Assembly (NCBI RefSeq): GCF_002113885.1
Contig: NW_018480065.1
Coordinates: forward strand, 124,001-188,000
Length of the DNA stretch: 64,000 nt
Source of the DNA: Mizuhopecten yessoensis
Lineage: Eukaryota
Direction of reading: 5' to 3'
In this document: one piece after another, positions 1-64,000 of the stretch
Layout of the letters: each line of letters begins with the position of its first letter
Numbering within the stretch: the stretch's first letter is position 1
Notes under the pieces: generated by a model
The model's database searches: none
Seen by the model: the letters and a program-made list of their open reading frames with translations, nothing else
Told to the model about the DNA's origin: nothing
Program-made: the position numbers and the translations under genes

Positions 1-2207
1 CCTTTGTGCTGAAGTTCCCCTTGTGATATATAGGACGCATTTAATGAAATACTCGATGCTCAGAAACAGTTATATATAACCCAACATTTATACTAGTGGT
101 AATGAATACAAACCATGGCCCAGTTAGGATGTGTATTCCATGGCCAGTTTGTCTAGTTAGTAATGATGAGGTATATACAGGAATTTAATTAACACTACAA
201 TCTGAAGGAGTTTATAAACATTTTCATTAACTCCTCTACAATATTTTATAAATGATTTTCTTAAAAAGGCTTTTCATATTATAAACTGAATGCATATCAC
301 TGTGAAGTATTTAATTTAACTTTACATAATAGGTTTATGGTACATTATCATTCACTCGAGCAAATTGTATTTGTTTACTAAATAGTTTAGTTGCTCTCTC
401 TCTCTCTCACTCTGCTTTTTGTATTTATTTATTATTGATGACAATTAGAGGTTAAGACTTATTTACCAGTAGGGACCACATAATCAAAAGGCAATTTTGG
501 ATTTCGTTTGATCAGAATATTTCATTAAAGTGATGTCAACAGCCCATCCCTGTGATAGTGTACTGTGACTATCAGATATGTACACACAAGATTTTCCTGT
601 GTTTTTCTGAAGTGGTGTATTTAGTGTACATGAATGATGTACATATTTTATTTCAATGCAATTTGTACCTTACTACAGTCATAAGTAGAAAAAAATGCAA
701 TCTTTTATACTGTATGTAATATATATTTTTCTCATTTCAATACCCCATGTCCAATTGATAATCATTATAGAAATAGATCATAGTATTTAAACAAAACATG
801 CAGAGAAATATATCTGATATGCAAAGCTATAAAGAGTGCTGGCAGTATCGATTGCTACATGTATTTTGGTTGTGTTGATCTCGTGAACTTTTTGTCTCTA
901 AATGATAAAAAAAAATGCACATCGTGAATGTTTATGAAAACAACTGAAAAAATAAAAAAAATACCACAACTTTCGATATAATGATCCTATTTGATTTGGC
1001 CGGTGTTTATATAGTTTTCCTTGTGTATTTCAAGTCCTCATCTGTTTGTGGCGCACGAATATATTATTATGATCCATGTATCTCATTTTAAGCTTGTTTC
1101 TTTTAAATGCAATGAGCATTTTAGTACTGATCAGTGATATATACTATATTGATGTGTCGTGCGGTTACCTGTATGACGACGCAAGATAATGTATGAATGG
1201 ATTCATGGATATGTATTAACTGTGATTATTTGTAGTATCATCATTTTTTTTATCAGGAACAAAACTTATTTTATGGGTGGTGTAAGGAAACGAATGCCTG
1301 TCTACCCCAGATTTAATGAATCAGCAATGGTATTACTGTCATCGCAGAAACTTGATAATGGTGGCTGTAATGTAATGAACTGTTGTCATTCTACAGAAAC
1401 AAAACACTTGTCTGTACAATAAAACAAGTAGTAACTTGTGAGAATGAAGAACTTGCTTTGTCTTTTTCCTGCCACAGATGATTTCCACACTTAACTGCGG
1501 GCCCTTTCCTACAGCATTACCTTTACAATGCATGCTTTCTGGACTTACTGTTCTCGCCATAATTAGCACCCTCCCGCTTTTGAGAGGAGTTGGAAATTAT
1601 ATAAACTTCTTCACCATCCCAGACCTGACCTGACTTGGTCAATAACTTACGGTACTTGCACATTCAAGTGGAGATTTATGGCTAATCTCTCCTTGTAGCA
1701 GATGAAACATTTGTTATTGAAACCTCCAGTCAACTGAATATTCATAATGTCCTTTTATACTGAAACCATGGTTGAAGCTATACAAGTTCTATCATCACTC
1801 ACATTTTATTATCCTAATAAGTGCCCCTTTCAATGTTAATTTTGAAGTGCCCGGGCACTAAATACGGTAATGAAAATCACAAACAAACATTAGACAAACT
1901 AATCTTGGATGAGTGGGCCTAATGAAAATGAAGATTTGTTTTTTTAAGTATGTGAATACTTCATTAATCACTGAATGTGTGTGCTGTACTGTAAAAAGGT
2001 CACTGTGACCTTCATTCTGAGGTCAGAGATCAAATAAGTGCTAAATAATTTCTTACCCCAGGGTAAACTTGTATAAACAAGATGCAATAAAACAGATATG
2101 GTTTTTTTTCAAAAATTGTATTAATAAATTAACAATTTCAGAAAATACCAGCTTCTATCACAGATGTTTTAACTTCAATCACATTTTATTTGAGGATGTA
2201 GTTTAAA

Positions 2208-5200
2208 CTATTTTGGAATGTTCTTGCACTGAAATTCGTCCAGCCATTGTTGTACGTTCTCCAGCACATCATCAAATGAATCACCAGCACCAGTATTGTG
2301 ATCCTGCCCATCGAGGTCATTCCCCTATGGTAAAATAATAAATAAACATACATTGATAGCATTATTGCTGGTAAGAAATACTGGTACATCTTTTTCATTG
2401 ACTTTTAGATTTATTTAAAACACATTTTGCAACTTTCTACAGACTTGCACTTGTTCAACTTTCAGTATTAAAATAAAAACGAGAGTTAGGGGTCAAACTT
2501 GAGGGCCTATCCGTCACATTACAGATATTGCTAACCAGGAATTGGAAATGCTTAGTATCAAAATGAAAGATAAATATCCTGCCAAGGGAAGTAACTCTAA
2601 GCAAAAAGACATGTTTGTTAACCTTTCGATACATATTAAGAGATATTGCTCTCAAATCGAAAAAAACAGATCTGATAGGAAACAATGTGCAGGTACCCTT
2701 GACTGAATGATATTTGATTATGGATATATATTGCAGTTAAAATAAAGGTGCAATTCATGTTAACTTCTATATATAGCTTGACTTAATTTTACTGTCAAAC
2801 ATGACTTGCGTATCAAGTCGTTCCAATACATGAACAAAGACATACTTTACCTGGATTGAATAATTATCTCTGGCTTGGCCTGTACTGAAATTCAAATTAT
2901 CTATTGTCATTCGATGTTGTCCAAGGTCATTGAAGCAGTCTGTGTTTGCCACATGCTGGTCCTGTTGAGAGGACACTCCAGTATTACAACTGTTATACAG
3001 AGGATATCCATCCTGGTTAAGTGAATCTCCAGAGGGCCCAATACCCGTACATGTATCAGCAGGATGGAACATCCCAGCTTCTTGGCTTTCGTTATCATCA
3101 TTACCATGATGTATGCTGCTCATACTGTCTCCACATAGCCTTCCTTGTGTACCTACACTAGGAGCATGGATTTGACTGGAGAAATGACGAGGTTGACTGC
3201 AGTGATCACCAATATGTCTACGCCTGATGAATTCTCCACAACACTCTGTCCTTGAAGACTCTGCCAGGTTTGATAAGCCAAAACCACACCTATCATCCTG
3301 TGTAAAATTCTTGTCTGTCCTTATCTATTAATAAAATAAAAGAACTTTTGAAATATTTATCGATACAATAACAGAGAAACTTATATTTATTTGTAGGATC
3401 CATCAGTACCTTAGGGTAGTCTAGATGTCTACCATACAATTCCATAATGTGTAGTGAACTCTTCCTGAACACAATGCCACAACCAACATCTCCATGTGAC
3501 CGGTGTTACATGATTGATTTGACCCGAAACAAGATCCTGAAACTAGGATGATTCTTTGATGATACATCTGCTGTGTTTCTGTGACCAGATTTGTATCTTT
3601 GCTGTAATAACTGCAGATCTTTGTGAAAATTTAGATTATGTAAAAAAAAAAAATGCATTAAAGCATATTAAGATTCCTAGATTTATATAATACAATACAA
3701 ACCGCTACATATTGTACTACTTCTTGAAATTAATTCTTTTCATAGCAATGCTTTCACTAGGAATACATACCAGAGGTGTTGTGTGTACCATTAGACCACT
3801 CCCTGCAGAAGGTCCTTGCTCAAGGCCAAAGAAACCACTCGGTGTCGAAGTTTTATGTCCAATGCCTGAGAAACCACTCCCTGCAGAAGTTTCATGTCCA
3901 AGGCCTGAGAAACCACTCCCTGCAGAAGGTTCATATCCAAGGCCCGAGTAACTACTCCCTGCAGAAGGTTCATGTCCAAGGCCCGAGTAACTACTCCCTG
4001 CAGAAGTTCCTTGCTCAAGGCCAAAGAAACCACTCGGTGTCGAAGATTCATGTCCAATGCCTGAGAAACCACTCCCTGCAGAAGTTTCATGTCCAAGGCC
4101 TGAGAAACCACTCCCTGCAGAAGTTTCATGTCCAAGGCCTGAGAAACCACTCCCTGCAGAAGTTTCATGTCCAAGGCCAAAAACCCCACTCCCTGCAGAA
4201 GTTTCATGTCTAAGGCCAAAAAAACCACTCCCCACAGAAATATCATGTCCAAGGCCCAAGTAAGCACTTCTTGTAAGGGTTTCTTGTCCTTGATCTGTGA
4301 AATCACTCCCTTTGGAACTTTCTCGTTCTGGGGTGTTGAAACTGGCTTTTGTATGGGTATATGGTACTGCAAAAGGGAAACCACTTCCAGTAAAATTTTC
4401 ATGTTCAATCTTTACAGATTCACCCTCTGTAGAATATTCTTGACTTATTTCTGTGAATCCACTGTTAGTAAAATTTTCTGCGTAAGTTTCTTGCGCTCTG
4501 CCAGTAATGGTTTCTTGCCTTATTCCCTCTGTGAAACCATCCTCTGCAGAGATTTCATTTCTTAGATCTGTGAAACTACTTTCATTAAAGGTTTGTTGTC
4601 CTTGGCCCGTACAATAACTGGTAAATATTTCATGCTCTAGGTCCGTGTAACTACTCCCAATGGAGGTTTCTTTAGCTCCATCTGTGAAACTCCTTTCTCC
4701 TGAAGTCTCTTGCCCTAGGTTCGAGAATCCACCCTCGGCTGATTTTTGTTCTGGGTCTGTGAAACTCGTCCCTGCGGAGGCTTCATCATGGTTTGGATTG
4801 GTAAGAGCACAACCTACAGAATCTGACTTTGATGAGTTGGTCTTGATTGGGGAATGATTGTTTGCCTTTGTCTGACCTCTGACTCCACACCTTTCACTGG
4901 CGATGTTCCATAATCTGTTCGTGACCTCAGACTCCACAACTCGACTATTGTTAACCTGGGGAAATATCAGCATTCATCTCAAACCCTCACAGAAAAATTG
5001 ATAAATGCTACAAGATATTCACTTTTAAGATTTCATGATGTGATCAGGCGTCTGAAATATTGCTTCGGTGATAATTGGATGATATTGGAACTTGTCACAA
5101 TACACAAAAGTATTAGGACTTAAAATTCTCTTTCATGTTTCAAAAGGTTAGTCATATTCCAAATACAACTTGACACATGATTTATTTTTTCAGGGATCTA

Positions 5201-8200
5201 GTTAAAAACCCCAATAAAAAGATGTCTTTAAACATTGTATCTTATTCTTATAAATGGCCCAGAACTAGACACACATGGCTGTCAGATTACCGAAAGAAGA
5301 CTGAAGCACTGTTGGCGAAACTCCTCGTTGTTGCTGTGGGACAGGATATAGGAAATAGACTTGACCATGTTGGGTATCGCCTTGGTGTAACATTCTGTCT
5401 GAGGTCACAAAAAATAATCTTTAGTACACTAACCTAGCTAGTGTCTATACCAAATCCTGTATAGTCATGAATCTTTACACTGTATCCAAGGTAGTGACTA
5501 TACCAAATCCTGTATAGTCAGGAATCCTTACACTGTAACCCAGCTAGTGACTATACGGCATCCTGTATAGTCAGGAATCTTTACAATGTAACAAAGGTAG
5601 TGACTATACCAAATCCTGTATAGTCAGGAATCTTTACAATGTAACAAAGGTAGTGACTATACCAAATCCTGTATAGTCATGAATCTTTACACTGTAACCA
5701 AGGTAGTGTCTTTACCAAATCCTGTATAGTCAGGAATCCTTACACTGTAACCCAGCTAGTGACTATACCAAATCCTGTATAGTCAGGAATCTGTACACTG
5801 TAACCTAGCTAGTGTCTATACCAAATCCTGTACAGTCAGGAATCTTTACTCTGTAACCTAGCTAGTGTCTATAACAAATCCTGTATAGGCAGGAATCTTT
5901 ACACCGTAACCAAGGTAGTGACTATACCAAATCCTGTATAGTCAGGAATCCTTACACTGTAACCCAGCTAGTGACTATACGGCATCCTGTATAGTCAGGA
6001 ATCTTTACACTGTTACCTAGCTAGTGTCTATACCAAATCCTGTATACACTGTTACCTAGCTAGTGTCTATACCAAATCCTGTACAGTCAGTAATCTTTAC
6101 ACTGTAACCTAGCTATTGTCTATAACAAATCCTGTATAGTCAGGAATTTTTATACTGTAACCTAGCTAGTGCCTATACCAAATCCTGTATAGTCAGGAAT
6201 CTGTACACTGTAACCAAGGTAGTGACTATACCAAATCCTGTATAGTCAGGAATCCTTACACTGTAACCCAGCTAGTGACTATACGGCATCCTGTATAGTC
6301 AGGAATCTTTACAATGTAACAAAGGTAGTGACTATACCAAATCCTGTATAGTCATGAATCTTTACACTGTATCCAAGGTAGTGACTATACCAAATCCTGT
6401 ATAGTCATGAATCTTTACACTGTATCCAAGGTAGTGACTATACCAAATCCTGTATAGTCAGGAATCTGTACACTGTAACCTAGCTAGTGTCTATAACAAA
6501 TCCTGAATAGTCAGGAATCTTTATACTGTAACCCAGCTAGTGCCTATACCAAATCCCGTATAGTCAGGAATCTTTACACTGTAACCTAGCTAGTGTCTAT
6601 AACAAATCCTGTATAGTCAGGAATCTTTATACTGTAACCCAGCTAGTGCCTATACCAAATCCTGTATAGTCAGGAATCTTTACACTGTAACACAGCTAGT
6701 GACTATACCAAATCCTGTATAGTCAGGAATCTTTACACTGTTACCTAGCTAGTGTCTATACCAAATCCTGTACAGTCAGGAATCTTTACTCTGTAACCTA
6801 GCTAGTGTCTATAACAAATCCTGTATAGTCAGGAATCCTTACACTGTAACCCAGCTAGTGTCTATAACAAATCCTGTATAGACAGGAATCTTTACACTGT
6901 AACCTAGCTATTGTCTATAACAAATCCTGTATAGTCAGGAATCTTTACACTGTAACCCAGCTAGTGTCTATACCAAATCATGTATAGTCAGGAATCGTTA
7001 CACTGTAACCCAGCTAGTGTCTATAACAAATCCTGTATAGTCAGGAATCTTTAAACTGTAACCAAGGTAGTGACTATACCAAAGCCTGTATAGTCAGGAA
7101 TCTTTACACTGCAACCTAGCTAGTGTCTATAACAAATCCTGTATAGACAGGAATCTTTACACTGTAACCTAGCTAATGACTATAACAAATCCTGTATAGT
7201 CAGGAATCTTTACCCTGTAACCTAGCTAGTGTCTATAACAAATCCTGTATAGTCAGGAATCTTGATACTGTAACCTAGCTAGTGCCTATACCAAATCCTG
7301 TATAGTCAGGAATTTTTACACTGTAACCCAGCTAGTGACTATACCAAATCCTGTATTGTCAGGAATCTTTACACTGTAACCCAGCTACTGTCTTTACCAA
7401 ATCCTGTATAGTCAGGAATCTTTAAACTGTAACCAAGGTAGTGACTATACCAAAGCCTGTATAGTCAGGAATCTTTACACTGTAAGCAAGGTAGTGACTA
7501 TACCAAATCCTGTATACTCAGGAATCTTTACACTGTAACCCAGCTAGCGTCTTTACCAAATCCTGTATAGTCAGGAATCTTCACACTGTAACCAAGGTAG
7601 TGACTATACCAAAGCCTGTATAGTCAGGAATCTTTACACTGCAACCTAGCTAGTGTCTATAACAAATCCTGTATAGACAGGAATCTTTACACTGTAACCT
7701 AGCTAGTGTCTATACCAAATCCTGTATAGTCAGGAATTTTTACACTGTAACCCAGCTAGTGACTATACCAAATCCTGTATTGTCAGGAATCTTTACACTG
7801 TAACCCAGCTAGCGTCTTTACCAAATCCTGTATAGTCAGGAATCTTCACACTGTAACCAAGGTAGTGACTATACCAAATCCTGTATACTCAGGAATCTTT
7901 ACACTGTAACCCAGCTACTGTCTTTACCAAATCCTGTATAGTCAGGAATCTTTACATTGTAACCCAGCTAGTGTCTATAACAAATCCTGTATAGTCAGGA
8001 ATCTTTAAACTGTAACCAAGGTAGTGACTATACCAAAGCCTGTATAGTCAGGAATCTTTACACTGCAACCTAGCTAGTGTCTATAACAAATCCTGTATAG
8101 ACAGGAATCTTTACACTGTAACCTAGCTAATGACTATAACAAATCCTGTATAGTCAGGAATCTTTAAACTGTAACCAAGGTAGTGACTATACCAAATCCT

Positions 8201-11200
8201 GTATACTCAGGAATCTTTACACTGTAACCCAGCTAGTGTCTATAACAAATCCTGTATAGTCAGGAATCTTTACACCGTAACCAAGGTAGTTACTATACTA
8301 AATCCTGTATAGTCAGGAATCTTTACACTGTAAGCAAGGTAGTGACTATACCAAATCCTGTATAGTCAGGAATCTTTACACTGTAACCAAGATAGTGACT
8401 ATACTAAATCCTGTATAGTCAGGAATCTTTACACTGTAACCAAGGTAGTGACTATACTAAATCCTGTATAGTAAAGAATCTTTACACTGTAACCTAGCTA
8501 GTGTCTATACCAAATCCTGTATAGTCCGGAATCTTTACACTGAAACCCAGCTAGTGTCTATACCATTTACACTGTAACCTAGCTAGTGTCTATACCAAAT
8601 CCTGTATAGTCAGGAATCTTTACACTGTAACCTAGTTAATGTCTATACCAAATCCTGTATAGTCAGTAATCTTTACACTGTAACCTAGCTAGTGTCTATA
8701 CCAAATCCGGTATAGTCAGGAATCTTTACACTGTAACCTAGCTAGTGTCTATACCAAATCCTGTATAGTCAGGAATCTTTACACTGTAACCTAGCTAGTG
8801 TCTATACCAAATCCTGTATAGTCAGGAATCTTTACACTGTAACCCAGCTAGTGTCTATACCAAATCCTGTATAGTCAGGAATCTTTATCTTCTGTCTCGC
8901 TGTTCATTGATTCTATAGTCAAACTATAACCGAAATCTTAAAACCTGATAATTAAATGTAAATATTGCTCTATACAGTGTTTGGTTTAGACAGGTTGCTA
9001 TTAAATAAACAAAATTTAAGATAATATGGCATTACGTAGCATTCAATTGAGTCGCAGAAGAGATTGATGTTATTATAATGTTGGTGTTGTAACGGCCTTA
9101 ATGCTTCATTGTCAACATAGATATTGTCACTTAGTACCATTTTAGTAACTACCGTAATGCACAAGTTGAAAATATCCAAATTACACATCTGAATTCCAAT
9201 ATTAGATTGGGGTCTTTCAACATGACTTATCTAGGGGTTGAAATTCTGGTTGACTGGACCGTCTTTTAGGGGTTTGCTGAATCTTAAAGTATTTCAACTA
9301 TTCAACCTTCATGTCAGCTTGCTGATCATAAGGTAATTAAACTTCCGATGCGTTACTGAATAGATAATTTCTCATTCTTTGCAGATCATTTGTCGAGAAA
9401 AAAATTGATTTTATAATTACATGCAGCATATCTACTTTAAGATGTATTTAAAACATGAAGTATCAAAATCAATTGATTTGAAAATTGTTTAAGTTCAAAA
9501 ACGTTTGTTTCTTTTTTTCAGAGAATATGACTTTGAATCCCTATAAGAGTAGCTTTAGATATAAATTTCAATATTTGTGAAAAGATGATGTATTACAGTT
9601 TGTATTATCTGGTTGTAAAGAGAAAGAGGCCGAAAACTCTCAGCATCAAGTATACAGTATATCAGTAACTGATAGGTTTAACTGTACCTTTCTGTCCGTG
9701 TCCCTGTCTGGCTTTAGTAGGCGGGCCACTACTCCTGAAATAACCTTGTCTATCTCCTGTTGATGGTCCGTTAAAATACTGGGATAATTCTTTTGGAACC
9801 ATGCACAAAAATCTAGATTTTTCACAAACAAGAAAAATACCACAGTAATTTCTGATGTAAATAATTGACAAATAGTTTTAATATCAAGCACATGCATAAT
9901 TTCATAAAAGCAGAGATTTAAAAGTTTTACAGAAGAACAGTGTTTATTAGGTCTTTTATTGTATATCTCAAGTTGTAGTTACATACATAACAAATATTAA
10001 GACAATTTTACTTTCATTATATTATTTCTTTGTGAGTCAGAGAGAGAAAGAAGGACAAATTCCTACCTAGCTTAGCCTGTATAGGCTGACCGTCGATCCC
10101 AAAATGGACATGGATAAAGAGAGCAAACTTGCTGTCAACCTTCTTGTGTGTTTGTGGCACCGTAGACTCCAGCAGAGCAGCACAATGACTGGAGAACCTG
10201 TCTGGAATCAATCACCCATACAAATATTATCTTCATCTTGCCTAGCTATAACTGAGATGGAGGATGTTTCTGGAGTAACAGGTGATGCCACAACAAAGTG
10301 AATTTGGTAAACGTTTTTTGACCATACAGGCTCTGCAGTCTACCTGCGATAATTACAGGCCATAATTACCACCTGTCTTACAAGAGAACTCAGAAAAGTC
10401 AATTACAGGATCATGTAGGTTTTTCTCTCGGTACTCTTTTGGCACTCCATTTTCCTCACATATTAAGACCCCCATATATACACTACCACATGCACTTTGC
10501 TGGAATCTACAGAATTTGCATTAAATTTTTATCATAATGTGTTTAATTGTGTGCACAAAATCAACAAACATCAAATGAGCCTAACATCCATATACCTACC
10601 TTCCATTGAAGCACTAGTGGCATGAATGTTCAGACCATACATGTTCCACGGAATCTGTTCCAGAGGATTATATTGGGTACTTGTATCTTTCAACACTGGG
10701 AATACAGGGACAGCCTCTGGACCAAAAAGGTACAGCTGTGGAGAACATATAATTCATTTAAACTCACAACAGAAGACTTACAGTCAGGCATTTCATCCAA
10801 GAAAGCCTGGCACAATATCTGTAGTTACTTAAACATCTGCAACATTTGACCTTGCCAAATAACCTTGTGCAACCTTTGATCTTGACCTTGTGTAAACTTT
10901 GACCTAGGTAACCTATGACAAATGGCAAATGGTAACCTTTGACCTAAGTTAATAACATTTAAAAGTTGATCAATCCGGTATATAAGAACTCACTGAATCC
11001 CAAGGAATCTGTTTGCATGAGATTCACTTACATTTATCAGTCCTGCCGTAGCACAGGTTCCAAGTCGGCCACCTCCTCCTCTTCCTTGTACATAGTTCAT
11101 ATGAGCTACTACTTGTAGAGTGACAGTGTTAGGATAGGAAGAATCTCCCGTCCCCTCACACGCAGATAGCTGGGTTATCTCACTACAGACAGGCACTACA

Positions 11201-14200
11201 AATCGACTGGTACAAACATACGATGTGTTTCTGAAATAATAAGATAAGTTTATTTCTGGTACAAGTTCATTTCTTATCCTCTACATCGGATTCCAAATAA
11301 TACATATATATATACATAATAAATCACAAAGTTATAATGTTCATATGTTGCCACATCATTTTATTGATGAATTTCAGATTTATAATTATACAAAAGTAGG
11401 GTACACGTAGGTTGTTCCATATATGCAGTGAAATAAGTTTTGTCGGAGGCTGGTCCTTGCCCATATATATATCAAATATATTTTTTGTAATTTGAAAGGT
11501 TACACAATTTACACAGCAGATCTTGAAAAGCCACTGACTTACCCATGCCTCCTTTATGTAAACTTTTAGTGCAATAGACATAGCTAGATATTACCATTTC
11601 TCCCACATTAACCACTACTGTAGATTTTCTCACTCCCGATTCATTGGATAAACCTGCCAGGAGTAATTGGTAAACAGTTTTGGTTACCCACTAGTGGGTA
11701 ACAATAGAGGGTTACACCCTGGACCAACTTTCATTGGTCAATATTCTAATTAAGTAGCAATACATTTCGACATCATCTTTCATTGTGACATCACAGTTCA
11801 TGGCAATTGTTTCCTCGATCGGAAACAGGAATTATGCAATCCCAAAAGTAACATAATTATGATTTTCTGGATATAATATCTGAAAGTTTCAAGAGAAAAT
11901 AAGATCCCCAAACTTGTGATGGTTGAGTACCATGTTTATCTAGCTCTCTTTAGTTAATTTCAAACTTTCAAACACACTCAGTTATACCTTGTGTCTTTTA
12001 AACAATTTGAAAATTAATTAACTTGAGATAGATATATAAACATGACCACCAATCATCACTCATTGGGAACTTCTACTTATACCTGTCTATGTGGGATGAC
12101 ATTTGTGCAATAGAAAAAACTAATATTGCAACAGAGAAAGCAGTAACATGCACATGAACAGCTTCACATCACACTGTATTACATGTTAGTATACCTATAA
12201 TGTTTTAGAGAATTGGTGGACAAATGTTGAAATCAATATCCAGATACATAAAAGATAACAGGGATTTTTTCCTACAGTATAAATATAAAAATAAATTTCA
12301 ACAAATAAACAAATGCACAGCTTTACACCATGATGTACTGACACCTAAATGTTAAAAAAAACACCAGTTCATATTAATGCATTGCCAGTTTAGCCAGACA
12401 ATACATGCACATCTATGAATATATAGAGAGTTAATGTGGTAGGGGTTATTATTACTATAATATTACATCATGTTGTATTGATACATTTTTTTTTACTGAA
12501 ATCAGCTCATAAATACAGAAATGCATAACATATAACTAGTAAAGGGACATAACTCCATTAACATGTGTTGTAACAGAGAAACAGTTACACTTACACAGTT
12601 TCATACCATGTTGTATTAAAAAATAAAAATATATATATATATATTCTATTTCCTATATATGGCAAAATTCAAAACTGGACAATTCTTCTGTACACTGATG
12701 TCAGAATTTTTAAAGTATTTCTCACATTCTTGCGATTCTCACAAAATACTTTACCTCAGAAAGTAGGAAGCATCTCCACATATTTCAAGAGGACTTCCAG
12801 ACAAATTCATTGATGTGCAACTGAAAAGAAATAATTTGATTATAATCCAATTTTACTTTTGTATTAATTATAAAATCACAGCAACCTTCTTTTAATAGAC
12901 ATATCATCAACTATCAGTCAGATTATATAACAATGTTGAAAAATTATACATGCGACACATTTTTTTTTGTCCTGGAATTTCTCTCTTCTATACAGTAGAT
13001 CAAGCAGCAAAAACAAGTTTTTTCTGGCTGAGAGTAACTTAATTCCCCTGTCAAATTTTTCATAAGCCTTGTGGCTGATACGTTGGACACTCATGCTTTC
13101 ACAATTGCTGTATGGTGCCATTGGTAAAGTGTATGCTTTGCTTTGTAAAGGTTCCAAGTTTGAACTTGTAGTTTTCGTCTTTTTATTAGCATTTACAATT
13201 TTTGTGAAATGCATGGTATCATGTAAGGTACAATGTAAGGTCTTAAAAAATATTTCACAATAGTAACAAATGTAATAATATAGTTTACTAATTCAGAATT
13301 CTTCCAAACAAGAGGAAATATATATTTGAAACACAATCAAACGTTATTGAAAATATATTTTTTAATTTATTTTTTACAATCTGAGGATAATTCGATATCA
13401 CTCTTTTACCCTTTAAACAATTTTAAGTTCCAAACACATGGAAGTGATTATAAAAAAGTGTGAAATAAAGTAGTCATTACAAACCTAAAGTCTGATTCAC
13501 ACAAATTCTCATAGATTTTCATGTTGAACTCCAACTGTATCTGAAATCAGAAAAAGAACTGTTAAAGCAAACAACCTTGTGATTTTGTGTTTGTAAACAA
13601 TGCTTAAACAATATGCTTTTTTTTTTAATTTGAAACTATTTTGCCAATTGGTAGGATATTTTTATCCATACGGAGAAAAAAAAAGGAAAGACGAAAACCC
13701 ATTTTCACTATTTGTACAATTGTGACAAATACGCTTCCTGTACAAAAAGGCCTGTTATAATAGTTTACCTTTGGGTTGAATATCTTGTATAACCAAAGAT
13801 ACTTGTACATTTTCTGGCATTCAAGCATCATTAAGTGTTTAGAAAGGAGGATCTGGAATCAACCAAACAGAAACATGATTACTGCATCGTTTTACATTCG
13901 TTTAAAAACAAATGAAGAATTAATTAATTGTGTACAATCTTTAACATTTGCTTATTTTATGAACATTGAATAATACATAACTTGGGACAAAATGATACCT
14001 CACCAAATGAATCAATACTGTTTACAGAGAAATGTCCACACGGTCAAATTTTTCGCCCTTAAATTGCCTGTAAAATCAATATTCGCCCAATATTCAATTC
14101 GCCCTTTACATTTAATTACTATGTATATTATTTTGTTTGCAAATGTTTGCTGTAATCCCAGATTGTAAAGTCAGAAAAGGGAGGACATGCTTAAATATGA

Positions 14201-16318
14201 TAATACATTGCAATACTGAACACACTTTCCATATAAATTCATGTGTTCACAGGTACAAAGTTCATGATTTACAGATATTATGACTATGGCAAGCAAGAGG
14301 ATAATTACCTGTAACCTAGACCTCAGATAAGGGTTCTGATAGCAGAATATCCTTAGCCAAGTACAGTTTTGCACTGCTATTATGCTATCAACTTGTGTGA
14401 CAACTTGTGTGAAATTACTCCAAGACCTTCACTTGGTGAGATGACTTTTTAATGACTTTAAGATGTAGAGGCCACCCTCTAGTTTATGTGATGACTGACC
14501 AGGGTCATTACTTTAAGATGTGGAGTGGTGTCCAGAGGTTCGTGTGATGACCTAAAATATCGATGATACCCCGATTTATATGACAACTTACTCGGATATG
14601 TATAGTGACACCCGATGGTTTCTTTGAAGACTTTGTGGAGGTACTAATGCAGTGGAGGACAAGTTGAGATTGATCTTCACCATGCCGGACCTGGAAACTT
14701 TTCTGGGTGATAAGGCCAGGAGACTGGAGGTACTGGACACACAAGTGACTCTCATCTTCTGTTAACTGCATGGCGCTCAGGACAGGTAGTAGTTCACGGT
14801 CTTGTGTTTGTGTCACTGTATCAGGAAATCAGGGAATTTTGTAATACTAAGCCAGGTAATATATATACATGTACATGTAAATGTCTTTGCATAGTATTAA
14901 GCAAGAGACTTATTTAAATCATGTCACACTTTCTCTACTTTTTATTTGATCTCGGTCAAAATTCATGTTTTTTGGGGGGTTCCTTGGCCCTTATTGAAAC
15001 ACTGGCCTACAATAAACTTTGATCCGCTAGGTACTGCCTCTGAAAATGGCCTAAACTGATCTGCATCTGATAATGAAAAGCAAATACATTAAATCACTAT
15101 TTAAAATAGTGTTCTTCATTTCCTTATCATTGTTCGCAAGGTAAAATAACTCTTACACAGAAAGCATAGAATACTACCATGAATTTTGGAGTACAGGAAA
15201 GGTTATATACATACAGCTGGACATGAATTCCTCTGCATTTGATGAACTTGAATGTACTGAAAATAGAAATAATATATATATGGAGCTTATATTTCACCAT
15301 AACTCACTATCTTTTTGTTCAAAGATTTATTTGATACAAAAAAGATCTGAAAAGACAAATTTCCTTTACTCATATCTGATCTGCCTCAATGAAAAACACG
15401 TTTTATACAGTGTATTTAAAAAAATAACAAAATAGAATTAATAAACTATCAGAAATGTTGTTTGGCCTCAAGTATTTGTTAGATTATATTTCTATTGGTA
15501 CATCTACAGGGATCATAATATCATTATGAACAACATTTAGATTGATGCCGATTTATATTGAAATTTAGTTAACAGTCTGAACTGCCATTTAATTGGAAGA
15601 CCCGACAATACAATACGGGTTCAGACACTTAAAACACAAACACTGTCAGTGGAATGGTTAGTGTTTCTGGTTTTTACACATTGTATATTCATTTTTGCAT
15701 TTGATTATCAGGGAATACCTTTTATACAGATACTTATATCAGGACATTAATTTGTCAGCTGGTGCGGCACAAATTTGTCGAAATAAATTGACTGTAAATA
15801 TACTGATCGTAATTCTTTTCGAAAAGAAAAAATGGGAATTAGATTAAGTGTGTTTCAATATTTGGTTTACATGCTTTCAAACATAGATGGAGAATTATGG
15901 GTTATCACGACAAGCTAGATCTTATGTCGCAAACATTTGAAAATATTACAAACATTTTAAATGAAATAAACATGCTTCATTTTCCTCTTCCGTTCCTGCT
16001 GTTTTTATCTGCAGTTTTAGACTTTTGTTGGCGAGTCCTGCTCTCATATCTTGGGCAAAATGAAACATTTCAATAATCTGAAATACAAAAAAGAATTTAT
16101 GTTAACTAGTAAAGCGTACATTATTGATATGACGCCAGTTGATGAAATCTTCAAGTTATTTGCATCTTTCCAATTATTTTAAAATAAGTATGTCATTGAG
16201 TTTAACTGGCCTTAAAGAGTTTGATAGTATATTTTGTTTATTTCAAGTAGGTCTATATGTGTTTTCATTTTATTACCTCTTGCACAGCTCTATGAATTGT
16301 GAGATCTACATTCGCCAT
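2208..16318 (-). CDS. TOP6BL: Type 2 DNA topoisomerase 6 subunit B-like (TOPOVIBL), SPO11 partner; about 15 exons, about 1070 aa
   Basis: GT-AG exons with consistent phase: 16318-16277, 16077-15954, 15256-15215, 14815-14592, 14494-14309 (contains in-frame TGA, boundary uncertain), 13540-13485, 12820-12755, 11230-11032, 10735-10600, 10201-10067, 9812-9688, 5398-5291, 4955-3771, 3324-2851, 2324-2208. Peptides LYLFGPEAVPVF..IPWNMYGL, FALFIHVHFG, KAIPNMVKSISYILSHSNNEEFRQQCFSLL and terminal DDVLENVQQWL follow the order of recalled human TOP6BL motifs (IFLYGPLGLP..VDWKKYHL, LLFLFVDFH, SIMSILTGSTRSSFRKMCLQTL, WLQEVSNLSEWL). AATAAA at 2190-2185. Confidence 0.82.
3790..4790 (-). repeat. Coding 39-bp (13-aa, GSGFSGLGHETSA-like) tandem repeat inside the large TOP6BL exon
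   Basis: About 12 near-identical units at 3790-4260, then degenerate units to about 4790. A 195-bp (5-unit) higher-order duplication is visible at 3813 vs 4008. Confidence 0.9.
5425..8887. repeat. 53-bp minisatellite array, about 65 copies, in a TOP6BL intron
   Basis: Unit tacactgtaacctagctagtgtctataccaaatcctgtatagtcaggaatctt. Period is 53 (caaatcc at 5451 and 5504). Two interspersed variants (cctagctagtgtct and ccaaggtagtgact). Confidence 0.97.
10408..10572 (+). mobile_element. V-SINE-like fragment
   Basis: ggtttttctctcggtactc...ccattttcctcac resembles the conserved V-domain of SINEs; degenerate. Confidence 0.35.
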
Positions 16319-16735
16319 CTTTGCAGCAATTTGCAACGCTGGATAGAAAGTGGTACCAAAATAGTTCTTCCCTTATTTCGTTTTCCTTGTTTTACATAGG
16401 CCTATTAGCGACTTTAAAATGAGACATATTTGTCTATCTATCTAGCTTATTTATAAGCATTGTTATTGGAGACTTTGGGGAGAATTATCTTCTGTGTTGA
16501 AATGTCATCCTATTAGGCCAAATAATTCATATTTCGATCTTGACCAACTTCACAAAACGCACCTGCATCTGTAGCGCGCAAGCGTTTGAGTGTCGCCCAG
16601 AACTGAAGCTTGTTGATGATAAAGATTAAACACTATTAATGGCTGCCGCCAGCTGTGTTGAGTAGAAGAGGGATAAACACTCGTTTGTTTTAGGAGAAAG
16701 TCTTATTTTTGAGAAACTTCTTGCTGGTCGTAAGG
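16319..16735. promoter_or_regulatory. Bidirectional promoter, TOP6BL / MBIP
   Basis: Divergent start codons about 420 bp apart; local CpG enrichment (gcgcgcaagcg at 16574); aagATGGCG and aATGGCtgcc YY1-like motifs. Confidence 0.6.
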
Positions 16736-19700
16736 ATGACACACACGGAGTCCTTCATGTCGTGGTTTGATAGGGCATTGTCAAAGGTAAGATATCTTTT
16801 GTTGCAGTAGCAAGTGCGATTCAACCACGGGGGTTCGTTACAGATTTACCACAAGCTACTAGTTAGCTTACAACGATGTCACCTGAGCGAAATGTCTGAA
16901 AGTGTATGTGTGCTGCATGTGAGTCTGTGACCCATATCAGTCTAAGCAAATGTGTATTTCAGACATTTGTAACGAACCCTGTGATTCAACACCAGGGATT
17001 GCTTGTTTATCAGTGACAGTGGTGTAAAACTCGACCAAGACATTATTTTTAAATCTTCCCATCCGTAGTTACGCATGGTTTTGGTTAATCATACTGATTG
17101 AAAATTGAACGCAAGTGCGTGTGTGTGCGCACTTGTGTGTGTGGTTGGGGGAGGGGCGGGTTGATACCAATCAACCAATCAACATCTAAAATGTGATTAC
17201 AACCACAGGGGTTCGTTGCAAATGTCTAAAATACACATGTGCTGTAATGATATGGGTCAAAGCACACCTACACTTAGGTGTGATGTGACCCATATCAGTA
17301 TACTGTGATTACAACTAGATCTACAAGCCCCGTGATTGCAACCACAAACGTTTGAATCTCAATTAATGACAGGCATGCATTTTTCAGTAAATACACAATA
17401 TGTATTATGTGTATCTCCTAAACAGGTAGCCCAAGTTTCCCTGGCCCTAACACCAGTCTTAGACATTTTGACATATAGATGTGGGGCCAGAGGGCACTGC
17501 TATATGAAAACGTGGAATTCTCCGACACCGTTTGGACGTATCAGGGAGTGACTAATCAACAAAAAGACGCGGCTTGGACATCTTAAAAAGAATAATATAA
17601 TCCGTTTTCAATCCGAATCAGTACGTTTTTTTGATTAGTCACCCCATGATCTACAAAACTGGCGTTTGCTCAGGTGGGAAATTTTGACCGATTAAAAATT
17701 GAGGACTCTACTGACTCAATTTAGCAGCTGTTTTGGTGATAATAAGAGCTGATTTGGATCAATAAATAATCCATTTATCGATATATGTGAGGTATATGTT
17801 GTGTCATGGTAGATTTTTGTTGTCAGCACCTCATAACTCTCAGATACCAAACGGTATCGGAGAATTCCATGTTTTCATACAGCAGTGAGTTCTGGCCCCA
17901 CACCAGACGTCTTTCTGTATGTCAAAATGTCAAAGTCTGGTGTTAGGGCCAGAGGAAACTCGGGCTACTAAACAGGCAAAGGATGCTTTCAAGGTTACTT
18001 ACTCAGGTACTGGAGCATTGACAAATCTAGATATATAGGCAGATTGGCTCTGAATAGTAAAATATGACTATATGTATAAAGGAATAATGTAATAAAGTCC
18101 TTACTGGTCATGTTTATCCTGTACAAATCAATAAAATTGTGGACCTGACAGGTGAGTCGGTGAAATTAAAGATTATTGTCTAAGAGTAATTACACAATTT
18201 CATTGGTTTGGAGAAAAAACATTGTTGCATTTTACCCTAATAACATGTTCCTTATTAGTACTCAACAATTATAGTATGTGTCTATTAAATATGTCATCAT
18301 GTTCAGAAGATACAGAATCAGGTCTCAGGTGTGCTTTTGGAAGATACTTCTGATTAGAATGATAACATGCAGTGAAAGTTTTTCATCTGCCAGGTGCGAG
18401 TGAAATATTTAGTGTTTTGGTACAGAAATCATTCATATTCCTGTCTAACAGTCAGATGCAGGAGAGCTATGCTATACCAAAAAATGCAACAACAAAATTC
18501 AACAGTCACCGAAAATTGAGTTATTAGATAAAAATCTTTCATTTCATTGACTCAACTGTTTGTCAACTAATTTTTTAATGTGAACGAGGAATATGCAACC
18601 ACAATTGACACATTTGTTCACATTTATCCAATATAAGTAGAGTATATGAATATGACTTAATAGCCAAATCTGCCTATATTATAAATACGCCAGATATCAA
18701 GGGGCTCCGGTACCTGATAATCCAGCTGCAGACGATTGGAGGATACAAGATATTTGTATAATAGCCATCCCAATATCTTATACCTTCCATCTGTCGGGAA
18801 CATTGTAACAAGATGTTGTAAAGTGATCCAAACTAAATGCTTCTTTTAATAGCCATCAACATTGTAGGAAAGAATGGCCAAAAATGTTAACATGTTTAAA
18901 TAACCTGAGGCTTGAAAAGGGAGTATTTAGTTTACTGAATCCTAGAATATAAATTTTGCCCTCTAGATCTGGTATGATGGAATTTCATTGTTAACAAGAT
19001 CATATGATCTCTTCTTTCAGGTTTTCATGAAAAGCACAGAAACCAGTTTTTTGACTGAAGAGATGCTTAAGATGAGTGATGTAGGTTTGCCAAAACTACT
19101 TGAAATGCTGGCACTTCTCATCAACAAACTCCAGGTACTGACTGAAACAAATGTTGGTTTCACTATTAACTGTATAGCAGCAATTTTTTTTTGTGGTGGA
19201 TGTTTTTAAAAAATATTCTTAACCACAAACTGTATAAGACATTGCATTTGTATTTCAGATCTACCAGGACAACTTGAAAGAATCATTGGAAGAAAGTCAA
19301 GTTGATGTCGAAACAATTGATGGTGAACATGTTGACACAGGGATGGACACATCGTCTATGAGGCATTCTAGTATCACAAAAGAAAATGTTTGTGATACAA
19401 TGCTGACTGAACCATCAAGAACTTCTCAGGATGCCAGTGTACAGACTGAGGATGTCAAGATTTCTGACCTGTCCAGAAATTCATTTCAAACTGAAAAATC
19501 TGAAGACACAGGGATTTTGCAAGACAGGGAAACCAATAGTAGTTGTGGTCTAATATCTGATGGTAAATTATTAAGTTTACAGTCAAGCTAAATAAATGTA
19601 GCTATAGTCTGAGTTTCCTCTGACCCTGACACCAGTCATTTTGACAGATAGATTTCAGGTCAAAATGTCTATTCCTGGTGTCAGGGCCAGGTGAAACTCG

Positions 19701-22700
19701 GGCTATAATCCAGCTAGCTTCCTTACCAGCTTAAGTGGCTGTACTGTTAGACAGTTGAGACATTTGAATAGAAAATTTAGAATCTGTCCTCTAGTATATT
19801 GACTGGTTGGATAGTAGACCAACCAGGTTAGTGGTGGCTGAATCACTGCTTTGATGTTTACCGATACATTTCAATGTGAATGCCTTAAACAACAAATAAT
19901 GCTTACATTTCCATATGATAACTAGATGAAATGTGTGAAACGTTTCATATCAAATTGTCATAAGAACATCAATGATACTTGCCGTAGCAGTCAGAAAATT
20001 TGGGATTTTGAAAATAAAAAGGTGCTTCAAATGAAATCTGACAATTGCTGTTCAACAGATTAATAATGCAGTAATATCTGCAAAGAAAATTTACACAGGA
20101 TTCACTACTTAATTAAGTTCATAAATAACTTTTGTTGTTAAGAATCCGATGATGTTGTGAACAAGATGAATGACTGCAGACACACGAACGACAAAAACCT
20201 GGTGCAGATACAAGCATCCAAGTCTGAGGTAAGTGCAATGAAACTTTATATAAAATGTTTCCATTTTTTGAGTGAATGTAACAATACGTGTATTTCCAAC
20301 AAATTGAAGATAGCTTATAATAATTGTTTTTCAAAACACAAGTCATATTCTTTGACCATTCAAACAGACAGGTTACTGAATTGACAATGTTGGCCCGATC
20401 TAACGGAATATGATATTGTCATCAATGGAAATAACTTATAGCAGTGTGTTAGAAATTTGTTTTCATCTCGCATCAACCGTAAATCTTACTAATGAAAATG
20501 TTAATCTCCATTTAGATAGACAGAAGAATTGCAGCCTTTGTGGAGAAGAAGCAGTTGGAGGTAAACGAGCTGAACAGACGAGAGTTCTGCAGTGTACAAG
20601 GCCCGGAGGAAGGTTTGTCGAATTACTGGTACAGAGGCATGTCATACTAAACAGTAGGTACATGTATCAAACGAAATACATTCCACAGAACATGAATTGT
20701 TGCTTGAAGCATTAGGGACTCTTTTAAATATATTTGTGTTCCTTAAATTAAAAAAACCCAACAGATCAATGTTACATAAATACATGCTTAAGCCATATTT
20801 ACATAAATTTATAAAGTGACGCTACCCACATTTGGTGTATTAAATTGTGACAGTTTTTCTGTGATATTTAAATTTCCAAATCTCTATATGCATCCCTTTT
20901 AACCACAGAATATTGAAAAAAATATTCAGTGTTTGAAATAAAGGAAAGTTTTCATATAAAAAAAATCTCAAAACAGCAGCAAGAGATATAATCCAATTTG
21001 TCCTGTTGACAGAGGCAGAAAATAGCTGTGCCCGTGTTGACTCCCTGTTTTTCACAAGAGCAGATGGAAAGAGTCATATCAAAGGTAATATTTACTTTCT
21101 GATATATATTGGTGGTATCGGTGTTTAACACGACAGTATAATACAGTCACAAATCAAGACCATAAAGGACTAGAGGCATTAAGGGTCATTTCCAACCTAT
21201 TTTGGTATTAGTTGTTATATAAACTTGTAATCAGGGATAAATGACGGACGCAAATATGGAATTTTGAATTCATTTGACAACTGGTATATAAAGTATATAG
21301 ACAACAAAGAGAGGTATATTTAAAACCTGCATTTTTCACAATAAAATGTATGTGTGCATACATTGATAAAAGGCCATTTCGAAGCAAATTAACAAAAACA
21401 CTGTTCACTTTTTCATTCACAGATAAGAAGTTTTGTGGAGGCTTTCAATTCTGCATGCTAACCGTCCAAAAACACCATATTTTGACTATTTCTGCATAGC
21501 AAGACTATTTTGTTGCTATGGTTGGGCAGCCGAAATTATTTGCACCAGGAAAGATAGCCCCAATAAACAAATACAAAATTTGTAAATAAATTTAAATTGA
21601 AACTTTTCATGTGGCTGAAAATGACCCATAACGCCCCGAGTCCATTGAATGTCCTCTCTGTATCTTTGTGAGATTAAAACACTACTGTGATAATGGTCCA
21701 AATAACTTTGAATTGTTATGTGAAGTCTAGTGGTAGGATACCGGACTCGTGACCGAAGGGTTGCAAGTTCGAGTCATGGCACAGTGTTGTATCTTTGAGC
21801 AAGATACTTTACTCCGCTTGTTCCAGTCTACTTAGCTGTAAATGAGTATGTGGCAGGGCAGTGCTAAAACTGTTGAATGCTAGCTGTGAGCGCCGAAATG
21901 GCAGCACCGGCTGTATGCTCCCCAGGGAGTTGAAAAAGATATTGGCTGGTTGCAAAGGCCCTATAACCACGGGTAATAATCTGTGAACCACTTTGAGACG
22001 ACCTACGAACTAGGTAGTGATAAAGCAGTATATAAAAACCTCCAATTATTATTGTTTCTGTACATGCGTTGTTGTGTTGCAGTGAGTCGTGTTGTGAACC
22101 TACAGGGTCCTCAGACCCAGATCCCCACCCACTCCGTGGACACTTCTGAATCCAAGGAGGTAGTACAGAAGAACAATCTTCCCCTGGGGATAGAGGAGAG
22201 GCTCACCAACATGGAGAAGCATCTGAATGTCAGCAAAGGTACATCTTCAGTTACATAATACCAGTTACTAAAAGCTTCATCACTACTAGACGGTGTATTG
22301 CATACAATTTTTAACTGCTGTTACCACAATGTAAAGTTCGGTAAAGGTTCAGAGTTCTGATGATGTCTAGTTCCTTTTCCTGGTCATGATGTCCCCATTG
22401 CTCCACATCCTTTGGACCTAAGTCTACTTGTACATATGTTGCTCTCTTGTTACAGGTAAAGTGTCATGTAGCGACGTGTACACCAGACTGAAGTTCCTTG
22501 AGGAACGCATTCTATTTTTGGAAAGTTTGTCTCCAGAATACTTCACGTTTCAGGTCAGTATTGTATGGTAGTATATGGTAAACCTTCGGTCAGATTGAAC
22601 AAAATTAAATCCATATTGTCAATCCTGTTTGAGTAACACAAAATTATAGCCACTATCATTTTAAGTGGTTCGAACAATCAAAGTCGACATCGGCAAAAAT

Positions 22701-24076
22701 TACGACAAACAGTCCAGTCGTTGATTTGGAACACCAACAACCTATTACGATTTATTTGCAATTAATGCGATAAATAATGGTACATATGTCTTTCATATAT
22801 TTATTGACATATAAATAATCAATTATCAATTTAAATTTGAACTTAATCGCAAAGAAGATGCAAGTGTAGGTAGGCTGCAGAGTAGTACATGTTTTCTAGA
22901 GAACTGACAAAAGTTTGATGGTAATTACTGCATTACAAATTTTAAAATTAGTTCGACCTACCACCTGGTCAAGCCTGTTTGCTATGGCACATGTACAGGT
23001 AACATATCAATTCAGTAATCAGTCAGGTCACAATTATATAACTAAATCGTAAACACAGTAATATCTACACATGTGTCTATCAGCGATGCAACAGGAACGT
23101 TCCGTACTGATAGAGTAGTATGCATGGTTAGGGCCTTAAACAGTCTAACTGGCACATGATGAATACTAGCTCTAACTGAAACGTTAAATGCTGTCAATGT
23201 GAAAATAATTCAGTTTTATTGAGTTTCACGAGGCTATTATCACATTGCTGATAACCAAAATCAGTCAATAATTCTGTTGTTTCGGTACTCAAATCCTGTA
23301 TTGCATCAATCTAAAATGTTGGGTAAGCAGGGTTTGATCATGCACTACATAGAAAATCATTGTAAAAAACATTTTGTTCAAAGCTCACTCCGATTCAACG
23401 TAACTGGAGGTTTACCATATATGTAAATTTACATTGAAAATTGATCTATTATTTGTAAATAATATTTTCCAGTTGACTTTGACATTGGGATTAATACGAG
23501 TTTTAACAGTAGATCTGTAGTTTTGAACTGTTTCTTCAGTGTGACTAATATATAGTGTTATTTGACAGCCACCCCACCATAAGAAACCCAGAAAGGAGAA
23601 ACGGGACAACTTCTACAGGGCACCTGAGGATGAGGTAAACAAATCCAGAGAATTTGTAATCTTATAAACATTGGTAAAAAGATTGTTCCAATTCTAGTGT
23701 TGGATAGCTCTTAAGTAAGAGATGATACTTCATTTAATTAAAAGCATTGGAACATCATTTTAATTGTAATCAATAGGAGAATGTAGTCTGTAGTACAATC
23801 CTGTCCTGATTCTGTCTAACACAATGTATTGGGCTGAAGATGCAGGTTTGGTCAGATTTCTTTATAACGAGACACCTCCTCAGAAACGTGTTTTAGGTTT
23901 GTTTTTTGGTCAGTATGCAAGATTTCTTTAAATATGAAATGTTACATTTTTTTTTACTTTCTGTTATACAGAGTATGAGTGTGTCGGATATAGACATGAA
24001 GATTAAACAGCTTAGAGAATCTTTGTCAAAGAAAGCTTCCTCAAGCACACCAGCTTCATTGTCAAACACTACGTAA
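16736..24076 (+). CDS. MBIP: MAP3K12-binding inhibitory protein 1 (ATAC complex subunit); 10 exons, about 382 aa
   Basis: Exons 16736-16786, 19021-19134, 19259-19562, 20143-20228, 20516-20612, 21013-21084, 22083-22238, 22456-22553, 23569-23634, 23972-24076, phase-consistent. LVQIQASKSEIDRRIAAFVEKKQLEVNELNRREFC, ENSCARVD, SHIKVSRVVNLQGPQT, GIEERLTNMEKHL and LEERILFLESLSPEYF match recalled MBIP motifs. Confidence 0.93.
17427..17967. mobile_element. Non-autonomous DNA transposon (MITE) with TAG termini and 9-bp TSD, possibly Academ-type
   Basis: TIR tagcccaagtttccctggccctaacaccag / ctggtgttagggccagaggaaactcgggcta; TSD ctaaacagg at 17418-17426 and 17968-17976. Confidence 0.85.
18003..18717. mobile_element. 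Degenerate MITE
   Basis: Imperfect TIRs tcaggtactggagc..ataggcagattggct / agccaaatctgcctat..gctccggtacctga. Confidence 0.5.
19605..19705. mobile_element. Internally deleted copy of the 17427 MITE family
   Basis: Same TIRs (gagtttcctctgaccctgacaccag / ctggtgtcagggccaggtgaaactcgggcta). Confidence 0.75.
21722..22052 (+). mobile_element. tRNA-headed SINE with CORE/Deu-like central domain
   Basis: A-box-like tctagtggtagg, B-box gttcgagtc, central ctttgagcaagatactttac..gtaaatgagta, then gctccccagggagttga and an (ATT)n tail. Confidence 0.7.
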
Positions 24077-24819
24077 TAAACAAGTCCATCGCAACTCGGT
24101 GTCCAATTATTTTATATCTAAAATGCTGTTTGGTCACTGAGCTGAGCAGTATAAAAAACAATTGATATACCAAAAACAGAAATCATTTTTGTAAACATAA
24201 ATTCTTTCGTAACTAGAGTTGTGTTTTTGTGAACAAAAATATACGACACGGTGAGGAACCGTTGGCATCACCTTGGCGTACACCTTTAAATGTTTGAAAC
24301 AATCATGCTTTTTTTACCTTTGATCTTGAGGTAAAGGCCACAGTGACCTTATGACACTACATTACACATCATCTGTAGGCGATGCAGTTATACTGCAAGT
24401 TTCATCAAGATATCTTGAATGGTTTAAAAGTAACAGCCCGAACTAGATGTTCCTGAAAAATTTGCACATATTTGACCTTGGACTTTGGTCAATGACCAAA
24501 TGACAGTGCACTGCACATCGTCTATAGGTGATGCAGGTATACTTCAAGCTTCATCAATATCTTTAATGGTTTAAAAGTTACAGCTTGGACAAGATCATAT
24601 TAGAAGAACAAGAACATCTATTCAAATGATTAAAGAAACGGAATTTAAATAAATTGTAAAATATACAGAATTTGGCATTAAAATGAATCTGGGTCTAAGG
24701 GAGTTTCTGTAAATGACATCCAGTGGGGGAAGATTTAACAATTTGCATACTAGAGCACTAAGACAGAAAATCACTTCAGTTCTAAAATGTGTTTTCGGTC
24801 AGAAGATTTTGTATTGAAT

Positions 24820-26005
24820 ACAAGAGATCCCAGAGGGATCTTGGCGCCCACCTTTGTACCATCTTCATTAGTTCTTTGTTAGTTTGATTTTTTCTCTTCT
24901 TTCCTCTAATCTGTTTGATCGAGTCAGTTTAACAGTAAATGCACCTTGAGGTAACTTTTAATCTAAACTTAATACTGATGTGTATGAAAGCCAACCTTCA
25001 AAGTAAGTTTGTCATTTCACATATTTACTAGTACAGTACTTAATGTGAAAGAAATAGAATCGATCATTGCAATATGAGAAAGATCTGTTTAGTTCTTCTT
25101 TTAATCCATTTTGTTTTTATGATCAGTCTCAAAATATAACATACACAACGAGGGATCAAGGGGAACCTACATTTAAAATTTGAGAAAGATCCCTCCCGTA
25201 CTTCCCGAGAAATAGCGATAACAAACTTTCANNNNNNNNNNNNNNNNNNNNNNNNNNNNNNNNNNNNNNNNNNNNNNNNNNNNNNNNNNNNNNNNNNNNN
25301 NNNNNNNNNNNNNNNNNNNNNNNNNNNNNNNNNNNNNNNNNNNNNNNNNNNNNNNNNNNNNNNNNNNNNNNNNNNNNNNNNNNNNNNNNNNNNNNNNNNN
25401 NNNNNNNNNNNNNNNNNNNNNNNNNNNNNNNNNNNNNNNNNNNNNNNNNNNNNNNNNNNNNNNNNNNNNNNNNNNNNNNNNNNNNNNNNNNNNNNNNNNN
25501 NNNNNNNNNNNNNNNNNNNNNNNNNNNNNNNNNNNNNNNNNNNNNNNNNNNNNNNNNNNNNNNNNNNNNNNNNNNNNNNNNNNNNNNNNNNNNNNNNNNN
25601 NNNNNNNNNNNNNNNNNNNNNNNNNNNNNNNNNNNNNNNNNNNNNNNNNNNNNNNNNNNNNNNNNNNNNNNNNNNNNNNNNNNNNNNNNNNNNNNNNNNN
25701 NNNNNNNNNNNNNNNNNNNNNNNNNNNNNNNNNNNNNNNNNNNNNNNNNNNNNNNNNNNNNNNNNNNNNNNNNNNNNNNNNNNNNNNNTGAGAAATAGCG
25801 ATAACAAACTTTCAATATCAAAATCCAAGATGGCTGCCTGTCGGCCATGTTGTTTATCCGATCAGTCTCAAAAGTTGCCCTGCACAGCTTAGGACCAAGG
25901 GGAACCTGTATATAAAATTTGAGAAAGATCCCTCTGGTACTTCTTGAGAAATACCGATAACAAGAATTGTTTATGGACGGACCACGGATGCAGGGTGATT
26001 TGAGT
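24820..26005 (+). mobile_element. Helentron/HINE-like element with internal tandem repeats, spanning the assembly gap
   Basis: acaagag..cccagaggg start; gagaaatagcgataacaaactttca repeated on both sides of the gap; ggacggac microsatellite near the end. Confidence 0.55.
25232..25788. other. Assembly gap (557 N)
   Basis: Run of N with the same repeat unit on both flanks. Confidence 0.99.
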
Positions 26006-26929
26006 TTGGAAGGTCCCGGGTTCGAACCCTGGTCTGGCATTACATTTCTCTGCTCCTATTAAACCTGTACATGTATGTACAGTACGACGAATTTCTCTGA
26101 GGCAATATTTTTTACCTTGTGTAACAATATTGAGCAAGTTGCTGTTAATCTATAGTATTAAAGGACAAACAACCAAATACACATAAACTTAATCACAATA
26201 TTTTTATTGAACAAACACTTATATATTCAGAGAGTAAATGCTGCCACAATTCAGATCATATAGTTTTCTTGCAAACATTTATTCCAAATAGGTAACAGAA
26301 TTCATCAAAAAGTTCCATTTTCAATCCAACAATAATTTATATTGACTATCTCTAGACAAACAATATGAAAAAAAGGCAATTAATTGAACACCATGGGTAT
26401 CTAACATTTTCACAATTTTGGCACCCTTGTCATAGAGGCTTATTATCCGATCTTGATTGATTTCTATTCTCCAATAGACCTGTCTATTTATGAGCTATAG
26501 TTAATTGATTTCTGTTCTCCAATAGACCTGTCTTTTTATGAGCTATAGGTTCCTGTTTGAATATTCTAGGTATCCTGGGGTGTATGTATTAAAACAAAAA
26601 TAAATATAAACCTGTAACAACAATGTTTTACCCTAAACAGATAGAAGCCATTAACTCAATCCACCTTTTTACCAGAAAAAAATTAAGGAGAGGTTATCAT
26701 TTTAATGGACAATACTGTCTGTGTTTTACTTTTGTAGTACCCTACTTAGTCTCACACACAACTAGGATAGTACCATAAACTTTCTCCATGTCCGTCTGTT
26801 GTGATCATGGTGTCCTAATAACAAAATGTCTGCCACTCACAAGACAAAGTTGAGATGATGACGGGACCTGTGTATGGTATTAATACATATCAATGTTGGA
26901 GGATAGACATTGGTTACTTCCTCTGAACA

Positions 26930-27672
26930 GAATCCATGACCAAAGACATCCGACCGTCCCACAGGTACTAATCAATGACCAAAGACCTCCGTCTGTCCCG
27001 CAGGTACTAATCAATGATCGTAGACATCCGTCTGTCCCACAGGTATTAATCAATGTCCAAAGACATCCGTCTGTCCAACAAGTACTAATCAATGACTGAA
27101 GACATCCGTCTGTCCCACTGGTACTAATCAATGACCTAAGACATCCGTCTGTCCCACTGGTACTAATCAATGACCTAAGACATCCGTCTGTCCCACAGGT
27201 ACTAATCAATGACTGAAGACATCCGTCTGTCCTACTGGTATTAAACAATGATCAAAGATATCCGTCTGTCCCACAGGTATTAAACAATGATCAAAGATAT
27301 CCGTCTGTCCTACAGGTACTAATCAATGGCAAAAGACATCTGTCTGTCCTACAGGTACTAACCAGTGTCCTACAGGTACTAACCAGTGTCCTACAGGTAC
27401 TAACCAGTGACCGAAGAAATCCGTCTGTCCTACTGGTATTAAACAATGACCAAAGACATCTGTCTGTCCTACAGGTACTAGTCAATGGCAAAAGACATCT
27501 GTCTGTCCTACAGGTACTAATCAATGGCAAAAGACATCCGTCTGTCCCACAGTTACTATCAATGACCGAAGCATCCGTCTGTCCTACAAGTACTAATCAG
27601 TGGCCGAAGACTTCCGTCTGTCCCACAGGTACTATCAATGACCGAAGACATCCGTCTGTCCCAAAGGTACTA
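26930..27672. repeat. 39-bp minisatellite, about 19 units, in the RNF8 3' UTR
   Basis: Unit aatgaccaaagacatccgtctgtcccacaggtactaatc; abuts and includes the RNF8 stop codon. Confidence 0.93.
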
Positions 27673-30600
27673 TGAATATGGACAGCCATTTGCCCAATGT
27701 CCTCTTGATCCTGTATAAAATAGATGGAAAAAGTTAATTAATGATATGAACCTTAACATATATTATGAACAATATGCCAGATTCAATAAAGTCCTTTTTT
27801 TTCAATCCCGTATAACAGGTAAATATTGTTTTCCACCTGGTATGTCAACCCTTCAACATATGTACAGTGGAACTTTGTTGATTCTGGCATGTTGATTCCT
27901 GGAAAAAAATATTCCTTAACAAAAGGAAAAGTTATCTCTTCAAAGTTTTCTAGGTCCGTTGTAATATGTGTATATGAAAGCATTCTGAACATTTTTTTTT
28001 CATTATGAAATTCGTTTTCAGATTAACTACGCTCCACTGTAGATTTACAACACTTACACAACACCTTCAGGTCAACACTGATATTCTGTACGATATGATC
28101 CTAAACTATCCAGGTTTTGTCATTACTAGAAATGTGTTTGTAAGACACAAATGCCCACTCCACACTCAAGAAACAAAGCAAGGTCACAGAGGTCATGGTC
28201 AAGGTTACAAACTGAAGAAACACGCTTTATCCATAGATCATAAGCATGAGAAATTGCCTGACCCTGGCTGCAGTGCTTAGACCATAATTTATCTTAACCC
28301 AAAACTTAACTGGCCAGACGAACATACAAACAAGGGTAACAATATATGTCACTTTGTGGTGTGGCATAATTATTTTTTTAAATAGTGTATTTATTTACCA
28401 CATTTGAAACATCTGCCATATCCACCGAAGTAAGCCCCTGAGGCTCCCCCAACAAGGTCAGAGCTGTCATCAGAGTCATCACCATCACCATACGACATAT
28501 CGCTGGCACTTTCAAAGTGATCGCTATCAGAATCACCACCGCTCGAGACCACACCTCCATCAATAGCATCATCACTATCATCATCACTGGGTATTACAAT
28601 GGGCGGAGCTTCAGGAAGAGGAGGGTCTGGATTTGCACGGTTTCTACCTCGCCCTCTCCCTCTACCTCGGCCTCGGCCACGCCCCCTCCTCTGCCCATTC
28701 CCTGATGTCCCTGGTTTATCCTGTTCTGCCTTTATTTCAGCCTCGGCTATAAACAAATAAGAGTTTGAAATGTATGGATGTAAGTAATTTAACTATTAGT
28801 CTTTTTCAAAAGGATTTTGCTTTCCAGATATGGGACTTCATAGAAAATTGTTGAAGAGAGATCAAACCTAGTTCACAAATTCAGAAATAAGACTGAAATA
28901 TGCTACAAACAAGAGGCCCAGAGGGCCTGTATTGCTCACCTGAATATGTTTAAAATAGTTGGTATGAAGTAAAGATATAGCACTCCATGGTAGGTGCTGT
29001 AAGTACATATGAAATTTCAGAAAGATCTATCCAGTACTTGAGATATAGCGAGAAAAAACTTCAAACAGAGCCCCAACCCTATGCCCCTAGGGGGGTAATA
29101 CCCAGCAATTATACAAAATTGAGACCCCTTGGCCCAAGGATGCTCCAGACTAAATTAGGATAAAATCCCTTAATCCCTAAGGTAGAAGGATTTTATAGGT
29201 TTTACCTCTATTTCCCCTATTGGGCCCCGCCTCTCTGCCCTCAGGGGGCCACACCCACCGTTTATACAAAATTGAGTCCCCTTGGCCTAAGGATGCTCTA
29301 GACCAAATTTAGTCAAAATCTACTTGGCCTTCAGGACAAGTAGCGTTTTAAAGGAAAAGTTGACGGACGGACGCTGCAGCATGGTATAAGCTCATCATGG
29401 TCCTTCGGACCAGGTGAGCTAAAAACAATGGAATCAGACAAAATGCTTATCATTAAGTCTTAAATATAATGTACATCCAATAACCATGTTATGTTTAGTG
29501 TGTACATAATCGAAATCCACAGACCTAATGCTGTGTGGGAAATATTGAAACAAGGCAAAATACATCTGTGGATATATTGTCCTTCATCAGACTTATTCGG
29601 AAACTCTAGGTATGCAAAATAAATATCTTCATATACTATTCATTTTTAACTTGCCTTTGAGAATTAAGTTAGACTGAAAACCGATATGGTAAGGGACATC
29701 ATTTAATATCTTGTATATGGAAATGTCATCGAGAGCAAGTGTTAATTGTGATACAGTTAACCGAAGTAGAAGAAAGAGTATCTAAACGCAAGATTAGATA
29801 TCATTGAATTAAATACAATTCCCATTAACTATCGGGCAAAAAAACCTTACCAGTAAAATTAGAACCTATTTGACCAAAAAAATCATTTGTAAGTCACAAC
29901 ATTATAAGCCAGTTGTGATTCTTGGTAGCCATCTTGAACTATTTCATTGGAAACCCATGATGTTTACCCAGGATCAGGAGACAAATCATATCGTTACAGT
30001 CAAACAAAATCACATTACAATCCAATGGTATTCAAGTTGCCGGTATATATCATAATAGGTCAACCAGTCAGAAACCATGGCAGCCATCTTGGATGAGGAA
30101 TCGGAATTATTCAGCGGTTAAAAAAAATCTGATGTTAATTTAGGGTTATGAGAAAAACATGTCCATTACCTACATTTACATGGTCAATAATTCCTACCTT
30201 TGAAAAAGGCCACAAATTCTTACCTTAGCAAGAGGCACCACTTTTCTCTTCAGGAAAGATAAAACATTTTGCCTTTTCTGAGAGGCCACAATTTCCTACC
30301 TTTAAGATAAGACCATCAGTTCTACTTCTGACACAGGCTACCTAGTAGTCAGGTTACCAATTCCTACCTTTAAGATAAGATTATCAGTTAAACTGCTGAC
30401 ACAGGCTACCTGGTAGTCAGGTTACCAATTCCTGCCTTTAAGATAAGACCATCAGTTCTACTGCTGACACAGGCTACCTGGTAGTCAGGTTAACAATTCC
30501 TACCTTTAAGATAAGACCATCAGTTCTACTGCTGACACAGGCTACCTGGTAGTCAGGTTACTAATTCCTACCTTTGCGAGCAGCCACCAACTCATCACGT

Positions 30601-33600
30601 TGACGTTTTAAGTCGTCACTGAGATGTTCCACCATTTTGTCTATATAGCTGTCCAACACAATGGAACGCAAGCTAGATGTGATTGGTGCCCGACAGTTCG
30701 GACATTCTTTCTTCACCTTCATCCACTCTGCTATACAGTAAGTACAGAACGCATGGGAACAGTTCAAAGAGGTGGCCTGTAGGTAAAGATAACAAATAGT
30801 AGAGGCTTTTAGTTATTATACCATCATTAACTTTCCATCTTTGCTGATGGTTCAAGACAAATTGGGAACTAGTGTTCAAACTTAACAGTAGACCCAATCA
30901 CCATGAAAAACACTCAGGGTATGTTAATCATTTAGGTCTATGTTAATCATTTAGGTGGTCTATGTTTATCATTTACTTCATAGGCAAAGTGATCTATGAT
31001 GTTATTTCCTATGATATGATGCATACAATTCACTAAATATAGTAGTGAGAGAAAAGTCTTGTGAAATTCCTTGTCTTCCTTTACTATAACACATTAGTTT
31101 TTAATTCCATGTTATTGAATAATTAAGTATTAATGATAAAGTAACATTTTCTTGGTCAAAGTCTGGTCTATCAAATTTTCAGTAGGTCTATAAGAAATTA
31201 ACATCTCATAGAGTAAAACCTATTGTCTATGGTGTTTAAATCCTAAAGTGTGTTACTGGAAATAATTATCAATTCACAGTCAAACTTGACATTCTATCAC
31301 TATATAAAACATCACACGGTTAGTCTAATATGATACATATGACACATAACCTGGAACAGTTAAAAGGATGAACAAAGCAAGCTATCAGTACTGTCCAACA
31401 ACTACTAGTTGGATAAAAACAGGAACGATTACCAACACATGTTGATGAAGATGACAGCATACCAACACAAATGCTAAAGAGAGTCTTCAAAAGTACCATA
31501 CAAAACATAAAGTATTTAATAAACACAAAAATAACATATTTTGTCTGCATATCATAAATGATCTCCTTTACATCATAATAGAAAAGGATTTCTCCCCCAG
31601 GACGGACGCTGCACCTGGGCATAAGCTTGCTTGGCCCTTCCATTATAGCAGATCATGAAAGATAACTCTTATTCCATTGGAAATTATGAAATTAACATTT
31701 GCATTTCATGAAATTACCAGAAGTTTGTATTTGATGTGGGAGAAAAAATAACCATCCCCCACTTGACAAAGCCTCTGGCAAGACATTGAAGAATCTTACC
31801 CCTTGGGTTCAGATTTTTCTGTCTTGCCCCCAAGGTGGGGAAAGATTACCTTTATCTTCAGTATGATCTATCAAAGGAGATGATTGAGAAATAGTAAGTC
31901 CTTACCTGTACAAACAGTTCATTACAGATACTACACTGTAACTCTGTCTCCATGAGATCGGCAAAGTTTGTCAGAATGTCTTCCCTAGCATGTAACATGG
32001 CTTCCTTCTGTTGATCCTTTTCTGCCTTCGTGTCGTTCAGTTGACTTTCCAGCATCCGCTGCTCAGCTTCCTTTTTATTTATGATACCATCCAGCTTTTC
32101 TTTTTGTTGGACAAGTTCTTGTTGTAGCTGCCGATCTTTTTCTTCTATTGTCAACTTAAGATTTTCTTCTATTTTCCGCTTTTCTGCTAGCAGACGGTCT
32201 TTCTCAGATTGAAGTTGTTCCAGCATTTGTGCCTCTCTATTGAGTAATTGGTTTTCAAGTTCTTCTTTCATTTTCTCTTCTTCCTCCTGAAAGTGCCGAT
32301 GTTTTGAAATAAATATTTAAATAAATGATAGTTCTACATACAAACATGTACAATGACATTCATCCCAACAATATTTTGTAAGCATTGTTTATCAATCATA
32401 AAGACAGGTGTAAGCTTAATATTGACGCTGCACCTGCCCACTTCTAATATACCCAAGTAATTAGTTTTCGTATATGTATTAAGTGGTCTAATTCTAGTAT
32501 TTTTTTCCCATGGCAAAGTTGAACTATTTCCCCTTTATTTAATTTTCACAAAATCTTGAGAATTCTCCAAAGTTGTGAGAGAAAAAAAATCAATTAAGTG
32601 GGGATGAGTCATGCATTGATTTCCTTCAAAACAAATAGTTTAACTTTCAAGCTTTAATGACAAATTTTCTGATTATCATGTATCTGTTATCTTTGCCTCA
32701 TTTTCCAATTTCGTGAACAGATCACAAAATTTTACCACTTTAAGTACAGGCTCCTGTGGAGACTCGACGAAGCTATAGAAATAACAAAGGGTAGATCAGC
32801 TCAGACACATGGAAGAATTGCTGATATGAATTCTAGATCAAGTGAGCATGTAAGCATACAGTATCAACCAATAACTGATAAAGTAAAATGAATACATGGA
32901 CATTAAGTTACCTTTTTCTTTGTCAATGCAACTTCCATTTCTTCCTCTTTCTTTTTTAACATCGTATTTAACTCCTTTGCCTGGTGTTCTCTTCTTCTCT
33001 TTTCTTCTTCAAGTTCATTCTTTATCTCATTCTGTGCTGCTTCTTTCTCTTGTAGCATTTTTTGCATCTCTGCCATCTTTGCCTCGTACTCCTTTAATTT
33101 TGAATAAGATTCCATTTCCTGTTGTTTAACTTTTTCTTTGTAATCTTGAAATGGTGACCAGTCTTTGTCAGGGTTCACTCTGTTGTTTTTCCTAGGTGTG
33201 TCCTTGTTGTCTGCCTCTTCGTCAGAACATCCGAGATCAGGTTGGGAACTCGACACTCGTGAATCACTTTCTGGTTTTTCTGTTGGACCCTTTTTAAGAA
33301 TTGATTTCACTGGCTTGGCGTCACAGTCTAGTTTTATTCTCTTCATTGGATATTTTTCAACACAATTCTCTACTTGCTTTTCTGAATTATCCTGAGAAGA
33401 GTTCTGTCGAACACGCTTCACTTTGAGATTTTTATGGAATTTGAATATAAACTCTGCCTTTTCCTGTGGTGTTTTTGCAATGCCAAGCTGTACAATGTCT
33501 CCCTCCTCAAGTGTACATGGTTGGTTGGCCACCAGCCGTACATCATTAATAAACACCCCATTTAGGCTCTGTCAAAAAGACAATCAACGACATCATTAGA

Positions 33601-36600
33601 TTGATATTCTACTAATAGAAAAAAAACTTTTTTTCCCCGCCGATATATATATATAGGATTCCAGGTGAAAACATATGCAGCTTGCAATTAGCATGAGTCC
33701 ATTGAAAAGGCCTAAATAGATATACACTGCCTTCACTTTATTTTAAATTTTGACTACTTCACTTGTATTCCGTCTTTTCGTATTGCAGAGTTATCTTCTC
33801 TTGTGAGCAGGTATTGATTGTTACGTCACTTGTTTGTGAGAGTAACGTCATCAATTTTTGAGAAAACGACGTAAATTTCTCACACAAACCAATGACGTTA
33901 CAATCAATACCTGCTCACAAGAAAAGATAACTCAGAAGATAAGACGAAATAGTATAGATGTAGAAGCACTTCCTGTATTTTCCTTATATAACTTATGCAA
34001 AGCTTTCCTCCTTAGCAGAATCACATTTGGATCATACAATTTAACATGAGGTCAAACAAACAAATGACAACAGCTCACTCAAGCCCAGGTGAACTAAAAA
34101 AACAAAACTTTTGCAGTATGTATTAATATAAATGACAGATTCAATAGCAAACATGATTGACAATATCTTGTGTTCTGTAACTGGACACATCTAATAACCT
34201 CCACATCATACAAATGGTATTATAGCCCACTACTGCCTTTCTACCTTATTGTCCTTGATGGTCCAGGTCCCAGATTCAGACTTCTGTAGTGTTGCATGGC
34301 AGCGCGAGATCATGTTGGACAAAAGACATACTGTAACGTCTGGAGACCTGCCAATCGTTACCTAGAATTGAAAACATTACAAAATGAACATAAATGTACA
34401 ATGTATTACAGTGAAGTCCTATCCAACATGTTGGTCAGAGGCTTAAATGTCACACCACAGGCTAGACATTGTGGTCAGAACAAAACAGGTCTGCAGGTTA
34501 AAGCTTATAGAATATCAGTTTTTTAACAATATTAATGAAATGTCATTTCCTATATGTCCATGTGATGTTAAAATTTTGATCGGTCTCCTTTTTATATCAG
34601 AATTCTGAAGTATGCAATCAGGATTGAAACCATCCCATTTCTGATGTACAGTTCCTCAGGCAAAGTCCTAGTTTCCAGAAACGAAGATGTGCCATTTAAA
34701 CAGACATGTAGTGGAACTATACTGGGTAACCAGGGTTGATTTCTAGCAACCAGGTAGCTCAGTTGGTTAGAGCTTCTGCCTAAGAGTCAGAGGTGCCGAT
34801 TTCAATTCCCTGTCTATAGTCATGAATTTTCCCCTCTTGTCATAGGGGTGCCGACCCTTGTTTCAAGTTCTAGGTGTATGCTTGGCAAGAGGATATATAT
34901 ATAAACCTGGGTTGTAAGTAATATTGTTTTCAGTAGTGAAGACTTGTGGGGGAAAAAAAAGAGATATATATTGAAACTGGACTGGTTTGATTGCTGATGA
35001 TGTGGTAGCTCTGCTAGTTAAGCATCCATCCAGAGAGTCTGAGGGTCCAGGTTACACATCCTAGTATATGTTTACTTCTCCTGTTACACTACTTAATTGC
35101 AACTGTCTTACTGATTGTAATTCTGTTCCATGAAAAGAACCATCAGTATGTTTTGTTAAAAAATAATATCTCGTACGATGTGCATTATTAAATAGACATT
35201 CCTAATGAGTGAAGTTTTGTTATCATGTTTATCTCGCTCAATTTAAATATTTAGAAACATTATAATGATCAACCATCACGAGTTTGGGGACCTTTTCTGC
35301 CACAACGTTCAGATATTATCTCTAGAAAACCATACAGGTTTCTCTTGGGAATACAATTTCTATGTACTATGAGGTCGCAATGGAAGATGACACCACAAAG
35401 CATTGTTAGTTTTTGATACTTGCAGACATAATTAAATGTTTGAATGATGAAATAATGCACAGATGGTTTACCATTAGTTGATGAATGTCTGATACACACG
35501 TATGTTCATGTGTGCTGTGAGTGCGACTCATATCAATATACACAGATTTTATTCTGACTTTAGGAATGTTTACATTTCCTCTGCTATCAGCTGTGTTATA
35601 TAAATAAAGGTTGGTTGATATTATTGGTAGTAATATTATTTATGATTATTTTTGCAAGTCCATTGCTGATAATGTCACAGCTCTGTTATTATAAGTTCAT
35701 AAATTAACAGTTATCTGTACATTGCATTATGTTTCAGGTATAAACAAGTTAGTGATTCTTATTTAATGTAGATATAATATGTTCTTATATATGTTAAATG
35801 AGTGCTAGTTTCTTGCTAAATCAAATTATTGTGGCCTCAATATAGGTTCCCTGTGGTTAAAGAGAATGGTTGGTTCTTCCAATGGTGACAAGGCTTGATT
35901 CAAATGCTCGCAGTTTGTGACATTACAAACCCTGTTGGCAGACTGTTCCATATGTCCACAGTTCGGTGGAGGAAGGAACACGGTTCAATTGATAAATTGA
36001 ATTGTGCCCCTGTTGATGAAGTAAACTTGAGTCTTGAAATGACAAATGTAAATAACGATTGTTTATATCCATATAGCATATGTGTATTAGACATTTGTAG
36101 GGAAAACGATGGAATTTCAGAGCAGTGGGCCATTTTTAGTAGTTTTTGGTCAATTTCAAAATTAAGAGGGGCCATTCTTTGTAAAGTTAAAAGTAAATTG
36201 GAACATGGAAGGGGTCCATTTCAGTTTTAGGGGTCAATGGCCCCCTAAAATTACCCCTACATTTGAAACCTATGATAGTGCCACTGAGAAACGCAACATT
36301 TTGGATATTTGCTTCTTTGCAGTTTTTGTTTTCATTCAAGATAGTTTCTTATAAGCGGGATTTTTTGGTTTCAGTAAAAAGGGATATTCCATCAAACGAG
36401 TCACAATCGCTTATATATAAGGGATGAAGCACAGGGACACGGTTCAATTGATAAATTGAACCGTGCCCCTGTCGATGAAGTGAACTTGGGTCTTGAAATG
36501 ACAAATGTAAACAACGAGTGTTTATATTCAAATCTTTGAAAATGCACAAACACGAGTGCTTGTTAACTTTCTCAACGTTTACCTCGTTCTTATCAGAGAA

Positions 36601-36672
36601 CGATATCAGTCTATGTTTCTTGACATTGTCTCCCAACCGATGTAAACAAGTTTGGCCTAAAATATCTGCCAT
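27670..36672 (-). CDS. RNF8: E3 ubiquitin-protein ligase RNF8 (FHA, coiled coil, RING) with an extra RG/acidic/CCHC tail; 7 exons, about 612 aa
   Basis: Exons 36672-36583, 34361-34245, 33568-32912, 32286-31906, 30776-30572, 28746-28399, 27710-27670. FHA: VTIGR..MISRCHA..DNKSLNGVFIN. RING: ELQCSICNELFVQATSLNCSHAFCTYCIAEWMKVKKECPNCR. AATAAA near 26208-26203. Confidence 0.93.
28908..29425 (+). mobile_element. Helentron/HINE-like non-autonomous element
   Basis: aaacaagaggcccagagggcc..gctcacctg start, internal duplicated block, (gacg)n, terminal hairpin tggtccttcggacca followed by ggtgagctaaaaa. Confidence 0.7.
30290..30575. repeat. About 68-bp tandem repeat, 4 copies, duplicating the RNF8 exon-5 splice donor
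   Basis: a(a/t)ttcct(a/g)cctt (minus strand AAAG/gtaggaa, one copy gc) recurs at about 30291, 30359, 30428, 30495 and 30563. Confidence 0.85.
33754..33963. mobile_element. Palindromic (foldback) MITE
   Basis: gagttatcttctcttgtgagcaggtattgattgttacgtca pairs with tgacgttacaatcaatacctgctcacaagaaaagataactc. Confidence 0.7.
34707..35088 (+). mobile_element. Degenerate TRIM-like LTR element with tRNA-like terminal repeats
   Basis: TGT..., tagctcagttggttagagc (A box), cttgtcata, ggtgccg (PBS-like), purine tract gggggaaaaaaaagag, second repeat ggtagctctg..cctgttaca. Internal part resembles 49752-49840. Confidence 0.6.
35880..35990 (-). mobile_element. 3' fragment of a CR1/L2-type LINE reverse transcriptase ORF
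   Basis: Peptide SFLHRTVDIWNSLP resembles the conserved C-terminal FxxRxxxxWNxLP motif. Confidence 0.5.
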
Positions 36673-36910
36673 TCTGTTATTTCGACCGCGCAATGAAACT
36701 TGGTGCCTTGTGAAGAACGTCATCAAAATTGTGAAATCATTTGGGATGTTTTGGAAGTTTTCTTTGACCGACGATATGTTATGGATAGATCTAGAGGTGT
36801 AACAAATGAGTATTTAAGCGCCAATATAACCAAACGTTTCGAAGATCTATTATGAGCATGCGCAGCAGCTTTCTTTTTCCTCGCTGCCATTTTAGATTGC
36901 ACAAGCACGT
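36673..36910. promoter_or_regulatory. Bidirectional RNF8/FAU promoter with FAU 5'TOP/TCT start and non-coding exon 1
   Basis: gcatgcgcag (NRF1-like) near 36856, pyrimidine tract ctttctttttcctc 36869-36882, gccatttt YY1 motif, donor after 36910 (gtaagt). Confidence 0.7.
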
Positions 36911-38198
36911 GTAAGTTATCAGATACTTTGTCGCGCTATTTCACATTGTTATGATATCATAAGATTTTCTATATATAATAAAGTGTCCATGTAAGTTGTA
37001 CAGTCTTTGCAGTTAATAATATATCTGTATTGTTGGCATCATCGTTCATTAGAAGCTCGATAAGGTAGGTCTACTCACTACTGACTGCGACTTTTTAGCT
37101 TGCTGTCATATATAGACGATCCAAGTGAAACCGCGATGGTTTTTACATTCATTGACGCGATAAATGTAGATAATAAATGTCTTCAATACGGAGGAGTGGT
37201 CTGCGCTGTTAAAACATTATAATGAAAATACATTTCTGTGTGATCATGATTATTTAAATGTCGAGAGAATATTTAAGTGTCTGGACATTTAATACGATAA
37301 ATAATGGACGCAGACTGTAAGCCTCTGTGTCCATATCAGTTGATATTACAATATTTACAGTATGATATACTTTTGGTGTACAATTAACATGTCCTTTATC
37401 ATATATATACAATTAAGTTAATTATTTGTTGGTATTTTCCCATAAAACTAGACTTAGTTTCATTTTATGAATATGCTCAGAATATGTGAATACTCGGAGT
37501 GTAGTATTCGTTATACTATTAAGTAGAGAAGAAGATACATCTATACAAGCCCCGGCTTACCATTGATGTCAACTGAGCGAAAGTATACCGTTATACGCAC
37601 AGGCTTCATATGTGATAGTCTCTAATCGTTTTATCTACTGTTAGTTATAGTCCAAAATGACTATGCCTACACTCGCGTGTCCCGGTTGAACCGGTACGTG
37701 TGGCAGAGAAATATTCCAATGAACGCACTTAGACCGTTCTATAAGCAGAGCTAAAAATGCAGTTTCGGAAATAAAAAACAATGTATCAAAAATAGTATGC
37801 CCTTCTTTCATGCGTCCACTGAATTACATAACGTATCTTAAAAACTACATGTGGCTTGACATTGTTTAAGAAAGAAATGGCGCAAACTAGCAATAGTCAG
37901 CATTTTAGTTTCGGTCAGGTACGTCTAGACCTCTCGATTTACACATGCCAAATTTTCCTGAGGTCAGTCTCGGTCCAGATCTGTGCCTGTCGTTTTCTTT
38001 ACAGGTTCAACCATTTCAACCGGATATGCAAATGTACCCTTAATCTCTTTATTTTTTTATGCAGTGGATAAAAAATGTCCCATTAGAAAAGTTTTAATAT
38101 TATTGAAAACATTCTATTATACATGACTTCAGTTTCCAGAAAAAAAATCACACATGACCTTTGAAAGAATTAACCATTAGCATTTTTTCACTACCTCT

Positions 38199-38573
38199 TG
38201 GCCAGAGTTTCTTCTGGCCCTAACACCAGACTTAGTCATTTTGACATAAAACCGGTAGATGTCTGCCGACTCTGACCAGAAGGCACTGCTATATGAAAAC
38301 ATGGAATTCTCTGACACCGTGAGATGTGGTCCGGATATCTTCTAAACAAGAATAATATATTCCTTTTTGGGTCCGGATCAGTACGATTTGTTGATAAGTC
38401 ACCCCATGACCTTTGACCATTTTGAACAATTGAAAATGAGGACTCTACCCACAGAATTTAGCAGCTGTTGGTGATTAAAAGAAATTTGGATCAATAAATG
38501 ATCTATTTAGCAATTTATGTGAGGTATATGTGTTGTGTCATAGTAGATTTTTGTTGCCGGTAAACTCTGGCTA
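38199..38573. mobile_element. Copy of the 17427 MITE family in FAU intron 1
   Basis: gccagagtttcttctggccctaacaccag TIR; internal sequence collinear with 17430-17820. Confidence 0.75.
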
Positions 38574-38713
38574 GTGTGTGGCCAAGGCACTTTTATTTTA
38601 TGGCGATCAAAATGAGGAATTAAGTGTATTATCATAATCACTCAATGAGTCATTTATCTATCTTTAACAAACATATCCTTAACTTTTTCTTTCTTTACTT
38701 ACTCCAGGTAAAA

Positions 38714-41364
38714 ATGCAGTTGTTCGTACGCGGAACCAAGACGCACACCTTGCAAATTGCAGGTGAAGAAACCGTGCAGGATGTCAAGGTAAATTGCTAA
38801 AACTTACAATTATTCATCCTTGCTAGCTAAGTGTTAGCTTCGTATACGCTCCACTTACCCTTGGCGGATATAGCCGTGTTTACTGAGCCTTCAAATTTTC
38901 TTGCAGTGCCAATCGCTCGCATCCAATGAAATCGCGTCTTACATATAGCGCTGTTGACGAAGGAAAACAGTAATGGTGACGGCCTCAAAAAATTAGGCGC
39001 ACAATCTTTTGGGAAACTTTTGGAGTGTTAAATCAGTTGGTGGAAATCTTTGACTACGTGCCACATACAAATGATGACCTGGGAAAATATGTGTGCTGCC
39101 TTTGGATTGTTTCCATTTTGCTCTGTCATTTATACTCCGCCTCGACATACACATGCTTATGTCAACACGCCGATGGAGTGTGTATGTTACGGTCATTCTG
39201 ATTGGTTAAAAGTTTATTGGGAGAAGAACGATAACTCTGTATATCCACTAGGTGGCAGTAGAGGGAATTATGAAAACACAGATTAGGTTTACATAAGTAT
39301 CAACTAACTACCTTAACATGAGACTGTGAAGCATGATTATAACAGAACAGTATTCAGACGGCTATATCTGGGTAAGTGGAGTGTATACAAAGCGAACACT
39401 TGGCCAGCGAATATGACAATTATAAGATAAGGCATATTTTATTTACCAGAATGGTAATGCTATGGGCAGAATAGTTAACACTGGCTATCCATGCAAGACC
39501 ACACCATACCAAACCCAGATTGAGAATAAAATGGACTGAGGTGGGAGCTACATGTAGTGTAACATTGACGTTAATAAATGAAATGTTGTTGGGAGTGCAG
39601 TCCATCACACAGTTGTTCCATATCTAAGTCATATCATGGCCTTCCCAATTTTAATTGTTGTACAATGTTTTGCTATAAAGAATGTGTCATTATTTCAACA
39701 AAAAAGCAAAGATTTCTCTGAAACTATGGGTAGATCAAGTCAAATATGTACATCTCTTTCAAAACTTGATATGCTCTAAAAGCAAGTTGTATGTATTTTC
39801 AGACATTTCTCAATGGCACCGAAGGATTCCCATGCGAGGAGCAAGTCATCCTGTATGCTGGCAAGCCTCTAAGTGACAATGTCAAACTTATCAGCTTTGA
39901 TGACCTCGCCACCTTGGATTGTGATGTCCGTATGCTTGGAGGTCAGTTTAACAAAATAGTTAGCATCAAGTGCTTTGTTTCTTCTCAACCATTTGGAGAA
40001 ACATTTACACGCGATGCAAAAATTCCCACGTGATTCATTTCTGATGTTATTTTATTTATTGGTCCGATACTAAAGTTTAACTTTGGACAGCCATTACTTG
40101 CATGTAAAATAATCAGGGGTGTACAATTTCATATTTAAAAGGAATAACCTAAAGGTAGATTAAAAATATTCTCCTAGCCAGACTTATCTTTTTGTCATCA
40201 GTCCTGTCATAAAATCTAGCCATGGTAGGTAGCTTGGAGCTAGTGAAATTGTACACCTCGGATCAATGGTGAAATGTATATTGCAACACTAAGTGAAGTG
40301 GGTTTGAAAAGTTTTTTTCATTATTAATCTTTCAGTTATTTATTTTCTTTGGCTGAAGCTTATGTTGAACTGTGATACGTCTTTATTCAAGCTACAGGAA
40401 AAAAATATCCATTGAAGTCTATTTGTGAGGCAAGGAAATAGGCAGTTTTTGTGTTGCTCATAAAGCGAAGGCAACATATAAGGATTACGATGTTGTCATC
40501 ATTGTCTTTATAGTTTCTTTGCAATAACCTTTGAAGGATTTTTTTGTGAAACTTCCTACACATACTGATTATATCAATAACCCGCTCAAGTTTGATTTTA
40601 TAGACAAAAGTCATAAAATGAACATGGCTGTTAGCAGCCATATTAGATTGTGTGAAAAGTCACAGTTTCCATCTAATATTCCTTGGAGGAATATTTCCTT
40701 TTTCATTAAACTTTGAATATATGCCTAAAATATCAACCTGCTCAAGCTTGATTTTGTGAAACTGGGTCAATTAATGATATTCCTTGTGTAAAATATGGAT
40801 TGAAAAGATGGGATCCATCTTAATTCATAAGAAGTTAACAAGCTTTCATCCGATGGTTTTAATGTATTGATGATATGGGAAAAGGTTTTTGATGTCATTA
40901 ATTTTGTTTTTTCAGGTAAAGTCCACGGCTCTCTGGCTCGTGCTGGTAAAGTAAAGGGACAGACACCAAAGGTTTGTTACACAGAATTATACTTGCCATT
41001 CTTCAGATTACTCATTGCTTTCCCATCATACACAATTTTATATACCGATATATGCATTCAAGATGAACTGATTCAGTGTTTTTGTTGACAATATCTCCAA
41101 AATATGAAGAACCCTAAATATTCAGGAATGAACTATTGTATTCCTGTCTGTTATCAGGATTAATGCATGATGAGGACACACAAATAAACAAAGTTGGCTA
41201 CAAACATCGACTCATTGTTGTCCTTGCTTGTTTTACAGGTAGACAAACAGGAGAAGAAGAAGGCCAAGACCGGCCGTGCCAAGAGGAGGATGCAGTACAA
41301 CAGAAGGTTTGGAGTAACCGTTGCCACATTCGGCCGCAGGAAGGGACCCAACGCTAACTCCTAA
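38714..41364 (+). CDS. FAU: Ubiquitin-like FUBI / 40S ribosomal protein eS30 fusion, 131 aa
   Basis: Exons 38714-38788, 39803-39941, 40916-40971, 41239-41364: MQLFVRG...[47 protein letters not shown]...KGPNANS. AATAAA at 41501. Confidence 0.98.
38822..39409. mobile_element. MITE in FAU intron 2
   Basis: About 55-bp imperfect TIRs: gctagctaagtgttagcttcgtatacgctccacttaccc..gatatagccgt / acggctatatctgggtaagtggagtgtatacaaagcgaacacttggccagc. Confidence 0.7.
39449..39612 (+). ncRNA. Candidate intronic box H/ACA snoRNA
   Basis: Two hairpins (atggt..accat and atggactg..cagtccat), H-box-like AGAATA hinge, ACA 3 nt from the end (39607-39609), inside a ribosomal-protein gene intron. Confidence 0.5.
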
Positions 41365-41702
41365 TTTATATGTCTTGACATTGAGTGGAGTCTAGTTCTA
41401 TGTGCAGGATAGGGCTTGAGGAAGCAAAACTTTTTGTGAGGACATTGTGTCAACATATATCCAGCAATTACTTTGAACCACTAAACCTTGTATTTCTGTA
41501 AATAAAACTAGATTCTAAAAATAATTGAGATTTGTTCTTCATTAGCTTATATTACCAGTCTCACTAAACAGGGTTTTCTGAAGATGCATTAGGCCTAGAG
41601 TTATGACTTTAGGCCTGTAGCTTGCTGGGATGTATGACTATCAAGTTTGTTAATATAATGACATTGATCCTCTTTCAAGGTCAACATGTTACTTGGAAGG
41701 TA

Positions 41703-42060
41703 GTGAAAAGATTCATGTAGCACAACCAATAAGTGTTGTTTTTATGACATTTCAATGACGAGTACGGTTTGTACTCCGTCGCCTTTATTAGACAAATGAA
41801 GCATATATACACAAATGTGTAAAATATGTACGAGTTGTCCATGCAAATTGATGTCGATTCGGCTATGCTGTATGTACAATTAGTAGTTACAGCGTAGCCG
41901 AATCGACATCAATTTGCATGGATAACTTGTACATGTTTTACAACTATGTGTACATACGCTTCACTGAACATTTGTCTGATGTAGGTGACTGAGCACATAC
42001 TGTACTAGTCGTTGAAACATCGCATATAAACCATTGGTTGTGCTACCTGAATCATTTCAC
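41703..42060. mobile_element. Foldback/palindromic element just downstream of FAU
   Basis: About 170-bp imperfect arms; core ccatgcaaattgatgtcgattcggcta / tagccgaatcgacatcaatttgcatgg. Confidence 0.75.
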
Positions 42061-42618
42061 AATCCATACTTAGCAACCTGAAGAAAATGTTATGAAAAAA
42101 AATGTTAAATACTTTTAACTGCTTCATTAGACCAATGATGTGAAGTAATGGAATCTTGGTGGGAGGAAGTGCTTAAAGTATATTCAAATGAATAACTGGC
42201 TCAAAGGTCACGTGTGAAAACATTGCATTAAAAAATGTAAAAGTTCCGGCCGAAAAACTTCAATGTGTGAAGTCTATACTGATGATATTCGGCATATTAC
42301 TTGATAGAAATAAGTACACAGTGTGTCATGTCCTCAATGTGTGGGCTGGTTATTGTTGTGAGCCTAGCCTGTGGCAAACTACACCTGGGTGACTAAGTTT
42401 GTCTCATGTCCATCCACCACATATACTTTTTTAAGTCGCACTCTTGAATACATGAATATTTTTTGAAGGATACCTGATGGTATGTCGTAAGGCAATTCTT
42501 TGGTCCAATTATCAAAAGGCACACCAATGGGTCAAATGTAAAGTCATTGTAATGCTTGTCTTGCTCATAGTTTGATAGTTCCTGAACAGTTCATTTTACA
42601 AAACTTCATAGTATATAT

Positions 42619-43360
42619 ACAAGAGGGCCTGTATAGCTCACCTGGATATCTAAGCAATCATGGCAAAATATTCTCCAAATAAGATCCTAGGGATAGGGCC
42701 AGACCTAAAGGCCAATTTTTGTAGCATGTATGGTTATGGGGTGGAGACCTGAACTGTTTCCAAGTTGTGACTCGGAAACTAGGTCCCTAGGGTTGTGGCC
42801 AGACCCCAGGGTCAATTCTAATAGACTGCATTTCTTCTTTTTATGGGGTGGGGATCTCAACTGTTTCAAAGTCTGTCCATTTGTACAGTTGTTAATCCCC
42901 ACCACCTAGGGATGCTCTTCCAACAAAATATAGTTGATATCCATCGCTTTGTTCTAGAAAAGAAGTCGCTTAAAGCAATATAGCCAAATTACCCTTTTTG
43001 GTCCTGCCTCTCAGCCCCCTGGGGTGTCAACCCCACCATTTGTACAATTTTGTATACCCACTACCTAGGGATGCTTCCAGTCAAATATAGTTGATATCTA
43101 TCTTTTAGTTCCAGAGAAGAATTTGCCCTGGGGGGTCAGCCCCTCCATTTGTACAATTTTAAATCCCCACCTCCCATGAATGCTTCCAACCAAATATGAT
43201 TCATATCCAGTGTATACCCGTAGTTCTAGAGAAGAAGTCGTTTATAACAAATGTTTAAACCTTTTAATATGTTCTTATGAATCAAACACTGATATTATGC
43301 CTGTAGTGTGAGATTAATACCAGGTGAGCGATTCAGGCCCGTTGGGCCTGCCTCTTGTTT
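42619..43360. mobile_element. Helentron/HINE-like element(s) with internal tandem subunits
   Basis: acaagagggcctgtatagctcacctg start as at 28908; repeated cccaccacctagggatgct blocks; inverted start motif at 43321-43360. Confidence 0.55.
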
Positions 43361-43997
43361 ACGTGGTGGGGGGAAACCACCGTGCCATCGGAGGGATAAC
43401 AACTAACCCTATCGGCCATCACTATCTTTTTCTGCCACTGCTGGGGATCAAACTGAAATTCTTGAGAGAGTGAGTGATCTGAAGCTCATGCTTGATTGTA
43501 CACAGTAGTAATGACTGTACGCGTTAGCGATCACGACTACCAAGGCACCCATGTATTGATTTGCATTTCTTCAATAATCTTCAAACTTTATTTTACAACA
43601 GTTATGAAACAAGATATATCAACTTCTATAAATCAATATTGATAGTGTTTATGGTAGAATGCATGCCTTGCAGGGTATCTTAATGCAAGAGGAAACAAGT
43701 TCTTGCAGAAAGTGTAAGTAGTTAGGCAGGTGACAATAGCTTGTAGTGTCCTGTTTGGGAATTAAACGAAAGTTGTCTTGGTGAAAGACAAGTGTACTAT
43801 CCACTGCACAACTTGACCATTCTTCAGTACTTTATTTTTGTAAGTCTAAAAAGCAACCTGATCAAAGCTTTAGCACTAACATTACATAGTTTAGCAGCCA
43901 AAGTCATGTCCTTCAAAATAAAATATTTTGCTGTGTAATGCATGTCAAACCATTTCAACTGTCAGAAGTGTGAGGCTGATAAGTTGTAATGATAACA

Positions 43998-45474
43998 CAA
44001 CTAGAACACTGACAGGTCAGTAAGGGACCCGTCTAGTGGCAAAATATCCCCTATATACATGTAGCTGAGTTTGACGTCTGACATTTGGACTTAAAAAGAA
44101 TCGCAAGGAAGCAAAATATACCTATTACATGTACTGTGATGCGAGTTTTGTTTCCTTCAACCTTCTTATTTGCTGGGCTTACACAAATGTAAACACCGAT
44201 GCAATACTCTTTTATTAGCTTTGATTTGTTTTATTTCACCTTAAATACCTCCATCAATAGCCAGGGTCAAAGTCTAGAGATCCACTTTGTCTTTGACCTT
44301 TGGGCCCAAATGATCTGGACTTTTAACCTAGTGATCTTGATCTTTGGTCAGTTGACTTATTCTTTACAACCAACTTCGGTTCATAATATCATAAAATGTT
44401 CATCAGTTAAAAAATACAAAATTTGACCTTGACCTTGAACCTTTGGACCCCGTAAGGTGGACCTTAGGTCAGTTGACTCCATGTTAATTTCTGAACAACT
44501 TTGCTTCATGATAACATAAAAAAATGTTCATCAGTAAAAAGATACAACATTTGACCTTTGACCCAGTGACTTTGACCTTTGGTCAGTTGATACCTTGTTT
44601 GATTATGTCCAAATTTGCTTCATAATGTCAAAATAATAGTCAGTTGATACCTTGTTTGATTGTGTCCAACTTTGCTTCATAATGTCGAAACAAAATGTTA
44701 AGCAGTTAAAATATACAAAATCTGACCCTGACCTTTAATCCGATGACATTGCTCCCAAGTGTCATAACAAAATGCCACCAGTGAAAAGATACTAAATTTG
44801 ACCTTGACCTTTGATCCAGTGACCTTGATCTTAAGTCAGTTGACTCTTTGTTAAATTCTGAGCAACATTGCTTCATAATGTCGTAACGAAATGTTCACCA
44901 GTGGAAAGATACAAACTTTAACCTTGACATTTGACTCAATGACCTTGACCATTGGTCAGTTGACACCTTGTTTAATTCTGACCAACATTGCTTCATAGTG
45001 TCATAACAAAATGTTCATCAGTGAAAAGATACAAAATTTGACCTCGACCTTTGACCCAGTGATCTTGACCTGTGGTCAGTTGACTCTTTGTTTAATTCCG
45101 ATTAACTTCATAATGTCATAAAATGCTCATCAGTGAAAAGCTACAAAATTTGACATTGACCTTTGACTCAGTGACCTTGACTTCTGACACAATGACCTTG
45201 GGTCAGTTGACTCCTTGTTTAATTCTGATCAACTTTGCTTCATCAAGTCATAACAAAATGTTCATCAGTGAAAAGATGCAAAATTTGACCTGGACCTTTG
45301 AACCTTATGACTTTGACATTGCCTTTAATCTCAGTGTGTATTTTTGTGAACTGAACAACTAGACCAAGTTTCATGTAAATCGGTCAATAAATACCAAAAA
45401 ACAAAATTTGTGGACGGACGGACAGACAGAGTGATTACTATAGGGCACCCGTATCTCTGATATGGGGCCCTAAT
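43998..45474 (+). mobile_element. Helentron/HINE-like element carrying a central satellite array of about 120-bp units
   Basis: About 8 units of aaaatttgaccttgacctttgacccagtgacc..tcagttgac..tcataacaaaatgttcatcagtgaaaagat, then (ggac/agac)n and terminal hairpin tagggcaccc..ggggcccta. Confidence 0.7.
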
Positions 45475-45625
45475 AATTCTCCTTAAATCTTGGAATGAGT
45501 ATTTATTGATCACTTATACATGAACAGAACGAACAAAAGCAACAACTTTATGGTCAGTTATTTTTATTCCCTGATGTGTAAAAATATTTAAATAATAAAA
45601 TTATGAAAGATGCTGCTGATTTTTT

Positions 45626-45716
45626 CTGACTAAAACAGATCCATCCGATCACAACCAACGACACTAATCGCTTTTCGTTGTAATCTTCATTAATCTTAAG
45701 GTTGAATAACCAGTCA
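45626..45716 (-). promoter_or_regulatory. Type II SECIS element in the selenoprotein L 3' UTR
   Basis: Minus strand reads agatta-ATGAa-gattacaac-gaAAA-gcgat-tagt-gtcgt-tg-gttgtgatc-gGAt-ggatct: AUGA/GA core, 9-bp helix II, unpaired AAA, apical mini-stem, lower stem tgactgg/ttagtca. Confidence 0.9.
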
Positions 45717-45719
45717 TCT

Positions 45720-48700
45720 TCATTGTGATTTCTTTTCACCCTGAAATACAAAATCTTTAAATATCAGGAGACTGAAAACAAAACATAGATATTTCAGTTT
45801 TGTAGAAATCTTAAAAGCATAAAAATTAAACTTTTTGGGGTAAATCAGTTGCATGTTCTCTGAGGATTCAGTTAACCCAATATAAAATGGCATAATAATG
45901 TATTAATGAAAGCAAAGGATTTCCGATTTCCTCATATGAAAATCAGTTTTTTAGTTTAAACCATATTTTATTCATGTCAATAAACATTGTACATTTACAT
46001 AGACATTTCATTCTTATAATTAGGAAACAAGTACTATTCTACTTATACATAGTCCTTCTCATCATTTCATTTGAAAATTAATGTCTTATTTACCAGCCTC
46101 AATTTTGGATGAAGATTCTTAATTTTTACACTTTAAGGAGAGATTATGTCTTACTTTAAGACCTATATATATATATATATATATATATAAGGACAGGTAA
46201 GAATATTTTCCGAAATATCATGATGCACTGACCTGCAGCACAAAGGATCTAGTGTAACATTTTAATCGCTATCAATTAAGTTCTTTGTTATAAGGTAAAT
46301 CAAATAACATGTACTACCCAAATAATCCCAAGGCCTACAGTAAAGATAATTATTGGATATTAACTTTTTAATATTTTGTGATTTAAAATTTTGCACTCAA
46401 GAACTATTATGAAATTCACAAGGGAAGCAACAGCTGAAGGCAACAAAGGCTGCAGAAAAGACGTATTGTTGGCTGACGGTGCGGAGCAGGCAAGAGGTAA
46501 AACCCCAGATGCCTTCCATTGTTAGGCATTGTGTTAACCTCCATCTGGTGGTTTCTACTGTACACTTGTTAGTTAGAGGGAAATGTTTTACCTTGAGGAC
46601 CTGCAGAAGGAGGTCCACTGAAGGTCTATCCCAGGACTGTTTGCTACAGTACAAAAACTCAACTCGACCCTCCTTGTCCAGTACAAAGTCTCCTCCCATC
46701 TGAAAAAGAAATCTTATCAATTACTTTACAATTTAAACATATGCTATGGTAGGCAATGGTGAAAATAGCTACTGCAGTGTCTCTAAGGGCAACTTTTATT
46801 TTTAAAATTTCTTCCAGAAGATGACTCCTGGTGAACAAACAGTGATTTTATACAGTTAAAATACCTGGTATAGGCTAGAAGGATATAGCAAGATTCTGGT
46901 TTCCCTGAGACCTCGTCCATTTCCCAAGGCTAAGCGGAGGAATTTAGGTCTGGTCGAGGGAAACCAGAAACTTTCTATATCCTTCAAACCCACACTTTTA
47001 GAGTTTTATCATATAGGGAAAAAAGAAAAATATTTTTTAAGAGTCATATTATCAAAAGGATTTCTGAAAACCTATTGAAAGAAAGATGTATGTATATCAC
47101 TATACTCTTTCATCATTGTTTGCAATTTTGTGTCACAAATATAAACCCTTTCACCACATCCAAATCAATGCATGGTAGAGTCTACTAAAGTCACATAGTG
47201 ATGAAATGGTCAAAAACTGGGAGAGGTCAGATCATTATAATGTTCAAGCTTTGCAAAACCTCTCGGCTGATTGGTTTGATAATTTCCGACGAAAAGTTAA
47301 AAAGAATATCCAGGGTGATAGTCTTCTGGGGTGCATATGGCTGATAGAGGACTAACTCCCTGGACAGTGAAGTCGGGGCAAAAGCAAAGATATACCTGTA
47401 GCCAATTTAAGGGGTATTTTTACATAGAGAAAATAAAGTAGATATTTTAAAATGTTATAACTCTAGATCTTCGAACCTGTTGAGTGTCATCATGGACGTT
47501 TTCATATGGTTTAGGAAGAGGTACACCCTGGGCCATTTTCTCAGCATAGAACAGCATTGCGCTCACACTCCACACCTATAACACATATGGTTAACAATTC
47601 AGGAATTCAATCAAGGATTTGCAAATCACCAGCATCGCTAACTAATTAAAATCTGTAAAATCTAAATTTAAGAAGTTCCAATACACTGTGGCAGAGCTGG
47701 GTCTTACACTATCAACTATCAAAATACTATTGCAAGGCCCTTTCCAATCTGTCATTCATTTTGATGGTACATGGTTGCTCCTGTGAGCTACTGGCATCTG
47801 TCTTTGTTGTTGTACGTTAACAATTTAATTTTCAACTTCTACAGAATAACTGAATTGATTGACTTTGAATTTGGTACAAATATTCAATATGATGTCTCAT
47901 CTAAATGTTCTTAATTTTTGTACCAATCCAAAAGATGGCCAACAAGTGAATTCTTCTCAAACTTTACTCCAAATTTGGTACAAATGTTCTTTTATCTGGT
48001 TGCCAACAAGTGTCTTTACTTTTAGAGCTGATCCATTATTCAAGATATCCACTCTGGGCCTGTATTCATGAAACGTTCTCATGCTCAAGTATGGATTCTG
48101 TGCTCAAACCAGCTTTCTTGTAACTCACTTAAATCATGTCAAACAATCAAAAAGTCAATTGTAAACATTGAAAACAGTATTTGGCTTGAAGTTTCTTCGC
48201 ATTAATTTTATTTCCAAATCATTGACAAAATAAGATTTTTTAAATAATTTATGGCCAGAAGAAGAAATTAGACTTGAGCACAAAATCCATGCTTGAGCAT
48301 GAGAATTCATGAATACGGGCCCTGGACTCTGACTGGCTGAGACATTTTTAACTTCTTCCCAAGAATTGCTGCACCAATTGACTCAAAATTTGGTGCAAAT
48401 GTTCTTATTTTGCATGCTGTTCGAAAATTCCAGGATGGCCACTCAGTAGCTCAGACGTTTTCGATTTGAACTCATGAGCACTAAGGTGGCTACAGGTTCT
48501 TGTACTATAAAATGATTCTTGGTAAGTCACTTACATTGATAAAGCAATATAACTCAGATCCCGAAATCCAAAATGCATGTAGCTAGACTTCTCATCAGTC
48601 ATAATAATTAAACACATACATACGTAAGTTTAACTTGTCATATTGGTACAATATTGTTCCTACGTGTTGGTAAATGCTACTTTGTGGTCAAAAACATCAT

Positions 48701-51700
48701 TTTAAACAGATCCAAGATGGCTGCCACAGCTTCTGATTGGCTAAGATCTTTTAAGCTACAACTTGTGTTCTGTTGGTCTGATTGTTTTAATACTTGGTGG
48801 TAAACGTTATGCATGTTGGATAGTCTACTATATATATCCTGTAATAAGGCCAGAGGGCCAACACATGAAATCTCTGAAATACAAAGTAGGAGATTGGTTT
48901 ACAACAGGACAATGAAATGGCATTTGTTTGTCCATTTTCATTTCAACTGAAAAACATTAGATTTGGTTAGTCTTATTATCAGGCATGGGTTAATTGACAG
49001 TTAATAAAGTAAATGGCGTAATTTGAATCACGATATTTACATTATCCAAGATTGCTGTCTTTGCTACTGTTGGCTGAGACCTTTTAGGCTATAACTTCTG
49101 TTCTGTTATTCTGATTTTGTCCATCCTTGGTGGGAAATTGTACTTGTCATTTTCATGTTTTGTTGCTATATAATACTGATCTTAAAATACAACATGATTG
49201 TTGTTGCTTTTGCTTGGTGATCATGGGAGATATTTTATGGTCAGGCACATGGCAGGGCCCTGTTTTACGGCTAGGTTTTTAGTTGAAATTACAAGCTATA
49301 AATAAGTGTATTATGATAAAAAAATCACTACTGTACACATGCACTGGGAAATCTTTGCCCAATCAAACTTCTCTCATCGCCCATGAAATCAATTTACACA
49401 AAGTTGTTTTCTTCTATTTGCTGTTATGATAAATTTGCCTTTATTACTTAGGGGGAAAAAAGGCAAAAGTTCAACTGCAGGGAAAAACACAGAATAAAAT
49501 TTTACAAAAAACAACTACTTACCTTATAAACAGATCGGCTGAGACCAAAGGCAGAATAAATCTGAAAATCAATAGTTTTAGATATGAAAATGTATGTATG
49601 TCAATATCTTCCCATTTGCGAGCAGGGAAAATATACTTCATCCCTAACAACTATACACAAATAACCTTTTATTCAATAATATGCACTGCATGTATACTCA
49701 CAACTTTAGTGCACACATGTAACAGGAGAGGAAAAATTGTCCTATTACAAATTGGTGCCGTTAACCCTCCTCATTCAAGGTAGGAAAACCCTTGGCGGGG
49801 AGTCAAATAACCTGGGTTGGTGTTAGAAAAAAGGGGGAAATAGTGTAAAAGATGTGCATTGATTAGGTTGCCTTACAAGCGTCAGCTGTAGGGAATTTCC
49901 CTTTAGCTTAGCGGTAAAGCATCGGGCTGGAAAGCCAAGGGTCGCAGGTTTGATCCCCAGCGACGGCACTATCTTTATCACTACTCCCTGTCCTACTACA
50001 AATTTCTCCATCCCAGACAAGCCCCAAGTTGGGCGCCAAACGTAACAGGAGAGGAAAAATGCACGGCCAGACTAGGGTTTGAACCCGGGACCCTCCAAAC
50101 TCTAGACGGTCAAGATGGATGCTTTACCAATTCAGCTATACAAATGTATACTGCATATGTATATATAAAACTTCCTGCCAACATACCATGAGAATAGTAG
50201 CATCATGCTACAGCTTTCTGAGGTTCTGAAAAAAGACTCAAATAACCTTGAAAGTATTGGTGTAGGCCTTTGTAAAATGAATGTTGATCTTTATCTAAGG
50301 GGACATAATTTCAGAATTATCAGTACAGTATGCATGTACACAATATTACTAAGCGACAAAATCCTTTGGTGTATCTTACCTTTCGATCAGTATCCAACAG
50401 CATGGGATATTGACACTTTGTTTCCTTCAACCACTGGAGAGCTCCCTCCCGTATTCCAAATGAGATTAAGACAATTTTACTGTTCTGTGCAAAAATGTCC
50501 TTCTGAAACAGAGAGGATATAACAAGTAGTGATACACTTAAAATAAATGAAAAGGTTATATAGCACAACCAGTGAAGCTGATATTGTGTGATGTTTCGAT
50601 GACTAATATGATACATACTCTGTCACCTTTATCATTTTGCAATAATAATTGTTTGTATTTATACCAAACACCCATACATTAGCAATGTACTCTCTGTATA
50701 AATGTACTTTATATTGGACATTATATGAATTGTAAACCAAAACAAATGCTAATTCTGAACAAATGAAATATTTCATTGGTGAAGCAATAATAAAACCTGC
50801 TAAAATATTTAATGAAATAAAAAAGAAACTACTGTTCTAGTCCTACAACTACCTCAGCTTTTTCCAGGAGGGTGATATGCTCTCGTCATGGAAGTCAGGC
50901 AAAATGTCGCAGCAGTATGAGGGTAAGGTGGTCACTTGTCAGATACTGGGATAAGGTAGTAGTGTCCCCTGTCCTTGCATCTTCCAAGATCACATTAATA
51001 GGTCCCTCCTGTCCCTCGGACAGGGTGCTGACCCCTCCCTCCTGTAGCTGCTGATCAAGGTCCTGGAGAAGCTGGTCCCACTCAACCTACAAACAAGGGA
51101 ATAGCACTATTTACAGCTTTTATGTTTCAGCAAGCATATCTAGGTAACTGTTTATCAGTACAGCAAAGGCTAATGATGGGCACTCGGTTGAAAAATCATA
51201 ATCAATTATCGGTTTGTATTAATCGGAAGTAGTAAACCGATTGCATGATTGCTTTATAATGTTATGGGGACTGAAAGTGAATACCCAAATAAAGTGAGAA
51301 TCCTGCTGTTACATCAATAGACAAAGTTGTAAACTATACATTAGGCTTCTATTTTCATTTACAATGAATGGAGTTCAAGCAACTTTCGTGCAGTTTTGTC
51401 AAGCCTATAGTAATTAAAATTGATAAGAAGAAATGACTTTAAATGCGAACCTTTTATTGTATACATTTGAAACTTTGATTTCAATAATGAACCAATTATA
51501 TCGGTTCATTATAATTCATAAATCAGAAAGGGCTAACTGATTGAGATCAATTATATCATTGTTCATCAGCCCATCACTAGTAAAGACTCAATATAAGGTC
51601 CCTTGTGTCATGTCCAATAAACCGTTTTTCCTTTTTTTAGCTGAATAATTCCTTCATAATTTATGTCTCCAATGATATATATCACCACACTGCTTATACA

Positions 51701-54700
51701 TGTAATACCAAAATTTCGCTAGACAAATATTTATACAATGTATAAAAAAAACCCATGTCTTTTGTACATGTAATAAGAAATAACACACTAAATGTACATG
51801 TACAGCTAAGTAACCAGAACCTAAATAAATTTAGAAAAGTAACTTTGAATATTTTGTGGTAAAAGTCTACAGAAATGTGAGTGAGTTAGGAGAGAAGATC
51901 ACAGCATTAAGGAACAATATACAACTGGTACATTGGTTGCTGGCAAAGGAATCAGATCATCTGCATCGATTTTAGGAATGGATTGAAAATGATTCATATA
52001 CAATGTAATAGAACCAGAGTTTAAACAATGGCACTTTCAAATGGATTAATACTGTAAATCACCTGATCCTTGCAAATACCTATTTCACAAATATATTCGA
52101 AACGACTACAGACCTTGATTTAGGATTTTTGAAACATTGTATTTTTTTCATTTAGAAACTAAAATATCTAAGAAGGTCCCAAATAAAACTTAAATGTTGT
52201 ATCATTAAAACTTCCGATTGTCAAATCAATGTAAATGTGCATAAATGAATGTAAGGTTTCATCAGTATTACCTCTGTGTCGTTGATACTTTGTTCCAGGT
52301 CCTGGATATCATGGTGTCTAGTGGGAAAGAAATTCATATACAGACATATAATTGATTGGTTTTACATTGATATAATCAATCCACTAACACTTCATTCCTC
52401 ATGATTTTGGGAAATATATTTGATTAACACACTTTACATGTATAGTATCTAGTAACAGACTATTTCACTTTAAATGTAAGACTGTTATATTGATGGTAAA
52501 TCCCACAATGAACAAGTCATAATGATGGATGTCACAATTCTAAATGACTTTGAATAGATTAATTTGCGATGACATTCTTCTTCTCCCGATAACTGCGACA
52601 GAACTCATAAGTATGAGTGCAACTGTCACATTGACAATTGTATTTTGGACATGCAGACTAATATTTTGAAATTAGAGTGGAAAATATATAAAACCGGTTT
52701 GTCAGCCATTTTTAATCAGTTGCACTTCATAAACCTTAACTTTTGAATATATAACACTCACCTGAAGTTTTTTTTCACGACTTTATCAAAATCTTTCTTG
52801 TTTGTAACTTTCAATCTGAAAAGAAACAGAACTATATATTGTGCCTTTTCAAAACAAAAACAAAAGCACACATATACACATATATATAACACATTCACCC
52901 TTGAAGACACATCTCAAAGGTTGGAATACTGTTTATTATGAAATTTTAGGGGTGAATGAGATAATGATCAATCAAGTGAGAAAGCAAGTATGGTGATAAC
53001 TGATCGATCATTGCCATAATGACATATAGCGATAAATAAAACATAATCTAGTTAATTAAATAAATCCAGTTAATTAAATAAATAAAACATAATCTAGTTA
53101 ATTATTTGATGGTTGTTACAGGAAGGTGGTCTTCATTGACAGTTGGTCTTCATAGACAGGTGGTCTTCATAGACAGGTGGTCTTCATAGACAGTTGGTCT
53201 TCAAAGTTCAGTGTACACTGTATTTTCCCAACAGGTTAGGATACTGATTTCAGTATCTAGGTTCGATAAAAGACATTCCATTTTTCCAGTGATTTTTTTA
53301 ATTTGAATTTGTATGATCACATTTTTTCTCAAAGTGAAGATATGATATACCTGGTACATTATTTGACTTTTTGAAAAACCATGAAGCATAGTCATTTGAT
53401 AAATTTACATGTGCTTTTCAAATCCCAGGGGTTTTGAAAAACAATCTCTTTGATGAAATTGGCAAAGAAATTATTGCCATAATAGCAAATTGGAAAAATT
53501 TGGATAATAATTATGACCACTACATGAAATAAGACACTTTTCTTTTACACTTACCGGCCTGCTGTACATGTAACCACAGGGAATTGACACGTTACTATGA
53601 CCCAAACTTCGCGAGCCAAGGGTGTTCAATACGATACTCTCCTATGAATAGGAGAGTATCGTATTGAACACCCTTGGCTCACGAAGTTGCTATGACCCAG
53701 AATGAAAAATAATACCCCATGGTCCGACCCCCAGATGACTTGATCTGGGGGTCGGACCATGGGTAATTGTTTTTTTCATTTTGATTTTGGGTCAAAGGAA
53801 CGTTTCAAGTCCCTGTGCATGTAACCCACTATGTTGAAACTCAGTTCACTTGTAGGAATTTATTAAATCTTGTATTAAGTTCTTTAGTTTTTTATTTTTT
53901 ATTTAAAAAAGAAATGTTCTGATATCCCCTGACATCTCATTAGTACATGTACAAGGAACATTAAAGAACTTTTTTTGTGTAATATGATATCACTGACATT
54001 ATCTTCATTCCATATAAGGAGGTATCTATGGATTACATTATAAGTTAATGACAAAAGGAAATTAAGTATGTGATAACTGATGCCTATATAGAGATACCTT
54101 TCAAATGCATTCCTGTAAGTTGAAGCAAGTCCAAACAATTTGCTGATTTTTCCATTTACAAAGTCATTGACACCATTGGTTTCTGTAAATTAAAAGTATT
54201 TTTTAACATTATAAATAGGTATATGAATGCAACCAAGATAATATCAATGTTATGTATTTCTTTTTAAAATGAGAACATGTATTGTGATATATTGATATTG
54301 TAATACATATATGTATGTATATTGCTATATTTTGTGATAAAACGAGATTTATTTGAAAATACTGTCAATTATTTAAATAAGTGCCTAGCACCTATGTAAT
54401 TTGCGCAGGCATTTTTTGAGTAATTCAAGTTCCGAAAATCGAACTCAGATAATGAAAAACAAACCGCTTTGGATTCTTAGGATTTTTGTAATTTGTTTAT
54501 TATAAGTAAGTTCATAAGTATTGTTTACAGGTACAATGATGTTAAAACTAAGAAGAAACTGCCTACATGTAATAAACTACATTTGCTGTGTTGATTTTGT
54601 TTGTCCACACATGTATTCAGTTGTATATTCATATAGATGATGACTAATAATTTGTTGATCTGGTCGAGTTGTGAACAATCTGACCTTCCAATTGCATCAA

Positions 54701-55575
54701 TAGCTAGAGTTTGATTCCCAACATTGTTTTAACATGAAAAATTCATATAAAATAGTTTTTCTCCTGCCCACACAACTCCAACAACCCACTGGCAGTGTAT
54801 AAAATGGTCTGGGATGGGTGTGACCGTGTCTGTGCTGTATCATTCAAAAGAGGTTGCATTATGAAAAAGATACTTTTAGTGTTGGAAGCATGGTCCTACC
54901 CCCAAAACAGAACACTACTACATCTCCAGCATACATGAAGGAATGCATATATGTGGGAATAGTTAGCAAGATGGCATAAGACTTGTAGTTGGTGCCTGAT
55001 AAGGCAGCTCCTACGAAAATCTTCAGAATGTATATTTATGTATTGTAAGCCCCTCCGAGTGGCTTATTCTAGCTCGAAAGGGATCTTTATCAGATGCCAT
55101 ATGTTCACCTGGACATCTAATAAATAGCCCCATCTAGCTGGAATAAGCCTTATCAGGCACTAACTACTAGTCTTATGCCAGTGTAATTTTAAGTATGGCT
55201 GCTTGTTGACCATTTACCGGGTAATAATGACTGCATGATAATATCCTTGTTGGAATTCTATCCATTTTCAAGGTGGTTTCTTTTTTCAAATTTAAGATAA
55301 ATGAAAGTAAGCAATTCAACAAACATTTAATAGCTGCTGATTGGAATATCAAGATTTAAAATTGGTAATGCAAAAAAATATCAATTCAATTTACTTCCAA
55401 GTATTCAATTGACTATCAAGTACTGCATTATATCTTTACTACAGCCGTAGACCTGAAATGAAATCATACCTTTAACAACATTCCGGGAAAATTTTAGAAT
55501 ATCTTCCTCTCTGTCTAAAATGTTTTTCAGGCTATGTCGCAGGTCCGACAATACTTCAGCCTCCTCCGTTGTCAT
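45720..55575 (-). CDS. SELENOL: Selenoprotein L (thioredoxin/AhpC-TSA-like fold, UxxU motif, two Sec); 10 coding exons, 304 aa
   Basis: Exons 55575-55470, 54182-54098, 52815-52762, 52317-52272, 51086-50853, 50502-50380, 49561-49523, 47575-47477, 46699-46592, 45740-45720. LILLRHFA-U-LP-U-REH with TGA at 50897-50895 and 50888-50886; downstream QMGGDFVLD..DRPSV. SECIS present. Probable 5' UTR exon ends at 57521. Confidence 0.94.
48057..48321. mobile_element. Harbinger-like MITE with 3-bp CTG TSD, inserted in an older repeat
   Basis: TIR ggcctgtattcatgaa..ctcatgctcaag / cttgagcatgagaattcatgaatacgggcc; ctg at 48054-48056 and 48322-48324. Partial relative near 63530. Confidence 0.75.
49718..50138. 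mobile_element. Two interleaved TRIM-like LTR elements with tRNA-like LTRs, in opposite orientation
   Basis: Plus element: LTR end tgtcctattaca 49738-49749, PBS tggtgccgt, purine tract agaaaaaagggggaa, LTR 49844-50000 (TGT..ACA) with A/B boxes. Minus element: LTR 50138-50041, PBS tggcgcccaacttggggc 50038-50021, LTR end repeated at 49737-49718. Confidence 0.7.
53125..53203. repeat. 17-bp tandem repeat, 4-5 copies
   Basis: ggtggtcttcatagaca units. Confidence 0.8.
53575..53817. mobile_element. Palindromic MITE (8-bp TSD) containing a nested 86-bp hairpin element (9-bp TSD)
   Basis: Outer: cacaggg..ccctgtg with TSD catgtaac (53567-53574, 53818-53825). Inner: 53604-53689 with TSD ctatgaccc (53595-53603, 53690-53698). 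Confidence 0.88.
54972..55180. mobile_element. MITE
   Basis: TIR tggcataagacttgtagttggtgcctgataaggc / gccttatcaggcactaactactagtcttatgcca. Confidence 0.7.
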
Positions 55576-57520
55576 TCCAAGGTATGCACTTTAACTGAAA
55601 AAGTAAATCTTCATGATTAGAAATAAAGAGGAGATACATATATGACTCGTAATGATCTATAAATAATTGAGATAATTCATTTTTGAATATAATTAAAGTA
55701 CCACCAGACCTGTTTTATATACACATGCATGTAAACCATTCCTATAAAAGGTACATACTATATCATTCTAATGTATGAAAGTACTTAATTAAGCTGCACA
55801 TGACTTTCCCCTCAATCCTTGAAGAAATTCTGCAATTTATCATTGCAGATTTGTATTGATTTGCAAAGGGGACAATTATTGAAAATAGATCAAAATAATG
55901 TTTGGACATTTTCTTAATACATTGTATTATGTATTTTATCCAATGACTAAAATACTGGTTTGTTTGGCGACTTCAAAAGTATATAATGACACATACAGAT
56001 TGTGTTTAGGTCCTTATCCTTAGCCTTAAATTATTATTGATATCATTAAACCTGACTAGTTAACAGGAATCTTTCCCTTTCTTTACTGATCAGGGATAAT
56101 GCAGACTAACTAATTAAGGATAACAATCTGCATAGAGTGTTACAGATCATTAGTGCCAGTTAAGAATTGCATTTGTAGTTTTAATTTGTTTTCATAACAT
56201 ACTACCTAAACTTTCCACAACATGTACAGACACAGTGCTCTTTTGTCAAATATCGTTTGTATTCATGCAATCAGCATTTGTTCTCTCAATGCAGTTTTGA
56301 TACCCATCGCTTCCCCATCAAACATCATCCCCATCCCACTATAAATCCTTGCACCCTTTCTCTTTCTTTTCCCTGCACATGTTATACTTTATATATATTT
56401 ATATTTATTTATATGAATTATAATATTGTCAGTACTGATCCATAGCTGCTGTTATGTCCATAAGGAGACGGATTTACATAAGTACTATGTACTTGTTTCT
56501 GGATCCTTTTCTGTATTAATAACCATGTACTATTGTAATTTAACATCAATAAAAAATAAAGTTTAAACTAAGGATAACAATTGTTTGTGCATTCCACATA
56601 AATGTGAACATCTTAATCAGAGGCTGGCAGACTAAAACCATCAAAATATAAAACTGATCATTAAATACTATCCATGTTTGATTATCATTTTTCATATTTG
56701 TTGTTTCAGAAATAGAAACAGTTCTCAATAAAAACCTTAGAAATATTTATATATCTGAGCTGGACGTGATGGGTTTGAAAGTTTGTTTCAGTTCATTGAA
56801 ATTGAAACATTGGCATTATTTGAAGAAAAAAGTAACATTTACCTTTAGCAATGATACAAGTACAATTAAAAAAAGAGGACTTTGAGGTCCTGCTTCTATG
56901 TATGCATGTAAGGAGCTGACATTTTCAGTTAAATAGAACTTGCAGTAAATATAATAGCTAAGGTTGATAAAAAGGAAACATGGAATATTCTCAAATAGGA
57001 ACGGATTGGCTCGAATTCAAATGGTTGTGGATACCACAAGTACTCGATATCGGGCTATAGTATATGTTACATAAGCCACCTGTGGTGGTTATATATTAAC
57101 TCAAATTCATGTGTATACATGTTTTAATTGAACTTGCATGGTACATTATATTTTGTATGTGGGAATTGAAGATGTAAGTGATGTGTTTTGATAAAAGCTT
57201 AAATGTGTAATTATTGAACATTATCATCAGTCTGCAAACAAACTTACCAGTCAATAAAATTGTTATGTGGCCGATGGCGATATGTAAAGCATAGCAGGTA
57301 ATCTTCAAATCTCAGCTGTTATCAGTTCAGATGTCAAGGCCATGCTGTCATCCGTTCATTTGCAGAGTATAGTTTTCTTGCGATATAATTATCTGTAGTT
57401 AGTGATTTTCATATGATTACGATATGACTAATAAATATCATGAATGAAATACAAGGAACAACTTAACCTTAATCCACATCCCCTCCCCCTTTTTTTGATC
57501 AAAGTGAAAGTAAATCTTAC

Positions 57521-57830
57521 TCGTTAATACTCTTATGAATACCACTGTTTCAAAGCTTTAGAATGACAATGATGACAGTGGCATTCGGATATCCTAAGAC
57601 TTTTGGTACACACTGAAGAAAACGTCAGTGTGTCGAAAATCGAGGAAATCCCCGGTGAATATACTTTCCATCCTGTGTTTGTGCAGCAGAGCGTTGATGT
57701 GGAACATAAACGCTATCAAAATATTGTAGGCACAACTGGCCGCTTTGACATTTCCTCTGATTTAATCAACTCATTATTGTGGTACCGGTAAGTCGTCAAA
57801 TATAACTTCCTATCGCGCGAGTATCGGCGA
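57521..57830. promoter_or_regulatory. Probable bidirectional promoter and non-coding first exons of SELENOL (minus) and TMEM160-like (plus)
   Basis: Divergent donors at 57520 (minus, gtaaga) and 57788 (plus, gtaagt) flank a CpG-enriched stretch; tcgcgcgag motif near 57813. Confidence 0.5.
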
Positions 57831-58067
57831 ACAACACGAATCACCTGCCGTTATGCTGCAGAAGGCTTTTTGTAAGGCCTAACAGTAACAGTAGTGACAC
57901 TGACAGGTCTTTCTCCCATACAAATAGAGGATTTTAACCAATTTTTATAAAATTCCTTTTCTGTATGAATGATGAGATTTTCACTAATTTGATATAAAGC
58001 ATCCTTGGGCAAAAGAGGACACAATTTTGCTTGACTGAAGGTTATGGCTCCCCATGGGGGCAGCGGA

Positions 58068-58316
58068 ACCCAAGTTTCCTCTGGCCCGACATCAGACTTA
58101 GACATTTTGACATGTCTGGTGTAGGGCCAGAGCACTCTACTATGAAACGAAAACGTGGAATTCTCCTAAACCGTTTTGGTATTGGAGAGTTTTGAGGTGC
58201 TGACAAGATACAAGATACCAGAAACTTTATTTTTTGTCGTATATATATAACATGTAACATTAGCTCTGAAGAGAAATGTCTAAGTCTGGTGTCAGGGCCA
58301 GAAGAAACTCGTGCTT
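58068..58316. mobile_element. Copy of the 17427 MITE family; a further internal fragment lies at about 58625-58765 (minus)
   Basis: cccaagtttcctctggccc..cagacttagacattttgac / aaatgtctaagtctggtgtcagggccagaagaaactcg. Confidence 0.72.
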
Positions 58317-60175
58317 AGAGGAAAACAAGTTCATACAAAAGCACACACAAAAATAAGACCATATTTAACTAAAATAAGATATTTATTAAAAAAACCACAC
58401 ACATTACACTATGAGATTATATTTGATTAAGATAATGGAATGTGGTAAAGGAAAATTTGTTTAGTTACAATCACGGTATCGAAAAAATGATCAAAATTTT
58501 AAATATATGTAAAATACATTTGAGTCTGTTAAGATCCTGATTTCTTATGTAAATACAGCAAAATAACAATACGGCTCAGAGAAAAGGTGATGGGGTATCC
58601 CCTACCTACCAAGTCCTCTGATAATGATAATGACAACAACACATACTTCACAACTATTGATAAATGAAATATTCTTTGATCCAAATCCACCCTTATTATC
58701 ACCAAAAGCTGCTTCATTCCATCAGTGGAGTCCTCAATTTTCAATCGTCCAAAATTTCCCATCAGAGCAATGCTATTTTTTAGGAAAAAGTAAATTAATT
58801 TCATTCTGTAGGAATGGAGAAATTTTAACCAAATTAGGTCCATCCTTGAGAATACAAGACTCAATTTTTTGTAAATGGAGGGTGCGGTCCCTTGTTAAAG
58901 TAAATAGAGATAAATGTTAAAATCCTTTTCCTTCCATAAGTGATGGGCTGATGATCGATTATAATAGAAAATTGATTGGTTTGTTCTTTCCAGATTACAA
59001 ATTCCATATCAATATCATTTGTTCATAATTGAAATCAGAGTATTTAAATGTCTTTCATGTAAAGTATGCTTTGAAAGTCATATATTGTTATGATTTATTG
59101 ATTTATACTATATGGTTGATAAAAATGCATAAACGTTGCTTGGCATACATTCATTATAAAAGAATAAAACCTGATGTATAATGAACAATGCTGTCTATTG
59201 ATGTAATAGAAGTGCTCTAACTTTATTTGGATATTCAGTCCCAAATAAATTATAAACCGATAATGCCATCGCTCAGTGATCTGTTTACTACCCAACACTA
59301 CCCTCCATACAGAAGAAGGAATCTAAACCAAATTTGATATAGATTGTCCTTAGCCCAACAAGATTCAATGTTGTATAATCTATGGGTGCCCCCAAACCCC
59401 AATGGGGACAGAGGGATGGTAGCCAAAAAGATGTTGCAGAGAGACGAAGCCATGCAATATTTTGAAATATTTGCAGTATAATATTTAATGAATTTTATTT
59501 GCCATGATTGCTTAAATAACCAGGCCCTCTGGGCGTCTTAAATTATAGTTCTACATCCAGTAAATCCAAAATGGCAGCTTCCATTAAAAGAATTTGTGCA
59601 TGCACAATTTCCTAAATTAAGCAAGTTAACTTGACCTCCTAGCTGGGAAAGATTTTGGTCTGCTGGATAACCGAACTACTTGGTAGTGAAGCGGACGTAA
59701 AACCTATCAATCATCAGGGAGAGATTTCATTGTAGGTTTTGACTGAAGTTTCTGATATGTACGTACATGTTACCCATGAAGCTCAATTTGTTAGGCTGCT
59801 TTGCAGGCTCACTGAAGGGCTTCCGTCAAAAGTTAATCTTTTAGTAAATTTATATACCGGTATTCTTATTTCTTAACATATAAATGTTTTAGTCCAAAGG
59901 ACTGGTTGCTCAGTATTGATTTAATATTGTGCTGGTGACAGTCGTATATCTGGATAAATCCAAAATGTCTATACCAAGGCTATTACTAGGCTTAGTGCAG
60001 AGCTTTTTATTGACCCTGATCAATTGATTGTGCTTCACTTCCTTGTTGCATTTGTATCCAAGCTTAGTGCAAAGGTTTTAATCAACCCAGAATGCAATAA
60101 TTTTCTTTCAACAGCATCAATTATCTTTTTTTTTCAATATATTTGACAGTATGCCACATTACTCATTGGAATAGT

Positions 60176-62240
60176 ATGGCCTCCCTGAGAAGATGTTTTG
60201 TGTTTCTGACAAAGACTGCCAAGACTGGGAAAAATTTCACATGTCTGAATGGCAGAAAATTGTGTTTACAACAAAGTGCATCACACATGACATTGGCTAG
60301 AGCAGAGTTGGTGAAACCGTCTTTGCTTCACAGACTGGCAGGAACATCTGACCTTTCCAGGACATTTACCCATCATTCTCACAGGAGTGAGGACCATGAT
60401 TCCCCGCCTGAAAAACTATCTGATAGTTCGCTGGTAATATTTGATTTTGTTCCCACCAATTCTGTCTGTAAACCTCTGTCAAGTCATAAAAATATACATG
60501 CAATCAAAGAGCTTGTGGTAGGAGGTCAAAGGATATATTCCTTTGATTTAAACTGTTTGAAAATTTTTTTAGCCTGAAAATTATTGAAGGCATATGAAAA
60601 TGTATGATCACCAAGTGTCTTAAAGATGAATAGAACAAGTAGTATGACAATATCGGGCTAGACTTAGATTAAAACTTTCTTTTCATGATGCCCAATATAA
60701 TTATCATTTGAACTATTTGAGATACATGTACCTATAGTTACATAATTATAATGAATTAAACTGATTAGGCAGAAAATATTCTCTGATTTATCATTTGATT
60801 TTTTTTTTCAGAACTGTCGTCTTGCTGCTGAAAATGGTATGTCTGTAGAAAGATAAGCATGCAAATTTTAAATATCCAAAGAATATTTAAGAGAACAATT
60901 TGAGAGAATCAATTTAATTTAATTTAATTTAATTAATTTCAGAACGGCATATGCTGGGTGTAGCAGCCTAAGGGTTAATAGTCATTATCAAATCTTTTCA
61001 AATCTCAAACAGTTGCTGCTGTTATATTCAATATTGTTATATATAATAGTTCATACTTGCAAACTTTTGAAATTTCCATGGGGAAGATTCCCTGTGCTCA
61101 GAATTAAAAACTGAAAAAAAGATCGGTATAGACCTATAGGGGGAAAATAACGCTTTTAAAATGGAAGATTTTGAATTTGTCCATCAGATGAAATCATTAG
61201 ATCTTAAATATATAGGAATAATTCAACAAATTCAATGGTTGGAAATATTGAAATTAAGGGTCCAAAATCGGAAGTCTCGCTCCTAAATAGGGAGAGCTGG
61301 CAAGTATGATTGTTATTCTTTTGGTATTAATACACATTTAAAAAATTGTATAGCAAATCTGTGATTTCAGTGGATCAGTGTTGAATATATGGTTTGTTTA
61401 CCAGGGTATCTGTCCTGGACAAGGAACGCCTACATCTCCTGTGTGGCAGGCTGTGCCCTACTCACACATGTACAAACTGAGTCAATGGTGGACGCTGTAT
61501 TTGGTATGTTGGTATTTTTTCATTGTGGCAGGTTTTCAGTGGGTTGCTGTAAAACTCCTAATCTGTAAATAAAAATAAAAATATGTATTGATTCAAAGTA
61601 TATTTCACCATCCTGTCATACTGCATTTCTATGCATTGTTTTTCACAAATACGGTATACCAGGACATTTTTCGAACAGTCAAATGTTTGCCCTTCGACGC
61701 TAAAATCTTGATTCGACCAACACTAAATTTGCCCTCCACGTTTATTGACTATGTATACATGAATTATGTTGTTTACAAATGTTCGCTGATAACTGAATTT
61801 TCATAATGAACTATCTTAACCTATGAATTGAAAGAGTTCAAATGTGTCCTCAGGGGTGAATGAGTTAATATTTACTCTAAAATAGTTGTGGTACATGCAT
61901 CAGATTTGTTTATAGCCAGCTTGTAAATGTAGACAGAAGCGAAATGTATAATTGAGATTTGTCATCTGCAATGTTTCACTTTAAAAAAAGAACAGTTTTG
62001 CAATTTTTAGGTATACTTTTCATATCGTGGATGAACATGACGTGTGGAACTGCTGTTTACACGTGGAACTTGCTGTCGATGCGGAGGCGGGTACAGATGA
62101 GTGGTCCCCTCACTTTTTTCTACCTCACAATGGTTCTGCTTCATTTCATGATATTTACAGCAGCCATGGTGGTCAACCATGCCGACTTCGACTCCACAAA
62201 GATAGAGGGACTGAAACCTGAGGAATCTGAGCTGAGTTAA
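60176..62240 (+). CDS. TMEM160: Transmembrane protein 160-like (mitochondrial, DUF202-related), 203 aa
   Basis: Exons 60176-60433, 60812-60836, 61405-61503, 62011-62240. Basic N-terminal presequence-like region; RLAAENGYLSWTRNA resembles recalled TMEM160 RKAHETAFLSWFRNG; three hydrophobic segments follow. Confidence 0.8.
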
Positions 62241-62449
62241 CTTTACCTGATGGCATAACTAAATACTCTTGATAATGCTTAATATATAATGCTGGTTCTA
62301 TTATTGATAATTTCTAGATCCAATAATATTTTTTATAGTTATGATGATTAAAAAGTTAATTTTTTTATTGTCAAGTGTCTTAGAATATAGAGGTTTGTTA
62401 TACAAACAGAGCTTCACAGATGTCTACATAAAAGTAGTAAAATAATGTG

Positions 62450-62657
62450 TACTGGGAAACTTTCATCCGGATAAACTTTCGCCCTACACAGGTAAAATCT
62501 ATTTCGCACAATGTTAATTTCGCCCTTCACGTTTGATTACTACATTTATTATATCGCTAACTACAGTTCGCTGTAATGATAACATCACTCTCGTTTAATA
62601 CAGAGGGCAAAAAAGGTGAAAACTACACTGAGGTGAAAATTTCTTGGTATACAGTAA
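62450..62657. mobile_element. Short dispersed repeat (tactg..tttcgccc..tacagta family); relatives near 14015, 49330, 61650 and 63890
   Basis: Shared tttcgccc / gttcgctgtaat motifs in several copies. Confidence 0.5.
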
Positions 62658-63602
62658 TTCATTGGAGACTAGGAGGCTTGTTTTAAGTTTACATGGCGTG
62701 AAGATCATGTGAGGTTAAGCCATGGTACATTGTCTGTCGTCGGTCCATTGACTTTTCATGAATAATTCCATATTCAGAAAGGCTACATGGTTAAGATAAG
62801 GGGAATCAATTTGGATTAAATGAAGAGTGGGGCATACCCGGGGGAAAGTTCATCCAGGTTAGCAGTACAGGCCTGTTATTAAAAATCCACATCAAGTGAC
62901 AATTGGCAGAGGAGATTGTTTTTACAAAATTCTGATGTCAAGAGATATTTCGCAATGGGAGATTTATTTTATTTTGTCAAAATTAGTCACTAATCTTATA
63001 AAGATATTTAGAGACATTTTGTGCTTTGTTTGCCACCCAAGTCCATAACAAAACGGTGATGATGAAGGATTCATGTATTAGCAATATTTCTTGTCATCAT
63101 ACTAAATGTTGAGCTTTTCGCTAGGACGTTGATGAAAATAATTTACATTTGTGACTAGTCCTTACAAATGGGGTGAAAATGGTCCTGGGCTTAATCCAGA
63201 ATAGTTAACTTTAGCTAAAGGTCTTGATGTAAAACATGTATATATTATACACATGCTGATAAGTATACTGCAATGTATGTGCAGATGTCCTTTTCTCTTT
63301 GGCCCAAACATTTGTTTACAAATTTAAGATTTTTTGCTCAAGAGCAATATCTTGTTACGGCGATAAATAAATGAACAATCATTTGTTGTCAATGATTTGG
63401 AAGTATGTTCGAGCGATTTGAAGCCGAATACCGTTTTCAATTTCTAGACTTGACTTTAAAAGTGAGAAATGGTTTAAGCAAGCTATAAGAAAACCAGTAT
63501 GAGCACATAATCCATTCTAGAGAATGAGTTCCGTTTCATGAAACTGTTCTCATGCTCAAAATCAGAATCTGTGCTGAGGATAAAGTATAAACATGTCCTC
63601 GA

Positions 63603-63787
63603 GGCATGTCCAAACAAGACAATAATATGTCCAAACAAGACAATGATATGTCAAGACAATGATATGTCCAAACAAGACAATGATATGACAAGACAATGAT
63701 ATGTCCAAACAAGACAATAATATGTCCAAACAAGACAATGATATGTCCAAACAAGACAATGATATGTCCAAACAAGACAATAATGCT
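63603..63787. repeat. 21-bp minisatellite, about 9 units
   Basis: atgtccaaacaagacaatgat units. Confidence 0.9.
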
Positions 63788-64000
63788 GAGCACTGTTTCA
63801 AAGACTGTCACCTCAAAGTGCACATCTTTCACACAGGTATCATAAGCTATGTTATCTATGTTAACATAAGACATGTCACTACCATATAGTTGCCAATATT
63901 CAAAGGGGTTTTAATTTCGCTACTTTCGCATACAAATTTTGTACCTTGCGAAATTTTGTACCTTGTGAAATTTTAGAGTGTGTCCAGAACATTCATGTTT

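Follow-up and report, generated by a model that had tools for sequence, protein, structure and literature searches.

A probable TOP6BL gene with a REC114-binding-like terminal helix in the scallop Mizuhopecten yessoensis

Within a 64,000-nucleotide stretch of the Mizuhopecten yessoensis genome (contig NW_018480065.1, positions 124,001 to 188,000; this whole stretch is the window referred to below), we find a minus-strand locus that we read, with a probability of roughly 0.7, as an intact, unannotated scallop TOP6BL gene ending in a REC114-type tail. TOP6BL of mouse and human is also known as TOPOVIBL or Gm960/C11orf80, and corresponds to Pfam family PF15091 (DUF4554). Meiotic recombination cannot start without TOPOVIBL, the partner of SPO11, but the protein evolves so rapidly that automated annotation overlooks it. 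The parts of the TOPOVIBL literature that we found name no mollusc TOPOVIBL.

A fourteen-exon gene in three scallop genera

Guided by tblastn with two scallop orthologs, from Argopecten irradians (XP_069118223.1) and Pecten maximus (XP_033735007.1/LOC117323704), we rebuilt a minus-strand frame running from 16318 to 2208 that comprises 14 exons, 2637 nt and 878 aa, with no internal stops when phases and stops are counted by script (Table 1). All 14 exons carry AG acceptors and GT donors in compatible phases, and each is matched by the orthologs from both species. For the least certain of them, exon 3, a single acceptor/donor pair preserves both the frame and ortholog-like residues. The orthologs share the exon order and the terminal motif and are 48-84% identical to the M. 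yessoensis protein exon by exon. This is a genuine, undamaged gene that three genera of scallops have retained. RefSeq lists it as an "uncharacterized protein" in both relatives, and for P. maximus the model has lost either end, lacking exons 1-6 and the terminal exon, both of which are carried by the P. maximus genome.

Table 1. Features of the candidate TOP6BL locus, in window coordinates.
Feature	Position	Strand	Description
Exon 1	16277..16318	-	Start codon (MANVDLTIHRAVQE); ATG at 16318, donor GTAATA; agrees with N-termini of A. irradians and P. maximus orthologs
Exon 2	15950..16077	-	N-terminal helices of GHKL-like domain; tblastn to ortholog P0006 residues 15-56, 62% identity, E 9e-10
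Exon 3	15215..15246	-	32 nt; weak tblastn match to ortholog P0006 52-70; least certain boundary
Exon 4	14592..14815	-	Beta-strands of GHKL-like domain; 74% identity to A. irradians P0001, E 4e-26; tblastn E 1e-29; donor GTAAGT
Exon 5	13769..13852	-	tblastn 68% identity; splice sites present
Exon 6	13485..13540	-	tblastn 79% identity; splice sites present
Exon 7	12755..12820	-	tblastn 78-79% identity to both orthologs; splice sites present
Exon 8	11032..11230	-	Transducer-like part begins; tblastn 52-57% identity; donor GTAAGT
Exon 9	10600..10735	-	tblastn 53-67% identity; joined straight to exon 10 in both orthologs
Exon 10	10067..10201	-	tblastn 62-65% identity; splice sites present
Exon 11	9688..9812	-	First long C-terminal transducer helix, W-x-x-[K/N]-N-Y conserved; tblastn 49-62% identity
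53-bp satellite array	5430..8887	.	Fills intron 11, between exons 11 and 12; Tandem Repeats Finder
Exon 12	5291..5398	-	Second transducer helix region; 68% (A. irradians) and 84% (P. maximus) identity; best-conserved exon
Exon 13	3771..4955	-	Last transducer helix (VNNSRVVESEVTNRLWNIAS), then ~370 aa Ser/Gly/Thr/Glu-rich disordered region
Optional exon 13b	2851..3324	-	158 aa, phase 0 at both ends; 185-codon open segment, good acceptor and donor
Last exon	2208..2324	-	Gly/Asp linker, REC114-binding-like helix, stop codon; strong acceptor; TAG at 2210-2208
AATAAA polyadenylation signal	2185..2190	-	18 nt past the stop codon, read directly

A preliminary description of this DNA had proposed 15 phase-compatible exons, including a transducer-helix segment SISYILSHSNNEEFRQQCFSLL and a separate last exon encoding SFDDVLENVQQWLDEF. 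Both segments lie where they had been placed, on the minus strand at 5294-5359 within exon 12 and at 2232-2279 in the last exon, the latter with its own acceptor, stop codon and polyadenylation signal. Fifteen exons are obtained when exon 13b is added to the 14 that orthologs support; this optional exon has good splice sites and lacks ortholog sequence support. Its inclusion yields a protein of 1036 aa. The P. maximus model has an exon in the matching position, though similarity of exon 13b to that tail exon is not significant (E 1.3), and A. irradians isoform X1 skips it. We considered three further open segments as exons, at 15088-14966, 10339-10211 and 9230-8973, and rejected them on the ground that none is used by the orthologs; the latter two are protein-like, and joining 10339-10211 to exon 10 would require an intron of 14 nt.

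Two repeat arrays mark the locus. The satellite filling intron 11 has a period of 53, about 65 copies in all and 89-96% matches, while a 39-bp repeat of 11.8 copies at 3795-4256 within exon 13 (Tandem Repeats Finder) encodes about twelve copies of a 13-aa unit, SGFSGLGHETSAG, in a species-specific array. The A. irradians and P. maximus orthologs have shorter C-terminal regions that lack this regular array. Vertebrate-like microsynteny with RCE1 is absent at the scallop locus.

For the splicing of the last exon, the evidence is a RefSeq isoform of the relative A. irradians: in isoform X1, the large exon is spliced straight to the homologous tail (...DSFDAVMENVQHWLDEF, then stop). Isoforms X1 and X4 of that species both have the tail, and isoforms without it also exist. 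RNA runs are nearly empty at the M. yessoensis locus, two raw runs holding 4 reads on the exons of the gene (all from run X24, all in exon 13) and no GT..AG joints; contigs of the sequence sets X1 and X2 follow the genome without a break past the acceptor at 2324 and therefore represent DNA or unspliced RNA. This scarcity of reads, together with a second short contig that carries exons 8-11, could signal that the M. yessoensis copy is decaying or is not transcribed, an explanation that we consider very improbable. All 14 exons keep an open frame and canonical splice sites, the contig with exons 8-11 is a 4.9-kb haplotig of 98% identity rather than a paralog, and a meiosis-limited gene should contribute few reads to bulk RNA. 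Two other individuals, moreover, show no more than one substitution in the last exon, compared with 12 over the next 140 nt downstream, and both indels in the tail of that exon preserve the frame.

Assignment to TOP6BL by features and predicted fold

With the public ortholog proteins serving as proxies for the M. yessoensis protein in feature, fold and profile searches, the language-model features of the ESM Atlas place residues 1-470 of the A. irradians ortholog next to chordate clusters named "type 2 DNA topoisomerase 6 subunit B-like" or PF15091, at 0.95-0.96 and with 184-193 of 256 features shared. The Atlas model of the same ortholog aligns with chordate TOP6BL at a TM of 0.62 and with plant MTOPVIB and archaeal TopoVIB at 0.57-0.62, across 340-384 residues within 3-470; this model is of low confidence (pLDDT 0.51, pTM 0.48), both aligned sides are predicted, and the tool itself calls its matches leads. 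TOP6BL, MTOPVIB or TopoVIB account for the six best feature matches and for nine of ten structural rows, the next family standing at 0.80-0.81. The P. maximus transducer alone gives a weaker repeat of this result, with chordate TOP6BL as its first match (0.83, TM 0.56). Taken together, the features and the predicted fold support the view that the A. irradians ortholog resembles chordate TOP6BL above all else.

The domain layout is consistent with this assignment. Predicted models, again of low confidence, indicate a GHKL-like plus transducer fold related to TopoVIB. In a low-confidence AlphaFold model of the ortholog, helices at 362-399 (exon 11), 409-428 and 433-445 (exon 12) and 452-467 fall in the stretch from exon 11 to the beginning of exon 13. 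The exons and the orthologs are alike free of E...N..D and D.G.G patterns, so that the N box and G1 box are absent and the Bergerat ATP-binding boxes have been lost from the GHKL-like domain, as in metazoan TOPOVIBL. The marks of a catalytic TopoVI subunit B, namely N, G1 and G2 boxes and Pfam matches to HATPase_c or Topo-VIb_trans, were likewise not found. One G-rich stretch is present in the M. yessoensis exons only, with no counterpart in the orthologs. Conservation, by tblastn and ortholog alignment, is highest in helix exons 11-13 and in the tail, the parts named as conserved in metazoan TOPOVIBL (PMC9671922). The exon 11 motif reads WFQKNY, WLRKNY or WLRNNY in the three scallop species; in exon 13 the start is conserved, and the remainder is 26-38% identical to the orthologs by tblastn.

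None of the sequence-based searches tied the family to TOP6BL. A profile match to TOPOVIBL had been set beforehand as a test of the assignment, and none was obtained with HMMER or Pfam profiles. Pfam, including DUF4554 and with E up to 10, returned nothing for the ten largest open segments (seven of which are or contain exons) or for the orthologs, including the full A. irradians protein. A six-frame scan of the genome with PF15091 yielded no candidates, the control genomes being uninformative for a eukaryotic family. In PDB, sequence queries made from the tail, from the ortholog and from a profile produced nothing relevant or chance matches such as a caspase-9 CARD (E 2), and an AlphaFold model of ortholog residues 1-470 from a three-species alignment (pLDDT 38.5) gave meaningless rows with Foldseek against PDB and in a shape search against the Atlas. 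With the ortholog or a profile as query, HMMER recovered the A. irradians and P. maximus proteins and no others, although E values of up to 10 were admitted, which confines the detected relatives to Pectinidae. The large HMMER search had been seeded with exon 4; its second match, P0002, is a 1391-aa repeat protein of 25% identity that we take as spurious. The claim that the exons present their motifs in vertebrate TOP6BL order finds its backing in the predicted structural alignment over ortholog residues 6-468, and not in any HMM or profile that detects vertebrate TOP6BL.

These blanks, and an assignment drawn from one tool and a low-confidence model, would also be expected of a scallop-lineage GHKL/transducer-like protein, such as another GHKL relative, that is not a functional TOP6BL and whose tail resembles the mouse motif by chance. 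We regard this as improbable. The best Atlas feature matches all belong to TOP6BL, MTOPVIB or TopoVIB, ahead of the next family; part order, missing ATP motifs, long disordered region and terminal helix all fit TOPOVIBL; and the match to the mouse motif is unlikely to be fortuitous (see below). TOPOVIBL is known to escape sequence searches. Because the PF15091 model is chordate-centred and TOPOVIBL diverges beyond sequence detection, the missing match lowers the case for membership in PF15091, not in TOPOVIBL.

The terminal helix and the REC114-binding peptide of mouse

The tail encoded by the last exon aligns without gaps to the mouse REC114-binding peptide, residues 559-576 (EDLWLQEVSNLSEWLNPG). 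From mouse to scallop, W562 becomes Phe, V566 becomes Leu and L569 becomes Val, while W572-L573 is kept; all four contact positions that have been mutated in mouse stay hydrophobic, and the spacing of the five contact positions is preserved. Across the three genera the tail has 14 invariant positions, with the consensus DSFDxV[LM]ExVQxWLDE; everywhere else, the disordered C-terminal region diverges fast and shows no other conserved island. AlphaFold predicts residues 13-35 of the last-exon peptide to be helical, with pLDDT up to 91. Against the mouse peptide the tail has a BLOSUM62 score of 19, a value reached by 67 of 20000 shuffles, whereas no other part of the C-terminal region scores above 8; a relaxed pattern of the motif occurs twice in the 128,000 six-frame positions of the window.

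As in TOPOVIBL, then, a disordered C-terminal domain ends in a helix motif of REC114-binding type, and by analogy with mouse these features support a putative conserved REC114 interface in a lophotrochozoan. The earlier proposal that such a tail is kept in this lineage is borne out by the gapless match and the hydrophobic contacts, with a qualification: the Trp that is retained corresponds to mouse W572, and the position of the essential W562 is occupied by Phe. The idea itself is not new, since conservation of the C-terminal motif across metazoans has been stated (PMC9671922; PMC9665070).

The Phe substitution bears on whether the gene could be a TOP6BL ortholog whose tail helix departs from the mouse mode of REC114 binding, having another partner or another way of docking on REC114. 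In mouse, W562A alone abolishes REC114 binding, and Phe occupies that site in each of the three scallop genera. The presumed partners of the favored reading are represented in the same genome, SPO11 by a TP6A_N exon (E 1.5e-8) and REC114 by a similar exon that scores E 4e-6 in a genome search and 5.9e-10 by hmmscan. The identified part of REC114 is the C-terminal exon; exon by exon, neither Pfam nor PDB searches recognised an upstream open segment as encoding the REC114 PH domain. Nevertheless, we judge a departure from the mouse interaction unlikely: Phe is a conservative aromatic replacement, the five-contact spacing and W572-L573 persist in the only conserved C-terminal island, and the interaction has been predicted across metazoans.

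Proposed role and comparison with known systems

The reading that we favor, again at the probability given above, is that the locus encodes the scallop ortholog of TOP6BL/TOPOVIBL, with a terminal helix that would dock on REC114 by analogy to mouse. On this proposal, a non-catalytic B-like subunit would pair with SPO11 to make meiotic double-strand breaks. Its N-terminal ~470 residues would comprise a GHKL-like domain that lacks ATP-binding motifs and, after it, a transducer ending in three long helices, which by analogy may form the SPO11 interface. A long, fast-evolving disordered region, consisting in part of the 13-aa repeats, would then tether an amphipathic terminal helix whose spaced F, L/M, V and W-L residues could contact the REC114 PH domain in the manner of mouse 559-576. 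The binding to SPO11 and REC114, like the meiotic role, is inferred.

With Phe in place of the essential Trp anchor, and a tether lengthened to 400-560 aa that includes species-specific repeats, we also raise, as a long shot, the suggestion that the way in which scallop TOP6BL engages REC114 is not that of mouse, or that it engages a competitor, for example an ANKRD31-like protein; the repeat array might add multivalent or condensate-type contacts, and alternative 3' splicing of the kind seen in A. irradians could switch REC114 coupling on and off. Under the favored reading, the finding confirms a published prediction and opens no new question; the scallop gene would supply a mollusc entry for comparing the SPO11-TOPOVIBL-REC114 machinery, one in which the terminal helix survives as a single conserved island with Phe for the Trp essential in mouse.

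Among known systems, Arabidopsis MTOPVIB and archaeal TopoVI subunit B share the predicted GHKL and transducer fold with the scallop protein (TM 0.57-0.62). Archaeal TopoVIB differs in having an H2TH domain as well as N, G1 and G2 ATP-binding boxes, of which none was found in scallop. The C-terminal motif of metazoans is missing from plant MTOPVIB (PMC9671922). TOP6BL of mouse and human is the best Atlas match by features and fold, although HMMER detects no similarity. In these proteins, as in the scallop protein, a GHKL-like domain devoid of ATP motifs is followed by a transducer with long terminal helices, then by a disordered C-terminal region that spans ~120 aa in mouse and about 400-560 aa, with 13-aa tandem repeats, in scallop, and last by a terminal helix of REC114-binding type in which mouse W562 corresponds to a scallop Phe.

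Gene model and scallop orthologs

Searching the window, which is AT-rich DNA of a eukaryote and comes from an assembly of 988 Mb in 82,659 contigs, by tblastn with two orthologs and reading its splice sites yields 14 exons with AG/GT boundaries throughout and compatible phases; the script-assembled model, used to count stops and phases, runs to 2637 nt and 878 aa with no internal stops. The two peptides quoted in the preliminary description lie where it had placed them, and its count of 15 exons is reached once an optional exon is added, giving a model of 1036 aa. The optional exon, a 185-codon open segment, coincides in position with an exon in the Pecten maximus model, to which its sequence similarity is not significant, and Argopecten irradians isoform X1 skips it. 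Two intronic open segments also look protein-like; neither is used by orthologs. The first shares the phase of exon 9, yet joining it to exon 10 would leave a gap of just 14 nt.

Coordinates of the features discussed (in the window unless another sequence is named)
Feature	Position	Remarks
Gene model, 14 exons	16318 to 2208	minus strand
Exon 3	15246-15215	least certain boundaries in the model
Query exon for HMMER	14592-14813	74 aa
First rejected open segment	10211-10339	minus strand, 43 aa
Second rejected open segment	8973-9230	minus strand, 86 aa
53-bp satellite	5430-8887	fills intron 11; ~65 copies, 89-96% alike; higher-order periods 106 and 159 bp
Quoted peptides	5294-5359; 2232-2279	minus strand
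39-bp in-frame tandem repeat	3795-4311	~12 copies; SGFSGLGHETSAG-like units in disordered C-terminal region
Optional 15th exon	3324-2851	158 aa; both ends in phase 0
Last exon	2324-2208	pyrimidine-rich acceptor
TAG stop	2210-2208	
AATAAA	2190-2185	
Candidate high-copy element	1500-2000	just downstream of the gene
P. maximus exons 1-6	L007 (LR736840.1), 6281-9506	
P. maximus tail exon	L007 (LR736840.1), 31196-31288	
REC114 gene	same-species assembly G000, contig C3184, ~518,400-527,200	PF15165 hit in the last exon, over positions 194-236 (E 5.9e-10)

An exhaustive HMMER search with one exon returned a 706-aa protein of A. irradians (XP_069118224; 74% identity, E 4e-26), named "uncharacterized protein", whose cluster holds six isoforms. 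The second ortholog, P. maximus LOC117323704, is likewise uncharacterized, and word searches with ortholog and profile found no relatives beyond scallops, even at E 10; a word search with a single exon gave no match. These public orthologs served as full-length proxies, the window exons being searched singly. The P. maximus RefSeq model (XP_033735007) is cut off at both ends: exons 1-6, which the model lacks, precede its start codon in the genome, and the tail exon, ending in GAGDSFDAVLEDVQQWLDEV and a stop, lies ~930 bp past the stop of the model. In A. irradians, RefSeq joins the exon 13 equivalent (donor at 3771 in the window) directly to the tail exon, and three predicted isoforms (X1, X4 and P0005, of 638 aa) terminate with GLLMHKSKL followed across the junction by GDACNGQGVEAEDSFDAVMENVQHWLDEF and a stop. 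Three isoforms lack the tail, X2 and X3 reading through the exon-13 donor and X6 stopping early, a difference that may reflect alternative 3' processing, by which some transcripts would keep the tail and others lose it, or noise in the models. For scallop annotation, these observations offer a useful correction.

Degenerate [L/G]xQETS...F units are all that the relatives carry, which makes the regular 39-bp array species-specific. At 1500-2000, contig depth is 85-190x versus 5-15x elsewhere; RNA reads of run X21 are present there, with loose ends at 1787 and 1820, and together reads and ends suggest the presence of a high-copy element, one transcribed at some site. Contig C82023 of the same-species assembly (4902 bp), 98% identical to 8862-13625 (exons 7-11) with one indel near 12934, in all likelihood represents an unmerged haplotype rather than a paralog.

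Proposed assignment to TOP6BL

The proposed identity as TOP6BL drew support from ESM Atlas features and fold but not from Pfam or PDB: Pfam, run exon by exon on the window and on the full orthologs, gave no match, nor did PDB by sequence or by profile with orthologs. For A. irradians residues 1-470, each of the best six Atlas feature matches is a chordate cluster named "type 2 DNA topoisomerase 6 subunit B-like" and carrying PF15091; they share 184-193 of 256 features at scores of 0.95-0.96, a level attained by about one shuffled protein in 100 on the calibration of the Atlas itself. The Atlas model of this protein aligns over 340-384 residues with chordate TOP6BL (TM 0.62) and with plant MTOPVIB and archaeal TopoVIB (TM 0.57-0.62), and with the P. 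maximus transducer by itself the same ranking emerges at lower scores (0.83; TM 0.56). Because an AlphaFold model of the A. irradians ortholog from a three-species alignment was uninformative (pLDDT 38.5; its fold searches gave noise), support for the suggested fold comes from one source and a low-confidence model.

Other features support the assignment. No ATP-binding boxes occur in the exons or orthologs. W-x-x-[K/N]-N-Y is kept across the scallop orthologs, and conservation peaks in three helix exons and the tail; PMC9671922 and PMC9665070 describe helix and tail regions as the conserved parts of metazoan TOPOVIBL. Vertebrate TOP6BL lies next to RCE1, whereas the scallop gene lacks this synteny. 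Both SPO11 and REC114 genes are present in the M. yessoensis genome, a further supporting feature. Upstream open segments at the REC114 locus (one starting MAAISTVWSLKRYARL, one with RFRLQF) look PH-domain-like by eye; no tool recognised them as such. We consider it very likely that the gene is TOP6BL.

Conservation and predicted splicing of the last exon

The tail motif DSFD.V.E.VQ.WLDE is unchanged in three scallop genera, while the disordered exon before it is just 26-38% identical. In contigs from two other samples, 2232-2324 carries at most one substitution versus 12 in the next 140 nt downstream. Past the motif, the species-specific tail shows two in-frame 3-nt deletions in these contigs; in the contig of sample X1 they fall (at 2225 and 2229), with two substitutions, in the seven following residues (QCKNIPK), an extension that the other genera lack. 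Contigs from samples X1 and X2 follow the genome collinearly and so represent DNA or pre-mRNA. Two raw RNA runs gave four reads on the gene's exons, all in exon 13 and from run X24, none spliced; given these reads and the collinear contigs, we infer last-exon splicing in this species from that in A. irradians.

Comparison with the REC114-binding helix

According to PMC9671922, the mouse REC114-binding peptide is residues 559-576 (EDLWLQEVSNLSEWLNPG), with contacts at L561, W562, V566, L569, E571, W572 and L573. The scallop GDSFDDVLENVQQWLDEF aligns with it without gaps, retaining D560, N568, W572 and L573 and replacing W562 by F, V566 by L, L569 by V and E571 by Q. The BLOSUM62 score of 19 compares with 8 for the best other 18-mer of the C-terminal region and was attained in 67 of 20000 shuffles; a relaxed motif pattern matches twice among 128,000 six-frame window positions. 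Residues 13-35 of the last exon are predicted by AlphaFold to form a helix (pLDDT up to 91). The Trp noticed in the preliminary description corresponds to mouse W572; Phe takes the place of the essential mouse W562 in each of the three scallops. The preliminary observation is borne out, its reading as a TOP6BL with a REC114-type tail is supported, and we put the joint claim, TOP6BL with a REC114-binding tail, at a probability of about 0.7.

A search of the available literature found no paper linking TOPOVIBL or TOP6BL with molluscs, and the available text of PMC9671922 and PMC9665070 does not name them. A C-terminal 14-aa motif is reported to be conserved in metazoans, with the interaction predicted in many (PMC9671922), and every metazoan TOPOVIBL is stated to carry a C-terminal domain containing the REC114-binding helix (PMC9665070).

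What the first reader, a model, noticed from the sequence alone, without database searches (positions are those of the whole stretch)
45626..55575. Hidden double-selenocysteine (UxxU) selenoprotein L with its own SECIS
Seen: exon 51086-50853 has two in-frame TGA codons three codons apart (RHFA-TGA-LP-TGA-REH), at the position of a thioredoxin CxxC motif. The frame stays open through five more exons and a well-formed type II SECIS follows the stop. Known: SelL is a rare selenoprotein of aquatic organisms whose UxxU motif forms an intramolecular diselenide, and its substrate is unknown. Inference: one SECIS must recode both UGAs. ORF finders truncate or split this gene, as the supplied track does.
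Basis: partly seen in the sequence, partly recalled or inferred. Interest (0 to 1): 0.82.

Follow-up and report, generated by a model that had tools for sequence, protein, structure and literature searches.

The report
Scallop selenoprotein L gene, two Sec codons
This is a real but ordinary gene: the scallop copy of selenoprotein L, a redox protein with two selenocysteines (U-L-P-U) read from two UGA "stop" codons with the help of one RNA hairpin after the gene, which gene finders routinely cut short.

Summary
On the minus strand, exon 51086-50853 reads ...LLRHFA-TGA-LP-TGA-REH... in frame.

I rebuilt a 10-exon gene with all nine introns GT-AG. It has 915 nt and encodes 304 aa, with Sec161 and Sec164.

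An exhaustive protein search with the 63 aa before the first TGA found 30 proteins. Nearly all end exactly at ...LLRHFA, meaning they are predictions cut at the same codon. They come from bivalves, gastropods, a sea cucumber and an acorn worm, and two sea-slug records are named "selenoprotein L".

Seven spliced transcripts from other species all keep RHFA-TGA-LP-TGA-R in frame, followed by an AhpC-TSA_2 domain.

The only SECIS_1 match in the 64 kb lies on the right strand, 29 nt after the stop. It scores 31.2 bits, just under Rfam's cut-off of 35, but it has the canonical AUGA / AAA / GA features. It also shows two compensatory changes against the closest transcript.

A structure model puts the motif at the CxxC position of the Prx-like fold.

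The family, the motif and the single-SECIS mechanism have been known since 2007, so this is a correct annotation fix and not a discovery.

The parts
55470..55575 (-). Coding exon 1 (ATG at 55575; 106 nt, ends in phase 1)
   Evidence: An in-frame stop lies 15 nt upstream. tblastn with P0001 residues 2-34 gives 70% identity. GT donor.
54098..54182 (-). Coding exon 2 (85 nt)
   Evidence: tblastn with P0001 residues 35-63 gives 83% identity. blastn to transcript L006. AG/GT splice sites.
52762..52815 (-). Coding exon 3 (54 nt; LKVTNKKDFDKVVKKNF)
   Evidence: Read from the sequence. It matches P0001 LNVKTKKEFDQVVKKRF. AG/GT splice sites and the frame fit. It is too short for a blastn hit.
52272..52317 (-). 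Coding exon 4 (46 nt; HHDIQDLEQSINDTE)
   Evidence: tblastn with P0001 residues 81-97 gives 82% identity. blastn to L006. AG/GT splice sites.
50853..51086 (-). Coding exon 5 (234 nt), carrying the RHFA-U-LP-U-REH redox motif
   Evidence: tblastn with P0001 residues 97-159 gives 78% identity, E 2e-20. blastn to L006 gives 192 bits.
50895..50897 (-). TGA, Sec161
   Evidence: In frame. TGA stands at the same position in 7 transcripts and in the B. pfeifferi genome.
50886..50888 (-). TGA, Sec164
   Evidence: Same evidence as for Sec161.
50380..50502 (-). Coding exon 6 (123 nt)
   Evidence: Weak Pfam AhpC-TSA_2 match on this exon alone. tblastn with Elysia SelL P0033, E 2e-7. blastn to L006 at 85%.
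49523..49561 (-). Coding exon 7 (39 nt; IYSAFGLSRSVYK)
   Evidence: It matches IYQAFGLNRSVSK of P0033. blastn to L006 at 90%.
47477..47575 (-). Coding exon 8 (99 nt)
   Evidence: tblastn with P0033 at 62% identity, E 6e-10. blastn to L006 at 87%.
46592..46699 (-). Coding exon 9 (108 nt; MGGDF...LLQVLK)
   Evidence: tblastn with P0033 at 59% identity, E 9e-9. AG/GT splice sites after I corrected my first coordinates.
45720..45740 (-). Coding exon 10 start (GEKKSQ) plus the stop codon TGA at 45722-45720; the exon continues into the 3'UTR
   Evidence: The acceptor was chosen by homology. The stop TGA of L006 (996-998) aligns to 45722-45720. The rival acceptor at 45775 (SPDI*) has no support.
45631..45698 (-). 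Type II SECIS element (AUGA at 45690-45687, AAAA bulge, mini-stem, GA at 45644-45643)
   Evidence: Rfam SECIS_1 at 31.2 bits (cut-off 35), E 0.007 in 13 kb. It is the only SECIS match in the 64 kb. The minimum-free-energy fold gives the same helices. There are 2 compensatory and 2 one-sided changes against L006.
45563..45568 (-). AATAAA, a likely polyadenylation signal
   Evidence: Read from the sequence only. Not tested.

Best explanation
This locus is the single-copy scallop orthologue of selenoprotein L (SELENOL).

Gene and protein: 10 coding exons spread over about 10 kb on the minus strand give a 304-residue protein. It has an N-terminal helical bundle of about 115 residues, followed by a peroxiredoxin-like-2 thioredoxin fold.

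Active site: the motif is Sec161-Leu-Pro-Sec164. It sits at the end of the third beta-strand and the first turn of the following helix, which is the classical CxxC position.

Recoding (inferred): both UGAs lie 461 and 452 nt upstream of the SECIS core. They are read as selenocysteine through the one type II SECIS in the very short 3'UTR.

Termination (inferred): the terminator is a third UGA only 29 nt before the SECIS core. It most likely stays a stop because it is too close to the SECIS.

Chemistry (by analogy with fish SelL, from the literature): the two selenols cycle between a reduced state and an intramolecular diselenide in a redox reaction whose substrate is unknown.

Shown here: gene structure, conservation of both TGAs, fold, SECIS features, and the presence of tRNA-Sec in the genome. 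Inferred: actual Sec insertion, the diselenide, and the reason the third UGA terminates.
For: Sequence and gene model:
- Two in-frame TGAs in exon 5.
- A 10-exon GT-AG model with no other stops.

Orthologues:
- 30 proteins were found with the 63 aa upstream of the first TGA, and nearly all end at ...LLRHFA.
- P0002, evidently translated with TGA read as W, reads FAWLPWRQH.
- The named relatives are 'selenoprotein l' of Plakobranchus and 'selenoprotein L' of Elysia. Truncated 'hypothetical' proteins come from Solemya, Potamilus, Mactra, Patella, Pomacea, Apostichopus and Saccoglossus.
- Elysia SelL aligns in order (collinearly) with exons 2 and 5-9.

Transcripts and a second genome:
- Seven spliced transcripts (L006, L008, L010-L014) all carry LLRHFA-TGA-LP-TGA-R in frame. 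Total lengths are 292-334 aa.
- The part after the motif scores 54-59 bits on AhpC-TSA_2 against a cut-off of 27.
- The Biomphalaria pfeifferi genome has TGA at both sites.

SECIS:
- Rfam matches.
- Orthologous SECIS matches follow the stop in L006/L007 (29.7 bits), L014 (30.3), L008/L009 (24.2) and L012 (20.9).
- My own pattern scan found one in L013.
- Compensatory changes against L006.

Structure:
- The AF2 model of the snail orthologue has pLDDT 89.9, with the motif at the N-end of helix 164-175 after strand 152-157.
- The best PDB match is human prostamide/PGF synthase (C44S/C47S mutant), TM 0.83. The phmmer offset maps residue 163 to 44 and 166 to 47, and the ResA CEPC motif aligns to the motif.

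Genome context:
- Only one locus in the genome matches.
- tRNA-Sec is present at 77 bits with anticodon TCA.

Literature:
- SelL has two Sec residues two positions apart, inserted with a single SECIS (PMC3316567).
- It forms a diselenide and occurs in fish, invertebrates and marine bacteria (PMC2397514).
Against: - The SECIS score (31.2) is below Rfam's gathering score (35).
- No SECIS was detected in 2 of the 7 foreign transcripts (L010, L011).
- The last splice (E9 to E10) rests only on homology with one related transcript.
- No fish SelL sequence was retrieved, so the family name rests on database names of sea-slug orthologues plus the defining motif and fold.
- The one apparent Cys form (P0058, CLPC) is not trustworthy, because its congener has TGA at both sites.
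Confidence: 0.93

Rival explanations
1. The UGAs are ordinary stops. The gene would then make only the 160-residue N-terminal helical protein, and the downstream exons would be untranslated or a decaying remnant.
For: Public annotations in many species stop exactly at the first TGA. The SECIS is below Rfam's cut-off.
Against: The 140 codons after the second TGA stay open, in frame and conserved from scallop to snail, at 53-67% identity per exon. They form a scoring AhpC-TSA_2 domain in every transcript. The truncated product would end in the middle of a thioredoxin fold. A SECIS follows the stop in most orthologues.
Confidence: 0.03
2. The mature mRNA skips the TGA-bearing part of exon 5, as the database models of Elysia and Biomphalaria do. 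That would give a selenium-free isoform.
For: P0033, P0057 and P0059 are modelled this way.
Against: All seven assembled transcripts keep both TGAs. The skipped models remove strand 3 and the active-site turn. Skipping the Sec codon is a documented annotation artefact class (PMC12822975). In the B. pfeifferi DNA the skipped segment is intact, with TGA at both sites.
Confidence: 0.03
3. Recoding is only partial. A sizeable share of ribosomes would stop at UGA161 or UGA164, so the locus yields both a truncated helical protein and full-length SelL.
For: Sec insertion is generally inefficient, and two adjacent UGAs compound this (general knowledge, not tested here).
Against: Nothing here speaks against it. 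It is compatible with the main explanation rather than a replacement for it.
Confidence: 0.3

Closest known systems
Selenoprotein L (SelL/SELENOL) of fish and aquatic invertebrates (Shchedrina et al. 2007, PNAS 104:13919; cited in PMC2397514, PMC3316567, PMC13134290)
   Same: It has two Sec residues two positions apart in a Prx-like redox motif, a single SECIS and an aquatic host. Database orthologues carry this name.
   Different: Nothing essential differs. This is a bivalve copy. A 2012 survey did not find SelL in the mollusc Lottia (PMC3473315). I did not obtain a fish sequence for a direct alignment.
Peroxiredoxin-like 2C (PRXL2C/AAED1), the name NCBI gives the Biomphalaria orthologues
   Same: Same AhpC-TSA_2 fold and the same RHF-x-C/U-x-x-C/U-R motif region (the motif of human PRXL2C is from my memory only).
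   Different: Vertebrate PRXL2C uses Cys. From memory it lacks the long N-terminal helical domain; I did not test this here.
Prostamide/prostaglandin F synthase (PRXL2B), PDB 9usa/9us9
   Same: It is the best structural match to the C-terminal domain (TM 0.83, rmsd 2.7). Its C44-x-x-C47 falls on the two Sec positions.
   Different: About 20% identity, Cys instead of Sec, no N-terminal bundle, and a known substrate that need not apply here.
Selenoprotein U / PRXL2A
   Same: Same Pfam family. The scallop genome has other AhpC-TSA_2 loci with an in-frame TGA (L001).
   Different: It has a single Sec, and those are different loci.

Membership tests
Selenoprotein L (SELENOL) | Two in-frame UGA codons separated by two codons (UxxU) | tested here: met
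   TGA at 50897-50895 and at 50888-50886. The same is seen in 7 transcripts and in one snail genome.
Selenoprotein L (SELENOL) | The motif lies at the CxxC position of a peroxiredoxin-like / thioredoxin fold | tested here: met
   AhpC-TSA_2 scores 54-59 bits on the part after the motif. The AF2 model has strand, then motif, then helix. PGFS C44/C47 and the ResA CEPC motif align to it. The model was built on a snail orthologue, not on the scallop protein.
Selenoprotein L (SELENOL) | Sequence homology to proteins already called SelL | tested here: met
   P0004 'selenoprotein l' of Plakobranchus, E 4e-9 to exon 5 alone. P0033 'selenoprotein L' of Elysia aligns in order with exons 2 and 5-9. Those names are database annotations, and no fish SelL was compared.
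Selenoprotein L (SELENOL) | A eukaryotic SECIS in the 3'UTR, and only one | tested here: inconclusive
   SECIS_1 scores 31.2 bits against a cut-off of 35, and it is the only match in 64 kb. The canonical AUGA/AAA/GA features and a type II mini-stem are present, with compensatory changes. SECISearch3 was not available.
Selenoprotein L (SELENOL) | Both UGAs present in the mature mRNA | tested here: inconclusive
   Met in seven other species' transcripts.
Selenoprotein L (SELENOL) | Sec is actually inserted and forms an intramolecular diselenide | not testable with these tools
   This needs 75Se labelling or mass spectrometry. Only the decoding capacity (tRNA-Sec) was shown.

The most novel reading that the evidence does not exclude
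SelL is a two-domain protein. Its first ~115 residues form a confidently predicted helical bundle (pLDDT 93.5) that is conserved from acorn worm to molluscs. This domain has no Pfam family, no significant PDB fold match and no ESM Atlas neighbour. If it is the partner- or substrate-binding module, it would give a handle on SelL's still unknown function. Separately, in the scallops the terminator is a UGA-x-UGA pair 29 and 23 nt before the SECIS core. That would make a natural test case for how distance to a SECIS decides between stop and Sec.
Probability: 0.3. Interest if true: 0.4.

Novelty: new member of a known kind. Interest (0 to 1): 0.2.

Why it matters
The main value is annotation. The scallop gene, like almost every molluscan, echinoderm and hemichordate copy I retrieved, appears in databases as a fragment that stops at the first UGA or skips the active site. 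Selenoproteome counts for these animals are therefore too low. The locus gives a clean 10-exon model and a compact SECIS for curating bivalve SelL. It adds nothing new about how SelL works.

Tried and rejected
No reads were laid, and I did not try another route.
- Word-index search: the 63-aa piece found nothing because of the tool's length window. That justified the exhaustive search.
- PDB by sequence: the exon-5 piece gave only noise.
- Pfam on single exons: nearly blind, with only exon 6 giving 17 bits. In that call my exon-9 coordinates (46591-46701) were out of frame, so that row is void. The coordinates were corrected.
- Apparent Cys orthologue: P0058 (B. glabrata, CLPC) first looked like one. 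I withdrew this after finding TGA at both sites in the B. pfeifferi genome. The C letters may stand for U.
- Alignments: MAFFT alignments of split fragments were poor. A4 was unusable, and in A3 the last 11 residues of the fragments are misplaced.
- SECIS across distant species: the MAFFT alignment was not usable. A covariance model built from two scallop-like sequences was too narrow. My relaxed pattern scan found nothing in L010-L012 or L014.
- N-terminal domain: no Atlas neighbour and no PDB match below E 0.2.
- Papers not held: the 2007 SelL paper and the 2019 mollusc selenoprotein P paper.
- Rival gene ends rejected: read-through of the exon-9 donor into a 68-codon tail, and the acceptor at 45775 (SPDI*). 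The related transcript supports neither.
- Joined model: the joined spliced model was never sent to a search tool. Exons were searched by reference. A script joined them only to check frame, splice sites and distances.
Full report
**What is in the sequence**

On the minus strand, the stretch 51086-50853 is bounded by ...tttgtag| and |gtagtt. It reads VEWDQ...LTLILLRHFA-TGA-LP-TGA-REHITLLEKAE. The other two frames are closed. The two TGAs are at 50897-50895 and 50888-50886.

**Gene model**

I placed the downstream exons by reading splice sites. I then checked them against relatives.

A spliced transcript of a close relative (L006, Logan run SRR19746220) aligns to the window in nine ordered blocks. 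The N-terminal fragment P0001 places exons 1, 2, 4 and 5. The Elysia protein places exons 2 and 5-9.

The final model has 10 coding exons:
- 55575-55470
- 54182-54098
- 52815-52762
- 52317-52272
- 51086-50853
- 50502-50380
- 49561-49523
- 47575-47477
- 46699-46592
- 45740-45720

All nine introns are GT-AG. The coding sequence is 915 nt, giving 304 residues. The only in-frame stops are TGA at codons 161, 164 and 305.

My first coordinates for exon 9 were off by two bases and were corrected in that call. The last splice rests on homology only: the stop TGA of L006 aligns to 45722-45720.

The joined model was used only inside a script, to check frame and distances.

**Relatives**

Family scans of single exons and the word-index search left the protein open, so I spent the exhaustive search on the 63 residues before the first TGA. 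It returned 30 proteins. Nearly all end exactly with ...LLRHFA, meaning they are gene predictions that stop at the same codon.

One of them, evidently translated with TGA read as W, reads RHFA-W-LP-W-RQH.

The named members are:
- "selenoprotein l" of the sea slug Plakobranchus;
- hypothetical proteins of Solemya, Potamilus, Mactra, Patella and Pomacea;
- a sea cucumber and an acorn worm protein.

A further search found "selenoprotein L" of Elysia and "peroxiredoxin-like 2C" of Biomphalaria. In both, the active-site segment is skipped. "Stops at Sec" and "skips Sec" are exactly the misannotation classes described for vertebrate selenoproteins in PMC12822975.

**Are the TGAs in mature mRNA, and are they conserved?**

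Seven assembled transcripts from different species each hold, in one frame:
- an N-terminal part;
- LLRHFA-TGA-LP-TGA-R;
- about 135-140 further codons;
- a stop.

Total lengths are 292-334 residues. The part after the motif scores 54-59 bits on AhpC-TSA_2 against a cut-off of 27.

The genome of Biomphalaria pfeifferi also has TGA at both sites. This made me withdraw an apparent Cys form. The UniRef protein of B. glabrata shows C-L-P-C, and tblastn aligned those Cs to the scallop TGAs. With TGA in the congener, I do not trust those letters.

**SECIS**

Rfam's SECIS_1 model matches 45698-45631 on the minus strand at 31.2 bits. That is below the gathering score of 35. The E-value is 0.007 for the 13-kb search and 0.034 for the whole window, where it is the only SECIS match on either strand.

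The element has:
- AUGA at 45690-45687;
- a 9-bp helix II;
- an AAAA bulge 11 nt after the core;
- a 5-bp mini-stem, which makes it type II;
- GA on the 3' side.

The minimum-free-energy fold gives the same helices.

The orthologous element of L006 scores 29.7 bits. It differs by two double compensatory changes (A-U to G-C, and C-G to U-A) and two one-sided changes. With only two sequences this is consistent with the structure but not statistically strong.

SECIS matches also follow the stop in L008/L009, L012 and L014. My pattern scan found one in L013. None was found in L010 or L011.

In the mRNA model the two Sec codons lie 461 and 452 nt before the AUGA, and the terminator lies only 29 nt before it. 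An AATAAA at 45568-45563 suggests a 3'UTR of about 160 nt, with room for one SECIS only.

**Fold**

I modelled the snail orthologue with an alignment of the fragments. The model has pLDDT 89.9 and pTM 0.83. It shows four long helices at residues 10-112, then a thioredoxin fold.

The motif (residues 163-166) follows strand 152-157 and opens helix 164-175. The best PDB match is human prostamide/prostaglandin F synthase, crystallised as the C44S/C47S mutant (TM 0.83). The sequence alignment offset puts residues 163 and 166 on positions 44 and 47. The CEPC motif of ResA aligns to the motif directly, although those sequence E-values are weak at 0.04-0.08.

The N-terminal bundle alone models at pLDDT 93.5. 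It has no Pfam family, no Atlas neighbour and no PDB match better than E 0.2.

**Genome context**

The assembly has 987,588,634 bases in 82,659 contigs. From memory, that size fits the Yesso scallop assembly.

Only this locus matches the snail protein in the whole genome. A tRNA-Sec gene is present at 77 bits with anticodon TCA.

The N run at 25232-25788 was left alone.

**What is known, and verdict**

SelL is described as a Prx-like selenoprotein with two Sec residues two positions apart. They form a diselenide and are inserted with a single SECIS. It is found in fish, invertebrates and marine bacteria and was lost in tetrapods (PMC2397514, PMC3316567, PMC13134290, PMC2398784). A 2012 survey found it in a sponge, a placozoan, a sea anemone, an annelid and amphioxus, but not in the limpet Lottia. 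My hits show it is in fact widespread in molluscs, including the limpet Patella.

The finding is a sound annotation of a known family in one more animal, not a new kind of thing.

Noticed in passing
window 45720-45714 and L006:996-1004: The terminator is TGA-AGA-TGA in the scallop and TGA-AAA-TGA in the related transcript. These are two more UGAs, 29 and 23 nt before the SECIS core. In 5 of 7 foreign transcripts the stop is also UGA, and where a SECIS was found it starts 10-60 nt after the stop.
   Followed up: partly
L015:7286-7297 (Biomphalaria pfeifferi) versus P0058 residues 163-166: The UniRef protein of B. glabrata shows Cys-Leu-Pro-Cys where the congener's genome has TGA-CTx-CCx-TGA. 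The C letters may be U written as C, or B. glabrata may truly have a Cys form. NCBI's models of both snails skip the segment.
   Followed up: partly
P0001 residues 1-114, which correspond to window exons 1-4 and the start of exon 5: An N-terminal helical bundle (pLDDT 93.5) is conserved in all SelL orthologues retrieved. It has no Pfam, PDB or Atlas relative.
   Followed up: partly
window 53610-53683 and 53698-53779 (intron 2): Two near-perfect long hairpins match miRNA-precursor models on both strands, far below their cut-offs. They are probably inverted-repeat transposon remnants. A similar hairpin lies at 46871-46992 (intron 8), and another at 41833-41928.
   Followed up: no
   Followed up: no
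G000:C5561:333843-334022 (L001) and G000:C5167:782046-782135 (L004): Other AhpC-TSA_2 exon matches in this genome carry one in-frame TGA each. They may be SelU-type selenoprotein genes.
   Followed up: no
P0020 (EukProt, Siedleckia nematoides transcriptome): A SelL N-terminal fragment is filed under an apicomplexan parasite of polychaetes. Host contamination seems more likely than a protist SelL.
   Followed up: no
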